Of a DNA stretch of 64,000 nucleotides, positions 1 through 64,000 are shown one piece after another. The DNA is from an uncultured Phycisphaerales bacterium (lineage in GTDB: Bacteria > Planctomycetota > Phycisphaerae > Tepidisphaerales > Tepidisphaeraceae). The notes under the pieces were generated by a model. That model was not told the DNA's origin. It saw only the letters and a list, made by a program, of their open reading frames with translations, and did no database searches. Each line of letters starts with the position of its first letter. The stretch's first letter is position 1. The stretch spans positions 3,776,001-3,840,000 of the forward strand of contig CAVWVQ010000003.1 in NCBI GenBank assembly GCA_963758525.1, given 5' to 3'. A program made the position numbers and the translations under genes.

Positions 1-973
1 ATTCGTCGCGGGCCGTGATCTTGAACGCATTGCCGCCGTTATAAAGCTCGGCTTCGTTCTTCCAGCACATGCCGTCGCGGCGCTGACGCTCGGTTGCGTC
101 ATCAAAATGCGGCAGACCCACCGACTTTTTCGTCAGCTTCGTCAGATGCGGCGCGAGAATGACACAACCCGTATGGCCCGTCCAATGCCGCACGTCCAGC
201 GCCGCGTCGTTCTCCGGCAGATACGGATCGCCCGCGTTACCGAAGATGCTTTCCACGAAATCAAGATTGCTCACCAGTGCGCCGGGGGCGAAGAAGCGGA
301 TCTCCATTGCCTTCTGGGAGGTGACGCCCGGCACCTTCGGACAGACGATCGGACGCAGCAGAAGCGACACGAAACAGGCCGCCTCCTGCGGCTGGCCCTG
401 CGTGAACGGCAAGCGCATGTTTTCCGCCGGCGGCTTGAGCGCCGCGGCGAGCAGCCGGGCAAACGTCTCCTTCGGCACGGCTTCCTTGTCATCGGGAATC
501 GGCAGCCCTCCCTCGGCCACATGGAAAATTCCCTTCGTCGTCCGGCGGTCGCTCTTGGGATTGTGCAAAACTCCCTGCTTCACGCGATACGAATGCACAA
601 TCTCAGAAACGAATTCATCCCCCTTCGGCGGCAGCGACAGCGCCCGCGCTCTGCCCGCGCGGTCGAGCACAAACGTGATGCCCGGGAGCTTGATCGATCC
701 GCCGGCGGGGCCTTCCGGCTCGATCCTGACACCGGCCAGGTAGCGATCCAAAAACGCCTGGATACGCTGATCGGCAGGGCAGAGATAGTTCGTGAGCAGA
801 CGCATGGTCTCGCGAAAATGCGAGAGAAACGCGCCGGCCACATCGTGAAAATCAGCGTCGCCCTCAGTCCCGACCGTCGGGAGGCTCAGGGCCGCGAGTT
901 TCAGATTGATATATTTGACAATAGTGCGCTGCTCAGCGGCCAAAGCCGCTGCGGGACCGTCTAAAGAACTCAT
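1..973 (-). CDS. PPi-dependent phosphoenolpyruvate carboxykinase (5' part, runs off window edge)
   Basis: Not in ORF track. Manual translation from ATG 973 gives MSSLDG...YINLKLAAL...EIRFFAPGALVSNLDFVESIFGNAGDPYLPENDAALDVRHWTGHTGCVILAPHL...RQRRDGMCW, the Propionibacterium/Entamoeba PPi-PEPCK signature. Confidence 0.88.
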   Translation of the reverse strand, partial: MSSLDGPAAALAAEQRTIVKYINLKLAALSLPTVGTEGDADFHDVAGAFLSHFRETMRLLTNYLCPADQRIQAFLDRYLAGVRIEPEGPAGGSIKLPGITFVLDRAGRARALSLPPKGDEFVSEIVHSYRVKQGVLHNPKSDRRTTKGIFHVAEGGLPIPDDKEAVPKETFARLLAAALKPPAENMRLPFTQGQPQEAACFVSLLLRPIVCPKVPGVTSQKAMEIRFFAPGALVSNLDFVESIFGNAGDPYLPENDAALDVRHWTGHTGCVILAPHLTKLTKKSVGLPHFDDATERQRRDGMCWKNEAELYNGGNAFKITARDE

Positions 974-1089
974 TGCGACGTTCGGTCCTTTCCGAAAGAG
1001 GAGCGCGGGTTGTAAAGATAGCGACCCGCGGCTCTCGAATCAAAACGAATCTGCAATTCAACAGCGAAAAAGGGGTTGCGCCCACGTAT

Positions 1090-1250
1090 CCCTGCTGCGT
1101 GCGCAGCACTCGGAATCCTTTAGCCGCCTCGCTCGCGAGGCGTGTCCAACGGAGCAATTGTTCAAGACCGCGCCCAGCTGAGCATCCGCGCCGCTGGACG
1201 CACCTCGCAAGCGAGGCGGCTAAACGATTCTGAGTGCTGCGCACGCGGGA
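1090..1250. repeat. REP-like inverted repeat pair (~55-bp arms)
   Basis: gcgtgcgcagcactcggaatcctttagccgcctcgctcgcgagg... pairs with ...cctcgcaagcgaggcggctaaacgattctgagtgctgcgcacgc. Confidence 0.85.
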
Positions 1251-1281
1251 CGCAACAAATGCCCACGAGCAACCCCTTCGA

Positions 1282-2427
1282 TCATCCCCGGATAATCTGC
1301 GCCATCGCATCCGCGAGCTTTTCCGGCGTGCAGGAAAGAATGTCCATCCCGACTTTTCGGCACTTGGAGGCGGTGGTCTTGTTGTATTCGGGACGAGCGG
1401 AGTAGCCGAGCGCGCCGAGGCCGATCATTCGAACGCCCGACTGGGCCATGTCGCGCACCTGGCTGACCAGATCGCGCTCCGAGCGCCCTTCGTAGAAATC
1501 GGTGATCAAAACGACGATCGTCCGGCCGGGCTGCGCGACCAGTTGATTCGCGTAATGGAGTGCTTTGGCGATATCCGTCCCGCCGCCGAGTTGGATCGAG
1601 AGCAGCACATCGACGGGCTGGCCGACCTTGTCGCTGAGATCGGCGATGTCGGTGTCGAAGAGGAACAGGCTCGTGCGCACCGACGGAAGCTCAGCGAAGA
1701 TGGACGCCATGACGGCAGAGAAAATCGCCGAGTCGAGCATCGAGCCGGATTGATCGACGGCGACGATGATGTGCCAGGGCCGGCTCCTGCGCTCGGCGGC
1801 ATGGAAGTAGAGGCGGTTGACCAGCAGCTTGGCGGACTCGGCATCATAGTTGTGCAGATTGCGGCGAATCGTCCGGCCCAGATCGAGGTTGCGATACACC
1901 CGCCGGGGCGAATGCTTGTCGCGCCGGATCGCGCCCGTGATGGCCGGCTCAATCTGCACTTTCAGCTTCTGCTTCAACTCCTGCACGACCTTGTCGATGA
2001 TCTTGCGCGCCAGGGAGCGCGTCTGCTCGTTGAGCAGATCGCGATGCGTCAGCAGTGTCTTGACCAATTCCTGGTTCGGCTCGATCCGCTCCAGCAATTC
2101 GGGCTTCTGCATCAGCTCGCGCAGGCCTTTGCGATTGACCAGCTCGCGCTCCATCACCTCTTTGGCTTCGCGGGGAAACAGCTCGCCAACCTCGTCCACC
2201 CAGCGCGGGACGTTCATCGCGTGGCCCGGGCCGGAGCCGCCGGTTCTGTCCCCGTGCTTCGGCTTCGCGCCGGCAGAGTCTTCGAAGAGGAAGCCGACGA
2301 GCGCTTCGATCCGCGCGGCTTGTTCGTCGTCGCCGGCGATCGAGACCCCGTGCTGGTCCGCGGCCTTCCCCAGGACCAGCCGCCAGCGGGTCAGCGTTTT
2401 GCGTTGTTGTTGAGTGAGATCTGCCAT
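1282..2427 (-). CDS. VWA domain protein (YehP/CoxE-like)
   Basis: RWRLVLG N-terminus; MIDAS motif VDQSGSM; GGGTDIAKAL; ITDFYEG. Confidence 0.9.
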   Translation of the reverse strand: MADLTQQQRKTLTRWRLVLGKAADQHGVSIAGDDEQAARIEALVGFLFEDSAGAKPKHGDRTGGSGPGHAMNVPRWVDEVGELFPREAKEVMERELVNRKGLRELMQKPELLERIEPNQELVKTLLTHRDLLNEQTRSLARKIIDKVVQELKQKLKVQIEPAITGAIRRDKHSPRRVYRNLDLGRTIRRNLHNYDAESAKLLVNRLYFHAAERRSRPWHIIVAVDQSGSMLDSAIFSAVMASIFAELPSVRTSLFLFDTDIADLSDKVGQPVDVLLSIQLGGGTDIAKALHYANQLVAQPGRTIVVLITDFYEGRSERDLVSQVRDMAQSGVRMIGLGALGYSARPEYNKTTASKCRKVGMDILSCTPEKLADAMAQIIRG

Positions 2428-2439
2428 GGTGGGACCGAA

Positions 2440-4956
2440 TCAATTTTTGTCGCTGATCCATTTCTCCAGGATCGCCGCGACCTCGGTATCGAGTTGAGCC
2501 ATCAACCGGGCGGCGCCCACGCTGATCGTGAGGGTGCGGAGCGATTCACTTTCCTTCAGACCATACAGTTCCGCCACGTGCGACGCGACGCCGTCGCGCT
2601 GGCGCTCGTGCAGCGTCTCAAACGCCGCGCGGAGGCGCGGCACCATGTTGAGAAACGTTTCTCCGTCCGCGTTTTGCAGCAGTTCGTCGATCGCGGCAAC
2701 GAGCGCCGTCGCCCCCAGCAGGATCGCGGTCTTGGAGACGCGGAGCACGCCGTGCAGGAAATCGCCCGCGACCACCTGCTGATCGATGCCGCCCCGCGCG
2801 TACGCGCTCAGTTCCGCGGCGAGCGCCTCGGGCTTCATTCGCCGCATCTCTGTCAGAACGCCGAGAAACGCGCCGCGCAGGAATGGCATCGTCGAGTCCT
2901 TCGCGGCCCGATCGACGTGCGCTGCAAACAGGTCGGCATCCAGGTCCTGGCGTTGGACCACGGGCTCGGCCAGCGCCAACAGCCCGTGAATGACGTTGTC
3001 CCATTCCTCGGGCGGCACCGACGCGACTTGCGAGACCGCAAAGCACGCCCGATCGAAGCAGCGCGCGATCAGATCCGCGAGCCGTTGCTTTCCCATCCCG
3101 CGAAGCGCCGCATACCGCTCCAGCAGCATCAGCGACGTGAGCGCGTCAGTGAGCGAATGGAATCGATCATCATGGTCGATGGCATGCCCGGTGGCTTGCT
3201 CGGCCTGCGCGACAAGCGTCGGAAGATCCATGTCGATTGCCTGCACGAGCCGCCGGCATGCGGGGCCGGCTTCGAAGCTGTTTGCGCCGAGGCCTTCCCG
3301 CAGCAGCGTCATCGCCGCGACTTCCACGGTGTCGCCATGCAGGCTGCGCTCGATGAGCGACGCTCCGATCTTCGGACTCCACCGCAATTTCCAATGCTCC
3401 TTGAAGATCGACTGCCCGAAGGGGGACGTTTCGCGCTGCAGCGTGCCGATCTCGACGCCCAAAAAAATCAGGCGATGGAGGAATGCGGAGCGCGCCGCAT
3501 CGTTTGGCTGTCGCTTGTCGAGCGCATAAGTCTGCACTTTCTCGCGGGCGGCGACTTCCTCCAGATCGAGCCTGGCGAGTTGTTCGTAGAAGTCGTTGAT
3601 GATCGGAAGTCGGCCGATCCGGTCCGTCACCCGGCCGAGGCGCGTGCCGATGTTCACTTCGTCGATGGCATCCAGCAGGTTGCCCGCGTCGGTCTTCGGA
3701 TTTCCCTTGCAGCAGCAGGTGATCAGGGCATCGTGGATGTCATCCAGCACCGGGTGCTGCCGCCCGCGCAGGCGGGCGAGCATGAGCGCGTTCTGCGTCG
3801 CGGAGATGGCATCGGCTGAAGAGAAGAGCTCGCCGCGCCGGCGCGACTCCTTCAGGCAATCGATGACGTAATCGATCACCACCTGATCCTGCCCGATCCC
3901 TGCCGAATGGCTCTCGTAACACATCTCGTAAAAACGGGGCGCGCGGTTCCCGGCCCCATAGCCCGACAGCTCCGAAATCCGGAAGTATGAGTACGGCGCG
4001 ACGGTCACGCTCAGCGTTCCCTGCGGGATCGGCGGCGGAGGCTGGGGATCATTCCGATCGAGAAAAATGTGAAAGCCGCCGCAAACAACCATCGCCTCGG
4101 AAGGTTGAATGTTCAGATTGTCGAGCGTCTGGCGGATGGTTTTCCACATGAACCGCTCGCGGGCGAGAGTACCGTCGAACTGCAACGAGTCCGCCGGCGT
4201 GGTGGCGCGAACCGCCGCGCAGAACAGCGCAACATCGCGGCGCATGGTTTCGTAAGACTCGTCGGGCCGCGGGGTTTCAAAGAGTCTGTCCCATGTCTCG
4301 TTCCAGCTTCGATAGCCGGCGGTTTTCGCAAGCACCTGGTAGAACGTGCTGCGCGGGGCGATTTCATCGAGATCGCGCCGCTGCGCCGGCTGCGGTTGAT
4401 CGACGCCAGGGGAGGGCGGTCTTCCGATCGCATAATGGGGCAGGTCCATGAAAACGCTTTGGGCGCCGATCTCCCTGGCCGTGAGCATCGCGACGTATTC
4501 GGGCGAGTAGCTGACCAGCGGATACCAGACCGAATAGCGGGGGACCGGGATCGATGGACCCGCAACTGGTGCGCTTGCGGCGGTGTCGTCGCGGAAGCTG
4601 GAATAAATTGCCACCGGCGGGCGAGTCTTGGAATCGATGAGAAACTCGATCATCTCCTGCGCTTCGTGCGGCCCTTCGATGAACACGATCCGCGGCTTGC
4701 GCTGGCGGATCGCCTGGGCAATGTGCCGGGCGATGGCGGGGGAGTGATGCCGGACCGGAAACCAATAGAGCGGCTCGTTGAGAATCGTGTCCACGCTCGC
4801 GACCAGCGCGTCGACATCGAGTATCGCAGCGCGGGCGGCGTCAAGAACCTCGGAGGCAACTTCCGGGTTTGCGGGTGGCGCACCCATTTCCTCTCCCGGT
4901 ATGCCGCGGGAGGGCTGGGGTGGGGGCGTTTTCTGCTGTTGAAAAAGCTTGCTCAT
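2440..4956 (-). CDS. YehM-like / DUF5682 family protein
   Basis: PVRHHSP, FIEGP, RERFM, VVCGGFH, SGYGAGNRAP motifs; sits between AAA and VWA genes. Confidence 0.85.
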   Translation of the reverse strand: MSKLFQQQKTPPPQPSRGIPGEEMGAPPANPEVASEVLDAARAAILDVDALVASVDTILNEPLYWFPVRHHSPAIARHIAQAIRQRKPRIVFIEGPHEAQEMIEFLIDSKTRPPVAIYSSFRDDTAASAPVAGPSIPVPRYSVWYPLVSYSPEYVAMLTAREIGAQSVFMDLPHYAIGRPPSPGVDQPQPAQRRDLDEIAPRSTFYQVLAKTAGYRSWNETWDRLFETPRPDESYETMRRDVALFCAAVRATTPADSLQFDGTLARERFMWKTIRQTLDNLNIQPSEAMVVCGGFHIFLDRNDPQPPPPIPQGTLSVTVAPYSYFRISELSGYGAGNRAPRFYEMCYESHSAGIGQDQVVIDYVIDCLKESRRRGELFSSADAISATQNALMLARLRGRQHPVLDDIHDALITCCCKGNPKTDAGNLLDAIDEVNIGTRLGRVTDRIGRLPIINDFYEQLARLDLEEVAAREKVQTYALDKRQPNDAARSAFLHRLIFLGVEIGTLQRETSPFGQSIFKEHWKLRWSPKIGASLIERSLHGDTVEVAAMTLLREGLGANSFEAGPACRRLVQAIDMDLPTLVAQAEQATGHAIDHDDRFHSLTDALTSLMLLERYAALRGMGKQRLADLIARCFDRACFAVSQVASVPPEEWDNVIHGLLALAEPVVQRQDLDADLFAAHVDRAAKDSTMPFLRGAFLGVLTEMRRMKPEALAAELSAYARGGIDQQVVAGDFLHGVLRVSKTAILLGATALVAAIDELLQNADGETFLNMVPRLRAAFETLHERQRDGVASHVAELYGLKESESLRTLTISVGAARLMAQLDTEVAAILEKWISDKN

Positions 4957-4968
4957 TTCATAAGAGGA

Positions 4969-5008
4969 CCCTCACTCCACCCTCTCCCGGTACTCCGGGA
5001 GAGGGTGG
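4969..5008. repeat. REP-like hairpin, CCCTC-x-CCCGG...GAGGG family (relatives at 30651-30688 and 41124-41163)
   Basis: Perfect stem ccaccctctcccgg-tact-ccgggagagggtgg. Confidence 0.8.
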
Positions 5009-5015
5009 AATGATT

Positions 5016-6182
5016 TCACTTCAGGGACTTTTGTGCCTCGTCGTGGAATGACTGCCAGTGTTTATCCGACATCCCGCGTTTCCTGGCGACGATCGCAACA
5101 TATTCCTTGAGCGCGGCCAGATCCTGCGGGTCTTCCTTCACGATCGATCCGATCAGATTTCGCGCGATCGATCCTCCCGAGACTTTCCCGTCCCCGAAGA
5201 AACGGCTGTGGAGTGCGGCATCGACGGCGGTGCCGATCGCTTCCGCGGTGGAAAGAGTGGTGCCGGGGGATTTGACGCTGATGCCCTCCGCGGTTTTGCC
5301 GTCGCGCAGCTCGCGGAACGCGGTGGCAAGAAGATCGAGGATCGCCGGCTCGATTGTTGTGGGAATGTCATAACGCGAAAGAAGGTCCGCCGTCCGCTGA
5401 CGCACGATCTCGATTTCCGTCTTCTTGTCGGCGACGATCGGAATGTGGACGTAGTTAAACCGGCGTTTGAGGGCGGCTGAAAGATCATTAACGCCCTGAT
5501 CGCGGGAATTGGCAGTGGCGATGATATTGAAGCCCGGCCTGGCGAAGATGGTATTCGCATCCGGCAGTTCCGGAATTGCGATGTTCTTGTCCGACATGAT
5601 TGAGACAAGGGCGTCCTGCACGTCGGGCACGCAGCGCGTGATTTCCTCAAAGCGAAGCAGCCCGCCGCACCGCATGGCGACCATCGTCGGCGAGGGTATC
5701 AGATTGTTGGGCGTGGGACCTTCGGCGATGACGCGCGCGATATTCCAGGAATACTTGATGTGCTCCTCAGTGGTGCCTGCCGTACCCTGAATAACCAGCG
5801 TGGAGTTGCCGGCTATCGCGGCGGCGAGATGTTCGCTGAGCCAGCTTTTGCCGGTGCCGGGGTCGCCCACCAGCAGGAGCGAGCGCTCGGAGGCAAGCGT
5901 GACGATCGCCCGCTCGACAATGGCGGTATCACCATAGAATTTGCGCGTGATATCGACTTTCTTCTTCTTGCCGTCGATCGTCGCTTCCAGCGTCTTGCCG
6001 CCGAGGATGTAGGCCAAAACGGAACGTGGCGCAAGTTTCCAGGATGACGGAGGCTTGTCCCCCTCGTTTTGACGCAGCGCCTCGAGCTCATCGGCATAAG
6101 TGACTTCCGCCGGCAAGCGCAGCACATCGCTCTCCGCGGCGTGATGTTCCTTTTCCAAAGTCGGCTCCGTTTTCTTCGCCAT
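5016..6182 (-). CDS. MoxR-related AAA+ ATPase (YehL-like, AAA_5)
   Basis: Walker A GDPGTGKS, Walker B LRFEEITR, ATANSRD, LSAALKRRF. Confidence 0.92.
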   Translation of the reverse strand: MAKKTEPTLEKEHHAAESDVLRLPAEVTYADELEALRQNEGDKPPSSWKLAPRSVLAYILGGKTLEATIDGKKKKVDITRKFYGDTAIVERAIVTLASERSLLLVGDPGTGKSWLSEHLAAAIAGNSTLVIQGTAGTTEEHIKYSWNIARVIAEGPTPNNLIPSPTMVAMRCGGLLRFEEITRCVPDVQDALVSIMSDKNIAIPELPDANTIFARPGFNIIATANSRDQGVNDLSAALKRRFNYVHIPIVADKKTEIEIVRQRTADLLSRYDIPTTIEPAILDLLATAFRELRDGKTAEGISVKSPGTTLSTAEAIGTAVDAALHSRFFGDGKVSGGSIARNLIGSIVKEDPQDLAALKEYVAIVARKRGMSDKHWQSFHDEAQKSLK

Positions 6183-6202
6183 ATATCACTCCCATTCCTT
6201 AC

Positions 6203-6249
6203 CCTTCGTGCCTCCGTGCCTCCGTGCCTTCGTGCTTTCGTGCCTTCCC
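6203..6249. repeat. Tandem octamer CCTYCGTG x5 plus partial
   Basis: ccttcgtg cctccgtg cctccgtg ccttcgtg ctttcgtg ccttccc. Confidence 0.9.
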
Positions 6250-6251
6250 GG

Positions 6252-7361
6252 CTAAGTAAACTTCATCGCCTTTACCAGCTCCGCCTGACTGATTTTGTCG
6301 GCTGAGACGGTCAGATACTCCGGCCCGTCTTTGCCAAGCGCCGTCAGCGGCTGCAATAGCAGCTTGCAGGATTCGTAGTGTACGACGCCGTAGATCGGCG
6401 GCCTCTTCTTTTGTGCCGCCAGCTTTCCCATCACGGCATGCAACGGCGTGCCCGACGGACCGCGATCGAGCCGCGCCTCGAATTGCAAGGTTTGCGTGCT
6501 GAGTGGCAGGAGGTCGTAGCCTTCCTCTGAAGATGTTCGCTCGCCCGCCTGCCATTGGTCGACGAAGACTTCCTCCTGCAATTCGATCTCCAGATCCAGC
6601 GGCGTCGGGCGATGCTGCTCCAGCCGCGCCGACGCCGCCCGTGGATCCCAGTGCCACAGCGATTGCCAGTCCGTGAACGCGCTTGCCGTCTTCATCTCGC
6701 TGGCATCACCGAGGATCAGGCGAGTGACGCCGGGGGGCTGACGATGAATCGAACAGCGGCTGATTTCCACCGCTTTCTTCTCGAGCAGAAGCGATGGCTT
6801 GAATTTCTGCTTCTGCGGCAAATGCAAAAACGCCTCGGCGGGTAATTCGAGATCCTTTCGCATCGGAAAGACACAAGACCAGATGATCGCCTCGCCGGCT
6901 TCCACGGGCGCCGACGCTTCGATCGCGCGGAGACGGAAATCAAAGCTCGCAAACGCCCCCGGCACCACGCGCTTGGCAACGCCAAGCGTAACAACCTTCA
7001 GGCTCTGCACCGGCTGCGTCGGCGGAGTCGACATGAGAGCATCGAACGCGGCATTGTCGTTTGAATCGATCGCGCGGCGCATGCTCGTCGCCAGCAGCCA
7101 TGCTCGGCCGAGAAGAAACGCGAGGCGCCGCGAAGAGAATTGGGCCGATCCGGCGGTAAACCGCGAAATCTCCTCGTTGGCGATGCGAAGCGTCGAGCCC
7201 AGCCGGAGCAGACGCATGCGCGACGCCTCCTTGAAGCTCACGTCGATACGCTCGACCGTGGATTTGGAAGCCGCCGTGAGCCCGGCCAGCAGCAACTCCT
7301 CGACCGTGCCGCACAGTTCATCGAGAAGGGAGATGAGTTGTTTCTGTTCGGCTTGCTGCAT
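6252..7361 (-). CDS. Hypothetical protein resembling the YehQ core without a SWIM finger
   Basis: 369-aa ORF; helical N-terminus LLDEL..TVEELLLAGL...RLLRLG, then LKVVTLGV; directly upstream of the yehL-like gene. Confidence 0.6.
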   Translation of the reverse strand: MQQAEQKQLISLLDELCGTVEELLLAGLTAASKSTVERIDVSFKEASRMRLLRLGSTLRIANEEISRFTAGSAQFSSRRLAFLLGRAWLLATSMRRAIDSNDNAAFDALMSTPPTQPVQSLKVVTLGVAKRVVPGAFASFDFRLRAIEASAPVEAGEAIIWSCVFPMRKDLELPAEAFLHLPQKQKFKPSLLLEKKAVEISRCSIHRQPPGVTRLILGDASEMKTASAFTDWQSLWHWDPRAASARLEQHRPTPLDLEIELQEEVFVDQWQAGERTSSEEGYDLLPLSTQTLQFEARLDRGPSGTPLHAVMGKLAAQKKRPPIYGVVHYESCKLLLQPLTALGKDGPEYLTVSADKISQAELVKAMKFT

Positions 7362-7390
7362 GTGTCCGCGATCCGTCAGAGTGTGAGTCT

Positions 7391-7457
7391 GGGGCGGGAT
7401 TCATCCCGCCGCATTCTCTGCTTCCCAAGACAATTGGCGGGATAAATCCCGCCCTAC
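7391..7457. repeat. REP-like inverted pair
   Basis: ggggcgggattcatcccgcc ... ggcgggataaatcccgccctac. Confidence 0.8.
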
Positions 7458-7814
7458 TCATCTTCAGTTGATTCGGGACTTTCTTCCCGATCGAGCAGTG
7501 CCACGGTCGTCTTGAGATGGGTGCCAACGACTCTCAGCGTGAGAAGTCGTTCCAGAAGGCGCACGGAAATCTGTGCTTCCAGCAGTTTGCGCGCGGACGC
7601 CCGTTCGTCCTTCTCGATTTGTGAATGCAGGGCCGACAGAATCGACGCCACATGTCCCGCGCCGGCTTGTTCCAGATATTCGGTAAATGACTGCAATTGC
7701 GACAGTTCATCCGGCCCGCAGGCGCAGGCCGCGAACGACAAGTGTTTCCAGCAGCGATCGCAGTCGTTCGATGCCGACGCGGAGTTCATCGAATTCGGAT
7801 GCACCAGTCACCAT
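7454..7814 (-). CDS. Small helical hypothetical protein, frameshifted near 7730
   Basis: ATG 7814 gives MVTGASEFDELRVGIERLRSLLETLVVRGLR, continuing in another frame as ACGPDELSQLQSFTEYL...EDE*; restoring 2 bp (GC) joins them. Confidence 0.7.
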
Positions 7815-7815
7815 G

Positions 7816-8709
7816 CTAATCGATGGAGCGGGAGTCGCCGCCGGCCCCAACCCCGCCAGTTGCCGGAACGGATTGGATGATCACGTATTGTTTTCGGAAC
7901 TCCACTCCGGCGTGCTCCCATGACTCGACGTATTTGCGCAGGGCGGATTTGCCCTCCTCAAATTCGGCGCCGTTGATTCGGCAATCCGCCTGGGCCGCGC
8001 CATCCTGGTTGCGCATGGCGAAAAGCCGAATGGCGCAAAAATGATCTGATTCCAGTAGCGATTTGAAAGCCTCGATTGATCGGGTCAGCAGACAACAGGG
8101 GCAAAATTGATGTTTGTCCCCGCCGCCGGCAGTTGGCTGGTCGGATGCATTGGGGTGTTGTTGATAGTGTGCCACGGGTCCCAGCACCACTCGACGGTGC
8201 CGCGCGGGCGTCGCGTCCTTCGGTGGAAATGACATCGAGAGAAGCGTCAACTGCTGAGGCTTCTCCCGGAGCGCTTCGACAAAAACAATATAATCAACCT
8301 GCGCCCACTGATCGAACCCCTTGGCGATCGAATCTTCCGCGCTGTCGCCCGTCGAATGTTGAAATTCAAATATCGGCTGAGGAATCAGCGTCGGATGGCT
8401 GATGTGAATCGTCGTGGTGGTCCTGGCTCCGCCAGCGTCCAGCGGCTGAAATCCTTCAACTTTTGGCCGGATGACGAAGCTGCGATCCTCGTCTTCAATG
8501 CGATCCTGGTGGCAAGTCACACGATACCCGCGCTGCCGAAGTACGCGGGCCGCGACCTCGAAGAGATTGAATTGCTCGTTCCAGGTCTCTGTTCCTCGGG
8601 CGTATGCGATCTTGACGTCTCCGGGAGATTTGGTGGTCGCAGCCGGAGCTGCAACCTGCTGTTGCGGTCCAGGTATCGGCCGGGCAGTTTTTTTGAACCA
8701 TCCAAACAT
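7816..8709 (-). CDS. DUF6348-like protein
   Basis: Likely start MFGWFKK; FEFQHSTG, FCPCCLLT, ADCRING, EFRKQYV motifs. Confidence 0.7.
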   Translation of the reverse strand: MFGWFKKTARPIPGPQQQVAAPAATTKSPGDVKIAYARGTETWNEQFNLFEVAARVLRQRGYRVTCHQDRIEDEDRSFVIRPKVEGFQPLDAGGARTTTTIHISHPTLIPQPIFEFQHSTGDSAEDSIAKGFDQWAQVDYIVFVEALREKPQQLTLLSMSFPPKDATPARHRRVVLGPVAHYQQHPNASDQPTAGGGDKHQFCPCCLLTRSIEAFKSLLESDHFCAIRLFAMRNQDGAAQADCRINGAEFEEGKSALRKYVESWEHAGVEFRKQYVIIQSVPATGGVGAGGDSRSID

Positions 8710-8744
8710 ACAGATCCCGGGCGCGGCGACCGCGTTTGTGACCC

Positions 8745-10856
8745 CTAGACCGCGTAATAATCTTCCGGCACGGTTTCGGTCGGCCGCCAATCCACTTCGC
8801 CGGCCTCGGCTCCCTTGTAGCGAATGAAGATCTCGCCCATCGTCTCCTTGTTCAACTCCGGCTTGGCGTCGTGCGTCCTGGCGATCCATCTGTCGATGGT
8901 CGAGGGATCGAGTTCCCCCGCCTTCACCAGGCCGATGATGAGCACCAGCAGATGTTTGCAGATCGAGCCGCGCAGACCGCCGCAGATGTTGAGGTTCTGG
9001 GTGCAGCAGGCGTATCCGCCGCCCGACTCGATCCGACAGGCGTAAACCAGATCAGCGTCCGTCTGGCTCTTGACCACGCCATTGAGATGCGTTTCGGTGA
9101 CGTCGTTGAAGAGTTGGAATCGCTCGGCCTTGAGCATTTTCGTTGCTTTATCGATTTTCGCCTTGTCTGCGCGAAGCTCGAGCGCTTTGAGGAATGTTGC
9201 GATGTCGGTGACTTGGCCGATCTCTTTGGCAATCTGCTTTGCGATGATTCTCTTGGCGGTCGCCTGCTGTTGTTCCGCGAGCTTTTTGACCTTCTCGCGT
9301 CGCTCGCGATCGATGGCTTTCTGCTCCTGCAGTTGCTCTCGGCGCGCTTTCGCTGCCGCCGCAAGTTCCTTCTCACCCGGAAGGGGCTGCGCGAAAGCCT
9401 CGGAAATTCCTTTCAGGACGAGCTCGCGAAGTTCCTTTCCGGCCTTGGGCGATTTGCTGGTTTCGATGTCCAGTGTTTCGAAACGAACCTGGCGATTCGT
9501 CAGCATATTGGCCAGAAGCAGCATCGAAGCGGAAAAGGTCGTGCTCGTCTGCCGCGCGAGTCGCCCGGCCAGGAGCGTTTGGGGAATCCGCAGCGCCCAG
9601 CCGTACTTCAATCGTGCGGTGTCGAGTCCGACTTCCTCCCCTTCGTCCGCTGCGTCCGTTCGAACGCGAAACGTCAGGCATATCCGCCGTGCCTGTTGTG
9701 CCAATGCGTCCAATTCCTTGAGGGCGGGACCAACCGCTCCCGCGGGAGCTGCGGCAGGATTGTAGTTTGTTGCGTTCTTCAGGTTGACGCCGTGAAGCTT
9801 CGCGCCTCTGAGGTTGCACTCCGTCAAGTCCGCGGCGTCGAAGCGGGAGTTGGTCAGGTCCGTGTCCGCGAAGTTGGCGCGCACGCAACTTGCGCCGCTA
9901 AAGTTGGAATCCGGCATGCCGCAGCCGACGAACGTGACTCTGTCCAGATTGGCATTGCGGAAGCTTGCCGCGGTGAACGTGCATAAGTTGAACACGCTGT
10001 CGGAGAGGTTGGCGCCATCGAAGTCTGGGGATTTCAGCGACAGGTTCAGAAACTTCGCCAGCCGCACGGAGGTTCCCGCAAAGACACAGCCGGTTGTGTG
10101 CAGTTCCTGAGCGGCCGTCAGGCCGTACATGGATCGCGTCAACGAGGCCTTATGGAGCATCGCGCCAGTGAAGTCTGCAGACGTCAGGCTTCCCTGAAAT
10201 CGGGCGCCTTCCAGGTCTGTCTTGTGAAATCGGCTGCCCTGCACGTCCACAAACGCCGCGCCCACCGCGTCGGCTCTGCTGAAATCGCAATTCCTGGCAG
10301 AAGCGAAGCTGGCGTTGCCCAGCTTAGAGCGGGCAAAGCTGCATTGCTCAAAGCCGATGGAGCCGAAGTCGAATCCCGGCAGTTCCAAATTGTCGAAGTT
10401 CTCGCCGGCAAACGTGAAAAGCGGCGCAAAGGTTTGATGGGGATAACGCAACTGTCGAGCGTCAGCCCCAACGGCTTTCTTGAACAGATCGGCGTTCGCT
10501 TTTCCGCCGCGAATGAGCAAAAGCGCCTCCTCTTCGGTTGGCACAACCATTTTCTCAAATGCATCGGCGTCGATTGTCTGTATCCCCGCGCCGTTCGCGT
10601 TTAGCGATAGCGCGAGCTTCTGGATGGTTTTCCCTCCGCTTAAATCCCTCAAAACCAGAAAATCCGCCGACTCGTCGAGTTCCTCAACAACAACCCCTTG
10701 CTGCGCGTCGACCATCCCTGTCAGTCGTTCCTTCACTCCATGATCGAACTTCCCGTTGAAGAACACCTTCTTCCCAAGCAGACGCGTCAGCACCGGCGGG
10801 AGGGCTTGCTCCTTCGGTGCGGGATTTGGATTCGCTGCCTTCTTCATTTTCCCCAC
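8745..10856 (-). CDS. BRCT-like + pentapeptide-repeat + coiled-coil + SWIM zinc-finger protein
   Basis: LLGKKVFFNGKF...GVVVEELDESADFLVL (BRCT-like); many A(D/N)F/L pentapeptides; C-terminal CCTQNLNICGGLRGSICKHLL. Confidence 0.8.
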   Translation of the reverse strand: MGKMKKAANPNPAPKEQALPPVLTRLLGKKVFFNGKFDHGVKERLTGMVDAQQGVVVEELDESADFLVLRDLSGGKTIQKLALSLNANGAGIQTIDADAFEKMVVPTEEEALLLIRGGKANADLFKKAVGADARQLRYPHQTFAPLFTFAGENFDNLELPGFDFGSIGFEQCSFARSKLGNASFASARNCDFSRADAVGAAFVDVQGSRFHKTDLEGARFQGSLTSADFTGAMLHKASLTRSMYGLTAAQELHTTGCVFAGTSVRLAKFLNLSLKSPDFDGANLSDSVFNLCTFTAASFRNANLDRVTFVGCGMPDSNFSGASCVRANFADTDLTNSRFDAADLTECNLRGAKLHGVNLKNATNYNPAAAPAGAVGPALKELDALAQQARRICLTFRVRTDAADEGEEVGLDTARLKYGWALRIPQTLLAGRLARQTSTTFSASMLLLANMLTNRQVRFETLDIETSKSPKAGKELRELVLKGISEAFAQPLPGEKELAAAAKARREQLQEQKAIDRERREKVKKLAEQQQATAKRIIAKQIAKEIGQVTDIATFLKALELRADKAKIDKATKMLKAERFQLFNDVTETHLNGVVKSQTDADLVYACRIESGGGYACCTQNLNICGGLRGSICKHLLVLIIGLVKAGELDPSTIDRWIARTHDAKPELNKETMGEIFIRYKGAEAGEVDWRPTETVPEDYYAV

Positions 10857-10859
10857 ATT

Positions 10860-12332
10860 TCACCCCTTGGCCGGCGCCCAGCCTTTGACGATGTTCTCAG
10901 CCTTCATCCCTATGAGCAAAGCCTCAATCTGCTCGCGCGAATTGCTCACGCGAATATCCCGGTCGATCGGTGTCGCGCGATTGGGACTGAAATCGGTGAA
11001 ATACGCGACATATGCCGGGAAATTGCCGCCTTCGGATTCCTTGTTGGTTTTCCAGAGCAGCAGCTTGCGGACCATCAGGTTGCCCTTGATGGTTTTCGTG
11101 AAGACCTCGCGCTGGAGCATCTGGCTTTTGGGAAGCGAAAGCTGCCGGGCGTCGCGATCGATCATCGCGACTTCGGTGATCTCGTGCACCTGATGCAGGC
11201 GAAGGTCCTGATGGCGAATCGTCTTGTCCTCGCGACGACGCACGAAGTTGGGCGAGATCGGGCTGGCCAGCGGAAGCCGCCGGATGGACTGATACATGTT
11301 GCGCGGCATGTCGTAGCCGAGCACCATCCGGTCGATGCTTCCGCCGCGCGTGGTCTGGCTGATCAGATCGAGGCAGGAGATTTCGATCACCCATTCGGGA
11401 CGGACCATCTGGTAAGCGACCGACTCGTTCACCTCGGCGTAGTCACTGTGGGCGGCCATGTCTTTGAGATCGCTGAGCCAGGCGCGCCGCTCGTCTTCGC
11501 TGATCCCGCCGCCGACGCGGCCCAGGATGTGGAAGCTGCTGTCCTGCCGCATCAGTCCGACGAGCATGTCGTGAATCATTCCCACGCGATCGTCCACGCC
11601 TTCGGTAAATCCCAGCACGGCCACGTCGAGCGAGATGCGCGGCTTGATCTTGAACAACCCGCCGCTGTCGGAGCGAACGACCAGACCCTCGCCGCCTTCC
11701 TCATCAACCCACTTGGCGAAACGTTGCATCACGTCGTCGACCGTTTTGGCCCTCGCGGTTTCCACGGGGTGGATCTTCTTGCCCGACTTGAAAGTTGCTT
11801 CGATTTTTTTGTGGACTTCGGCATATGCCGTCGGAGCGGATTTGTCGTCGATTTCATGAATGTCGAAGACGGCAAACTGCAGCAGGTCAAGCTCGGCTTG
11901 CGATTCGGGTTGGCGGGCGACGCGGGAAACATCGTGCACGCGCGGGCGGCGATCCGTCCGGGCAACGTATAACTCGCCGGCCAGGATCATCTTTTTGTGC
12001 TTTGTTTTGCCGAGCAGGGCGACCGCTTCCTGCATGAACGGCAATCCCGTCCGCACGACCCCGCCGGGATTGACCGAGCAGCAGTGGTCGCCGTCGATGA
12101 CCAGCAGCGTGAATTCCCCATCGACCTTTCGGCTGACAAAATAGTCGCAGGCGGGCAACTTCTCCTTCGCCGACGCCCGATCCAGCGCCATCATCTGTGC
12201 CGCCAGCTTGCGGCGGCATTCCTGGGCCTTGAGCGGGATAAACGGATCGGCCATGCATTGCGCTTTGCCGACGCCGTAGGTGCCAAAGAGCATCTGCAGG
12301 CGCGAGGTGTCGAGGAGCGTGTTGGTCGCCAT
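10860..12332 (-). CDS. ATP-dependent polynucleotide (DNA) ligase with OB fold and WGR-like C-terminal domain
   Basis: Motifs I RKVDG, III GELY, IIIa FAVFDI, IV EGLVVR, V FKIKP; OB-fold VGGGIS, VRPEWVIEI, PNFVRRREDK; tail ends ENIVKGW. Confidence 0.85.
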   Translation of the reverse strand: MATNTLLDTSRLQMLFGTYGVGKAQCMADPFIPLKAQECRRKLAAQMMALDRASAKEKLPACDYFVSRKVDGEFTLLVIDGDHCCSVNPGGVVRTGLPFMQEAVALLGKTKHKKMILAGELYVARTDRRPRVHDVSRVARQPESQAELDLLQFAVFDIHEIDDKSAPTAYAEVHKKIEATFKSGKKIHPVETARAKTVDDVMQRFAKWVDEEGGEGLVVRSDSGGLFKIKPRISLDVAVLGFTEGVDDRVGMIHDMLVGLMRQDSSFHILGRVGGGISEDERRAWLSDLKDMAAHSDYAEVNESVAYQMVRPEWVIEISCLDLISQTTRGGSIDRMVLGYDMPRNMYQSIRRLPLASPISPNFVRRREDKTIRHQDLRLHQVHEITEVAMIDRDARQLSLPKSQMLQREVFTKTIKGNLMVRKLLLWKTNKESEGGNFPAYVAYFTDFSPNRATPIDRDIRVSNSREQIEALLIGMKAENIVKGWAPAKG

Positions 12333-12335
12333 TGG

Positions 12336-13055
12336 TTACTCGCTGGTTTGCGGCCGCGCCTCGGCGGCCTTGAGTTCCATGTTGGAGAGGTGGAGGATCA
12401 GGCAATAGTTTTCCGCCTGCGTGCGTCCCTCCAGGAATCCGCGAAACTGCTGCCCGCCGCGAGTGAGGATCAGCGGATGATTCCCCTTGGGCCCGGCGCC
12501 GATAGCCATGAGGCTGTCGGTTTGCTCCAGTTCCCTGGCCATTGCGAAGAGGAAGTCGTAGGTGAGTCCGTTGACGTGAACGATCTGCCGTTTTCCCGCG
12601 AAGACAAACTTGTTGTAAACGTCCTTCTTCTTCATCAGTTTGCCGGACCACTTCAGCGGCGTTTCCCCGGCGCAGTTGGCCTGGGCGACCTTCCGCGGAC
12701 GCCGTTCGCGCTCGGTGCCGTCCGGATTCCGAATCACCTCAAATTGCTTCACCTTGTGAACGATCTTCCCGTCGGCGTCGATGAAGACCCGGCTGGTCTC
12801 CCTCAGCGTTGATCCAAAAGTTTCGATGTCGACATCCGGATCGCCGTCGATCAGAAGCTGTGCGATTTTGTCTCGCCCGCCGGCTTTCGCTTCGAGTGCC
12901 GCCAGATCATGCGCCGCATGCGCTTTCATCAGCCGGCACGACTGAATCTGCCGCCCCTGCTCGTCGAGCCAGCGCACCTTCGCCGGCTTCAAAACGCTCT
13001 GCGCACCCACCACCGCATCGCGTCCTTTGCTGTTGGCTATATTAATCGTTCCCAT
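12336..13055 (-). CDS. Hypothetical protein, possible divergent Ku-like
   Basis: 239-aa ORF tightly linked to the ligase; YDFLFAMARELEQTDSL helix followed by beta strands. The CDS is solid; the Ku call is tentative. Confidence 0.6.
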   Translation of the reverse strand: MGTINIANSKGRDAVVGAQSVLKPAKVRWLDEQGRQIQSCRLMKAHAAHDLAALEAKAGGRDKIAQLLIDGDPDVDIETFGSTLRETSRVFIDADGKIVHKVKQFEVIRNPDGTERERRPRKVAQANCAGETPLKWSGKLMKKKDVYNKFVFAGKRQIVHVNGLTYDFLFAMARELEQTDSLMAIGAGPKGNHPLILTRGGQQFRGFLEGRTQAENYCLILHLSNMELKAAEARPQTSE

Positions 13056-13070
13056 GTCCGCTCGCTCTTG

Positions 13071-13100
13071 CCTTCGTGCCTCCGTGCCTCCGTGCCTTCC
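13071..13100. repeat. Tandem octamer CCTYCGTG x3 plus partial
   Basis: Same unit as at 6203-6249. Confidence 0.85.
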
Positions 13101-13103
13101 CCC

Positions 13104-13718
13104 CTACATCATCCCGAAATCCATCGCCTCTTCATCCTCCGCTGTCGTGTCTTCGTCGCCGCTGATGGCGGCGCTTTGGTCGAAGCCAACGAACTCGAGT
13201 TTCGTGGGCGATCCCACCGCGAGAAACGGCGTTCCATCCGCGGCGAGCAGGAGAAAGCCGGTGTCGGCCTCCAGGCCGCCGCGGAACGAATAGGGGAACT
13301 GATAAATCGTCCCTTTTTTCAGTTCTGCCAGAAGCCCGCCGAAGTCTGCTTCGCAACTGATCTGATAGACCGACCGTATGTCGTGACTGAGATACTCTTC
13401 GATCGTCGCGGTCTTTTCCACCACGACTGGCGCGGCGTAAGAGGAACTGACCGGCACGATGCGGCTTCCCTGATTGTCAGTGGGAATCAGCGTCTTCTTT
13501 TCAACCCAATGCCCTTCGGGCGAGAGGGTGACCAGCGCCGTCCCGCCCGAAAAGATGACGCTCTTGCCGTCGTCGGCCAACGTCGCCAAGGTGCATTTGC
13601 GGCCCTTCTCGTCGAGCGTTTCGATCTCGACAGAGCCGTACAAGTCGGATCGCTCGACTCGGTTCAACGCAAACGGCAACTCAACTCCCCCGAAAGCCAA
13701 TATGAGCGGCTTAGCCAT
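13104..13718 (-). CDS. Hypothetical protein, possible divergent Ku-like with acidic tail
   Basis: ILAFGGVELPFAL resembles the Ku N-terminal ISFGLVNIPVKL pattern; DIRSVYQI; LLAELKKG..YSFRGG; tail EDEEAMDFGMM. Confidence 0.65.
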   Translation of the reverse strand: MAKPLILAFGGVELPFALNRVERSDLYGSVEIETLDEKGRKCTLATLADDGKSVIFSGGTALVTLSPEGHWVEKKTLIPTDNQGSRIVPVSSSYAAPVVVEKTATIEEYLSHDIRSVYQISCEADFGGLLAELKKGTIYQFPYSFRGGLEADTGFLLLAADGTPFLAVGSPTKLEFVGFDQSAAISGDEDTTAEDEEAMDFGMM

Positions 13719-13883
13719 GATTCATAGATTGAAGCGATCAAGCGGGACGGAGTCAACGGTTCCCAAGTTCATCTCTTCACATGCAGCATGATCGGCTGTT
13801 GATCGCGCCAGATCGAAAGATCGCAGGAGGCCCCGTTCCGCGGCCGATTGTACCAGCAGCTCGTTTGCAGTTATGGCAGGCTG

Positions 13884-15359
13884 CTACGCCATCAGCGGCC
13901 TAACGACGTTCCCATGAACGTCGGTCAGACGGAAGTCACGGCCCTGAAACTTGAACGTCAGGCGTTCGTGGTTGATCCCGAGGCAGGCCAGCAGAGTGGC
14001 ATTGAAGTCGTAGACCTCGACGGGATCTTTGACGATGTTGTAGCAGTAGTCGTCGGTCTGGCCGTAGGTGAAGCCGCTCTTGAGCCCGCCGCCGGCCGCC
14101 CACATCGTGAAGCAACGACCGTGATGATCGCGGCCGTAATTGTCCTTGGACAGCGATCCCTGACTATAGATGGTCCGCCCGAACTCGCCGCCCCAGACGA
14201 CGAGCGTGTCGTCCAGCAGGCCGCGTTGTTTGAGGTCTTTGACCAGGGCGGCGGTGGGCAGGTCGACATCCTTGCATTGTCCGCGGATCTGGCTGGGCAG
14301 ATTGCTGTGCTGGTCCCAGCCGCGATGCATCAGTTGCACGAATCGCACGCCGCGCTCGGCCATCCGCCGGGCGAGCAGGCAGTTTCTCGCGTATCCGCCA
14401 TCGACGGCGTTGTTGCCGGTTTCGTCCAGTCCGTATGCTTCCAGCGTGGCCTTGGATTCCTGCGAGAGGTCCGTCAGATCCGGCACGCTGCTCTGCATCC
14501 GATAGGCCATCTCATATTGCGCGATTCGCGTGCTGATCTCGGGATCTCCAAAGGCGTTGGCAGCGATGTGATTCAGCTTCGCCTCGGCGTCCAGCATGGT
14601 CCGCCGGTCTGTCTTGGAGACGCCGGGAGGGTCGGAGAGATAGAGGACGGGGTCCCCGCCGGAGCGAAGCCGCACGCCCTGATACTGACTCGGCAGAAAA
14701 CCTGATCCCCACAATCTCGAGAAGATTGGCTGGTCGGTCTTGTTGCCGCTCCCCTGGCTGATGAGAACGACGAAGCCCGGCAGATTTTGATTCTCGCTCC
14801 CCAGGCCGTAGCTGAGCCACGCCCCCATGCTTGGGCGGCCCGGCTGCTGCGAGCCGGTCTGGAGAAAGGTGATGGCCGGGTCGTGATTGATGGCTTCAGT
14901 GTTCAAACTTTTCACCAGGCAGATGTCGTCGACGATCGACGCGGTATGCGGAAGCAATTCGCTGAGCCAGGTGCCGCTCTGACCATGTTGTTTGAACTTG
15001 AATATTGGCGCGGCACACGGAAAAGACGCCTGCCCGCTGGACATTCCGGTGAGGCGCTGGCCCCCGCGAATTCTGGCCGGGAGTTCGGTGCCGTTGAGCT
15101 TTTGCAGGCTCGGCTTGTAGTCGAACAGATCGATGTGAGACGGCCCGCCGCTCATCACCATGTAAATGACGCGCTTGGCCGTCGGCGCAAAGTGCGGAGC
15201 GGCGAACGTTCCGCCCGCGCCGGTTGGCTGGAGATTCTGCGCGCCGAAGAGCTCGGGATTGAGGAGCGAGGCCAGGGCGGCGGCGCCGATACCGGTCGCC
15301 GTGCGGCCGAAAAGTTGCCGGCGTGTCAGAAGCAATTGATGTTGTCGTTGAAGGTCCAT
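13884..15359 (-). CDS. DUF1501 domain protein
   Basis: TRRQLF leader; [33 protein letters not shown]. Confidence 0.92.
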
Positions 15360-15377
15360 GTACTCCCGCTCTTTCGC

Positions 15378-18300
15378 TCAACTTTTCGTCACCGCTTCAT
15401 CCAGGTTCAAAATCACGCTGACCACGTTGGTCCATGCGGCCAGTTCCGGCACGTTGAGCGTCGCATCGCGCTTCGATTCACCGACGCGCAGCAGTTTGTC
15501 GGCGGCGGCCGGATCATTTTGATAACGCGCCAGTTCGCGATCGAACACATCCCTAAGCACGGAAGTCTCTTCGGCAGTGGGCTTGCGGCACAGCACCAAC
15601 CGGAAGCTCAATGCGATCCGCTCGTCGCCGGACATGCTGGCTTCGTGCATCATCCGCTCTGCGATTTTGCGGCTGGCTTCGACGTATGTCGGATCGTTCA
15701 TCAGCACCAGCGCCTGCAGCGGCGTGTTGGTGCGGCCCCGGCGGACGGTGCAACCCTCGCGGTCAGGGGCGTCAAAGGTCGAAAGCGACGGAGGCGGGCA
15801 AGTTCTTTTCCAAAACGTGTACATCGTCCGGCGATACAGGTCTGGTCCATGGCTTTGCGAATAAGTCTGCGCCGTGAATTTTTCGCCGTCATTGCGGCTC
15901 ATCAACTCTTCCCAAAGTCCGCTGGGCTGATAGGGGCTGACGCTCGCGCCGCCGATGCGCCCGTCGAGCAGGCCGCTGGCGGCCAGGGCCTGATCGCGAA
16001 TGAATTCCGCCTGCAATCGAAAACGCGGGCCGCGCGCGAGCAGTCGGTTTTCCGGATCGCGCTCGTTCAGCTCAGGAGTGACAACCGATGACTGTCGATA
16101 GGTCGAACTGGTCACCATCAACCGGACCATATGACGAAGATCCCATCCTGCGCTTGTGCCGGGCGGACCGTCTCGGAATTCAACAGCGAGCCAGTCGAGT
16201 AACTCAGGATGGCTCGGCAACTCGCCTTGAGCACCGAAATCCTCGGCGGTCTTCACCAGCCCTGTCCCGAAAAACATTTGCCAGTATCGATTGATCGTGA
16301 CCCGTGCCGTCAGCGGATGGCTGGGATCGACCAGCCAGCGCACAGACCGAGTCGATTCTTCGGCTGACCCTGCGGCATGGGCGGGAGAAATGCCGGCAGG
16401 TCGGGAGTGACCACGTCCCCGTGTTTGTCATATTGGCCGCGAAGAAGAATGTACGATGTTCTCGGCTGATCCATTTCCTCCATGACCATGGTGCTTGGAA
16501 TGGTTTGTTCGAGGTTCTCACGCTGCTTTTTCAGACGCGCCAATTCGACCGCATACCCGTGGCCTTCGGGCCAAATCGTCTGGCGGTAGTAATCCCGCAC
16601 GGCTGCCGCCTGGGCGTCGGTGCGGCTCGCAGGCGCAACCTTCAACGCGGCAGCGACATCCTTGGGAAGCGTCTGCCGCTTCGCGGGCGGGAGCGAATCG
16701 CTGACGCTCAGGCGGAATCGCCCCAGTTGATGCTGGCGGAATTGGGACTGAAACTCCAGTCGCAACGCGAGTCGATTGACATGACCCAGCGGCTGAGTGA
16801 GTTCGAAGATCGCCTCGTGCGGCTTTCCCACCTCTGGATAAATGGCCCATCCCGCGCCAGCGGCGCCCTTCACGGCACTCCCAACCGGGTAACTGTCCTG
16901 GCTGAAATCAGCAGTCGCGCGGTGAAACGACAGATCCACGCTCGGCCCCGAAACGGGATCGACGCTGCCGCGGAATCCCGTCAGCACAAAATTGCCATTG
17001 GAGGAACGTCCTGGGCCGCTTTGCTCCAGGGTGCTGTCCGGCAGCGCTTCGAGGCGGATTGCCGCGATCTTTGCCAGGCCCACGGGGGCGGTGACCAGGT
17101 AGGTATCGGTTGCGGTGGCCGGGCCGGTGACGGCAACGCTTCCGTCTTTCTCCTGCGCGAAATATGCCCCGCCCGTGGACTTCATCTCCGACGGGTTCAG
17201 AACGGTCCAGTTTGCCTTCTCGTGACCATTGGCCAGCTTCTCCCACGCGGCCTGCAATGCGGCAAGTTCGGGGGACGGCGCACTGAGCTTTTTGTTCAAC
17301 TCCGCTTCAGCCGCGTCGAGCTGTTTGAGCTGCGACGTTTGCTCCGCAGTGGGGGTCTGCAGCAGCGGCCAGGCGTTTCCGTGGGCGCCGTCCAGACCCT
17401 TCTCGGGCACATTGTTAAAGAACGCAAAAAGCTGATAAAACTCTTTTTGCGTGACCGGGTCGAACTTGTGATCGTGACACTGGGCGCAGCCGACGGTCAG
17501 CCCCATGAAGACAGTGCCGGTGGTATTCACCCGGTCGATGACATAGGCGGTGTGATATTCATCGGGGATGGCGCCGCCTTCGAAGTTGACCATGTTGTTG
17601 CGCACGAAGCCGGTCGCAATTTTCTGGTCGTTCGTGGAATGGGGGAGCAAATCCCCGGCAAGCTGCTCCACGATGAACTGATCGAAAGGCTTGTTGGCGG
17701 CAAAGGCATTGATGACCCAGTCGCGCCAGTGGGTCTGATCGCGACCGCTGTCGATGTGGTAGCCGTGCGTGTCGGCATATCGCGCCGCATCCAGCCACTC
17801 GGTGGCCAGCCGTTCGCCGTGGCGCGGCGAGGCCAGCAGCCGATCCACTATCTTCTCGTACGCATCGGGTGAGGCATCAGCGACAAAGGCGTCCACCTCC
17901 GCCGGCGTGGGAGGAAGCCCGGTGAGATCCAGTGTCACCCGCCGAATGAGAGTGACCTTGTCCGCCTCCGCGGACGGATGCAGTCCTTCGCGGTGGAGTC
18001 GATCGAGCACGAAAGCGTCGATCGGATTTCGCACCCATCGCGTGTCGGCCGCGTCACTGAACTGCGGCGTCGCCGGGCGCTGCGGCGGAATGAACGCCCA
18101 ATGCGGCTGCCAGGGCGCACCCTCTTCAATCCAGTGCTTGATCAGGCCCATCTCAGCGGCGGAGAGTTTCTTGCCGGAATTGGGCGGCGGCATCATCTCG
18201 TCGGGATCCTGCGAGAAGATCCGACGCGCGATCTGGCTCTGGTCCGGCTTGCCGGGAACGACCGGGCTTCCATCCTTGAGCGGCGAAAACAGCCCATCCT

Positions 18301-18487
18301 TTTTGTCCAGCCGCAAATCGGCCTTGCGTCGATGGCTGTCCGGGCCATGACACATGTAGCAATTCGCCGACAAAACCGGCCGGATGTCGCGATTGAACAA
18401 AACGGCGGCTTCGTTGCCAGCCACCAGCGGACCGCTGCAGACAATGACCAGAGGGCAGAGAATTCTGAAAATCATGCGTTTATTCAT
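15378..18487 (-). CDS. Planctomycete cytochrome c / DUF1549 / DUF1553 protein, frameshifted near 16345
   Basis: CYMCH and [43 protein letters not shown] split across ORFs 16310-18487 and 15378-16343. Confidence 0.9.
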
Positions 18488-18565
18488 CGATCATGTCCGG
18501 GTCCGATGCTCCGGGCAATTTATATACGTGAGATATAAATCGGTGTTTCCGAAAAATCGCACAGT

Positions 18566-20107
18566 TCACTTCGCTTGGGCGGGCTTGAGGTTGGAGGGGA
18601 CGTTGGTCAGATGATCCCCGCTGATCTTCAGAGCGGCGCTCAGTTCGGATACCTTCGTTGCCGGCAACTGCACAGTCAAAGCGTCGGCGGTTTGCTTCCA
18701 TTCCACTTTGCCATCAAATCCGAGAACGGTCACAGCGGTGATGTGATTGACATCCTGCCCCTCCGGTTTAGCCAGCGAATGGACCACCATCTGCCCGTTT
18801 TCCGGCCAGCCCAGGGAGATGGCGTACAGAGTGTCTCCCTTGGTCGTGAACCGGATTTCGCGAGAGTCATACTTGAAGTCCTCGTGAAACTTCCCGCCCT
18901 TCACGTGGACCGTGCCTTCGCCGTACACCAGCCATGGCCGCGATCCGAAGATCGCTTCGCCGTAAATGGCGCTCCAGTCAGCCAGCTGACCCAGCATGGT
19001 TTCCACCTCCGGGTCCAGCGAGCCATCGGGACGCAATTGGACGTTCAGGAGGAGATTGCCGTTCTTGCTGACGTTGTCGACGAGCGTGTCGACGATCCAA
19101 CTCACCGGCCGCACTTTCCAGTGACGATTGTAAAACCAGTCTCCAATGGACGTATCGGTTTGCCATGGATACGGATCGATCTTCGGCATGATCCCGCGCT
19201 CCAGGTCCTCAACCCATCGGCCATCAGATGGCTCCTTGCAGTTGTAAACCGCTTCGCACCTGCCGTTGTGGAGCGCCGCGTTGGTGTTGTAGAAATGCGC
19301 GATCATGCTCAGGCCGACTTCGTTATTGAACGGGACCGGGCCGTCGGAATAGAGCAGGTCGGGATGGTAGTTGTCGACCAGTTCCTTGATCTCGTTGTAC
19401 CACTGGTGCTGCCATTTCGGATTGTTGCTGTACCAGCCCTTGTCGCCCGGTTCCGCGGGGAAGTGGTATAAGTCTTCATACTTCGGATCCGCTCCATCGT
19501 ACGGGATCCCCTTCTTGGGGCCCGATTTGTCCGAGCCATGGCTTCCCTGGAACCAGGTGAAGCTGGCTCCCAGATGCTCGGAAACGCCAAACTTCATTCC
19601 GTATTTTGTCGCTGCTTTCTGCCACTCGCCCACCACATCGCGATGCGGTCCCATGTTCACCGCGTTCCACGGGTTCAGCTTGGAATTCCACATGAAAAAA
19701 TTGTCGTGATGCGAGCCCATGCTCACGAAATATTTGGCTCCCGCTTTTTGATACAACGACATCAGGTGATCGGGATCCCACTTCTCGGCCTTCCAGAGCG
19801 GGATGATGTCCTTGTAGCCGAAGACCGACGGATGACCGTAGTGCTCGACGTGATACTTGTAGTCCGCGCTTCCCTGCTCATACATCTTGCGCGCGTACCA
19901 GTCCCCCTCCATTGGAACCGCCTGCGGGCCCCAATGAGCCCAGATGCCGAACTTGGCATCACGAAACCAGTCGGGACATTGATATTGCTTGAGCGACTCC
20001 CGATTCCCTTTGAACGGGCCGTCGGCGATGGGAAGATCGTCGGCCTTGAGGGATGCACTCATTAACGCCGCCAAGGTCAATATCGCGGGTAGCAGAAGTT
20101 TATCCAT
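18566..20107 (-). CDS. Alpha-L-fucosidase (GH29)
   Basis: Signal peptide MDKLLL; PDWFRDAKFGIWAHWG; HHDNF; VSKNGNLLLN. Confidence 0.9.
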   Translation of the reverse strand: MDKLLLPAILTLAALMSASLKADDLPIADGPFKGNRESLKQYQCPDWFRDAKFGIWAHWGPQAVPMEGDWYARKMYEQGSADYKYHVEHYGHPSVFGYKDIIPLWKAEKWDPDHLMSLYQKAGAKYFVSMGSHHDNFFMWNSKLNPWNAVNMGPHRDVVGEWQKAATKYGMKFGVSEHLGASFTWFQGSHGSDKSGPKKGIPYDGADPKYEDLYHFPAEPGDKGWYSNNPKWQHQWYNEIKELVDNYHPDLLYSDGPVPFNNEVGLSMIAHFYNTNAALHNGRCEAVYNCKEPSDGRWVEDLERGIMPKIDPYPWQTDTSIGDWFYNRHWKVRPVSWIVDTLVDNVSKNGNLLLNVQLRPDGSLDPEVETMLGQLADWSAIYGEAIFGSRPWLVYGEGTVHVKGGKFHEDFKYDSREIRFTTKGDTLYAISLGWPENGQMVVHSLAKPEGQDVNHITAVTVLGFDGKVEWKQTADALTVQLPATKVSELSAALKISGDHLTNVPSNLKPAQAK

Positions 20108-20249
20108 GATGCTCGGTTCCTGTCTTTGAACATAGAAAGGTCGATCGCACCGCCCCGGCCCCAAGAGGACGCCGGGCGGGAAATGACTCAGGGACTCAAC
20201 GTTCTTCCATTTTAACACCAGCCGAGGGTGAAAACGCAAACGTTCATGC

Positions 20250-21269
20250 CTAAAGGTCAGTCCTCACTCGCAGATAACTCGGAAACCGCGGGACGCCGCC
20301 TTCGGATAGTTCCTGGTAGCGAAAAGCAATCGTCGAGCCGATGGCAGGGGGGCTTTCCCGTTCCTTGTCGCTGAAGCCCGTTCCCACGGCGAACTCGGTG
20401 CCGTCCGGCAAGCGCACCAGCAGCGCGCCCAAACGTCCTTTATGCCTGCCCGCCCCGGCCTGATGCCCGGTCACGAGCGCATCGGCATCCTTGAAGCTCT
20501 TCACCTTCAGCAGCGTGGATGAACGACCGGCTTGATATGTCGAGGCGGGCTGACGCAGCATGAGACCTTCGCCTCCCAGGGATTCAACACGCGTCAATTC
20601 CTGCCGCAGGCTCGCGATGTCGCGGCACAACTGATGCGGATGCAACCCGGCAAACTTGCAGCTTCGGTCCGCAAACATCCGTTTCAGAAATTCCATGCGC
20701 GCTTCAAAGCCGCCAGCGACGGCGGGGGCGTCAAACACGAGATAGCGAACTTCCTTCCAGAGGTCGCTTTTGTCCTGCCGACGAACGATGCTGACGGTGC
20801 GCTGGAATTTTTTGCGATCGATCCAGAGTTCGCCATCAAGAGGGGTCTTCCCAAGGCCGGCCACGAACCAGTCCGGCGCGTGGTAGACGTTTCCCTGGCG
20901 GGAAAGAAACTGCTTGCCGTCCCAGTAGGCGCGCACTCCATCGAGCTTCTCGCTCATCCACCAGCCGGAAAGGTCGGCGGCGTTGTCCCAGCTTTCTGCC
21001 AGCAGAAGCGGGGGGCCGGCGCCCGCTTCACTGCCATCGGCGGAAGCTTTCACCGGTCGTTGCGGCAGCACGCCGCCAATGCGCGTGGTTTCGGCTGCAT
21101 CGCCACGAAGTTTGCGGAGGTGCTTGCAGGTTCTGCGTTCGATCGCAATCGATTGATTGCGCCACGCCGGACACGAGCATGAGAATACGCCGCCGGTGTT
21201 TTTGAGGACGTATGGCTTGGCGCCCGATCCTTGCATTTCGAATGTCTCGCCATCGTTGAGGTCGGCCAT
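20250..21269 (-). CDS. SWIM zinc finger fused to minimal ATP-dependent DNA ligase
   Basis: CSCPAW...TCKH; SEKLDGVRAYW, EGLMLR, LLKVK, VGTGFSD, PRFPSY. Confidence 0.92.
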   Translation of the reverse strand: MADLNDGETFEMQGSGAKPYVLKNTGGVFSCSCPAWRNQSIAIERRTCKHLRKLRGDAAETTRIGGVLPQRPVKASADGSEAGAGPPLLLAESWDNAADLSGWWMSEKLDGVRAYWDGKQFLSRQGNVYHAPDWFVAGLGKTPLDGELWIDRKKFQRTVSIVRRQDKSDLWKEVRYLVFDAPAVAGGFEARMEFLKRMFADRSCKFAGLHPHQLCRDIASLRQELTRVESLGGEGLMLRQPASTYQAGRSSTLLKVKSFKDADALVTGHQAGAGRHKGRLGALLVRLPDGTEFAVGTGFSDKERESPPAIGSTIAFRYQELSEGGVPRFPSYLRVRTDL

Positions 21270-21455
21270 GAAGTCACTCGTGTTTGAGAAATGCAGACTG
21301 CTTGATGGTCACACCCCGGCCTATCTTGCAACGTGAACTCTCGATTGTCATCTCGCGGATCATTCCTGTGGCGAATCGAATAAGAATGTTGAGCGAAAAG
21401 CTCCGGTGCGATACACTGGTCTGGGGGCGCCGCGGGCATTGTCCGGGGGACGCGC

Positions 21456-22655
21456 ATGAAGAAATGGGACAGGCAGACAATTCTTGCTGAACTTCTGCGG
21501 CGCCATCAGCGCGGCAAGGACCTCTCACAGACCGGCATTCGCGACGATCCGATTTTCTCCGCCTGCTTCCGTCATTTCGGGTCATATCGCAAGGCCGTCG
21601 AACTTGCCGGCATCGACTACGAAACGGTGTGGCGACGTCGCATCACCAAGTGGAACTGCGAGTCGATTAAACGAGAATTGAAGCAGCGAAAGCGGCGCGG
21701 CGAGGACCTCTGGTCGCGCGGTCTGCGGGTGACCGAGGCGCCGCTGCACTCCGCCGCGGTTCACTGGTTCGGATCCTATCGAGCCGCTGTCGAAGCGGCC
21801 GGGATCGACTATGGCAAGGTCTGCCACTGCGTCCCCAACACCTGGACCTGCGAAACGGTTGTCGCCGAAATCAAGCGTCTGCATCGAAAGGGCCGTCCCA
21901 TCCATCATGCCCGCCTCGAGCGGGCGGAGCCGCGGTTGGTGGTGGCGATGTACCGGTGCTTCGGCTCGTTCCGCAAAGCGATTGAGGCGGCGGGGATCGA
22001 CTACTCAAAAGTGATGGTTCGCCCGGCGCGCACCTGGTTTAAGCCGCGCGTCATTCGGGAAATGCGGCAGCTTCACCGGCAAAAAAAGGGGATGTGGAAT
22101 CGAGCGCTGCGGCGCAATTCGCCCTATCTTTTACGCGCTGCCAAGCAATTGTTCGGCAGTGTGCCGCGCGCTCTCAAGGCCGCGGGCGTGCCTCTTTCGG
22201 CAACGATTGCCCCAAAGCGCCAGCGGCGGCCCCTGCTCGAAAAATCCGCCATTCTCGCGCGAATTCGCGTGCTGGACGGCGCCGGCGCCGATCTGCGCGC
22301 CGTCGCCCTGATCCGCTCCGAGCGTCATCTCTATCAATCTCTTTTGCGCCGTTTCGGCAGCCACAAGTCGGCTCTCCTTGCCGCCGGAGCCCTCTACCCG
22401 CCGAAGCGTCCGCTTCGCCATTGGACCTGGCCGATCGTGCTCAAGGAACTCCGCGCGGCGCATCGGGAAGGCAAGGATCTACGTCATTCATCAATGCAGA
22501 AATCCCGCCGCCCGCTGTTCGACGCCGCGAAATATTACTTCGGCTCGTATGTCAACGCCGTCGCGGAAGCCGGCATTGATTACGACAAGATGGTCCAAAA
22601 GCAGTTGAAAGTTCGCCGCAAGACGGCATTGCCGCGGGCTGGAACCGCGCGATAG
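21456..22655 (+). CDS. Basic protein of six ~65-aa repeats (homing-endonuclease-associated repeat-like)
   Basis: Six copies of W..I..E...H..G.DL...FGS(Y/F)..A..AAGIDY; no catalytic domain visible. Confidence 0.8.
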   Translation: MKKWDRQTILAELLRRHQRGKDLSQTGIRDDPIFSACFRHFGSYRKAVELAGIDYETVWRRRITKWNCESIKRELKQRKRRGEDLWSRGLRVTEAPLHSAAVHWFGSYRAAVEAAGIDYGKVCHCVPNTWTCETVVAEIKRLHRKGRPIHHARLERAEPRLVVAMYRCFGSFRKAIEAAGIDYSKVMVRPARTWFKPRVIREMRQLHRQKKGMWNRALRRNSPYLLRAAKQLFGSVPRALKAAGVPLSATIAPKRQRRPLLEKSAILARIRVLDGAGADLRAVALIRSERHLYQSLLRRFGSHKSALLAAGALYPPKRPLRHWTWPIVLKELRAAHREGKDLRHSSMQKSRRPLFDAAKYYFGSYVNAVAEAGIDYDKMVQKQLKVRRKTALPRAGTAR

Positions 22656-22709
22656 GCCGAGCCTGCGAGTAAATGTACAGCAATATTCACTGCTTCCCCC
22701 CGGGCGCCA

Positions 22710-24644
22710 CTAAGAGAAGAGACCCCAGCCGCTGCGTTCGCTTTGACAATCAACTGCGGCGCCGCGCCGCGCCATCATCGCAGGGAAAACCGTCAGCAAG
22801 ACCAGCGCGGCCGATCCCGGCTCGGGAGCGGGGGTATATGTGAGCTGCAGATCCTGGCCGTTGCCCGTGCCGGCAATCAGGTCCAGCGTAAAGTAACGCG
22901 TCGGAATGACGCTGCCGTTGACCGTGAACTCGGAAGTGTCCAGCGCGAAGAGCCCGCTGAGCGACCCCGCCGACGCTCCGAAAAGCTCCGTGGAGTTGGG
23001 GTAGGTCGCCCCGTCGATGGTGACGCTCCCCGCCGACTCGGCGATGATCCAGCTCTGTTTTGGCTGGCCGCTGACATTCGCGGCGGTTCCGAGGTTCGAG
23101 CCGTTAAAGCTTTCGAGGGCGATGGTGAAGGGTGACGTGGTCAGACCCGTAAACGTCAGGGAACTCATCGTCACATCGTCCCAGCCGATTGACGTTCCGA
23201 TCGTGCCGTGGGCATTATTGATTTTCCACACATACTCCGCGCCACCGCTCCACGAATGCGTGCCCGTCGTGATCAGCTTGCCCGGCGTGGAACTGGTCGA
23301 GCCGGCGGTGATGATTCCGTTGGTCAGGACGACGGGGCCGGCGATTGTCCCATTGCCGCCGAGCGTGCCGCCATTCACCGTAACCGTTCCGGAGCCAGTG
23401 GCAGAACCGGCGCCGGACGAAAAGCCGTTGTTCGCGCGAAGCGTTCCGGAGGTGATGACAGTTCCTCCGCCATACGTGTTGGGGGAGTTGAAATTGACGA
23501 TTCCCTGCCCGGCCAGCACAACCGCGGCAGTGGTTCCGCCGATGCCGACGCTGCCCGAGGAATTACTCAGGGTGTAGGTGACGCTGCTGTTAATAAACGT
23601 GGCCACCGCGGGGCTGACTCCCGCGGCTTGAATCACCACGTTTCCCGTTGCAACGGCGTTTCCATTCGCGTCAGTGTCTCCGAAGAGCGCCTGGTCGCCG
23701 TCGGCATACATGGCGCTGCTGAAATTCGCATTGCCGCCCGTATGCCAGGTCGCGTCCTGCGTCATTGAGTTGCCGACGAAGCCGCTGAACGAAAGTGAAG
23801 TCACGTTGTTGTAGCCGAGCACGTCCATCGCTTCGTAATCAACCGCCGACACGACATTTTCGACGCTGGGAAAGTCGAAGGCGTTGAAAGAATCATTCGT
23901 TCCGGATGCCCAATCCTGGGGATCGCTGCCGTTGCCGTTGGGAAAATTGAAGTTCTTGAGATTGGTCTTTCCATTGTCGACTGAGAAGTAGACGTTGTTG
24001 TCATTGATACTGAGGCTGCGGACGCCCGGCGCCGTGAATCGGCTCAGATCGTAGGGCAGATACGATGAGGTGCCGCCGAGATTCACGCCCAATCCCGGAA
24101 TGCGGCCCATGATCTCCGTCAACTCGTGACTGGCCAAGCCGATGAAGTCAAACTCGCCGTTGACGGCGCGGTTGTTGGGATCGTACGTGTAGCTGTAGTT
24201 GCCGTTATAGGTAAAAGTTCCGTCGGTGCCGCTGCTATTGGCCGAGAGAAGTCCCAAGGCCTTTGCTTCGGAGTTGGCGACGACAAAGGCCGATCCGCTG
24301 GGGGTTGGGTCCGCTCCCATGGCCGCGAGCGATGAAATATCCGCGCCGGTGGTCGCATGCGTCGCCAACGCAGTTTTTACCTGGGCATACGTGTAATACC
24401 CTTGCAGGTAGGTGGTGCTCTGGCCAAGCGAAATGTTGGGGGACGCCGCGACAGTGATATTGAGCGTGATCGGATTGTTGTATTGTGTGGTGAACTGCTG
24501 CGCCGCATAACTGAACGCAGCCTGAACGTTGGCTAACTGAGCGGAGGGTATGCTGGAATCGTACGTCGGAACGATCGTCAGCCCGCTTGCAGGCAAGGTC
24601 AGAGCGAGGCCCACGCCGGCAGCCGCCGACGCTGCCATTCGCAT
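22710..24644 (-). CDS. PEP-CTERM surface protein with NF038122-like metalloprotease and autotransporter-associated beta-strand repeat (start uncertain)
   Basis: ASHELTEIMGR; NTYGGGTVITSGTL; C-terminal APEPGSAALVLL...ARR. Confidence 0.8.
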   Translation of the reverse strand: MRMAASAAAGVGLALTLPASGLTIVPTYDSSIPSAQLANVQAAFSYAAQQFTTQYNNPITLNITVAASPNISLGQSTTYLQGYYTYAQVKTALATHATTGADISSLAAMGADPTPSGSAFVVANSEAKALGLLSANSSGTDGTFTYNGNYSYTYDPNNRAVNGEFDFIGLASHELTEIMGRIPGLGVNLGGTSSYLPYDLSRFTAPGVRSLSINDNNVYFSVDNGKTNLKNFNFPNGNGSDPQDWASGTNDSFNAFDFPSVENVVSAVDYEAMDVLGYNNVTSLSFSGFVGNSMTQDATWHTGGNANFSSAMYADGDQALFGDTDANGNAVATGNVVIQAAGVSPAVATFINSSVTYTLSNSSGSVGIGGTTAAVVLAGQGIVNFNSPNTYGGGTVITSGTLRANNGFSSGAGSATGSGTVTVNGGTLGGNGTIAGPVVLTNGIITAGSTSSTPGKLITTGTHSWSGGAEYVWKINNAHGTIGTSIGWDDVTMSSLTFTGLTTSPFTIALESFNGSNLGTAANVSGQPKQSWIIAESAGSVTIDGATYPNSTELFGASAGSLSGLFALDTSEFTVNGSVIPTRYFTLDLIAGTGNGQDLQLTYTPAPEPGSAALVLLTVFPAMMARRGAAVDCQSERSGWGLFS

Positions 24645-24738
24645 CCGCCAGCGCCCATCGCGGCAACGCGCCGCCGGCAATGCGTCTTTCCGGCGCACCG
24701 CTAACACGATTGAATTGCCGCCGGCCGAGGCAGAAGTC

Positions 24739-25719
24739 ATGATCCGATCCGGGAAGATCAATCCCGCCATCACCTATTTTGCCAGAAAGCAACGTCATCT
24801 GCAAAAATCTTTTGCCGCGACGTGCGTCAATTTCCGGGGAACCGTCCGATGGCCGGCGATCGCGATTCGCACTACATCGATTTGTGTCTGCCTTGTGGCC
24901 GGACTTTTTTCCACCGGCTGCACTGGCTTCGACGTGCTGAACGCGCCGATTTCTGCTGCCGGCTATTGCCTTCATGCTGATCTCCCATACGGCCCCATCG
25001 CCCGGCAAAAGCTGGATGTCTACGTTCCAAGGCACGCCGTGCCCGACGCCCGTGTCGTGATTTTCTTCTACGGGGGCGAATGGCAGGCGGGCCAGAAGCG
25101 CGATTACCGCTTCGCCGGCGAGGCGCTGACGAGCAGAGGGTTCATCGCGGTGCTGCCGGACTATCGTCTGTATCCCCAGACGAGCTTCCCCGGTTTTGTG
25201 GAAGATGCGGCATCAGCCGTTCGCTGGGTTCATGACAACATTTCGCGATTTGGAGGCGATCCATCGCACATTTATTTGATGGGTCATTCGGCCGGCGCGC
25301 ACATTGTTGCGCTGCTGACGCTGGACCCTCGCTACCTGAGAGAAGTTGGCCTCAGCCGCCATCTGATCCGCGCGACCGCGGCGTTGTCCGGCCCGTACGA
25401 TTTCCAACCGTTTCGCGACGATTTCCCCGTTTTCAACATGAAGCCCGAGGACAGAGCGCCGCCGCCCGACATCGAGCCAATCAATTTCGTCGACGGTCAG
25501 GCTTCGCCGATGCTCCTGCTGCAAGGGGGCAAAGACACACTGGTGGATCCCCGGAATGCGACCGAACTGCAAGCGAAGATCTGCAAAGCCGGCGGATGCG
25601 CGAAAGTAATCGTCTACCCCGATCGCGCCCACGAAGGAATGGTCATCGCGCTGGCCGCCCCCTGGCGCTGGCTTGCCCCCGTCCTCAACGATGCAACCAA
25701 GTTTTTTCGGGAACACTAA
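24739..25719 (+). CDS. Alpha/beta hydrolase (esterase/lipase), start uncertain
   Basis: FFYGGEW, PDYRLYP, GHSAG nucleophile elbow, GGKDTLV, His in RAHEG. Confidence 0.88.
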   Translation: MIRSGKINPAITYFARKQRHLQKSFAATCVNFRGTVRWPAIAIRTTSICVCLVAGLFSTGCTGFDVLNAPISAAGYCLHADLPYGPIARQKLDVYVPRHAVPDARVVIFFYGGEWQAGQKRDYRFAGEALTSRGFIAVLPDYRLYPQTSFPGFVEDAASAVRWVHDNISRFGGDPSHIYLMGHSAGAHIVALLTLDPRYLREVGLSRHLIRATAALSGPYDFQPFRDDFPVFNMKPEDRAPPPDIEPINFVDGQASPMLLLQGGKDTLVDPRNATELQAKICKAGGCAKVIVYPDRAHEGMVIALAAPWRWLAPVLNDATKFFREH

Positions 25720-25728
25720 AGCGCCCCA

Positions 25729-25833
25729 GGTTAGCCGCGACGCGCAGCGGAGCGAGTATTCATGCCAGTTGCGCTGGGTGACACTGCGCTGTTTCTCGTC
25801 GAATACGCGCTCCGCTGCGCGTCGCGGCTAACC
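25729..25833. repeat. REP-like inverted pair between convergent genes
   Basis: ggttagccgcgacgcgcagcggagcgagtattc / gaatacgcgctccgctgcgcgtcgcggctaacc; a related single arm lies near 47490. Confidence 0.85.
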
Positions 25834-25876
25834 ACAATACCGTACGGTATTGCGGCTAACTTGCGACGAAAAAGAG

Positions 25877-26410
25877 CTAGGTTGCGTCCGCGAGCCGGGC
25901 GTCGATCGCCGCGACAAGGTCTTCGAATTCGAACGATCCGTCGTGGCGATGACCGTTGATGAAAAACGTCGGCGTGCCGTTCACCCCGCTGCGCACGCCG
26001 CCCATGAAGTCATCTTTGACTCGCCCGGTAAAGGCGCCCTGCGACAATGCCGCCGCCAGATCGTCCGCGGGGAGTCCAAGCTCTTCCGCGAGCTCGAGAA
26101 AGAGCGGCTCTCCCAGCGACTCCTGGTTCTCGAAGAGCGCGTCGTGCATTTCCCAGAAGCGGCTCTGAGTTGCCGCGAATTCCGCGGTCTCCGCGGCGCC
26201 TTCGGCATTGGGGTGGATTTGATTCAACGGGAAGTTGCGGAACACAAATGCGAGCCGTTTGCCGAAATGCTTCTGCACGCGCTTCACCATGGGGTGGGCA
26301 TGGGCGCAGTGCGGACATTCGTAGTCGCCGTATTCAACGAGCATCGCCGGCGCGCGTTCATCGCCGGCAATGTGGTCCTTTGCGGTAACGGCGGTTTTCA
26401 ACGTTGCCAT
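25877..26410 (-). CDS. DsbA-family thioredoxin protein
   Basis: EYGDYECPHC; FRNFPL; GVNGTPTFFING. Confidence 0.92.
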   Translation of the reverse strand: MATLKTAVTAKDHIAGDERAPAMLVEYGDYECPHCAHAHPMVKRVQKHFGKRLAFVFRNFPLNQIHPNAEGAAETAEFAATQSRFWEMHDALFENQESLGEPLFLELAEELGLPADDLAAALSQGAFTGRVKDDFMGGVRSGVNGTPTFFINGHRHDGSFEFEDLVAAIDARLADAT

Positions 26411-26418
26411 GGCTGCTC

Positions 26419-26889
26419 CTATTGCTTTGCAAGATCCTCCAGCGCCTGGAGAATGCCATCGGCGCCGGGGTTGACGCCCATCGGCGAAAGATAACTCCAG
26501 AAAATCTTCCCTTTCCCGTCGATCACAAACAGGGCGCGCTCGGCGACGCCGTCCTCCTGGCGATAGGCCCCGTACTGTTTGGAGACCTGGCCCTTGGGCT
26601 CAAAATCCGCCAGCAGGGGGAAATGAAGATGCCGATCCTTCGCGAACTGCGCGTGGCACCAGACGCCGTCGACGGAAATGCCAACGAGTTCCGCGTGATG
26701 CTTGGAAAATTCAGAGAGGAGTTCGTTGTAAAGCCCCATCTGATCGCCGCAGACCGGACTCCAGTCGGCAGGATAGAACGCCAGAATCACCGGCCGACCG
26801 CGCAGCTCAGCGAGCGAGAGCTTTTGATCGGGAGTGACGTGAAGGGTGAAATCGGGAGCAATTGCTCCAGGTTCTAACAAATGGGCCAT
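26419..26889 (-). CDS. Peroxiredoxin (AhpC/TSA family)
   Basis: APDFTL; FYPADWSPVC; GISVD; ERALFVID. Confidence 0.9.
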   Translation of the reverse strand: MAHLLEPGAIAPDFTLHVTPDQKLSLAELRGRPVILAFYPADWSPVCGDQMGLYNELLSEFSKHHAELVGISVDGVWCHAQFAKDRHLHFPLLADFEPKGQVSKQYGAYRQEDGVAERALFVIDGKGKIFWSYLSPMGVNPGADGILQALEDLAKQ

Positions 26890-27036
26890 CCCTCACCGTA
26901 CCCTTTCGGAGTTTGGCGCTGAGTTCCGTGCGGCCGCGAGATATCTCGCGGCAATCTTAGGCTCTCTGGGAACAGATGGCGCGTCGCTCGCGACGGGGCT
27001 GCCGCTCGCGGTCCGAAGCTACAAGTGACGCATTTA

Positions 27037-27093
27037 CGTAGCACAGCCGTCTCGGCTGCGGCCCGAAATCACAGTCGAGACGGCTGTGCTACG
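27037..27093. repeat. GTAG-type REP inverted pair
   Basis: cgtagcacagccgtctcggctg / cagtcgagacggctgtgctacg. Confidence 0.85.
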
Positions 27094-29987
27094 GGGGAAT
27101 CGCCCTGCGGCCGCTTTGAATTTATCTGAGAAAGGTTATTCGTAAGCGGGTCCTCAGGTGAGCCGTGGTTTACGGTTTCCGTCTCGGCTCCTCCTGAACG
27201 GTCACGAGTCCGCCAAAACCGACCGCTTGTCGCCGGACCGGCTTCAAGCACGATGACGATCGTGTGATCGCGTTCACCTGGAGCCACCGGCGCCTCGAAC
27301 GACGCCGGCGCATAGTCGACTTTCCGGGCTGCGGCCTTTCCGTCAATGTAGACCTCCGCCTTGCCGGCAAAACTCTTGAAGACCACGCGTCCGCCGGCGT
27401 GCTTGATGGCGGCGCTGGGCGTGAACGTTGTGCGCAGCAGTGCATATCGGCCGGCGAGCTTTTGTGTGCTGCCAGGCGCGACGGTCGTGTAAGTATTCAT
27501 GTCAGTCTTGCCGATCTGCTGAGCGGGGTCCGGTTGGGTGTTCGATGCTGGCGATTGCTGCCAATGGCGAAGGAGCGTGACCGGCACTTCAACGGCCACT
27601 GATGCGATCGGTGGGACTTGCGTCAATTTGATCGTGACTGTGGCCGGCTTCAACCCGTCGGCGGCTGCAGTGAGCGTGATCGGCTCGCTGCCATCAGGCG
27701 TCGACTGGAGAATCGCCTGCGCCAGACCGTTATACAAACTGCGCCGATCGGCCTGATCCGACTCGTGACAGATCGGGTCGCCGTTGGCGACACCGATGAT
27801 GCTTCCAGAGCCTGCCGTTTTGAAGATAGCCAGCGGATGAGCGGTGGGAACGACCCGTCCCTGCGCATCGACGGCCTGGACCGTCACCGGCATTGCGTCG
27901 CGGCCGTCGTTTGCCAAAGTCTCGCGATCGGGAATGAGTCGGAGGGCTGCAACTTCGCCCGTTGTCTCGACGTGGCACCGCGAAACTTCTTTTCCGCTCT
28001 TGTAGCCGACGGCCTCCAACTTCCCGGGCGTGTACGGCACGTCCCACGTTGCGGTGACATCAATAGGATCGACCGGCTGACGACCGATCACCTTCCCGTT
28101 CAATGTCAGTTCGACCGCGTCGGCGTTGCAGATCGCCATCACCTTCACAGGCTTGCCCTCGCGGCCCGGCCAGTTCCAGTGCGGGATCAGTTGCAGCACC
28201 GGGCGATCCTTCACCCACTGTGCCTGATGAATATAGAACGCCGCCTTCGGGAAGCCGCACTGGTCCATGATGCCAAAAGAAGAACCGGTTGCCGGCCACG
28301 CCAGCGGCTGCGGCTCGCCGCGGTAGTCGAATCCTGTCCAGATGAATGTTCCCGCGACAAACGGCCTGGTGTCGATCGCTCTCCAGGCCGCACGATGACT
28401 GGCGCCCCAGGGCTGATGCTGGTCGTCATACGAATCGACCACGAATCGCGTCTTCTTGTCAGTGATATACTCGCCGCGGGTCATCACCGCGGAGGTATCT
28501 TCCGAGCTGGTCATCGGCTTCTCAGGATGCGCGGCGTGGTAGTGGTCGTAGTCTCCGTGGCCGTAGTTGAACCCGGCAACATCAGCCGCGAGTGACGCGT
28601 TGATCTTGTTCATCATCGCGCCGCTCTGAGCCGCGGTCACCGGACGCGTCACGTCGAGCTGTTTGACCAGCGCCGACATTTGCCGAACCATTTCATACCC
28701 TTGCTCGGTCCCTTGAAACGGCTCCTCGTTGAAGACCGACCAGAGAATCACGCTCGGGTGGTTGCGGTCGCGCCGAACCATCCATTGCAACTGGCGGACG
28801 TATTCGTCGGTGGTGTTGAAGTTGCGGTTCTCATCCATCACCAGCATTCCAACGCGGTCGGCCGCGTCGAGAAACTCCGCCGCCGGCGCGTTATGCGCAC
28901 AGCGATAGGCGTTTGATCCCATTTCCTTGAGTCGGCGCAGGCGATACTCCCAGAGGGAATCTGGCACCGCCACGCCGATGCCGGCATGGTCCTGGTGGTT
29001 GCAGGTTCCCATCAGCTTCACCGGCCGATCGTTGAGGAAAAAGCCCTTGTCTGCGTCAAACCGGATCGTGCGAAAGCCAACGCGCGTCGTCACCGCGTCG
29101 ATCGCAAGGGCATCGAGCCGCACGGTGGTGCGGACGGTGTACAGCGTCGGCGTTTCGCACGACCACAATTGCGGCGACTCCACCGGCAACTTCATTGTCG
29201 CGATGGAAGTCGAAAACGGATCGACCGAAGCGTCGGTCTGCGACGACGCGACACTTTTCCCGCCCGGATCAAAGAGTTCACCGACGACCGAAACCTTTTC
29301 CGGCCCGACCGCCGAGCTTGCGAGCGTCACCTCGACCGGAACCGACCACTTCCCGTCGGTCCCGCGCACCGGATTCGCGAAAACTCCATCGGTGGCAATG
29401 TGGACCGGGCTCCGCTTCGCGAGCCAGACGTGGCGATAGATGCCGGCCCCCTCATACCACCATCCCTCCTGCGCATCGGCGTCAACCCGGACGGCAACCG
29501 TGTTGAGGTCCTCGCCATACCGGGCAAACGAGGTCATGTCGACGTGGAACGATGTGTAGCCGCACCAGTTGCGCGCCGCGATCAGCCCGTTGATCCACAC
29601 GGTGCAATGGGTCGCCACGCCGTCGAACTGCAGTTCGATGTGTCGCCCGCGATCCGCGGTTTCCAGGCGAAACGACCGCCGATACCAGCCGATGCCGCGC
29701 GCGTGGAAGCCTTGTGAGAGGTTGTTGTGCTCGTCGACCGGCGTCCCCAGCGACCAATCGTGCGGCAGATCAACGGGCTTCCAGAGAGAGTCGTCATAGT
29801 CCAGCGCCGCGGCCCCGCGCGCGGTGCCAGCCTTGGCGTTGTTGTAACTTTCGTTGTGCCCGCTGATCACGGGGAACGGAATATCGCGGGGGTTAAACCG
29901 CCAACCGGCATCGAGCGACAGACGCTCTCGCTGCGACGGCGGCGGGGGCACATCACTGCCAACGGCATTCGGCGCGGTCAACAGCAT
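27069..29987 (-). CDS. Beta-galactosidase (GH2); termini possibly affected by indels (alternative end GFGGLVTVQEEPRRKP* at 27170)
   Basis: EGWWYEGAGIYRHV; GTCNHQDHAG; RDRNHPSVILWSVFNEE; WTGFDYRGEP. Confidence 0.9.
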   Translation of the reverse strand: MLLTAPNAVGSDVPPPPSQRERLSLDAGWRFNPRDIPFPVISGHNESYNNAKAGTARGAAALDYDDSLWKPVDLPHDWSLGTPVDEHNNLSQGFHARGIGWYRRSFRLETADRGRHIELQFDGVATHCTVWINGLIAARNWCGYTSFHVDMTSFARYGEDLNTVAVRVDADAQEGWWYEGAGIYRHVWLAKRSPVHIATDGVFANPVRGTDGKWSVPVEVTLASSAVGPEKVSVVGELFDPGGKSVASSQTDASVDPFSTSIATMKLPVESPQLWSCETPTLYTVRTTVRLDALAIDAVTTRVGFRTIRFDADKGFFLNDRPVKLMGTCNHQDHAGIGVAVPDSLWEYRLRRLKEMGSNAYRCAHNAPAAEFLDAADRVGMLVMDENRNFNTTDEYVRQLQWMVRRDRNHPSVILWSVFNEEPFQGTEQGYEMVRQMSALVKQLDVTRPVTAAQSGAMMNKINASLAADVAGFNYGHGDYDHYHAAHPEKPMTSSEDTSAVMTRGEYITDKKTRFVVDSYDDQHQPWGASHRAAWRAIDTRPFVAGTFIWTGFDYRGEPQPLAWPATGSSFGIMDQCGFPKAAFYIHQAQWVKDRPVLQLIPHWNWPGREGKPVKVMAICNADAVELTLNGKVIGRQPVDPIDVTATWDVPYTPGKLEAVGYKSGKEVSRCHVETTGEVAALRLIPDRETLANDGRDAMPVTVQAVDAQGRVVPTAHPLAIFKTAGSGSIIGVANGDPICHESDQADRRSLYNGLAQAILQSTPDGSEPITLTAAADGLKPATVTIKLTQVPPIASVAVEVPVTLLRHWQQSPASNTQPDPAQQIGKTDMNTYTTVAPGSTQKLAGRYALLRTTFTPSAAIKHAGGRVVFKSFAGKAEVYIDGKAAARKVDYAPASFEAPVAPGERDHTIVIVLEAGPATSGRFWRTRDRSGGAETETVNHGSPEDPLTNNLSQINSKRPQGDSPVAQPSRL

Positions 29988-30014
29988 GCCACCAAACAGA
30001 ATAACGCAATCCGT

Positions 30015-30584
30015 TCACTTCTCGAAATATTGAACGATTCGCGGATTGGCACGGAGCGTCGCGATCGCGTGATGGAGGCGCGACTTGACCGTGCCGGGTG
30101 GGATGTTCAAAGCGAGTCCGATTTCATCGATCGACATGTCGTCGGCGAATCGCATCAGCATTACCTCGCGCTGAGCGTCCGGGAGCGATGCCATCACCGC
30201 GGCCATCTCAGACCGCTGCGCCTCCGGATCCACCTCGGATGGGGCCGTTACATCGGGCGTATTGCGGGAATCGGCAGTGCGCCGGCGCTCTTGAGCGATG
30301 CGGATCGACAGATTCTTCACGACGGGGTAGAGAAATGTGGTCATCCGGGCGGAGAGGCGCAGGCCGGGGAATTTGCCGAGCAAATATGTAAAAGTCTCCT
30401 GCATGACGTCCAGCGCATCGTCGGCATTGCCCGTGAAACGATGGGCCAGCCGGACGATCCAGTCGCGGTGGCGGTAGTAAAGCGTGTCAAAAGCAGAGGC
30501 GTCGCCGCGGTCGATGGCGGCGATGAGCTGCGTGTCGGAACGCGCGTCCGACGATGGGGGGGTTGTCTGGTTTCGATTCGCCAT
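30015..30584 (-). CDS. ECF RNA polymerase sigma factor
   Basis: DALDVMQETF; LPDAQREV; EIGLALNIPPGTVKSRLH. Confidence 0.9.
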   Translation of the reverse strand: MANRNQTTPPSSDARSDTQLIAAIDRGDASAFDTLYYRHRDWIVRLAHRFTGNADDALDVMQETFTYLLGKFPGLRLSARMTTFLYPVVKNLSIRIAQERRRTADSRNTPDVTAPSEVDPEAQRSEMAAVMASLPDAQREVMLMRFADDMSIDEIGLALNIPPGTVKSRLHHAIATLRANPRIVQYFEK

Positions 30585-30753
30585 TTGCTCGCTGTGGTGC
30601 AGGCTTTCGGGAAAGCCGCCGGGCGCGAAGTGCATTTGCCCACGACACCGCCCTCACCCCAACCCTCCCCCGGAGTTTTCCAAGAGGGCGCCACGCCCAG
30701 AGAGAGTCAAAAGGGGTTGCGTCCGGCATTGGGTAGCGTCTCTTTTCACAGCA

Positions 30754-30803
30754 GAAATGTCCAAGGCCCAATGGCCAACAAAGCCCCAAGGTCCAAGTGC
30801 CAG
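30754..30803. repeat. CCAA-heptamer element (single arm)
   Basis: gaaatgtccaaggcccaatggccaacaaagc is the exact reverse complement of 46083-46113. Confidence 0.8.
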
Positions 30804-30943
30804 GGGAGGGGGAAAAAACAGCCTCGCGGGACGTGTCACGCACCCCGACGTGCCGTCATGCTTCCTCGCTTGTGCGTCCTCGCTCTTGACTTTCACCGAT
30901 AAAGCGCCAGAATTCCGCTCTTTTCGTCAGCGGAGATTCTTCA

Positions 30944-31255
30944 ATGTACGCGATCATCCAGGAAGGCGGCCGGCAGTTCAAAGTCACCAGCGGGGACACC
31001 ATCCGCATTGACCGTCCGCCGCAGGACGACGTCAAGAACATCACATTCTCGGAAGTTTTGCTGGTTGGCGGCGACGGCGCTGCCAAGATCGGCGCTCCCA
31101 TGGTTGCCGGCGCGACGGTCACGGCCGATGTCATCGGACCGGTCAAAGGCGTGAAAGTCCGTAGCGTAAAGTACCGCCGCCGCAAGGGATATCATAAGAC
31201 GGTGGGGCATCGACAGAAGTACCTTGCCGTTAAGGTGACGGGGATTAACCTGTGA
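30944..31255 (+). CDS. rplU: 50S ribosomal protein L21
   Basis: MYAIIQEGGRQFKV...KYRRRKGYHKTVGHRQKY. Confidence 0.97.
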   Translation: MYAIIQEGGRQFKVTSGDTIRIDRPPQDDVKNITFSEVLLVGGDGAAKIGAPMVAGATVTADVIGPVKGVKVRSVKYRRRKGYHKTVGHRQKYLAVKVTGINL

Positions 31256-31289
31256 CGGACGGGTCGCCGATGCGATGCCGTTCATGCGC

Positions 31290-31613
31290 AAACCCGAATG
31301 ACGAAAACCGAAACCCGAATCAAAGAATCAAATCCGAATGACGAATGTCGAATGACCGAAACGGGAACTCGACCATCTCGTGCCTGAAACAGCGGCGCAT
31401 CTGGCCGTGCTTTTAGGCGCTCAACACCAGCCTGAATCACTGAACCTTCGGGCGAATCGCCGCATCGACTGACGTGTGCGTACGGTGTGCGTTCGAACGG
31501 GCATGACTATTGGGGGAAATTTGGAATACCAACTCAGTTTCGACCATTCGTCATTCGGGTTTCGGATTTGATTCATTTGATTCGGGGATTCGGGTTTCGT
31601 CATTCGGATTTCG
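31290..31613. repeat. Inverted repeat with ~72-bp arms built from CGAA-containing heptamers
   Basis: Left aaacccgaatgacgaaaaccgaaacccgaatcaaagaatcaaatccgaatgacgaa; right arm 31538-31613 is its near reverse complement. Confidence 0.85.
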
Positions 31614-31681
31614 TGAAAGCCCGCCCTCTTCCCAGCACCTGTAAAGACCAAGAAACGCCCCAGCACCTCCGCCCGCGCAAT

Positions 31682-31718
31682 AAAAAACGGCCGACACACA
31701 TCGTGCGTGCCGGCCGTT
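31682..31718 (-). terminator. Rho-independent terminator downstream of the HAD gene
   Basis: Minus strand aacggccggcac...gtgtcggccgtttttt: GC stem followed by a T run. Confidence 0.65.
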
Positions 31719-31776
31719 CGAGCCTGCGAATCCTTTCGCTACATCCGTGAGACGATCGAAGAGTCTGGCGATTTCC

Positions 31777-32652
31777 TTATAGCCGCGGTTCCTCCCGCAA
31801 TGGCTCGACTTTTTGTTCTGCGATCAGCTCCTCTAAAAACGCTGCAAGTCCGTCCTCCCGATTGCTTCCGATGATGCGCTTCGCGACCGCCTTCACTTCC
31901 GGTCTGGCGTTGCCCATGGCTACTCCCAGTCCGGCGTTGCGGATCATCGGGATGTCGTTCACATCATCGCCGATCGCGATGATCTGCTCCGCGTCGATCT
32001 GATGCCGGCGGGCGACGTGCATGACGCCTTCCCATTTGTTCACTGCCGGGTCGAATATTTCCATGACTTCCATTCCCGCCGACGGCACCGACAGGTTCTG
32101 CGAAAAGATTCGCTCGCCGAACCGTGCGATCAACTGCTCGCGTACCGTTGCCAATTGCTCTGTCGTGGCGACGATGCCGACCCGCACGGTGTGCTCGTGC
32201 GAATAATTTCCCAGCAAGGGCACGCGATGCACCACCGCATCGGTCAATTCCATCCAGACGGCCGTCGGTACGTTCAGCGGCAAGTCGCCGCTGACCAGAT
32301 AATCCACGCCAGCGGTCCCCTTGTCCTGCAGCGCCAGGACCGCGTGGCCCGTCGACTCCAGAAACTCGCAGACTTCCGCCGCCAGCGTCGGCTCCATCAT
32401 CGTTCGATGCAGCGTGACACACTGATGCGTATCAATCACCATCGCGCCGCCGGCGAACACCGCTGTTGCGTAATGCTCGACGGCATCCAGCACCATCCGG
32501 CTCTCGGTCCAGTTGCGCCCGGTGGCGAAACAGACCAGCAGACCGGCCTGCAACGCGCAATGCACCGCCGCCTTGGCTCGCGGAGTGACATGCCCGCCGG
32601 GCGACAGCAGCGTGCCGTCCAAATCAATTGCAATCATTCGATACTGAGGCAT
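31777..32652 (-). CDS. Cof-type HAD-IIB hydrolase
   Basis: IDLDGTLL; ATGR; NKWEG; IGDDVNDIPM; GVAMGNA. Confidence 0.92.
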   Translation of the reverse strand: MPQYRMIAIDLDGTLLSPGGHVTPRAKAAVHCALQAGLLVCFATGRNWTESRMVLDAVEHYATAVFAGGAMVIDTHQCVTLHRTMMEPTLAAEVCEFLESTGHAVLALQDKGTAGVDYLVSGDLPLNVPTAVWMELTDAVVHRVPLLGNYSHEHTVRVGIVATTEQLATVREQLIARFGERIFSQNLSVPSAGMEVMEIFDPAVNKWEGVMHVARRHQIDAEQIIAIGDDVNDIPMIRNAGLGVAMGNARPEVKAVAKRIIGSNREDGLAAFLEELIAEQKVEPLREEPRL

Positions 32653-32778
32653 TTACGCAACTGTCTGCAACGACGTACGGAAAATATCAATCCTCAGACG
32701 CATTGCAAGAAAAAACTGCTCAGACGACACAATTAGTTGATGGCGGTGGATAACTCCGCACAACTGGTGGTGCAACCC

Positions 32779-35002
32779 TCATTTTTCGGTGTCGGCTGCC
32801 TTCTTGCGGACAATGAGCATCGAAGTGGAGCAGGCCTCTGCAATACGCTCGGAACGCCAGCCGAACAGGTGCGACGCCAGACCCCATTCTCCCGAGACTC
32901 CGATCACGATCAGATCGAAGTCGTGCGACGCTTCGAGAACCGCGTCGACGGGATATTGGCTCTCGACGACGCGGACGTGCACCGGCACCGGCTGCGTCGG
33001 GTCGTTGAAGACCCGGTCAATCACGGTACTGGCATGGAGCGAATCGCCGGTCACCCGCTGAGGAGCCACGATATGGAGCGCGGTAATTTCGGCCTTGGCT
33101 TCCCGCGCCAGTCTGCCCCCAAGTTCCAGAGCGAATCGATCGTGTTCGCTGCCCAGGTAGGGAATTAAAACACGCTGCGCGCCTAAAAACCCGCGATCGA
33201 CAAAGACCGCCGCGTCGGCCGGCGTTTCCTGCAAAATTCGGTGGACGGTTCCGCCCAGAATCGTTTTGCCGAACACCGGCCGGTGGAAGCCCGTCAGCAC
33301 CAGATCGACGCCAGTATCTTTCGCAACACGAGCGATGTCGTGCGGCACGTCGCGGGTGACAAACGAGATCGGCTCGACCTTCACGTGATTCTTGTTGGCA
33401 TGATCGAGCAGCGGTCGAAGCGGATCAGCCAGCGGCTCAGCAAGCCCGCTGCGAAATTCCTCGCGATCGTCAGCCCGGCGAAGATGCAGTGCGACGATAC
33501 GTCCCTCTTCCGAGGTCGCGCCCACCAGCATCTCCGCGATGCGAAGCAACGGCCCGCCGCTGCGCGGATCGGCAACCGGTATGAGGACCGAGTAGTTGCG
33601 CTGCTCTGAGGCCTTCCGCGGCGCAACCAGCCGTCTCGCGGGATAGACCCAGTGCAGCAGCGGCGTGGTCATGAATGTGGTCAGCAGGGCCATCAGCACC
33701 ATGATGGCAAAAACAGCGTCGGTGATGATGTGAAGCTGCAGGCCGACCGTGAGGATCACCAGTTCCATGAGGCCGCGCGTGTTCATCAGCACGCCCATCG
33801 CCCCGGCTTCGCGCCAGTCGCTGCCGAAGAGTTTGGCGGGAATCGCCGTTCCCAATAGCTTCCCCGAGCAGGCCAGACCGATGATGATCGATGCGTACAC
33901 CCAAAGCTGCGGGCTGTTCAGCAAGCCGATCCGCGTCTGCAGGCCGGCATACGCGAAGAAGACCGGCAGCAGAAACACGACCGTGAAATCCTCCAGCTTC
34001 TCCGTCACGTGATGAACGAAGCGGGTTCCCTTCGGCATGACGCAGCCGATCAGAAACGCTCCGAACATCGCGTGAATGCCGATGGCTTCCGTCGCCCATG
34101 CCGAGCCGAGCACCAGCAGGAAGATCACCGCCACCAGATTCTGCGACAGCCGGTTCTGGCGCTCGTAAACTTGCTCCAGCCGCCGAAGAAACGGACGAAT
34201 GACCAAAAAGATCACCGCCGCAAATGCCGCGGCGAGCACCAGCGTCCGGATCGCCGTTTTGGCTCCACTCCCCGCGGAGTGGGCAACCCCCACGACAAAC
34301 GCCAGCATGACCCACGCAGCCACATCGTTGACCGCCGCGCACGCGATTGCGATCGTCCCCAGATGAGTCTTCTGCAGGTTTCGTTCAGCCAGAATGCGCG
34401 CCAGCACCGGGAATGCGGTCACGCTCATAGCCGCCCCGAGGAACATCGCCGCGGCAAATCGCTTTTCTCCAGAAGGATCCTCAAAAAGACTTGTGTGGTA
34501 GAGGGTTAATGTCATCCCAGCGCCCAACACGAATGGCGTTGCGATGCTCGCCAGCGCGGTCACGACGGTTGATTTCCCCCGGTTTCGCACCAGATTTGGA
34601 TCCAATTCCAGTCCGATGAGAAACAGGAAGAAGATGATCCCAATCTGGCTGAGGATGTTGAGCAGCACCACGCTCTCAGGCGGGAACAACTGGCGCTGCA
34701 GGCTCGGGGCGAGCCAGCCGAGCAGGCTTGGCCCCAGCATGATGCCGGCGACCATCTCCCCGACGACCTGCGGCTGGCGCATTCTCGCGAACAGAATCCC
34801 CATCACCCGGCTCAGTCCGAGGATGAGCCCCACCTGCACCAGCAGGAGCAGCACCTGGTTTTCAGGATTCCGCGGGGGTAAATGCGCTCGCAGTGGTGGG
34901 GTGCGACAAAGCTCCCAAAGCCGATGCCGCCATGGGCGCCGCGGCAATCCAAATGGCCGTCAGAAAGGTCGCGAGGCTGGGGAAGCGTGTGGCATTTCGC
35001 AT
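32779..35002 (-). CDS. CPA2 cation:proton antiporter with C-terminal USP-like domains; N-terminus frameshifted near 34865
   Basis: QPQVVGEMVAGIMLGPS; SVTAFPVLARIL; MNTRGLMELV; signal-like MRNATRFPSLATFL in the adjacent frame from ATG 35002. Confidence 0.88.
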
Positions 35003-35241
35003 CTCGGCCGGATCACGGCGGCGACAACTTAGCACGCAGTGCCCGTGGACGGAACCGCCCGTCCCTGACGTATGTGCAAAAATCCGGAAGCCGCTTGGCC
35101 CCAGCAGAAAGTGTTCAACGAACAACGGCCAACACTAGACCGTGCCGGCCTCGGCGCGGATGCAGCAATAAAACTTTTTTCGGGCAAACAAACCCGGTGC
35201 GCCTGCATGTGTCCGGCTATAATCGCCGACCGGGGAGTGCG

Positions 35242-35780
35242 ATGGCTTATCGACTGATCGAAAAGCAGGTCATTTATCGTGGACAGAAGGTCCAATTAGA
35301 GCTGCACCGGCTCGAAAACGAAGCCACGGAAAAACGCCATACCCGGGAGGTGTGCGTACATCCCGGCGCGGTGCTGGTGCTCGGCCTGCTAGATGATCAA
35401 AGATTGTTATTGATTCGTACCTTTCGCTATGCGATTGGGCAATATCTTTACGAATTGCCCGCCGGTACTTTGGAAAAGGGTGAAGACCCGCTCAACTGCG
35501 CGGGCGCGAGCTGCTGGAAGAAACGGGGTATCTGGCGGGTCGCCTGCAACCGCTCATGACATTTTACACATCGCCGGGAATCCTCAGCGAGAAGATGTAT
35601 GTTTTCACGGCGTATGATTTGCAGTTATCGCAAACGGCGTTGGAAGAGGGCGAAGACATCGTCGTTCACCCCGTGGCGTTTGACGATGCGATTGCGATGA
35701 TTCGCGACGGTCAGATTCAGGATGCCAAGACGGTCGCAGCCTTGTTGTTCTACGCCAGTTTTCGAAGGGACTCACACTGA
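35242..35780 (+). CDS. Nudix hydrolase (ADP-ribose pyrophosphatase-like), frameshifted near 35505
   Basis: HPGAV; ELPAGTLEKGEDPLNCAG|RELLEETGY; FYTSPG; IQDAKT. Confidence 0.88.
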
Positions 35781-35805
35781 CACGGAAAAGGCTGGTCGCT
35801 TTTCA

Positions 35806-36852
35806 ATGGCCTGGGAAGACCGTCGATCTTATCGCGATCCGATCCGTCCGACCGGAAGGTACTGGGCGGTTCTGAACGGCACGGTGCCGCTTCTGCCGGT
35901 GCGCGGGGTGCGTGTGCGACTGCATTCCACGTTTGTCCTGCTGTGCGCGATCATTCTGCTTGCAGGGCCGGTGCGAAATTCATCCTGGCAGATTCGCCTG
36001 GAATGCATCGCCGCGCTGTTCGTGGCCGCCATCTGCCACGAGTTGGCGCATCTGCGGGGGCGGCGCTGGTACGGAGAGGCCGGCAGAGATCGGGTGGTCC
36101 TCACGCCGATTGGCGGGATGCCGGCCGTCAGCTCCCGCTGGCGGCTGCCCTCTATCTTGGGGCTTCTCGCCGGCCCGGCGGCAAACCTTCTGATTTGCGG
36201 CGCATGCCTGGCCGCGCTGGTCGCTCTCCGCCATCCCCCGCCGAATCCCACCCACTTCGTATCGTACCCATTCACTCGCTGGCGCGATCCGGTGTTTCAT
36301 CTCGGCTGGCTCTATTCCGTGAGCCTGCTGCTGCTGGTGATCAATCTGCTTCCCTTTTTCCCATTGGATTTCGGGCAGGTGGTGCATGTGGTTCTCGCCC
36401 GGCGGCGCGGATTCGAAGTCTCCGTCCGCGTCATGAGCGGGTTTTCCATCATCGGGTCCATCGTGCTGGCGATCCTGGGGATCGGGATGCAGAACTGGCT
36501 CGTGGTTGCCGCTGCCGTGACGTGCCTCCTCTTCTCGGTCGGGCTGTTCCTTCGCTGGATGCGCGAAGTGTCTGGCGCGGTGGAGTTATCCGAAGGCCTG
36601 GATGATTCGTACATGAGCGGGTTGCTCGTCGCCGAGCCCCGGCCCAAGCGGCATCGCCGCCGGCTGAGCCGCTGGGCGGTCCGCCGGCTGCGCCGCATGG
36701 CGCATCAGGAAGAGCTGGACCAACTGCACGTCGACAGAATTCTCGCCAAGGTCTCGAAGCTGGGGCTCAAGAGCCTGACGTGGAACGAACGCCGCGAATT
36801 GCGCCGCGCGACCAGCAGACAGCGCCTCGGCGAGGGCGACGAGACGATATAA
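35806..36852 (+). CDS. Site-2 protease (M50) family with DUF6576-like tail
   Basis: HELAH; LAGPAAN; NLLPFFPLDFG; VDRILAKVSKLGLKSLT. Confidence 0.82.
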   Translation: MAWEDRRSYRDPIRPTGRYWAVLNGTVPLLPVRGVRVRLHSTFVLLCAIILLAGPVRNSSWQIRLECIAALFVAAICHELAHLRGRRWYGEAGRDRVVLTPIGGMPAVSSRWRLPSILGLLAGPAANLLICGACLAALVALRHPPPNPTHFVSYPFTRWRDPVFHLGWLYSVSLLLLVINLLPFFPLDFGQVVHVVLARRRGFEVSVRVMSGFSIIGSIVLAILGIGMQNWLVVAAAVTCLLFSVGLFLRWMREVSGAVELSEGLDDSYMSGLLVAEPRPKRHRRRLSRWAVRRLRRMAHQEELDQLHVDRILAKVSKLGLKSLTWNERRELRRATSRQRLGEGDETI

Positions 36853-36912
36853 GCCCAGTTCTTTTCGGAGCAATACCAGGGCAACCAGGCGAAGGCGCGG
36901 AATTCGCCGTGA

Positions 36913-37677
36913 TTACAGTGGCTGAGAGATTCGCTGAGGGCCCGGGAGCATCCCTTCTGGAACCAGCTCAAGCGGGTGATCTCGCGTCAGCTTCATCACC
37001 TTGTCCTCGCCAACGAGTTCAATCGCACGGTTCAATCCCCTGATTCGGACCGGCAGCGTTTCGATGTTGTGCGTGTCGGAGCCGAGCATGAAATAGCGAT
37101 CCTCGAGCAAATACCGTTCGGCCAGCTCGCGCGTCGCTGCCCGGGGCGGGTCGCCGAAGCATTGAAGATTGCCTTGGAGCAGCAAGCCCATGTCCGCAAA
37201 GCGGTCGGCCAGCTCCGGTTGCAACTGAATCGCCCGAACGCGCTCCGGATGCGCGAGCACCACCGTCAATCCAAGCGATTGCAGCCAGCGAATCGATGGC
37301 TCGAAAAACTGCGGCAGCCGGTCTGCCCAAAAATCCACCAGCACGTGCTTGCGCGCCATCGCGTAGGTGACGACCTCCGCCGGCGGGGTTTTGATGAAAT
37401 CCGGCCGAAGATTCAGCTCGCCGCCGGCAATGAGCCGCAGCGGAACCGCCGCGGCATCAAATGCCGCCTGCAGCTTCGCAACGTGCGGCGCGATGTTGCC
37501 GATCGTGTTGTCCGGAAAGCTCGGCCAGATGTGCGGCGTGCAGAAGCTGTGCGTATAGCCCGCCTTCACCAACTCTCGCGCGCAGGCGATCGACTCCTCG
37601 ACCGTGGCGCATCCGTCGTCGATCCCCGGCAATAAGTGCGAGTGAACGTCAAAACGTCCGATCCGGGTCGCGTCCAT
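36913..37677 (-). CDS. CpsB/CapC-family PHP tyrosine phosphatase
   Basis: DVHSHLLPGIDDG; CTPH; AHPER; GSDTH. Confidence 0.9.
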   Translation of the reverse strand: MDATRIGRFDVHSHLLPGIDDGCATVEESIACARELVKAGYTHSFCTPHIWPSFPDNTIGNIAPHVAKLQAAFDAAAVPLRLIAGGELNLRPDFIKTPPAEVVTYAMARKHVLVDFWADRLPQFFEPSIRWLQSLGLTVVLAHPERVRAIQLQPELADRFADMGLLLQGNLQCFGDPPRAATRELAERYLLEDRYFMLGSDTHNIETLPVRIRGLNRAIELVGEDKVMKLTRDHPLELVPEGMLPGPQRISQPL

Positions 37678-37682
37678 GCTCT

Positions 37683-38297
37683 TCAAGGCCTTTCGCTTTG
37701 CTTTCTCATCGCCACGGTGCAATCGCCGTGCAAATAATCCTGATACACATCGACGCGATCGGTCATCGTGTGGGCAAACTGCACCACATCCGCCACGGAT
37801 CGCCAGTACAGATACAACTTTCCCGCCAGCGCCGGCGACGAGAGAAAATTGAAGACGACTGCATCGCCGCTCGCCATGAAAGCATGTCTCAGCGTGGAGC
37901 GAAACTCCCGGTCGCTCAGTGTGTTCAGAGATCCGCTGAAGACGATCACTTCCGCGCCGACGCACAAACGCAGCGGCTCCGATACAAAATCCCCGCGCAG
38001 GATGCGCGATCGTTCATGGGAGCATTGCTCGGCGGCGCGGGCCAGCGCCTCGACGGCTTCGAGCCCGATATATTCGAACGGAACCACGCCGCGGTCCAAC
38101 AGAAACTTCAGCAGATCCGCCCGGCCGCATCCCGCGTCGAGCACCACGCGTCCGTGCAGCGGAGCCGCCCGCTCGATCGCCGCGAAACGCGCCCGCTGCG
38201 TCTTCGGACTCGCCCACAGCAGCGACCGAAAGCCGCCGCCATGCTCAGCGGCGGCATCGAGATACGGTGCAAGATAAGGTTCGACGTCCGTAGGCAT
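37683..38297 (-). CDS. Class I SAM-dependent methyltransferase
   Basis: QRARF; VLDAGCGRADL; SGSLN; DYLHGDCTV. Confidence 0.85.
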   Translation of the reverse strand: MPTDVEPYLAPYLDAAAEHGGGFRSLLWASPKTQRARFAAIERAAPLHGRVVLDAGCGRADLLKFLLDRGVVPFEYIGLEAVEALARAAEQCSHERSRILRGDFVSEPLRLCVGAEVIVFSGSLNTLSDREFRSTLRHAFMASGDAVVFNFLSSPALAGKLYLYWRSVADVVQFAHTMTDRVDVYQDYLHGDCTVAMRKQSERP

Positions 38298-38358
38298 TGG
38301 CTCTCGCCGGTTGCGGCCGATTGTAGGAGCGACCGCTTCGATTCTCAAAATGCGTCCC

Positions 38359-38469
38359 CGTGGCATGGGCCTCCCGCCCATGTTAGCGGCGCAGAGCTTG
38401 AGAAATATTTTGATTTCGAAGGGTTTTCCACTCCCGCGTCGCTGACACAGGCGAGACGCCCGTGCTACG
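38359..38469. repeat. GTGG-type REP inverted pair (second copy at 54672-54782)
   Basis: cgtggcatgggcctcccgcccatgttagcg ... cgctgacacaggcgagacgcccgtgctacg. Confidence 0.85.
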
Positions 38470-38528
38470 GGGAGAGCCGTGGCATCACATGCGTCGCAAA
38501 CGAATTCTCGCGGGGATATGCTGTAAAA

Positions 38529-39086
38529 ATGGTTGCACTCCGCGATCTCCTCCGTGAGCGGGTCGATCAAGTAACCGGACCACTGGCGATGACGCTTGCG
38601 ACAGTTGCCGCCGACGGCGCACCGCGAGCGCGGACCGTCATCTGCCGGCGGATCGACGATGATCTATCGCTGTGGTTCACGACTGATGGGCGCTCCGCGA
38701 AGGGCAGGCAACTTCGAGCCGTTCCCGCTGCCGAGGCGGTCTGGTGGATCCCTGATGTCCGTCAGCAATTTCGCTTTCGCGGAGCGGTGGAAATCTTCAA
38801 TGCTGAGCATCCGATCCGCGAGCGCGAAATATTCTGGAAGCAATTGAGCGACGAGTCCCGGGCAATGTTCTTCTGGCCCGCGCCGGGCCTGCCGCGAAGC
38901 AAGGGCGCCGCGGCTGATACCGCACTTGCCGTTCGAGTCTCAGCCGATCAATCGCCGCCGGCGACGTTCGAGTTGCTTGCCCTTCGCGGGAGCGAAATCG
39001 AGCACCTCGATCTGGGTCGCACGCCTCACGACCGCCGCCTGTGGCGTGCCGCAAACCAGTGGAATCGCGAAGAGCTCAATCCGTAG
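38529..39086 (+). CDS. Pyridoxamine 5'-phosphate oxidase family FMN-binding protein
   Basis: LATVAADGAPRARTVICR; TDGRSAK; QFRFRG; ELNP end. Confidence 0.85.
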   Translation: MVALRDLLRERVDQVTGPLAMTLATVAADGAPRARTVICRRIDDDLSLWFTTDGRSAKGRQLRAVPAAEAVWWIPDVRQQFRFRGAVEIFNAEHPIREREIFWKQLSDESRAMFFWPAPGLPRSKGAAADTALAVRVSADQSPPATFELLALRGSEIEHLDLGRTPHDRRLWRAANQWNREELNP

Positions 39087-39134
39087 GAGCGCGCTGCGTT
39101 GTTTGCCGTCGCAACGCCCGCTACCATCCCGCTC

Positions 39135-39500
39135 ATGCGCTGGTTACTTCACGGTCAAATTGCTTCGTCTGTCGCCGAGGCGTTGCGCCGGCACGAACAA
39201 ACCTCTGCAGCCGCGGAGGCGAATCTCACCGCCCTTGAGCTCTTTGAATCCGCCCGCAAGCAGCAGATGGAGGTGATGACCGCCGACGCGACGCTTGCCG
39301 CTTCGCTCTTTGCGCACGAAGCCGAATTCAAGCGACTGATCGTCCATCTCAACGTGGAGCACGGCGCGGTCGAGCAGGACGATGCGGTAGATCGCCTGTT
39401 CGCCCGCTACAAGCGGCTGACGCCCGGACGCCTGTACACGGTCACCGCCTCGCGGGTCAAAGTCCGGCAACTTCCGACGCGCAAGCTGTCGAAATCGTGA
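39135..39500 (+). CDS. Hypothetical protein
   Basis: Compact ORF MRWLLHG...RLFARYKRLTPGRLYTVT, co-oriented with neighbours. Confidence 0.6.
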   Translation: MRWLLHGQIASSVAEALRRHEQTSAAAEANLTALELFESARKQQMEVMTADATLAASLFAHEAEFKRLIVHLNVEHGAVEQDDAVDRLFARYKRLTPGRLYTVTASRVKVRQLPTRKLSKS

Positions 39501-39587
39501 GTGAATCGCCTCTTCGTCACGTTCCAATCACCAATAACCGGAACCATTACACTCAGCTTCTTCAATCACCCTTCGGAGTTCAAACCC

Positions 39588-40489
39588 ATGTCTCTTCTCG
39601 TGACCGGATCGATCGGCATCGACACTGTGGAAACCCCCGCCGGCAGGCGCGAGGATATCATCGGCGGATCTGCCATCTATTTTGCCTACGCCGCCAGTTT
39701 CTTCACGCCGGTTCGGCTCGTGGGCGTGGTGGGGGAGGACTGCCCCAAGAGCCTGTTCTCCCTCTTTGAAGGGCGCGACGTCGACACTAGCGGCCTGGAG
39801 GTGCGCAAAGGAAGCAAGACCTTCCGCTGGCATGGTTCGTATGTGAAGGATCTCAACGAAGCGGTCACCGTCGAGGTGGATCTCAATGTCCTGGCGGAGC
39901 GCACCCCAAAATTCCCGAGAAGTTTCTCGACAGCCGCTACGTCTTCCTCGCCAACACGCACCCCGTATTGCAGCAGCAGATGCTCGGCAGTCTTAAGAAC
40001 GCGAAGCTGGTGGTGGCCGACACGATGAATCTGTGGATTCAGACGGAGCGGCCCGAACTGGTCAAACTGCTGAAGAATATCGACGGGCTGGTTCTCAACG
40101 ACGGCGAAGCGCGTCTGCTCACCGAGGAGAAGAACCTCGTCGCCGCCGCCCGCGCAGTGCGCAAGATGGGTCCGAAGTTTGTCGTGATCAAGAAGGGAGA
40201 GCACGGCGCACTGCTCAGCACCGATCGCGGCGAATTTGTGCTTCCCGCCTTCCCGACTGACTGCGTGGTCGATCCCACCGGCGCCGGCGACAGCTTCGCC
40301 GGCGGCATGATGGGATATCTCTCCACGCAGGGGACGTTCTCGGCGGCGACGATCAAACGCGCCCTCGCGTTCGGCACCGTTGTCGCGAGCTTCACGATCT
40401 CCGACTTCTCGCTCGACGGGCTCAGCCGGGCCACGCGCGACGCGATCGACGATCGCTGGCACGAGCTGAAGCAGTCGATGAGCTTCTGA
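39588..40489 (+). CDS. PfkB-family carbohydrate kinase, frameshifted near 39910
   Basis: LLVTGSIGIDT; GGSAIY; KKGEHG; DPTGAGDSFAGG. Confidence 0.9.
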
Positions 40490-40496
40490 GCCGCCG

Positions 40497-41057
40497 ATGA
40501 TGCGCGCCGGCATGCTCCTGTTGCTGATCCTGCCAGTCTCCTGCCAGGCGGTGCGTCCTGCGTCCGAACCGGCGCGGCTGCATTTCTCCGCCTCGATCGC
40601 CGGCGCTACGCTTTCCGTCATCGCCGACGGGAAAACCGGATCGCTCGATCTCTCCGATCATCTGCCAGCCGGAGACTTGATCGGATCTCAATCCATCTTC
40701 TCGGCAAGAACCACCCGCGGCGTCTTCTTCGTGATCGATTTCGTCAGCAGGTCAAACCGCGGACCGGCCGCCGGCAACTGCGTCAACGGAATTGAGGAGA
40801 AGCTTGTCTGGGCCGCGTTTGATTCATCTCTTCACCCGGTCAACGCGACGTCCGCACTCATCAATTCCTGTCTCTACTCCGTGACCGCCTCCGACGTACA
40901 GCAAAACGCACGCTCCATCACCGTGCGGTACGACTCGGCCACGGAGCACGTCCGGCGATTTCTCTTCTTCCGCAAAACCGCGCCGGAACTTGGCTTTGCG
41001 TTTCAGCAAGAGCCGTTATCAGAGCTCGCCCCCGATGCGAGCGGGACCGGCAGATGA
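40497..41057 (+). CDS. Hypothetical exported protein (possible lipoprotein)
   Basis: Hydrophobic leader ending PVSC. Confidence 0.55.
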   Translation: MMRAGMLLLLILPVSCQAVRPASEPARLHFSASIAGATLSVIADGKTGSLDLSDHLPAGDLIGSQSIFSARTTRGVFFVIDFVSRSNRGPAAGNCVNGIEEKLVWAAFDSSLHPVNATSALINSCLYSVTASDVQQNARSITVRYDSATEHVRRFLFFRKTAPELGFAFQQEPLSELAPDASGTGR

Positions 41058-41244
41058 CCCGAGGTGGGGGCGGCGTTGCTCCCAAGTGAAGAATCGAGTG
41101 CGACGGATTCTCTCCGACTGGAACCCCCACCCTGACCCTCCCCCGGAGTACCAGGGGAGGGGAGAAGAGAGCCGCGCGAAAGCGGGACGCACCTACCCCG
41201 CATCAGATTACCTCAAGTCTTCGTGAACTCTCTCAGTACGTTGC

Positions 41245-43782
41245 TCACTGCGGGGGCGCACTTGGCGCCGTGGCCGGCGCCGTCGTCGGCGGGAGCTTCG
41301 ATGCGTCGACGATCGCGGCGGCCAGCGCCTTCACGACCGGATCCGCGTCGCCCGCGGCCACGGGTCCGCAAAGGCGTTGCTGCGCGGCCGCCGGTTGCAG
41401 GCGTGCGGCGGCGAGCCCCAGGAGGCGTGTCTGCCAGGCGGCGCCGCGGAGCATCTCGTCAATTGTGTCGGAGCGGCCGGGAAGTCCCGGAAGCGTTGCC
41501 GCCAGATAACCCGCCCAGGCCGCGACTTCCGGCGTCGCATCGGATCGCGCTTTGATGATGTAATGGATAAAAAGATCCGCCGAACCGCGAATCGCCGCAT
41601 CCGTTTCCTTGTCCATCCCGGCGACGAACGACGCCATCAGGTCCAGGTCGTGCATGCGGTCGTCGGCCGATCCGCTGACAAAGTCCTCGCGAAGCTCGCG
41701 TTGCGCCGCCGCCGTCTGCAATTCGTTCGGAAGGCGCACAAACGAACGTCCAAACACCACAGATTGCCCGCCGGCGCCGGGGGCGATCCCCTGGCCGAAT
41801 CGGCTTGCGTTGGTCATGACATCGCCGGAGACAATCATCGACCCATTGGCCCGCTGTCGAAGCAACTCGCCGAGTTCGCCCTGATCGACGCGCACCACCT
41901 GGCTGGTGGAGCCGTGTGCTCGAAGAACGATCTGCCCGGTGATCTGGTCGTTTGAAACTGCCGGGAGCTCCTCCTGGGCAATACCTGACACTTTGGCGTC
42001 GATCCAGATCGCCGGTGCGATCGGCCCGCCGAAGCCGATGACAAGATCGCGATCCGATCGATTGGTCAGCGTCACCCGGGCCATCAGCGGATCGCCGAAG
42101 CGGAGGGTGGTCTTGAGCGGCTCGGCATCGACCGAATAGAAAAGTTGCGGCTGATCGATGAGCGAAAGGAACGTCGTCGGAAAGTTTTTGAGCTCCGCGC
42201 GGATGGCATCGACCACCGCCGGGTCATTCCCGGGCGCCGTTGCCGGAGCGGTCGCCGGCGCGGGGGACGGTTCAGAAGCTGCCGGCCCAGTGGTTGGATT
42301 TGTCGCCGGCGGGGGCGCCTCTTCCGACAGCAGCGCCTCGCGAATGACTGCCGCCTCGAGCCCGGTCGGGTGGTCATGGAGCAGTTGGCGAAGCTTGTCC
42401 CGCGTGTGCGGCGGGTCCTTGGCGCGATCCAGCCGGATCAGCCCCAGCGCCGCGAACGGATCGCTGTCCGCGGCCGCCGCCAGGCGTTGACGCGCATCGT
42501 CCCCTTTTCCGATTTCAGCCAGGTACCATCCCTGCAGGCGTTGCAGTGTCACATTATCCGCGGGCAGCGCTTGTTCGAGCGCGTGGAGCACCGGCTCGGC
42601 GCTCTTGGCATCGTTCACATAGAACAGGTCGAACCAGGCAATGTCCTCCATCAGCAACGCGAACGCTTCGTTCAATTTGGGGTCGCGGATGGCACGCAGC
42701 TTCCGCAGCGTCGCAACCGGATCGGGAGTCTCTCCCTCTGCCGGTTGCGTCGCGGGCGCACCGGGCGTTTTGCCGGCGATCAACGTGTTGATTTGCGCCC
42801 AGCGCCGCCACAGCGCGTCGCGCGTCGGGCCGGTCGTCTCGATGTAACCCTGCTGATCTCCGTTGCTGCGCTGGAGAGTCAGTTGCATGAACCACAGCTC
42901 GACGTTCGCGTTGTCGGCTCCCAGCACCTTGCCGATCCACTGCTGGGCGGCCTGAAATTGCCCCGCCTGGAACAGCTCGGAAACGAGGTTGACGTAAAAC
43001 TGCTGATCGTTGACGAGCCCCATCCGCTGCGTGATGCCGAACTCCGTCGAGAACCACTCGGCCGAGTCCTCGGGCATTCCGGCCGCCGCCAGCTCGCGGG
43101 CGATCGCATCGGCCACCAGCGGCTGGATCGGATTGCTGCGCAGCAGGCCGAGCAGACCCCGAATCCGCTCCAGCGGTGTTCCCTGCCTGGTCACCAATTG
43201 ATATTGCCATTGCAGCAACGCCGGGAGCGGGTACAGCTTTAGACCCTGGGCGATCATTGCCAGCGCATCGTCATTGGAGCGATCCAGCAGGAGGGGGACG
43301 CACAGCGCCGCCAGATGTGCCCGGACTTCCGGCGGCAGCTTCGCGTTGCCCACCAGGCCTTTGAGATAATTCAGTTTCTTGTCGGCGGTATCCAGCTTCC
43401 AGACATACAGCTCGATGACGCGCACCGCGGCAACCCGGTCTTCGGGGACAAGCCGCCGATAGGCGTTCCATGCGGCGATCTGCCCGTCAACGTCGTTCAG
43501 GTCCGCGTTGGCGCTGGCAAGCAGCCGCGGATAGCGCGTGTCCCGCGGATCGGACCGCATCGCGGCCTGAAGCATCGCGGCGGACTGCTGCAGCAGTGGA
43601 GCGCTGAGCGAACCGGTGCGAAGCCAGTTTTGCGCCATCTCCGAAATGCGGGCGGCGAACCCGGTGCGGACCGCCACCGCGTCGGCATCGTCCTGCGCCC
43701 GGGCAGCAGGAACGACCGCTCCCGCCAGAAACGCTGCGAGGAGCCAATGAGCGGCAATGCGTTGCGAACCTGACAAGTGCAT
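41245..43782 (-). CDS. Large secreted helical-repeat (TPR-like) hypothetical protein
   Basis: GAAGGA RBS before ATG 43782; signal peptide ending ARA-QD; PATQP-type linkers. Confidence 0.7.
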   Translation of the reverse strand: MHLSGSQRIAAHWLLAAFLAGAVVPAARAQDDADAVAVRTGFAARISEMAQNWLRTGSLSAPLLQQSAAMLQAAMRSDPRDTRYPRLLASANADLNDVDGQIAAWNAYRRLVPEDRVAAVRVIELYVWKLDTADKKLNYLKGLVGNAKLPPEVRAHLAALCVPLLLDRSNDDALAMIAQGLKLYPLPALLQWQYQLVTRQGTPLERIRGLLGLLRSNPIQPLVADAIARELAAAGMPEDSAEWFSTEFGITQRMGLVNDQQFYVNLVSELFQAGQFQAAQQWIGKVLGADNANVELWFMQLTLQRSNGDQQGYIETTGPTRDALWRRWAQINTLIAGKTPGAPATQPAEGETPDPVATLRKLRAIRDPKLNEAFALLMEDIAWFDLFYVNDAKSAEPVLHALEQALPADNVTLQRLQGWYLAEIGKGDDARQRLAAAADSDPFAALGLIRLDRAKDPPHTRDKLRQLLHDHPTGLEAAVIREALLSEEAPPPATNPTTGPAASEPSPAPATAPATAPGNDPAVVDAIRAELKNFPTTFLSLIDQPQLFYSVDAEPLKTTLRFGDPLMARVTLTNRSDRDLVIGFGGPIAPAIWIDAKVSGIAQEELPAVSNDQITGQIVLRAHGSTSQVVRVDQGELGELLRQRANGSMIVSGDVMTNASRFGQGIAPGAGGQSVVFGRSFVRLPNELQTAAAQRELREDFVSGSADDRMHDLDLMASFVAGMDKETDAAIRGSADLFIHYIIKARSDATPEVAAWAGYLAATLPGLPGRSDTIDEMLRGAAWQTRLLGLAAARLQPAAAQQRLCGPVAAGDADPVVKALAAAIVDASKLPPTTAPATAPSAPPQ

Positions 43783-43799
43783 CTGGTGATTTCCTTCTT

Positions 43800-44114
43800 T
43801 TATCGTGCCGCCATGCTCAGCGCAATTGCGCTGACGCACGCCAGCACGCAGGCGATGCCGAAGCATAGCCGCAGCACGTCGTCGAGCAGTCTGCGGGGAT
43901 ACATTCGCCCGATCACAAAATACAGCAGGATCGTCTGCGCCAGCGCCCCGGCTGCCATCGCCGCGCTGCGGGCGGCCCAGATCGCCGCTTCCGGCCGGCC
44001 CGTTTGCATGTCGGCCGCCAGATCGGGGGCCGACTCCCAGGTCCAGAGCGCTGCAATGAGCAGCAGCGCGGAGACGAACACGGCTGATGCGATTCTGATC
44101 GTCAAGCGCATCAT
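43800..44114 (-). CDS. Small membrane protein (3 TM)
   Basis: Three hydrophobic segments; ATG overlaps the upstream stop. Confidence 0.6.
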   Translation of the reverse strand: MMRLTIRIASAVFVSALLLIAALWTWESAPDLAADMQTGRPEAAIWAARSAAMAAGALAQTILLYFVIGRMYPRRLLDDVLRLCFGIACVLACVSAIALSMAAR

Positions 44115-44950
44115 CCCTGGCCCGCGCCGCGGGCGTCCGCTTGCCACAATTCGCGCAGCATCGGCCGCTCATCCACCAGTTGCTTTGCATCCACCAGCAG
44201 CCGGGCTCGCGCGCCAGCCATTGCGCCCAATCCTCGCGTCCGAGCTTCATCGCGGCAAGCGCCAGCAACGCCTGCGATCGCGCGGCAGCCTCTGTCGGCA
44301 TCAGCTCGGCAAGCTGCACCTTGTTCGTCAGGTTTTCAAACATCGATTTCCAGGCGCCGATCCGCGCTGTAATCCAATTGCAGGAGCATCAGATGCAGAA
44401 CCTCGGCCAGCGAAAGCCGTTCGCGATACAGGCTTGCAATCGCGTCGTACGCGCCGCGGACGTCGCCCATCTCCAGCAGGGCGTCGGTGAGGATCAGCCG
44501 CGCCGGGTTCGACAGCCCGCGCACCGCTCCGCGGCGATGCCCCAGCAGCTCCCGGCAGAGCAGCGCCGTCTCCTGCCAGCGCCGCTGCGCGTGCCGCAGC
44601 AATGCCAGATGATGCAACGGGCGGAGTTTCGCGGCGCTAAACGGGGAAAATGACCGGATGGCTTCGTCGATCTGCTGCTCGGCTTCTTCAAATCGGCCGG
44701 CTGCAATCAACCCGGGCGAAATGGCCGCCAGTTGCGCCCGCCTGACGCTGCTGAGCCCCAGCGCCACCCATCCTCCGACCACGCCGAACAGCATCGCCAG
44801 ACGAAGGGACTCGGGCCCAACGAGGAACGATCCCGCCACTGCCAACGGCAGCAATGCCTTGAGGGCGAGCCCCAACACCAGATCCCGCCGCGTGCGATGA
44901 ATGGCTGCTTCCGCAGTCAGCATGTTGCTCAACATTGCGTCATCCTTCAA
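44111..44950 (-). CDS. Membrane-anchored TPR-like protein, two apparent frameshifts (~44360, ~44205)
   Basis: 2 TM then IAAGRFEEAEQQ; continues as MFENLTNKVQLAEL, then RARLLVDAKQLVDERPMLRELW. Confidence 0.65.
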
Positions 44951-45825
44951 ACCGCGGGCATTTCCGCCGGCAGATAGCGTGTGGTGAGCTTTCCCAATTC
45001 GGGATATCTCCGCAGCAACTCCGCCGGCGGCGCAAGCAGCGTTGCGTTGAGAATGGCCTGGCGCGCCTCGGTCTGATGGCCCAGCAGATCGTGCGCCCGC
45101 CCGATCAGCGCCCAGGCGTCCGCCACGCGATGTCCCAGTTGCTCGCGCAGTTGCGGGAGCCGTTTCTCGAACATCTCAATTGCTTCCAGCGGATGTCCGG
45201 TGGTCACGTCGCGATAAATCTCCACTAGCGCCAGCCCGGCAGACTCTGCCGCTCCCGGCGACCGGCGCAGTTCCGAGATCGCCCGGTCGGCATCGAATAG
45301 CCGCTCCTGCCGCAGCATCGCCATCGTGCGTGCCACTTGCAGTCCGAAGGCGCTTCCCGGGTCGACCAGTTGATGATCCAGCAGATACTCCTGAATGACG
45401 ATCGCCTCATCAAACCGGTCGTAACGCGCCAGGGCGACTGAGAAATAGACCAGCGCCTGGGATCGGAGCTGACGAGAGATGGCCGGCTGCGACAACATCT
45501 GCCGAAGCGTTCCCGCCGCCTCCGGCCACCGCCGCAATTGGATCATCTCCGCGACCTGATCGAGCTTCTGATGCTGCGTCCTGACGGCCCGCACGTTGGC
45601 AAACGAAATGCCCATCAGCGTCAGGAGCACGCCGGTCATCGCAACCGCGCACATCGCGTTGAGTGCAGCGTCAATCTCTTTCGATTGGCCCGAAAGGGCA
45701 TGATCCACGACTGCCAGCAAAACCCCCACGCCAATGCCATACCACACCCATGGCACGCGCGGCTGCGGCTCGCTGACCTCCAGCAGGAGGGGAACATCCA
45801 GTTGATCCACCGGCGACGAACTCAT
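44947..45825 (-). CDS. Membrane-anchored TPR-like protein
   Basis: 2 TM then IQLRRWPEAA and LARYDRFDEA helices. Confidence 0.75.
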   Translation of the reverse strand: MSSSPVDQLDVPLLLEVSEPQPRVPWVWYGIGVGVLLAVVDHALSGQSKEIDAALNAMCAVAMTGVLLTLMGISFANVRAVRTQHQKLDQVAEMIQLRRWPEAAGTLRQMLSQPAISRQLRSQALVYFSVALARYDRFDEAIVIQEYLLDHQLVDPGSAFGLQVARTMAMLRQERLFDADRAISELRRSPGAAESAGLALVEIYRDVTTGHPLEAIEMFEKRLPQLREQLGHRVADAWALIGRAHDLLGHQTEARQAILNATLLAPPAELLRRYPELGKLTTRYLPAEMPAV

Positions 45826-45997
45826 ATTGAAACGATTCTACGGGTCCGGTCAGCAAATGAAAACGCCCCAGCAGCGAAGACCCGCAGCGAACGCTCTCCG
45901 ACAGGGTGTCCTGATTTCGCGGGAGCGTGCAACTTCGGATGCTGCAACTATTTCACCCTCCCCTGATGCTGCTCGGAAGGGAGATACCAGAGACGAA

Positions 45998-46113
45998 GAA
46001 ATCCCCAATGCCCAATGGCCAACAAAATCCCAAGCCGCAATGACCCATGTAAGAACACCAGCCTTTGGCCTTGGGGTTTGGTGCTTTGTTGGCCATTGGG
46101 CCTTGGACATTTC
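45998..46113. repeat. Inverted repeat of CCAA-containing heptamers
   Basis: gaaatccccaatgcccaatggccaacaaa ... tttgttggccattgggccttggacatttc. Confidence 0.85.
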
Positions 46114-46332
46114 CGCTGGCCCCCAGCTTCTGGTGTCCCACGCGCTACTTATGGCCGTGCGCGGTAAAGTCTGAAGCGGCTCTCTCGCCAAAGGAAACCG
46201 AAGAAGGCGCATGATCTTGATTCTCGAGGACAACGATCGCGTCTATCCATTCGGAGATGATTGGATCGATAAGAGTTGGGTTCCTGTCGCACGCCGACTC
46301 CCATCGGATTGCTCAAGGCGGCGAAAGTGTTG

Positions 46333-46923
46333 ATGTGGGATTGTACTCCTCAGACTCTTCTCGGTGGTGGCGTCGAGCGGTTTGTTCCGCGCCAGAATGG
46401 CTCCGCGATTTCATATGCCGAGGCACTGCGGCTGTGGCAAAATAATGAGTCGTTCAGGTCGTTCTTTATGTCGCTTCTGGCCGAATCGCGTTTTTCAGGT
46501 TATCGGTGGGAAACGCCCCCCATCACATCCGCCAGTGCTGGCAGGGAGTTCGAGTTTGTTCTGGTAGATTCGCCCGGGTTGGATGGCACTCCCGATCGCC
46601 TTGCGTTCGCGGATCAGTTCGAATCGTTAGACGTTCATCGCCAGGTGGTCGTATTCCCCAACCTGGGAAAGGACGCGGTTCTAGTTGTGCCGCGGCTTGT
46701 CGGGGTTGCGTCCGCTTACGCTCACCTCGCGCTGTTCATGCGTAACGCGCCCTCGCCGCAACAACATGAATTGTGGCGCACCGTCGGCGCGGCAATGCAA
46801 GCGCGATTGGGGTCGACGCCCGTCTGGCTGAGCACCGCAGGGATGGGCGTCTCTTGGCTTCACGTTCGACTTGACGACCGACCGAAATATTACGCCTTCG
46901 CGGAATACCGCCAAGTTCCATAG
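46333..46923 (+). CDS. DUF6940-like hypothetical protein
   Basis: WETPP; FPNLGKDAVLVVP; WLSTAGMGVSWLHVRLDDRPKYY. Confidence 0.7.
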   Translation: MWDCTPQTLLGGGVERFVPRQNGSAISYAEALRLWQNNESFRSFFMSLLAESRFSGYRWETPPITSASAGREFEFVLVDSPGLDGTPDRLAFADQFESLDVHRQVVVFPNLGKDAVLVVPRLVGVASAYAHLALFMRNAPSPQQHELWRTVGAAMQARLGSTPVWLSTAGMGVSWLHVRLDDRPKYYAFAEYRQVP

Positions 46924-47142
46924 CTTTCTCCCCGCGCGGATCGTATACTGTGTTCGGCGGATTGACGATTCCAGTCAGGGCACGCGATTCACTCCTAACG
47001 CGCCGTCCGCTGCACTTGCCCCCTGTAGGCCAATACGCTGGCGAATCTTGATCTCTGTTGACGGTGTGTGACGCGCGGTCTGTCAAGGCTTTCGCGTCGC
47101 CCCTCCTCTTTAGGGACCGGCGAAGTTCGCCGGAAATGATTT

Positions 47143-47442
47143 ATGGCTAAATTTATGGTTCGAGTGGATCTCCACGACGCCGAAACTCCCGAGCAGTACG
47201 AATTTCTCGATGGTGCGATGGAAAAGAAGGGCTTTTCACGCGAGTTTTCGGGGAAGAAGGCGATCTACCAGCTTCCCTGCGGCGAATATTGGTACGTCGC
47301 GAGCGCGACAACCACCGCAGATGTACGCGCCCTCGCAGCGACGGCCGCGGAAAAAACCAAGCAGGCGTTTGGCATCATGGCGGTCCGCGTGGACGGCTGG
47401 AGCGCGATGGGCCTCAAAAAACCCGCCGCGTCTGCCAGTTGA
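47143..47442 (+). CDS. GhoS-like / DUF2622 small protein
   Basis: MAKFMVRVDLHDA...YEFLDGAMEKKGFSR...YQLPCGEY. Confidence 0.7.
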   Translation: MAKFMVRVDLHDAETPEQYEFLDGAMEKKGFSREFSGKKAIYQLPCGEYWYVASATTTADVRALAATAAEKTKQAFGIMAVRVDGWSAMGLKKPAASAS

Positions 47443-47565
47443 TCCAGATTCGCAGCCGTTCACCCGCAACGGCTCGCAGTTGTGGCCCAGGTTAGCCGCA
47501 ATGCGAAGCGGAGCCCGTATTGCCCCGAAATGAAGACCGATCCCAGACCGCAGAAAGGTGTTTCA

Positions 47566-47904
47566 ATGAGTGAGATCACTCCGTTTCGAGATCCCGCTTC
47601 AGCTCCCGATGCAGCGGACTTGTCCGCGGAAATCGCGCAGTCGATCGAACGCGGATACGGAGAACGCGTTACCTGCCGAAGAATCTCCGGCAGCAAATAT
47701 CGATGCAACTGGTGGTCCCCCCATTCGCCCAAGGGGTACGACAATCCCGCCATGCAGGGACTGCTGGTGACGACGCATGTCGTCAAGCGAAGTCGATTTC
47801 TCACGATCAATGCAACTCCGCAGGGCCTTGTGATCAGCGAATCGGCCGGCGATCGCAACGGACCGCCCCTGAAGTTTTCCCGGGCAGTCGCCGTCGGGAA
47901 GTGA
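47566..47904 (+). CDS. Hypothetical protein
   Basis: AAAGG RBS; ERVTCRRISGSKYRCNWW. Confidence 0.6.
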   Translation: MSEITPFRDPASAPDAADLSAEIAQSIERGYGERVTCRRISGSKYRCNWWSPHSPKGYDNPAMQGLLVTTHVVKRSRFLTINATPQGLVISESAGDRNGPPLKFSRAVAVGK

Positions 47905-48028
47905 TCCGTATATCCGTGCGCATTCAAGCGATTCCACAACCTTTTAGCGGCTGCCCCAAAGGGCAGCGTGTTGCTTGCACATGCGCCCACCCGCGCACAT
48001 TCATCCAGTCGATCACGGAGCAAACAGA

Positions 48029-48718
48029 ATGAACACGCAGCTCTCAGGCCCCCATCAAATCACCTACGAGGCGGTGTTTCAGCATCCGGTGTCGCGCAAT
48101 CTGCAATGGCGCGACGTGCGGTCGATGCTCGCCGCGCTGGCCGACACCACAGAAGATCGCGACGAGACCGTGAAGTTCACCCGCAATGGCAAAACGCTGC
48201 TCGTTCATCCCCCCAAGCGAAAAGATTTCTCCGACGTGCATGAACTGATGAAAATTCGCTCGTTTCTGGAGCAGTCGGAAGCGCCTGAACCCAAGGCAGC
48301 GGGGGGCTTGCATCTCCTGGTCGTGATCGATCACCGCGAAGCGCGGATTTTCAAGACCGAGCTGCACGGCTCGACCCCGCAGCGGATCACGCCTTTCGAC
48401 CCCCACGAATCGCGCCGACATCTCCATTACGTGGCGGACGATTCAAACGGTCAGCGCCGCCCGGAGCTCAAAAGCTTCTACGAGGCGGTCACGCGCACGC
48501 TCGGCGGAGCCGAGAAGATTCTCATCCTCGGGACTGCCACCGGGTCGAGCAGCGCGATGGAGCATCTCGTCGCGGAATTAAAGGAACATCACCCCGATCT
48601 CGCCCGCCGGGTCGTCGGCACCATCGCCGTGAATGAACATCACATGACCGAGCCGCAGATGCTGGCCGAGGCCCGCGCGTTTTACGCAAAAGCTCCTGTT
48701 GCCCCCAGCGCCAAGTAA
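48029..48718 (+). CDS. HicA-like N-terminal domain fused to a bacterial archaeo-eukaryotic release factor (baeRF)-like domain
   Basis: YEAVFQHPVSRNLQWRDVRSML...LVHPP...IRSFLE; then VVIDHREARIF, FYEAV, ILILG, MTEPQMLAEARAFY. Confidence 0.7.
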   Translation: MNTQLSGPHQITYEAVFQHPVSRNLQWRDVRSMLAALADTTEDRDETVKFTRNGKTLLVHPPKRKDFSDVHELMKIRSFLEQSEAPEPKAAGGLHLLVVIDHREARIFKTELHGSTPQRITPFDPHESRRHLHYVADDSNGQRRPELKSFYEAVTRTLGGAEKILILGTATGSSSAMEHLVAELKEHHPDLARRVVGTIAVNEHHMTEPQMLAEARAFYAKAPVAPSAK

Positions 48719-48788
48719 CACGCCTGTTTCCGCATCCTGGAATTGTTAAGGACTGGTAAATCCATCGCAGCCGGATAACACTGTCATC

Positions 48789-49895
48789 GTGGCCGACGCC
48801 GACGACGACACCTTCCCTCTGCTCGAACGCGAAGACGCGCTCGTTGAAGAGTTGCGCTTAAACGTCCCAAAAGCCCTCAAGGAGTGGGACGAAGAGGCGA
48901 TCCATGCCGCGCGCGTCGCAACCCGGCGCCTCAAGGCAGCGCTCACTCTGATGAAGCCGGTCTTGTCGAGCGACCAGCACAAGCCATTTGGAGGCACGCT
49001 CCGCAAGCTCCGCCGCCGGCTTGGCCCATTGCGCGATCTCGATGTCATGATCACGCACCTGCAAGAAATGCGGCCGCGCAATCAGCGCCTCGGGCCGGCC
49101 CTGGTCTGGCTGATCGAACAATTGCAGCAGTCGCGCGTCGCAGCCCGCGAGCATTCCCAAAAACGCGCTTCGGCGGGTCACGTGCTGGCGCGGCTCGGAA
49201 CCTGGTGGGACGTGCGCGAGGAAGTGCTCGCCGCGCATGAAGCGATCGACTCATTGATAGCCGAACAACTCCACCTGCAACTCGACTCGTTTGCCGAGCG
49301 CGCCGATCGCCTTGTCGGGGCATCAACCCACGCAGGCCCGCCCAAGCAGCCTGCGATCGATCCTCACGAGCTTCGGATCGCCGGCAAGTCGCTCCGCTAC
49401 ACGCTGGAAATGGCAGAATTGGAAGGGCACGAGCTGCCAAAGAAAATCACCAAGGCTTTCAAGAAAATGCAGGAATCCCTGGGTCTCTGGCACGATTACG
49501 TCGTGCTGAGCGAGCGCGTCATGCAGCTTTCGCTTGAGGCACTGCTCCCGCATCACAACGCGCCCCTGCAGGCCGACGTGCTCGACGTCGCCAAGAACCT
49601 GCTGGGCCGATCCACCACGCACTTGAAAGAGTTCGCCTCCCTCTGGTCGCTGCGCGGCCCGGAGCTGTCGGCCAGCATCCGCCAGCATTTCCCCTTGTCG
49701 CGCCCGGTCAGCGCGACAGACGCAGCTTCACCGGTCGCGCCGGAAGCGACCCCCATTGTCGCGCCGCCGGCCGATCACGTTGCCACGCCGGCGCCAGCGC
49801 CCCTCACCGCACCGAAAACGGATCCCGATCCGCCTGACTCAGCAGAAACTCCAGCCCCGGCAGCGCCTGTTCCAGACGCTGCTTCAGTCGTTTGA
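48789..49895 (+). CDS. CHAD domain protein
   Basis: EAIHAARVATRRL; LGPLRDLDV; HELRIAGKSLRYTLE; QESLGLWHD. Confidence 0.9.
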   Translation: MADADDDTFPLLEREDALVEELRLNVPKALKEWDEEAIHAARVATRRLKAALTLMKPVLSSDQHKPFGGTLRKLRRRLGPLRDLDVMITHLQEMRPRNQRLGPALVWLIEQLQQSRVAAREHSQKRASAGHVLARLGTWWDVREEVLAAHEAIDSLIAEQLHLQLDSFAERADRLVGASTHAGPPKQPAIDPHELRIAGKSLRYTLEMAELEGHELPKKITKAFKKMQESLGLWHDYVVLSERVMQLSLEALLPHHNAPLQADVLDVAKNLLGRSTTHLKEFASLWSLRGPELSASIRQHFPLSRPVSATDAASPVAPEATPIVAPPADHVATPAPAPLTAPKTDPDPPDSAETPAPAAPVPDAASVV

Positions 49896-49953
49896 GGGCG
49901 ACGCGCTCGCTGTTGGAATGCAGCGTGCACACCACCGTGATCCCCGCGGCCGC
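49799..49953. repeat. 155-bp direct repeat copy 1 (duplicate of the Nif3 gene 3' end)
   Basis: Matches 51032-51186 except one base (49930 c vs 51163 a); weaker similarity for ~20 bp more. Confidence 0.95.
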
Positions 49954-49997
49954 CGCGCGAAAGGCGTCATGATGAGCGGCTCGCTCTGCGACCTGAC

Positions 49998-50612
49998 TCA
50001 CGGCGACGGCGGTGGATCGGCACACATGATCCTTCCCAGCAAGTTGGGTTCGGCAGCGAGCAGCGGTCGGAACCCAAGATCATTCTGAACTTGAACCGCC
50101 AGTGCCGTTCCGCGAATTTCCTCTTGTCTGATGAAGCGGATGATTTGCTCAACTGCCCAGACGACGGCACCCCCGTCCACTCGCGCCGGAGCATAAAAAC
50201 GTGCTCGCTGAAGAAGCGGGTTCCATGCAGAGCGCACCAGGATCGGATGACCGTGCGGAAGGAAGATCAGCGGAAGCTGGACGTGGCAAAGCTCCAACCC
50301 TCGTTCATGGAGGTTCGCCTGCAATATGTTGGAATAAGCGTTCTCAACGCTGTTCCAGCCGCGCCCCTGCGAAAGAAATCTCGCGGTGACAAAGTAGATG
50401 ACGTGGCGGCAGTGGACGATGCCTTCCCGCAGCGCCTCGTAGGCGTCTTGGCCGGCCGGATAGTGATGCTGGTCAAACCAAGGAGAGAACCTCGCGTTCT
50501 GCAACGCCTGGAAGACGGGCAGCACCAGTCGATCTCGATCCTCGGCGCAGTGTGATAGAAATGCATGATGGGTACATCGAGGGAGGCTCCTAACATTCCA
50601 ATCGCCGATCAT
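49998..50612 (-). CDS. TIR domain protein
   Basis: AFLSHCAEDR; PWFDQ; VIYFVTARFL; GWNSVE with Glu at the TIR catalytic position. Confidence 0.82.
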   Translation of the reverse strand: MIGDWNVRSLPRCTHHAFLSHCAEDRDRLVLPVFQALQNARFSPWFDQHHYPAGQDAYEALREGIVHCRHVIYFVTARFLSQGRGWNSVENAYSNILQANLHERGLELCHVQLPLIFLPHGHPILVRSAWNPLLQRARFYAPARVDGGAVVWAVEQIIRFIRQEEIRGTALAVQVQNDLGFRPLLAAEPNLLGRIMCADPPPSP

Positions 50613-50621
50613 TCCGAATGC

Positions 50622-50942
50622 TCAATGGTGCAACGCGGGGAACGGGGGTACGCCCGCCTTTGCGGGATGCCCGTGGGTCACCGCGGCAATGAGCTGCTCC
50701 CCGCTCTGCGTCGGGGTGGCAAAAATAGTGTTCTGGATCTCCATCACTCCCGCCTTGGCCATCTCTTCGCATGCCAGCTTGATTTCACCAAGGCTGTATT
50801 TGCCGTTCAAAGCTGAATACAGCGATTGAAATGACAAGCCATAGCCCGATTTGCGCGTAGGATCAAATTGAGGAAAAGCCGCGAGGATATCGCGGTAAAT
50901 CGCGGGCAAACTCTCTGCATATTCGGCGGTGATTGGCATCAA
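50622..50942 (-). CDS. Small hypothetical protein, possible winged helix
   Basis: GGAG RBS; YSLGEIKLACEEMAKAGVME...TPTQSGEQLI; 9 bp upstream of the TIR gene. Confidence 0.65.
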   Translation of the reverse strand: MMPITAEYAESLPAIYRDILAAFPQFDPTRKSGYGLSFQSLYSALNGKYSLGEIKLACEEMAKAGVMEIQNTIFATPTQSGEQLIAAVTHGHPAKAGVPPFPALHH

Positions 50943-51031
50943 TTAACTCCTGGACGCGCTCGTCCCTTGCCAGCCGCTGGCGATTCTACCTCGAAGCCTC
51001 GCGACGGTCGAATGCCTGCGCGAAAATCAAA

Positions 51032-51186
51032 GCCCCTCACCGCACCGAAAACGGATCCCGATCCGCCTGACTCAGCAGAAACTCCAGCCCCGGCAGCGCC
51101 TGTTCCAGACGCTGCTTCAGTCGTTTGAGGGCGACGCGCTCGCTGTTGGAATGCAGCGTGCAAACCACCGTGATCCCCGCGGCCGC
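51032..51186. repeat. 155-bp direct repeat copy 2
   Basis: Offset 1233 bp from copy 1. Confidence 0.95.
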
Positions 51187-52126
51187 TGGCGCAGAGCGTC
51201 GTGATGACGCATCTCGCCGGTCAGATACAAATCGGCTTTCGCGGCGATCGCGTCCGTGAGCATCTCGCCGCATGCGCCGGCGCAGACTGCCGCGCGGCTC
51301 ACTGTTCCCTCGACTGGTCCTGCCACCAGCAGGTGCTCGATCGCCAGTTCCCGCCTGAGGCGATCGAAAAGCACCGCCCGCTCGACCGGTGGATCAAGCA
51401 CGCCAAGGCGTCCCTGCCCCGGCCCCTCCGGCGGAGCCGCGAGTTGGTTCAAATCAAACGCGGGCTCTTCATACGGATGCGCGCTGCGAAGAGCGCGGAT
51501 TACTTCAGCCGCTTTGTCGATGAGCAGAACCGTTTCCAGTCTGACTTCAGTTGCCTGTTCCAGACGCCCGCTTTGTCCGACCGCGGGATTGCTCCCCTCT
51601 TCGCCAAAAAACGTCCCGGTCCCCCGCGTCCGGAAGCTGCACGAAGAATATTTTCCAATCCGCCCCGCGCCCGCGGCGAACAAGGCCTCGCTCACTTCCT
51701 CGACCCGCTCAGCCGGCACAAAAGTAACGAGTTTGTAATGCGTGGCCTCTTTCGGCGCGAGCCGTAACGGATGACATTCGGCCAGCCCAAGGACATCGCA
51801 TAACACGTCATTGGTTCCACCCTCCGCGACATCCAGTGCCGTGTGGGGCGAATAAATTGCCAGGCCGCGACGAATCGCATCGTGGATCAGTCCGCGTCCA
51901 TCGATGCGTTTGATCGCCGCAAAAATCGGCGGATGATAGGCAATTACGCCATCGCAATTGGCCGCCTGCCCCTCACGCGCGACCGCTTCGGTGTAGTCAA
52001 TCGTCAGCAAAACCCGCGTGACCGGCTGAGCAGGATCGCCAACGAGCAGTCCCACGTTGTCCCACCCCTCCGCGAACCGGGAAGGCGAATTTGTTCCATT
52101 GCCGCGACCAGTTCCTTGAGTTCCAT
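51037..52126 (-). CDS. Nif3-like dinuclear metal centre protein, frameshifts near 52090 and 51190
   Basis: MELKELVAAMEQI|...AEGWDNVGLLVG; YHPPIF; HTALD; AHPYEEPA; TGEMRHH; HSNSER. Confidence 0.9.
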
Positions 52127-52179
52127 TGCTGTAATGTAAAGGGTGGGCGAGCCGTGAGAAAGGTACAGTGAGAACGCGG

Positions 52180-52384
52180 GGGTGGGCGTGCCCTGAATTT
52201 AGGGAAGCAGTATTTTCCCCCCTCCCCGGCAGAATCCGGGGCGGCGCGAGTACGCTCTGCCCCGGCGTGCGGGCGATACACATCGACCCACCAATCACGC
52301 CGGGACAAAGCGTACTCGCGCCGTCCCGGATTCTGCTCGGGGAGGGGAAAACGCTTCCTCCCTAAATTCCGGGCACGCCGCCCC
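52180..52384. repeat. Long imperfect palindrome (~90-bp arms)
   Basis: ggcgtgccctgaatttaggga...gagtacgctctgccccggcgtg / cacgccgggacaaagcgtactc...tccctaaattccgggcacgcc. Confidence 0.85.
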
Positions 52385-52507
52385 GTTTCGATCGGCGGGA
52401 AATTTTAGACTTTGCCCGATTTGTCGTTACTCTTCCTCGACTCTTGGAACGGCGCTGCGACGGGCTGCGCCGCCAGATGCGCAGTCCTATGGATATTGGA
52501 AAGAGGC

Positions 52508-54649
52508 ATGAGGAAATATTTCGGTTTTAGCGCCGGCATCGGCGCCGCGTCAGCGTGTTGGGCATTTTCCGCAATCGCGTTCGGACAGGCGGCAACGCAG
52601 CCGGTCTCCACGAATGAGCCCGCGCCGCAGGTCACGCTTCAGCCCGTAGTAGTCACGGCCCAGAAGCGCGAAGAGCCGATCGAGACGGTTCCCGTCAGCG
52701 TCACTGCCATCGACTCACAGACGATCCAGGACGCGAATATCGAAAACATTAAGGATGCCTCGTATTTGGCTCCGAATCTCTACATCTCGCAGTTCACTCC
52801 GCCGCGCGAGAGCTTCCCGTACATTCGCGGCATCGGGTCAGGTCAGAACAGCCCGGCGGTCACGACCTACATCGACGGCGTTCCGCAGCTTTCTTTTTCC
52901 ACATCGAACATCCAACTCGCCGACATCGACCGCATCGAGTTTCTTCGCGGACCCCAGGGCACGCTCTACGGCCGCAACACGCTCGGCGGCGTAATCAACA
53001 TCTACACGCTGCAGCCCGGCGATGCCGCGCACGGCGACGTCAACGCCACCGGCGGCAATTACTCGCTGCAGGATTACCGCGGCGGCGTTCGCGGGCCGAT
53101 CGTTCCCGGCAAAGCGTATTACGCGTTTGCCGGCGGATATGTCAGCCGCGATGGTTACTCCCTGAACACTTTCACCGATCACGATCTCGATCACGTGAAC
53201 GAACTGTTCGGCCGGCTCGAGTTGCGCTTCACGCCCACCCCGGACTGGGATCTGCGCCTCACGCTCAATGGCGAGCGCGACGCCGACGGCGATTTCCCGC
53301 TGTACGACCTCGGCTCGCTCCGCAGGACTGACCATCAGGTCAATCACAACTACGAAGGCGAAGCCCATCGCAACGTCGGACAGCTTGCATTCAACGCGAT
53401 CTTTCACGGGCAGGGCGTGGACTTCACCTCCGTCACCGCGATCCAGTATTTCCAGTCCAAGGAACTGACGGATCTCGATGAAACGCAGTTCAATGCCGCG
53501 ACGCGAAGCAATCTCGAGCAGCAGCGCAACGCGATTGAAGAAGTGCGACTCATGTCCCCCGATGGGGAGCCGATCGTCGTCGCCCGGGATGTCAACTTCA
53601 GTTGGATTACCGGCGCGCTTTTCTTTGCCACGGGCGATGAGCCTCGGGTTGCAAATTCGGAAACCGCTCTCGCGTCGCCTGTCGCGTTCACAGCCAATCA
53701 AAACGCCAACATCGATCAGGTCGGCATCGGCGTCTATGGGCAGGGAACGCTCACTTTCTGGGACAAGCTCGACCTGACCCTCGGCGGCCGCGTCGATTAC
53801 GAATACCAGCACGCGCATCTGGTCAACTCGTTTGCTCCGCCCATCGCCCCGACGTTCTCCGGCAGCGACACCAAGGACTACACGCAGTTTGAGCCGCGCG
53901 CCGCGCTCGACTACCGCTGGACCAAGCAGTTCATGACCTACGCAACCGTGGCGGAGGGATACCGCGCCGGCGGCTTTAACTCGACGTTTCCAACGCCCGC
54001 GCAAATCCCCTTCGGTCCCGAACGAAGCTGGTCGTATGAGCTTGGCGCCAAGACGAGCCTGATGAACAACCGCCTGACGCTCGACGCCGACGTGTTTCAC
54101 ATCGACTGGCATCACCTTCAGCTCGACACGCCGATTCCCGGCGAGGCCAGCGCCTTCTACATCAGCAACGCGGGCAACGCCCGCAGCACCGGCTTCGAAG
54201 TGGAGGGAGATTATCTGGTGCTTCCCGGCGTCGATGTCTTCGCCGGGCTCGGCTTCACGCATGCCCGCTTCGAGCATTCCATTCAACCCAGCGGCGCCAG
54301 CGCCTCGGGAAATCGTCTGCCGCAGGCGCCCGAGACCACTTGGAACGTCGGGGCTCAATACACGCTGCCGTTGCCGCACGATCTGCGCGCGTATGCACGC
54401 GTCGAGGTCCTCGGCGTCGGTCCGTACTCCTACGACGCGACGAATATCGAGGGTCAGGGCGCTTACATCCTGACCAATTTCCGCCTGGGCGTCGGCGGCC
54501 CGTGGTGGCGTGTCGAAGGGTTCGTCAACAACGCCTTCAACACCAACTACGTCCCCATCGCGTTCCAATTTCCCGGCTCAGCCTCGGGCTACGTCGGCCA
54601 AAGCGGAGACCCGATGACCTGCGGAGTGACAGTAGGCCTGAACTTCTAA
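52508..54649 (+). CDS. TonB-dependent receptor
   Basis: VVVTAQKRE; RIEFLRGPQGTLYGRNTLGGVINI plug motif; C-terminal Phe. Confidence 0.93.
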   Translation: MRKYFGFSAGIGAASACWAFSAIAFGQAATQPVSTNEPAPQVTLQPVVVTAQKREEPIETVPVSVTAIDSQTIQDANIENIKDASYLAPNLYISQFTPPRESFPYIRGIGSGQNSPAVTTYIDGVPQLSFSTSNIQLADIDRIEFLRGPQGTLYGRNTLGGVINIYTLQPGDAAHGDVNATGGNYSLQDYRGGVRGPIVPGKAYYAFAGGYVSRDGYSLNTFTDHDLDHVNELFGRLELRFTPTPDWDLRLTLNGERDADGDFPLYDLGSLRRTDHQVNHNYEGEAHRNVGQLAFNAIFHGQGVDFTSVTAIQYFQSKELTDLDETQFNAATRSNLEQQRNAIEEVRLMSPDGEPIVVARDVNFSWITGALFFATGDEPRVANSETALASPVAFTANQNANIDQVGIGVYGQGTLTFWDKLDLTLGGRVDYEYQHAHLVNSFAPPIAPTFSGSDTKDYTQFEPRAALDYRWTKQFMTYATVAEGYRAGGFNSTFPTPAQIPFGPERSWSYELGAKTSLMNNRLTLDADVFHIDWHHLQLDTPIPGEASAFYISNAGNARSTGFEVEGDYLVLPGVDVFAGLGFTHARFEHSIQPSGASASGNRLPQAPETTWNVGAQYTLPLPHDLRAYARVEVLGVGPYSYDATNIEGQGAYILTNFRLGVGGPWWRVEGFVNNAFNTNYVPIAFQFPGSASGYVGQSGDPMTCGVTVGLNF

Positions 54650-54671
54650 TCCACGACTTTTTTGGCTTCCG

Positions 54672-54782
54672 CGTGGCACGGGCGTCCCGCCCGTGTTAGC
54701 GACTCAAGATTGAAAAGAGATGTCGAAAGCAAGAATGGTTTTACTGCTGCGCCGCTAACACGGGCGAGACGCCCGTGCCACG
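54672..54782. repeat. GTGG-type REP inverted pair
   Basis: cgtggcacgggcgtcccgcccgtgttagcg ... cgctaacacgggcgagacgcccgtgccacg. Confidence 0.88.
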
Positions 54783-54799
54783 CGGCACAATTCGTTCAG

Positions 54800-56152
54800 A
54801 TGCCGAATCGTCGTCAATTCTCCGGCTGGACCGCCTTGGCCATCGCCTCGCTGGCGATGGTCTGCACGCTCCCCGGTCGCACGCAGGGCCTGGGTCTCAT
54901 CACCGATCCTCTCCTTCGCGATCTGAACCTCCGCGAGCTTCAGTGGGCAAATGTGAACCTCGTCGCCACCCTGATCGGCGCGGCGTTCTGCATCGGCGTC
55001 GGAAGATTGATCGATCGCCTCGGCGCCCGCACCGTTGTCGTAGTGGTGATCGCGCTGCTTGGCCTCTCAGTCATTGCAATGAGTCGGGTGCATGGCCTGA
55101 TCGGTCTGGTCCTGACAGTGACACTTACTAGAGGCTTCGGACAAAGCGCGCTCTCCGTTGTCAGCCTCGCGATCGTCGGAAAGTGGTTTGTGCGAAAACT
55201 CTCACTGGCGATGGGCATCTACAGCATTTTCCTCGGCATCGGATTCATGATCGCGTTCCCCGTAGTTCAATACGCAGTTGAGCACACCGGCTGGCGCCCC
55301 GTCTGGTCGGCAATGGGCTGGGTCATGATCCTCATCGTCGCGCCCCTTTCTGCTCTGTTGCTTCGCAGCACCCCAGAGAGCGTGGGTCAGCATGTCGACG
55401 GAGCTCCCACAGCGATTGACGATGCGCAACGACACGGTTCCCGCCCCCGTTTAGCGGCCGCCCAAAGGGCCGCGCTCCGATCGCAAGACCGCCCACCGGC
55501 CGAGTCGGATTCAGATGATCCGCTCGTCGGCGCAACTCTCTCCCAAGCCCTTGCAACCCCCGCTTTTTGGACATTCGGAATCGCAAGCTCGGCATTCGGC
55601 TTGATCAGCTCGGGAATACTCCTCTTTAACGAATCGCTCCTCCGCGAGCTCGGCTTCGGATCCGATGTCTTTCGCCAGCTTCAGGTGGTGCTGGTCTTCA
55701 GCGGGCTGCTGGCCAATTTCGCGGGGGGTTGGCTGGGGCAGAAGTGGTCCCTCAGCCGACTGATGGGGATCGCCATGCTGCTGATGGGCGTGGCTTTGGC
55801 GGCCCTTCCCATCGCGCGCTCGCGCAGCCAGATCGTCGCCTACGCGCTGTCGATGGGAGTTTCCGGCGGAATCGTCACCGTCGTCTTCTTCACCTGCTGG
55901 GGCAGGATGTTCGGCCGCCTGCACCTCGGAAAGATCCAAGGTGTGGCGCAGATGCTGACGGTTGTCGCCTCGGCGCTGGGCCCATTGCTGGTTGCCTGGT
56001 CGCTGAACTCCACCGGCTCATATAAGCCGCTGCTGTACTGGGCCGCTCCGGTGGCGCTCCTGCTCGGCATGGTCTGCTTCTTTGTCCCGCTTCCAGACGC
56101 CGCCAGCCAGGGAAGCACCAGTCTCACAATCGCCGAAGAAACCAAGGGTTAG
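54800..56152 (+). CDS. MFS transporter
   Basis: GRLIDRLGAR motif A; about 12 hydrophobic segments; FGRLHLGKIQG. Confidence 0.9.
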   Translation: MPNRRQFSGWTALAIASLAMVCTLPGRTQGLGLITDPLLRDLNLRELQWANVNLVATLIGAAFCIGVGRLIDRLGARTVVVVVIALLGLSVIAMSRVHGLIGLVLTVTLTRGFGQSALSVVSLAIVGKWFVRKLSLAMGIYSIFLGIGFMIAFPVVQYAVEHTGWRPVWSAMGWVMILIVAPLSALLLRSTPESVGQHVDGAPTAIDDAQRHGSRPRLAAAQRAALRSQDRPPAESDSDDPLVGATLSQALATPAFWTFGIASSAFGLISSGILLFNESLLRELGFGSDVFRQLQVVLVFSGLLANFAGGWLGQKWSLSRLMGIAMLLMGVALAALPIARSRSQIVAYALSMGVSGGIVTVVFFTCWGRMFGRLHLGKIQGVAQMLTVVASALGPLLVAWSLNSTGSYKPLLYWAAPVALLLGMVCFFVPLPDAASQGSTSLTIAEETKG

Positions 56153-56371
56153 GTTAACCAAGTAAAACAGTAGAAATAAGTGAGTATGAGTCTTGACGCG
56201 GCCCGCGCCGTCGTTAGACTTGCCAACCCCATGAACGCGGCGTCATCAGTCTTTGCGCGGTATTCCTCAGTCAGCGGCTTTGACGCGGACCTCGCGTGTT
56301 GCTGTCGCTGAATCGCACAGCCTGCACCCGGTTTCCGTTTCCGCTTGCTCCCATTGCATACTGAGGATCTC

Positions 56372-57422
56372 ATGAAACTCGCCACCGCTCTCAAGCTTGC
56401 CATCATCACCGGTTCTCTGACTCTCGCCCTGGGCTGCAAGCAGCGCTCAACTTCTGAATCCTCTTCCACGCAACCTGCCGATACGCAGGTCTCGGCGATT
56501 CTGAACGTCTCCTACGACCCGACGCGTGAGCTCTATAAGGACATCAACAAGGCGTTCGAGGAAGAATGGAAGACCAAAACGGGCCAGGACATTTCGGTCA
56601 AGCAATCGCATGGCGGCTCGGGCAAGCAGGCTCGCGCGGTCAGCGACGGTCTGCAGGCCGACGTCGTCACGCTCGGCCTCGCGTACGATATCGACGCTCT
56701 CCACGAGAACGGCAATCTCGTTCCCGCCGATTGGCAGAAGCGCCTTCCCAACAACAGCACCCCGTTCACATCAACGATCGTTTTCCTGGTCCGCACGGGA
56801 AACCCCAAAGCCATCCGAAGCTGGGACGACCTCGTGAAGGACGGCGTTTCCATCATCATTCCCAATCCCAAAACCTCCGGCGGCGCACGCTGGGGTTACC
56901 TGGCGGCGTACGGCGCGGCGCTGCAGGAGAACGCCAACGACGATTCCAAGGCCCAGGCGTTCATCACGAAGTTCTACCGCAACGTTCCCATTCTCGACTC
57001 GGGCGCGCGACGCGACTGTCACGTTCACCAAGCGCGGCCAGGGCGACGTGCTGGTCTCATGGGAAAATGAGGCGCAGCTGGCCGTTCAGGAATTCGGAGC
57101 CGGGCAGGTCGAATTGGTTTACCCGCCAACGAGCATACTCGCCGAACCGCCCGTCTCCGTCGTGGACAAAGTCGTCGACGATCGCGGCTCGCGCAAGGTT
57201 GCCGAAGCGTATCTCTACTTCCTCTACACCGAGCCGGCGCAGGAGATCGCCGCGAAGAACCATTACCGGCCGACGCTCACTTCTGTCGCATCGCGCTACA
57301 CGAGTCGCTTCCCGCAGATTAAGCTGTTTACCGTGGACGAAGTGTTTGGCGGATGGAAGAAGGCGCAGGCGACTCATTTTGCCGATGGCGGAGTCTTCGA
57401 CCAGATCTACAAGCCGAAATAG
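56372..57422 (+). CDS. sbp: Sulfate ABC transporter substrate-binding protein, frameshifted near 57010
   Basis: [51 protein letters not shown]. Confidence 0.9.
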
Positions 57423-57425
57423 CAC

Positions 57426-58259
57426 GTGGCCCAACTCAAACGTCACAGCGTCCTCCCCGGGTTCGGCCTCAGCCTCGGCTATACGCTCTTTTATCTCAGC
57501 GCCATCGTGCTCCTGCCGCTTTCGGCGCTGGTCGTCATGACGATGCGCCTCACCTGGCGGCAGTTTCTGCATACCGTCACCGACCCGCAGGTGATGGCCG
57601 CGTATCGCGTGAGCTTCGGCGCGTCCTTCTTTGCCGCAATTCTCAACGCGATCTTCGGGCTGATGGTGGCATGGGTTCTGGTGCGCTATCAATTTTTCGG
57701 CAAGCGCATGATGGACGCGATGATCGATCTGCCTTTTGCGCTGCCGACCGCGGTCGCGGGTATCGCGCTGGCGACTCTTTACGCCCCCAACGGATGGATC
57801 GGCCGGCTGCTGGCGCCGCACGGAATTCGGATTGCCTACACATGGTGGGGCATTCTGCTGGCGCTGACGTTTATCGGGATGCCGTTCGTTGTGCGAACCG
57901 TTCAACCCGTCCTGCAGGATCTGAATCCCGAGCTCGAGGAAGCCGCCGCCAGCCTCGGCGCCGGCCGCTGGCTGATCTTCCGCCGGGTCGTCTTCCCGGA
58001 AATCTGGCCGCCGCTGCTCACTGGCTTCTCACTCTCGTTTGCGCGAGCGGTGGGGGAGTACGGCTCGGTGATCTTCATCTCCAACAATCTGCCGATGAAG
58101 ACCGAAATTGCCCCGGTGCTGATCGTCTCCAAGCTCGAGGTTCATCAGTATCCGCAGGCAACCGCCATTGCCGTGGTCATGCTGCTCGCGTCGTTCATCA
58201 TTCTGCTGCTGGTCAGCCAGCTCCAGAAATGGACCGCAGGCAAAGGAGCAGGGCGATGA
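57426..58259 (+). CDS. cysT: Sulfate ABC transporter permease CysT
   Basis: DLPFALPTAVAG; PFVVRTVQPV; EEAAASLGA; GEYGSV. Confidence 0.93.
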   Translation: MAQLKRHSVLPGFGLSLGYTLFYLSAIVLLPLSALVVMTMRLTWRQFLHTVTDPQVMAAYRVSFGASFFAAILNAIFGLMVAWVLVRYQFFGKRMMDAMIDLPFALPTAVAGIALATLYAPNGWIGRLLAPHGIRIAYTWWGILLALTFIGMPFVVRTVQPVLQDLNPELEEAAASLGAGRWLIFRRVVFPEIWPPLLTGFSLSFARAVGEYGSVIFISNNLPMKTEIAPVLIVSKLEVHQYPQATAIAVVMLLASFIILLLVSQLQKWTAGKGAGR

Positions 58260-59197
58260 AGACCGCCGCGTCATTGGTGAGCCGGTCGCAGGCGCAGCTG
58301 CGGCAGGGCGGAACAACCGAGCCGGCCCTGGTGCGCTATCTGCTCATCGGGGCGACCTTTTTCATCCTGGGCCTCTTCCTCGTTCTCCCCTTGATCATCG
58401 TTTTTCACGAAGCGTTCGCCGATGGCGTCGCCGTCTATTTCGACGCGCTGCGCGATGACGACACGATCAGCGCCATCAAGCTCACGCTCATCACTGCCGC
58501 CATCGCGGTTCCGGCAAACCTGATCTTTGGCGTCGCCGCCTCCTGGTGCATCTCCAAGTTCGAGTTCGCCGGCAAACGCCTTTTGCTCACGCTCATCGAT
58601 CTCCCCTTCGCGATTTCTCCGGTCATCTCCGGTCTCATCTTCGTCCTGCTTTTCGGCCTGCAGGGGTGGATGGGCCCATGGCTCGATTCGTATCACGTGC
58701 ACATCATCGGCAGCGTCTTCGGCGTCGTCCTCGCGACAGTCTTCGTCACCTTCCCCTTCGTGGCCCGCGAGCTGATCCCGCTGATGGAATCCCAAGGCAC
58801 CGAAGAAGAGCAGGCCGCGCTCTCTCTGGGAGCCAGCGGCTGGCGCTGCTTTGTCAAAATCACTCTGCCCAACATCAAGTGGGGCCTGCTGTACGGCGTA
58901 ATCCTCTGCAACGCCCGCGCGATGGGGGAGTTCGGCGCGGTTGCGGTCGTGAGCGGGAAGATCCGGGGCGAAACCGAGACGATGCCGCTCCATGTCGAGT
59001 CGCTGTACAATGACAACCAATCCTCAGCGGCATTCGCGGTGGCGTCGCTGCTGACTCTGGTGGCGGTGGCGACGTTGATCGCCAAGTCGATCATCGAGTG
59101 GAGAACGGCCGCCGTCGCGCAGCCCATCCCGGAAGCCGCCGCTTCGATGATGGTCCCCGCAACCCCTCTGCTCAGCGAGGCCGGATCGGATATATGA
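58256..59197 (+). CDS. cysW: Sulfate ABC transporter permease CysW
   Basis: [33 protein letters not shown]. Confidence 0.93.
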
Positions 59198-60264
59198 GCA
59201 TCGAAGTCATCAGCATCCGCAAGACCTTCGACAACTACGTCGCCCTGCGCGACGTCAGCATGCACGTCGGGCATGGCGAGCTGATCGCGCTGCTCGGTCC
59301 CAGCGGCTCGGGCAAAACCACGCTGCTGCGCATCATCGCCGGCCTCGAACAGCCCGACCCCGGCAGCGGCGCGATCCGATTCCACGACGAAGACATGACC
59401 GGCCGTCGCATCGGCGATCGCCAGGTCGGATTCGTCTTCCAGCACTACGCGCTGTTCCGTCACATGAGCGTCTTCGAAAACGTCGCCTTTGGCCTCCGCG
59501 CCCGTCCCAAAAAGACCAGGCCGGATAACGCGACCATCAAAGCCAAAATCAGCGAGCTGCTCCGCCTCGTCCAGCTCGAACGCCTCGGCGACCGCCTCCC
59601 CGGCCAGCTTTCCGGCGGCCAGCGCCAGCGCGTCGCCCTCGCCCGCGCCCTGGCCGTCGAACCGCGCGTGCTTCTGCTGGACGAACCCTTCGGCGCCCTC
59701 GACGCCCGCGTTCGCCGCGACCTGCGCCGCTGGCTCCGCCGCCTGCACGACGAGATGCACATCACCAGCGTCTTCGTCACCCACGATCAGGAAGAGGCGC
59801 TCGAGCTTGCCGACCGCGTCGTCGTGATGAATGAAGGCAGAATCGAACAGATCGGAACCCCAGAGGAAGTCTACGACAAGCCCGCCAATCCCTTCGTCTA
59901 CAGCTTCCTCGGCAACGTCAATCTCTTCCACGGTCGAATCGACCACGGCCAACTCCGGGTAGACGGCCACGACGCCCACGCGCCAGAGGCCGCCCAGACG
60001 CCCAAATCCAACGGCGTCGCCTACGTCCGCCCCCACGACGTCGAAGTCGCCCGCTCCGGCAACGGCAACGCCATCAAGGCCCGCATCGAGCAGATCAATT
60101 TCGCCGGCCCCGTCGTCTACCTCCTGCTCCACCGCCAGGACGGAGACCCCGTCGAAGCCGCCGTCCCCCGCGACCGCTTCCGCGAACTGGCGCTTCGTCA
60201 GAGCGAGGAAGTCTTTATCACTTTCCGCAACGCACGGGTGTTTTCCGAGGATTATTCAATCTAA
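59194..60264 (+). CDS. cysA: Sulfate ABC transporter ATPase CysA
   Basis: [34 protein letters not shown]. Confidence 0.94.
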
Positions 60265-60324
60265 ATAAACCTGCGCTCGTTCGTTGTCCCAAGACTAAAA
60301 TCGCTAGTTGGTTGTATTCGTTCC

Positions 60325-60560
60325 ATGAGCATGAAGAGGATTATTCAAACCGTCGTCATGAGAGGTGAACCCAAGTGGGGCTCACAGCCCCCGGCTGGTG
60401 CGCTGGGTGAAGTCCTGCGCCTCTTGGCGCCTGCGGTGCAATACGCAATTCGCATGAAGTTTGAAGGGCGCAGCACCTCGCGTGGTGCCTTACCGGCTTG
60501 GTTGGAAGCCGCATCTGATTTGCGATTTGTCGGACAGGAAGGAAGCGATCAGAATGAACG
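60325..60560 (+). pseudogene. Probable 5' remnant of a hypothetical gene
   Basis: About 75 protein-like, lower-GC codons (IRMKFEGRS..G..PAWLEAASDLRF) that run into out-of-frame shadow sequence over the next gene. Confidence 0.4.
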
Positions 60561-61240
60561 GCCAACCTCCGCGGTACCGAATCAGCGCGGCGGCTGCGCT
60601 CACTCTCGGTGCGATCCTCCTCGCGTTTCTTTTCCTCCAGCTCTGCGCCGCCGGCGTTGGCGGCTGGTCTGTGCTCTTCCACGACCCCGTTCGGCGGGAC
60701 GCCGCGATCGCGCTCCTCGCGCTCGCCGCGCTCACGCCGCTTTGCGGCTGCCATGTCGGCCCGGGGTCGCAAAAGGATCACGCCAACGACTGGGTGCTGT
60801 TCGCCCTCCTGGTCGGCGGCCTCTCGCTCGGCTACTTCTCCGCGCGCTCCGACCGCACCGGCTTTCTCACGCTCGGCCGCGAACCTCTTCGCTATGCCGG
60901 CCTGCTCCTGTTCCTCACCGGCTCGGTCCTGCGAGTTCTCGCCATCCGCACCCTCGGCAGCCGATTCACCATTTGGGTCGCTATCCAGGAAGGGCACGAA
61001 CTGGTCACCGACAGACTCTACCGCCGCCTCCGTCATCCCAGCTACTCCGGCGCCATCCTCACTCTCCTGGGCTGGGCCCTCGTCTACCGCAGTGCCGCCG
61101 GGGTGCTCATCGCCATCGCCATGGGGCTGTTGCTTATCTCCAGAATCGAAGCCGAAGAACGCCTCTTGCTCGCAGAATTTCCACTGGCCTACGCCCAGTA
61201 CATCCAGCAGAGTTGGCGCCTCTGCCCGTTTGTATATTGA
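60554..61240 (+). CDS. Isoprenylcysteine carboxyl methyltransferase family membrane protein
   Basis: HELVTDRLYRRLRHPSYSG; RIEAEERLL; RLCPFVY. Confidence 0.88.
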   Translation: MNGQPPRYRISAAAALTLGAILLAFLFLQLCAAGVGGWSVLFHDPVRRDAAIALLALAALTPLCGCHVGPGSQKDHANDWVLFALLVGGLSLGYFSARSDRTGFLTLGREPLRYAGLLLFLTGSVLRVLAIRTLGSRFTIWVAIQEGHELVTDRLYRRLRHPSYSGAILTLLGWALVYRSAAGVLIAIAMGLLLISRIEAEERLLLAEFPLAYAQYIQQSWRLCPFVY

Positions 61241-61279
61241 ATCATTTTGTCGCAGGATTCGTCCCCGCGCTTCACTCGA

Positions 61280-62185
61280 TCACGACGCGATTGCCTGCAC
61301 ATTGCCGTCAACGGTGACACGGTTTCGGCCGGAGCTCTTGGAGCGGTAAAGGCATTGATCGGCACGGACGAGCATCGCGCTGGGGTCCAGCGACGCTTCG
61401 GCGACGCCAAAGCTGCAGGTGATGGGGATATCGTGTTCACCGCACGTGAGCGTGGCCGCCGCGATTTCACTGCGGAGCCGCTCGGCGAGCATTCCCGAGC
61501 CGGCGGCGCCGACGCCAGGGCAGAGAATCGCAAACTCTTCCCCGCCGTACCGGCAGACAATGTCTTCGGCGCGACTGTGCTCCAGCAGGATGTTGGCCAG
61601 CAGTCGAAGCACCGCATCCCCGCTCGGGTGGCCGAAGCGGTCGTTGATTGACTTGAAGTGATCGACGTCCAGCATGACGCACGACAGCGCCTGATGCCGC
61701 CGCTGGACCGATCCCACTTCTTCGGCAAGCCGACGGTCAAGATGCGCGCGGTTCCACAGGCCCGTCAGCCCGTCCATCTGAGCGTTCTGCGCGAGCAGAT
61801 CGAGAAGGAATTTCGTTCGCAGCGAGGTGCGCACGCGGGCCCGCAGCTCGGCGGGATCGAACGGTTTTGTGACGTAGTCGGCGGCGCCCAGGTTCAAGCC
61901 TTCGATTTTCCGCTGCGGCGACGACGCACCCGTCAGAAAAATCACGGGGATGATTTGCGTCGTCGAATCCTCTTTGAGCCGGCGGCAGACCTCAAATCCA
62001 TCGAGCCCCGGCATTTCCACGTCGAGGAGGATCACGTCCGGAAGCGTCGCGGCAGCGAGCTGCAGTCCCGATTCGCCGTCAAAGGCGAGGGAGATGTCGA
62101 CCGGCTCGTCGTGAAGGTGCTTTCTGAGAAACGCGTGCACCGTCCTGGAATCCTCGATGATCAGCAGCTTCTGTCGCGATTTCAT
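61280..62185 (-). CDS. Response regulator-diguanylate cyclase (REC-GGDEF)
   Basis: ILLDVEMP; KPF; DGLTGLWNR; RAED I-site; RYGGEEF. Confidence 0.93.
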   Translation of the reverse strand: MKSRQKLLIIEDSRTVHAFLRKHLHDEPVDISLAFDGESGLQLAAATLPDVILLDVEMPGLDGFEVCRRLKEDSTTQIIPVIFLTGASSPQRKIEGLNLGAADYVTKPFDPAELRARVRTSLRTKFLLDLLAQNAQMDGLTGLWNRAHLDRRLAEEVGSVQRRHQALSCVMLDVDHFKSINDRFGHPSGDAVLRLLANILLEHSRAEDIVCRYGGEEFAILCPGVGAAGSGMLAERLRSEIAAATLTCGEHDIPITCSFGVAEASLDPSAMLVRADQCLYRSKSSGRNRVTVDGNVQAIAS

Positions 62186-62189
62186 GGAC

Positions 62190-63374
62190 TTACCTTCTTT
62201 CGGTCTGCCGGCGCTTCTGCCGGCCGGGCGCGGGGATGACCTGCGCCATTTCTATCATCGCGCGGGCGATCTGATCCAACGGAAGCACCCGCTCCACCGC
62301 CCCCAGTGCGATCGCTGCGCCAGGCATTCCAAACACCGCGCAGCTTGCCTTGTCCTGGGCGATGGTGCGTCCGCCCGCTTCACGAATGCAACGCAGTCCT
62401 GCCGCGCCGTCATCGCCCATGCCGGTGAGCAGAGCCGCTATCGCATTGGCCCCGGCGTGCTGCGCCAGGGATTGAAAAAGCGCGTCTGCGCTGGGCCGGT
62501 GATGCGATACCGGGGGATCATCGGAAAGACGAACGCAGTAACCGTCCGAAGAGCGAACCACGCGCATGTGGCGACCCCCGGGCGCAATCAACACGTGCCC
62601 TGCCAGCGCCAGGTCCCCATCGGCAGCCTCTTTCACTCTCACCCGGCAGGTATCCGCAAGCCGTTCCGCGAAGGAGGCGGTAAATGGCGCGGGCATGTGC
62701 TGAACGACCACCGTCGGCGGCGCATTGGCCGGGAGCGCGGCAAGCAGTCGCATCAACGCGCTGACTCCGCCGGTCGAAGCTGCCAGTGCCATCAGACTCG
62801 CAGGATTGCATCGCGACAGCATCAACGGCGCGGAATCGTGCGGCGCATCCGCTGATCCCGCGTTTGCGGATCCGCAACCCGCGCCTTCAAAGCGAACCGC
62901 GGCGGCGGCTCTTACTGCCGCAATCAGCCGCGGGCCGATCTCCGACATCCCTCCCGAAAGGCTCGGCTTCTCGAGCACTTCAACGGCGCCGGCGGCCATC
63001 GCCTCCACGGCCGCTCGCGTTCCAGCGGCGGTGATGCTGCTGAGGATCACCACCGGAGTCGGGCAATGGACCATCAGGCGCTTCAGGAAGGTAATTCCAT
63101 CCATCCGCGGCATCTCAACATCCAATGTCAGAACGTCGGGTTGAAGCTGAAGAATCAGGTCGCGGGCCGCATAGGCGTCGGGCGCGGTTCCGACCACCTC
63201 AATCTCCGGATCGCGCGAAAGCATCCGGGTCAGTGCGTGCCGCACCAGCGACGAGTCATCCACGATCAGTACGCGGACAGGGCCGCGGGTGCGCGGTGCG
63301 CCAGGCACGAGCGTCCAGGGCGACGTTGCCGCCGCGGCGGCAGAAGGTTGCGATGATTCCCCAACGCGCATCAA
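62190..63374 (-). CDS. cheB: Chemotaxis methylesterase CheB
   Basis: REC domain LDVEMP; ASTGG; VQHMP; LTGMGDDG. Confidence 0.94.
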   Translation of the reverse strand: MMRVGESSQPSAAAAATSPWTLVPGAPRTRGPVRVLIVDDSSLVRHALTRMLSRDPEIEVVGTAPDAYAARDLILQLQPDVLTLDVEMPRMDGITFLKRLMVHCPTPVVILSSITAAGTRAAVEAMAAGAVEVLEKPSLSGGMSEIGPRLIAAVRAAAAVRFEGAGCGSANAGSADAPHDSAPLMLSRCNPASLMALAASTGGVSALMRLLAALPANAPPTVVVQHMPAPFTASFAERLADTCRVRVKEAADGDLALAGHVLIAPGGRHMRVVRSSDGYCVRLSDDPPVSHHRPSADALFQSLAQHAGANAIAALLTGMGDDGAAGLRCIREAGGRTIAQDKASCAVFGMPGAAIALGAVERVLPLDQIARAMIEMAQVIPAPGRQKRRQTERR

Positions 63375-63382
63375 CGGTTACC

Positions 63383-64000
63383 TCATTTGCAATAAATGGT
63401 CGGCTCGACGTACCGGAAACGATGGTCAAATCCCGTGAGCGATTCCGCGTGCCCGGTGAACAGGAGTCCGCCTGGCCGCAGGTGATTCCAGAATCGGTGC
63501 ACGAGAGATTCCTGCGTCGGGCGATCGAAATAGATCATGACGTTGCGGCAGAAGATGAGGTCAAACGTTCCGGTGAAAGGCCATTCCGCGATCAGATTGA
63601 GCCGTCGAAATACCACCAGCTCCCGAACCGCCGGCGTAATTGTCATTCGCGCGTCATCGACAGAGCCCGACGGAGCGAAGCCGATCGCCCGGCAACTGCT
63701 GGGTACGTCGCGGAGGCTCTCCAGCGGATAGAGAGCTGCGCTGGCCGCGTTCAGGGCGCGCGTGGAGATATCCGTCGCGAGGATTTTCGCGTTCCATTGA
63801 CGACGTTCTGCTCCGAGCACTTCCAGGAGCGTCATCGCCAGGGAATAAGGTTCTTCGCCGGAAGAACACCCAGCGCTCCAGGCGCATATGCGCCGATTTC
63901 CCGCCCGGCTCTTTTGTGCGATCAGTTGGGGAAGAAACCGATTTGCCAGAAACTCGAAGTGTCTGGCCTCGCGGAAAAAACCGGTGAGGTTGGTGCTGAG
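63383..64000 (-). CDS. cheR: Chemotaxis methyltransferase CheR (3' part)
   Basis: STNLTGFFRE; WSAGCSSGEEPYSLAM; ATDIS; IFCRNVMIYF; GHAESL. Confidence 0.94.
   Translation of the reverse strand, partial: LSTNLTGFFREARHFEFLANRFLPQLIAQKSRAGNRRICAWSAGCSSGEEPYSLAMTLLEVLGAERRQWNAKILATDISTRALNAASAALYPLESLRDVPSSCRAIGFAPSGSVDDARMTITPAVRELVVFRRLNLIAEWPFTGTFDLIFCRNVMIYFDRPTQESLVHRFWNHLRPGGLLFTGHAESLTGFDHRFRYVEPTIYCK

Follow-up and report, generated by a model that had tools for sequence, protein, structure and literature searches.

Three closely spaced genes lie on the minus strand of the window, by which we mean the whole 64,000-nucleotide stretch of DNA that was analysed. They encode two small proteins, referred to here as A and B, and a DNA ligase, and they are separated by gaps of 48 nt and 3 nt. 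The genes and features discussed below are as follows.

13104..13718, minus strand: Ku-like subunit A (P0001), 204 aa
13107..13181, minus strand: acidic C-terminal tail of A, ending M-D-F-G-M-M (pLDDT <50 at residues 184-204)
12336..13055, minus strand: Ku-like subunit B (P0002), 239 aa
10860..12332, minus strand: dedicated ATP-dependent DNA ligase, 490 aa (PF01068, E value of 2e-8; PF04679, E value of 4e-6)
10863..11141, minus strand: conserved C-terminal domain of the ligase, ~90 aa, ending K-G-W, tentatively WGR-like (from the alignment)
8745..10856, minus strand: gene with a weak BRCT match, pentapeptide repeats, and a C-terminal Cys/His motif (Pfam), after a 3-nt gap

An earlier note on this DNA, made from the sequence alone, had described A and B as remotely Ku-like proteins encoded directly before a ligase. 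The gene order is as described there, with the 490-aa ATP-dependent ligase starting 3 nt after B, and all of the motifs quoted in that note are present in the two proteins. A search for a sigma-70 promoter or a terminator in positions 13600-14000 gave no match. The gap between A and B holds a short tandem repeat with an 8-nt unit (13075-13096) that is shared with a second gap of the gene run (6207-6228, minus strand); a 14-mer was matched 4 times versus 0.03 times expected.

At an E value of ≤0.001, database searches returned 580 homologues of A and 2,870 of B (90% clustering), and the B profile found 615 clusters at 50%. A and B are each single copy in the host genome. Among named records, those of Tepidisphaeraceae and Humisphaera come nearest, with 77 to 78% identity, and the host is on this basis probably a planctomycete.

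Fold of the two small proteins

The profile search against the Ku family (PF02735) that the earlier note had proposed gave no match for either protein. None of 55 A members and none of 49 B members match at an E value of ≤1, and the same search of the host genome found only two other genes, neither of them A nor B. Likewise, no match to A or B was found in Pfam, NCBIfam, PHROG, PADLOC, or the sequences of the PDB. Aligned with hhalign to 32 canonical Ku proteins of the host phylum, A and B scored no better than block-shuffled controls, with 36/40 and 10/40 shuffles reaching the canonical-Ku profile scores. The ESM Atlas returned nothing usable for A and, for B, only unnamed clusters and one lead below 0.9.

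The fold was revealed by structure only. AlphaFold2 models were built on alignments of 55 (A) and 49 (B) sequences. The A model (pLDDT 80.4) consists of a hairpin (E5-9/E12-21), an insertion, a strand at 112-122 (DIRSVYQI), a helix at 127-134 (LLAELKK), and three strands, which bears out the strand and helix order from which the earlier note had read a Ku core layout. Bacterial Ku tops the list for A in a Foldseek search against the PDB (E value of 4.4e-5). In VIA, a structure search of 48,161 chains that is independent of Foldseek, the Ku proteins of M. tuberculosis and B. subtilis rank first (Z of 10.8 and 10.6), with 159 to 160 residues aligned at an rmsd of 5.6 to 5.7. Residues 1-174 of A are collinear with residues 2-174 of M. 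tuberculosis Ku in VIA, and the 160 residues aligned to Ku include the bridge, versus ~100 residues aligned to SPOC domains. In a viral library, the sole two matches to A under an E value of 0.001 are phage Ku proteins.

The B model has a lower pLDDT of 68.6, and its bridge is of low confidence when B is modelled alone. It runs from a strand (E2-20) through an insertion to a second strand (E150-160), a helix (H163-178), and strands up to residue 227. This is the element order of A, which agrees with the suggestion that the 239-aa protein ends like the 204-aa one. Bacterial Ku is again on top in Foldseek (E value of 5.2e-5, ~230 columns), and the top four rows in VIA are Ku (Z of 9.9 to 10.2, 105 to 122 residues aligned), including B. 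subtilis Ku (Z of 10.2, rmsd of 2.9, 105 residues aligned). The Z of the B barrel is tied within 1 with that of the PHF3 SPOC domain (9.5). B has an insertion of more than 100 residues at the bridge position, and its longer bridge carries a helical insertion (residues ~45-86) with an invariant D72-P73.

In structure alignments, identity between A or B and bacterial Ku ranges from 8 to 13%. Among the matches listed by Foldseek for the two proteins, all are Ku-containing entries, with alignments of ~220 to 245 columns, TM-scores of only 0.36 to 0.49, and large rmsd values. Unrelated folds in the VIA lists begin at a Z of ~4. We conclude that A and B are almost certainly homologous to Ku in fold and that their Ku likeness is detectable by structure, not by sequence. 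The remote likeness first noticed by eye therefore stands, since Ku tops both structure searches, yet no sequence match to PF02735 exists; lack of a Ku barrel had been named as grounds for rejecting it, and the models of both proteins show the barrel and the bridge insertion.

The structure alignments stop at Ku residue 174, which corresponds to A174 and B230, and the cores of A and B start at residues 1-3. The C-terminal sling helix-turn-helix of Ku (M. tuberculosis residues 167-227) is absent from both. A is thus predicted from its model to be a Ku core of barrel and bridge (residues 1-174) without the sling, and B is likewise predicted to be a Ku barrel and bridge without it. Mycobacterial Ku dimerizes via the bridge (residues 23-91), the pillar, and the sling (residues 167-227), according to the available text of its structural description (PMC12784962).

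The two families differ in charge. The median net charge is −17 for the A family and +2 for the B family, compared to −6 for canonical Ku. Conserved basic columns occur in the bridges of both subunits (20, 23, 52, and 74 in A), and most of the conserved basic columns are held by B, in which they are 28, 41, 44, 89, and 116-119. After the core, A runs into a low-confidence acidic tail that ends in hydrophobic-D-F-x-M-hydrophobic, and its last 25 residues are 36% acidic. The strict end pattern [DNS]-F-x-(x)-hydrophobic is matched by 86 of 104 complete A ends, some of them from near-duplicate loci, and the remaining 18 look like close variants on inspection by eye. The Phe-tipped tail is reminiscent of the C-terminal tip of SSB, and its tip is a putative protein-docking site. 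In a weak search, no fused or extended version of A turned up among 7,994 candidates of 428 to 2,000 aa. B ends a median of 11 residues past its last conserved motif, and Lys-rich B tails of at least 40 residues are found in 9 of 93 sequences. Tails of this kind are described for Ku proteins as DNA-binding in the accessible part of PMC6379672.

Paralogy and the predicted heterodimer

A and B were compared by hhalign with deepened profiles of 68 and 148 sequences. The score was 31.0 (E value of 5e-4) versus a maximum of 24.1 for 40 block-shuffled controls, and the two proteins align collinearly as far as the last strand. A BLASTP comparison of the two found nothing (E value of 0.31). Judged from these profiles, A and B are remote paralogues whose mutual similarity appears to exceed their similarity to canonical Ku. 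This closeness points to a duplication separate from that of Ku70/Ku80, and A and B presumably arose by duplication within an already divergent Ku lineage.

A model of the complex of B(1-232) with A(1-204) scored 0.71, and the best of its three controls scored 0.00. The pass mark of this test is reached by 116/157 solved complexes and by 2/215 mismatched pairs, counts that are rough with the alignments used here. Separate runs share at least 73% of their 350 to 365 contacts, with a partner pLDDT of at least 76. The modelled interface spans both bridges (B 21-44 and 87-113; A 19-87) and the helix and strand after them. The best contact is B-F152/A-I114, and B-Y147/A-L110 is also in contact; both pairs are equivalent positions in the hhalign alignment, as expected for residues that lie on a pseudo-twofold axis. 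In the model, each C-terminal segment (A 170-183, B 225-231) packs against the barrel of the other subunit and may stand in for part of the sling. Structures of Ku dimers have already been solved, so the A-B score may stem from likeness to them. Mutual information between the subunits over 93 paired loci gave no signal (top z of 5.4 versus 5.1 to 5.3 with shuffled pairing).

Together with the gene linkage described below, these results support at the level of prediction the heterodimer that the earlier note had imagined, and we consider it likely that A and B form one. The alternative is that A and B form separate homodimers, or that only B binds DNA and the acidic A serves as a regulator or decoy. 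The opposite charges of A and B and the larger number of database homologues of B (2,870 versus 580) fit this alternative, as does the fact that the complex test can be passed by close cousins of the true partner. The bridges of A and B, however, are of unequal length and fit together in the model with 350 or more contacts, which argues for one complex; an A-A ring, given the median charge of −17, would be very acidic.

The partner ligase and the linkage of the three genes

The ligase consists of an NTase domain and a PF04679 OB domain, with no POL (polymerase) or PE (phosphoesterase) domain. Motif I (KxDG) is present in 65/65 full-length homologues, and the motifs EG, KxK, and RxRxDK are at least 90% conserved. 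Its NCBIfam matches are all DNA ligases and fall far below the LigD cutoffs. It also matches the RNA_ligase family PF09414 (E value of 6e-7), and SPOC domains come next after Ku in the fold lists. Both observations would suit an RNA ligase accompanied by Ku-fold proteins that bind structured RNA or serve as a protein adaptor of the SPOC kind. This reading is very improbable: PF04679, an OB domain of DNA ligases, is conserved, as is motif VI (RxDK), NCBIfam assigns only DNA ligases, and SPOC domains are without the bridge.

The C-terminal domain of the ligase was compared with WGR domains. None of 47 members match Pfam WGR (PF05406), and hhalign against three WGR domains, from the host and one other genome, aligned 24 columns only (E value of 5.5e-4), covering the terminal helix-KG[WY]. 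A profile of the domain gave only chance matches to PDB sequences. In loci L071-L074 (three copies in genome G162, and genome G289), the ligase ORF of the module is 1,041 to 1,042 aa long and has a C-terminal AAA ATPase (by Pfam on L073). The ligase of L073 is followed by DUF2924 and serine recombinase genes, so this copy may be carried by a mobile element. The ligase set of the host genome is unusually large: L168 and L170 (C3:4823734-4824861 and C3:2751276-2752475) are ligase-like, with an N-terminal WGR domain and KxDG recognized by eye, and a second ATP-dependent DNA ligase of 339 aa (PF01068 and OB_2) lies in the window itself (20250-21269, minus strand). The N-terminal Cys/His motif of this second ligase is one that we take to be SWIM-like. 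Its homologues occur near the module in four loci (L025, L079, L082, and L083), and in L025 the homologue directly follows the module's ligase.

Gene linkage was assessed in 117 loci found via B (28 from GTDB, 9 genome regions, and 80 from metagenomes), which are not independent. A lies directly upstream of B (within 400 nt) in 89 of the 100 loci with at least 500 nt of upstream flank, and the ligase lies directly downstream of B (within 900 nt) in 79 of the 86 loci with at least 900 nt of downstream flank. Among the 11 loci without an adjacent A, two have A at 455 and 1,481 nt, five are metagenome loci in which A is absent nearby, and four are GTDB genomes that each keep one A elsewhere (4/4). 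The two GTDB loci with long flanks and no adjacent ligase have it elsewhere in the genome (2/2); in two further genomes, whose contigs end early, the ligase was found on another contig in one and gave no match in the other.

Across 301 genomes of the host phylum, the A and B profiles hit the same eight genomes with equal copy numbers, including one case of 3:3, and no genome in this sample has A alone or B alone. Distance matrices of A, B, and the ligase correlate with r values of 0.91 to 0.93 (65 triples), values that shared ancestry alone can give. A, B, and the ligase constitute a three-gene module whose members almost always travel together. The strict 1:1 co-occurrence and copy number, and the retention of both A and B after operon breakup, weigh further against separate homodimers or a decoy role for A, a reading that we regard as quite unlikely. 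One of the eight genomes (G125) holds fragmentary remains of A and B (L078, G125:C62:2419-2815) with no adjacent ligase, and the two appear to have decayed together.

Record titles place carriers of the module in the Planctomycetota, Myxococcales, Polyangia, Alphaproteobacteria, Pseudomonadales, Azonexus, Granulosicoccaceae, and Micrococcales. Searches with B of viral contigs, 50,697 phage records, and 72,556 plasmid records gave no match. The flank survey covered 126 loci, of which 53 are at least 10 kb long. No universal flanking gene was found, and most Pfam-positive flankers are unrelated between loci. An AEP primase-polymerase that has a weak AEP-TOTE match and, at its C terminus, a HAD-type DxDG motif occurs near the module in 7/126 loci (L027:8097-9344, L112, L124, L136, L146, L152, and L155); the AEP-HAD protein has no match in the host genome. 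Scattered repair neighbors are an EEP nuclease (two loci), an SbcD-like protein (one), and RuvB (one). A 399-aa protein of HNH_repeat (PF18780) units is encoded at 21456-22655 (plus strand), and the genome has at least two further copies of it.

The gene with BRCT and pentapeptide repeats adjoins the module in 4/126 loci; its BRCT match (E value of 0.06) is below the cutoff, and its C-terminal Cys/His motif is presumably SWIM-like. Downstream of the module, positions 1282-8748 of the window (minus strand) encode DUF6348, proteins of 116 and 369 aa with no assigned function, a MoxR-type AAA ATPase, DUF5682, and VWA_CoxE. In the distant locus L075, a MoxR-DUF5682-vWA cluster related to this one (28 to 47% identity) lies directly upstream of A, an association that is apparently independent of the one in the window. 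Such clusters are near the module in the host, two close relatives, and one distant genome; in the survey of 126 loci, up to 3 have the cluster. Neither this cluster nor the BRCT-pentapeptide gene was retained as a core part of the module, given that they occur in only 1 to 4 of 126 loci. A small Zn-ribbon gene upstream was also rejected as a recurring feature, as it is a single ORF in L083 and is absent from the 165-nt gap in the window.

Rather than mainly repairing the chromosome, the module could work for a mobile element or in a conflict system, with end protection, circularization, or cooperation with the MoxR/vWA cluster as its task. Its patchy occurrence across phyla (8/301 genomes in the host phylum), the three copies in one genome with at least one beside a serine recombinase, and the MoxR-DUF5682-vWA association all lean this way. 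No match to B came from the viral contigs, phage records, or plasmid records searched, however, neither PHROG nor PADLOC has a match for A or B, and most Pfam-positive flankers differ from locus to locus, such that we give this reading only a small chance.

Proposed function and comparison with known systems

In the mechanism that we propose, A and B would assemble 1:1 into a Ku-like ring and thread onto double-stranded DNA ends. The ring would then bring in the neighboring ATP-dependent ligase, perhaps via the A tail, and the recruited ligase would join the ends. DNA binding, recruitment, and joining by the module are inferred from Ku biology as presented in the available text of PMC12784961 and PMC12784962. 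We think it probable that an A-B ring loads on a DNA end and recruits the ligase to seal it. The Lys-rich tails of some B proteins and the AEP-HAD gene near seven loci favor this best reading. Counting against it are the acidity of A (−17), which is unexpected for a DNA ring, the missing sling, the lack of any link to Ku by sequence, the Ku genes already present in the host, and the absence of an AEP-HAD match there.

Canonical Ku was found in 40/301 host-phylum genomes, including none of the seven other carriers among them (0/7), and in 2/15 of the GTDB carriers checked (of 28). The host genome itself carries a second Ku besides a LigD-Ku operon and thus does not depend on the module for ordinary NHEJ. 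No canonical Ku was detectable in 20 of the 23 carriers checked, many of whose genomes are incomplete. Mutual exclusion of the module and canonical Ku was considered and is unsupported (3/23 carriers versus a background of 40/301). Tandem pairs of canonical PF02735 Ku genes occur in 5/301 genomes (G172, G276, G079, G054, and G214), none with the module; they are possibly a Ku3/Ku4-like arrangement in the host phylum.

Alternatively, the same complex could be a Ku-fold heterodimer that serves as a clamp or adaptor and places the ligase on nicks, gaps, or some special lesion rather than on double-strand ends. The loss of the sling and a ligase without POL and PE but with a tentatively WGR-like domain are compatible with such a clamp, WGR domains being found in PARP-type break sensors (PMC7470946, in the part available). 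The presence of Ku-LigD in the host and the scattered repair neighbors (EEP nuclease, SbcD-like, and RuvB) point the same way. A closed Ku ring, on the other hand, needs a free DNA end to load, and the ring-closing bridge is kept in A (160 residues aligned) and interlocks with that of B in the complex model. The 20/23 carriers checked without detectable canonical Ku, many of them incomplete genomes, also speak against the clamp, which we regard as unlikely.

In a broader view, to which we would give somewhat less than even weight, the module would represent a second and cryptic kind of end joining in prokaryotes. It would be built on an obligate sling-less Ku heterodimer that arose by its own duplication, independent of Ku70/80 and Ku3/Ku4. 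The basic subunit would grip DNA, and the acidic one would dock the WGR-bearing ligase via its SSB-like Phe tail. Such a class would be present in several phyla, mostly in genomes scored as lacking Ku, and surveys would undercount NHEJ. Bacterial NHEJ has been reported in ~22% of ~6,000 genomes, defined by Ku sequence profiles (PMC7719229, available text), and a Ku-fold pair hidden from such profiles would be a blind spot of these surveys. If the reading is true, the module offers a minimal Ku without the sling that stabilizes known bacterial Ku dimers, a natural test of why Ku turns heterodimeric and how its subunits specialize, and a function for two large families that lack annotation as well as for a ligase family that is so far an orphan. 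With only three small genes, it should be easy to reconstitute and to compare with Ku-LigD.

The module resembles bacterial Ku and LigD (M. tuberculosis 8v53/9i91, B. subtilis 9vnq) in its predicted barrel-plus-bridge core, in the interlocked bridges of the dimer model, in the ATP-dependent ligase next door, and in the Lys-rich tails of some members. It differs in having two unlike subunits that are invisible to the Ku HMM and lack the sling helix-turn-helix, in the helical insertion of the B bridge, and in the acidic, Phe-tipped tail of A. Unlike LigD, its ligase is without POL and PE domains, and the C-terminal domain of this ligase is tentatively WGR-like. SPOC-type barrels (PHF3, FPA, SPOCD1, MED25 ACID, and INTS13/14) share the same barrel (Z of 7 to 9.5), but only ~100 residues align, they have no bridge, and they are absent among the Foldseek matches listed.

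Ligases with WGR domains are also known among bacteria. According to the available part of PMC7470946, ATP-dependent ligases with WGR, such as those of an NT-OB_2-WGR cluster and the WGR ligase of P. marinus, occur in the Planctomycetia among others, and their function is described there as unknown. These are likewise ATP-dependent ligases with a WGR or WGR-like domain, but theirs have OB_2 (PF14743) or an N-terminal WGR, whereas the module's ligase has PF04679 and a C-terminal domain without a match to Pfam WGR.

The analogy with Ku70/Ku80 that had been drawn from the sequence extends only to the two unlike subunits. Both are heterodimers of diverged Ku cores (by prediction for A and B), but the vWA domain, the helical arm, SAP, and the DNA-PKcs-binding domain are all missing from A and B, which resemble each other more than canonical Ku and show no sign of a special relationship to Ku70/Ku80. 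A description of the A/B family was not found in the literature searched, which excluded most subscription papers and supplements, and the available portions of two sequence-based surveys (PMC7719229 and PMC11936186) and of the ligase review (PMC7470946) show no such family. The closest precedent is in S. meliloti, for which a putative Ku3/Ku4 heterodimer working with LigD4 has been proposed on genetic evidence (PMC6379672, available text). As far as that text describes them, Ku3 and Ku4 resemble A and B in being two co-maintained, usually adjacent genes, with a Lys-rich tail confined to one of the two subunits, but they are recognizable Ku orthologues that work with LigD, and A and B are not PF02735 positive. 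The idea of a bacterial Ku heterodimer is therefore not new, but the A/B family and its ligase seem to be.
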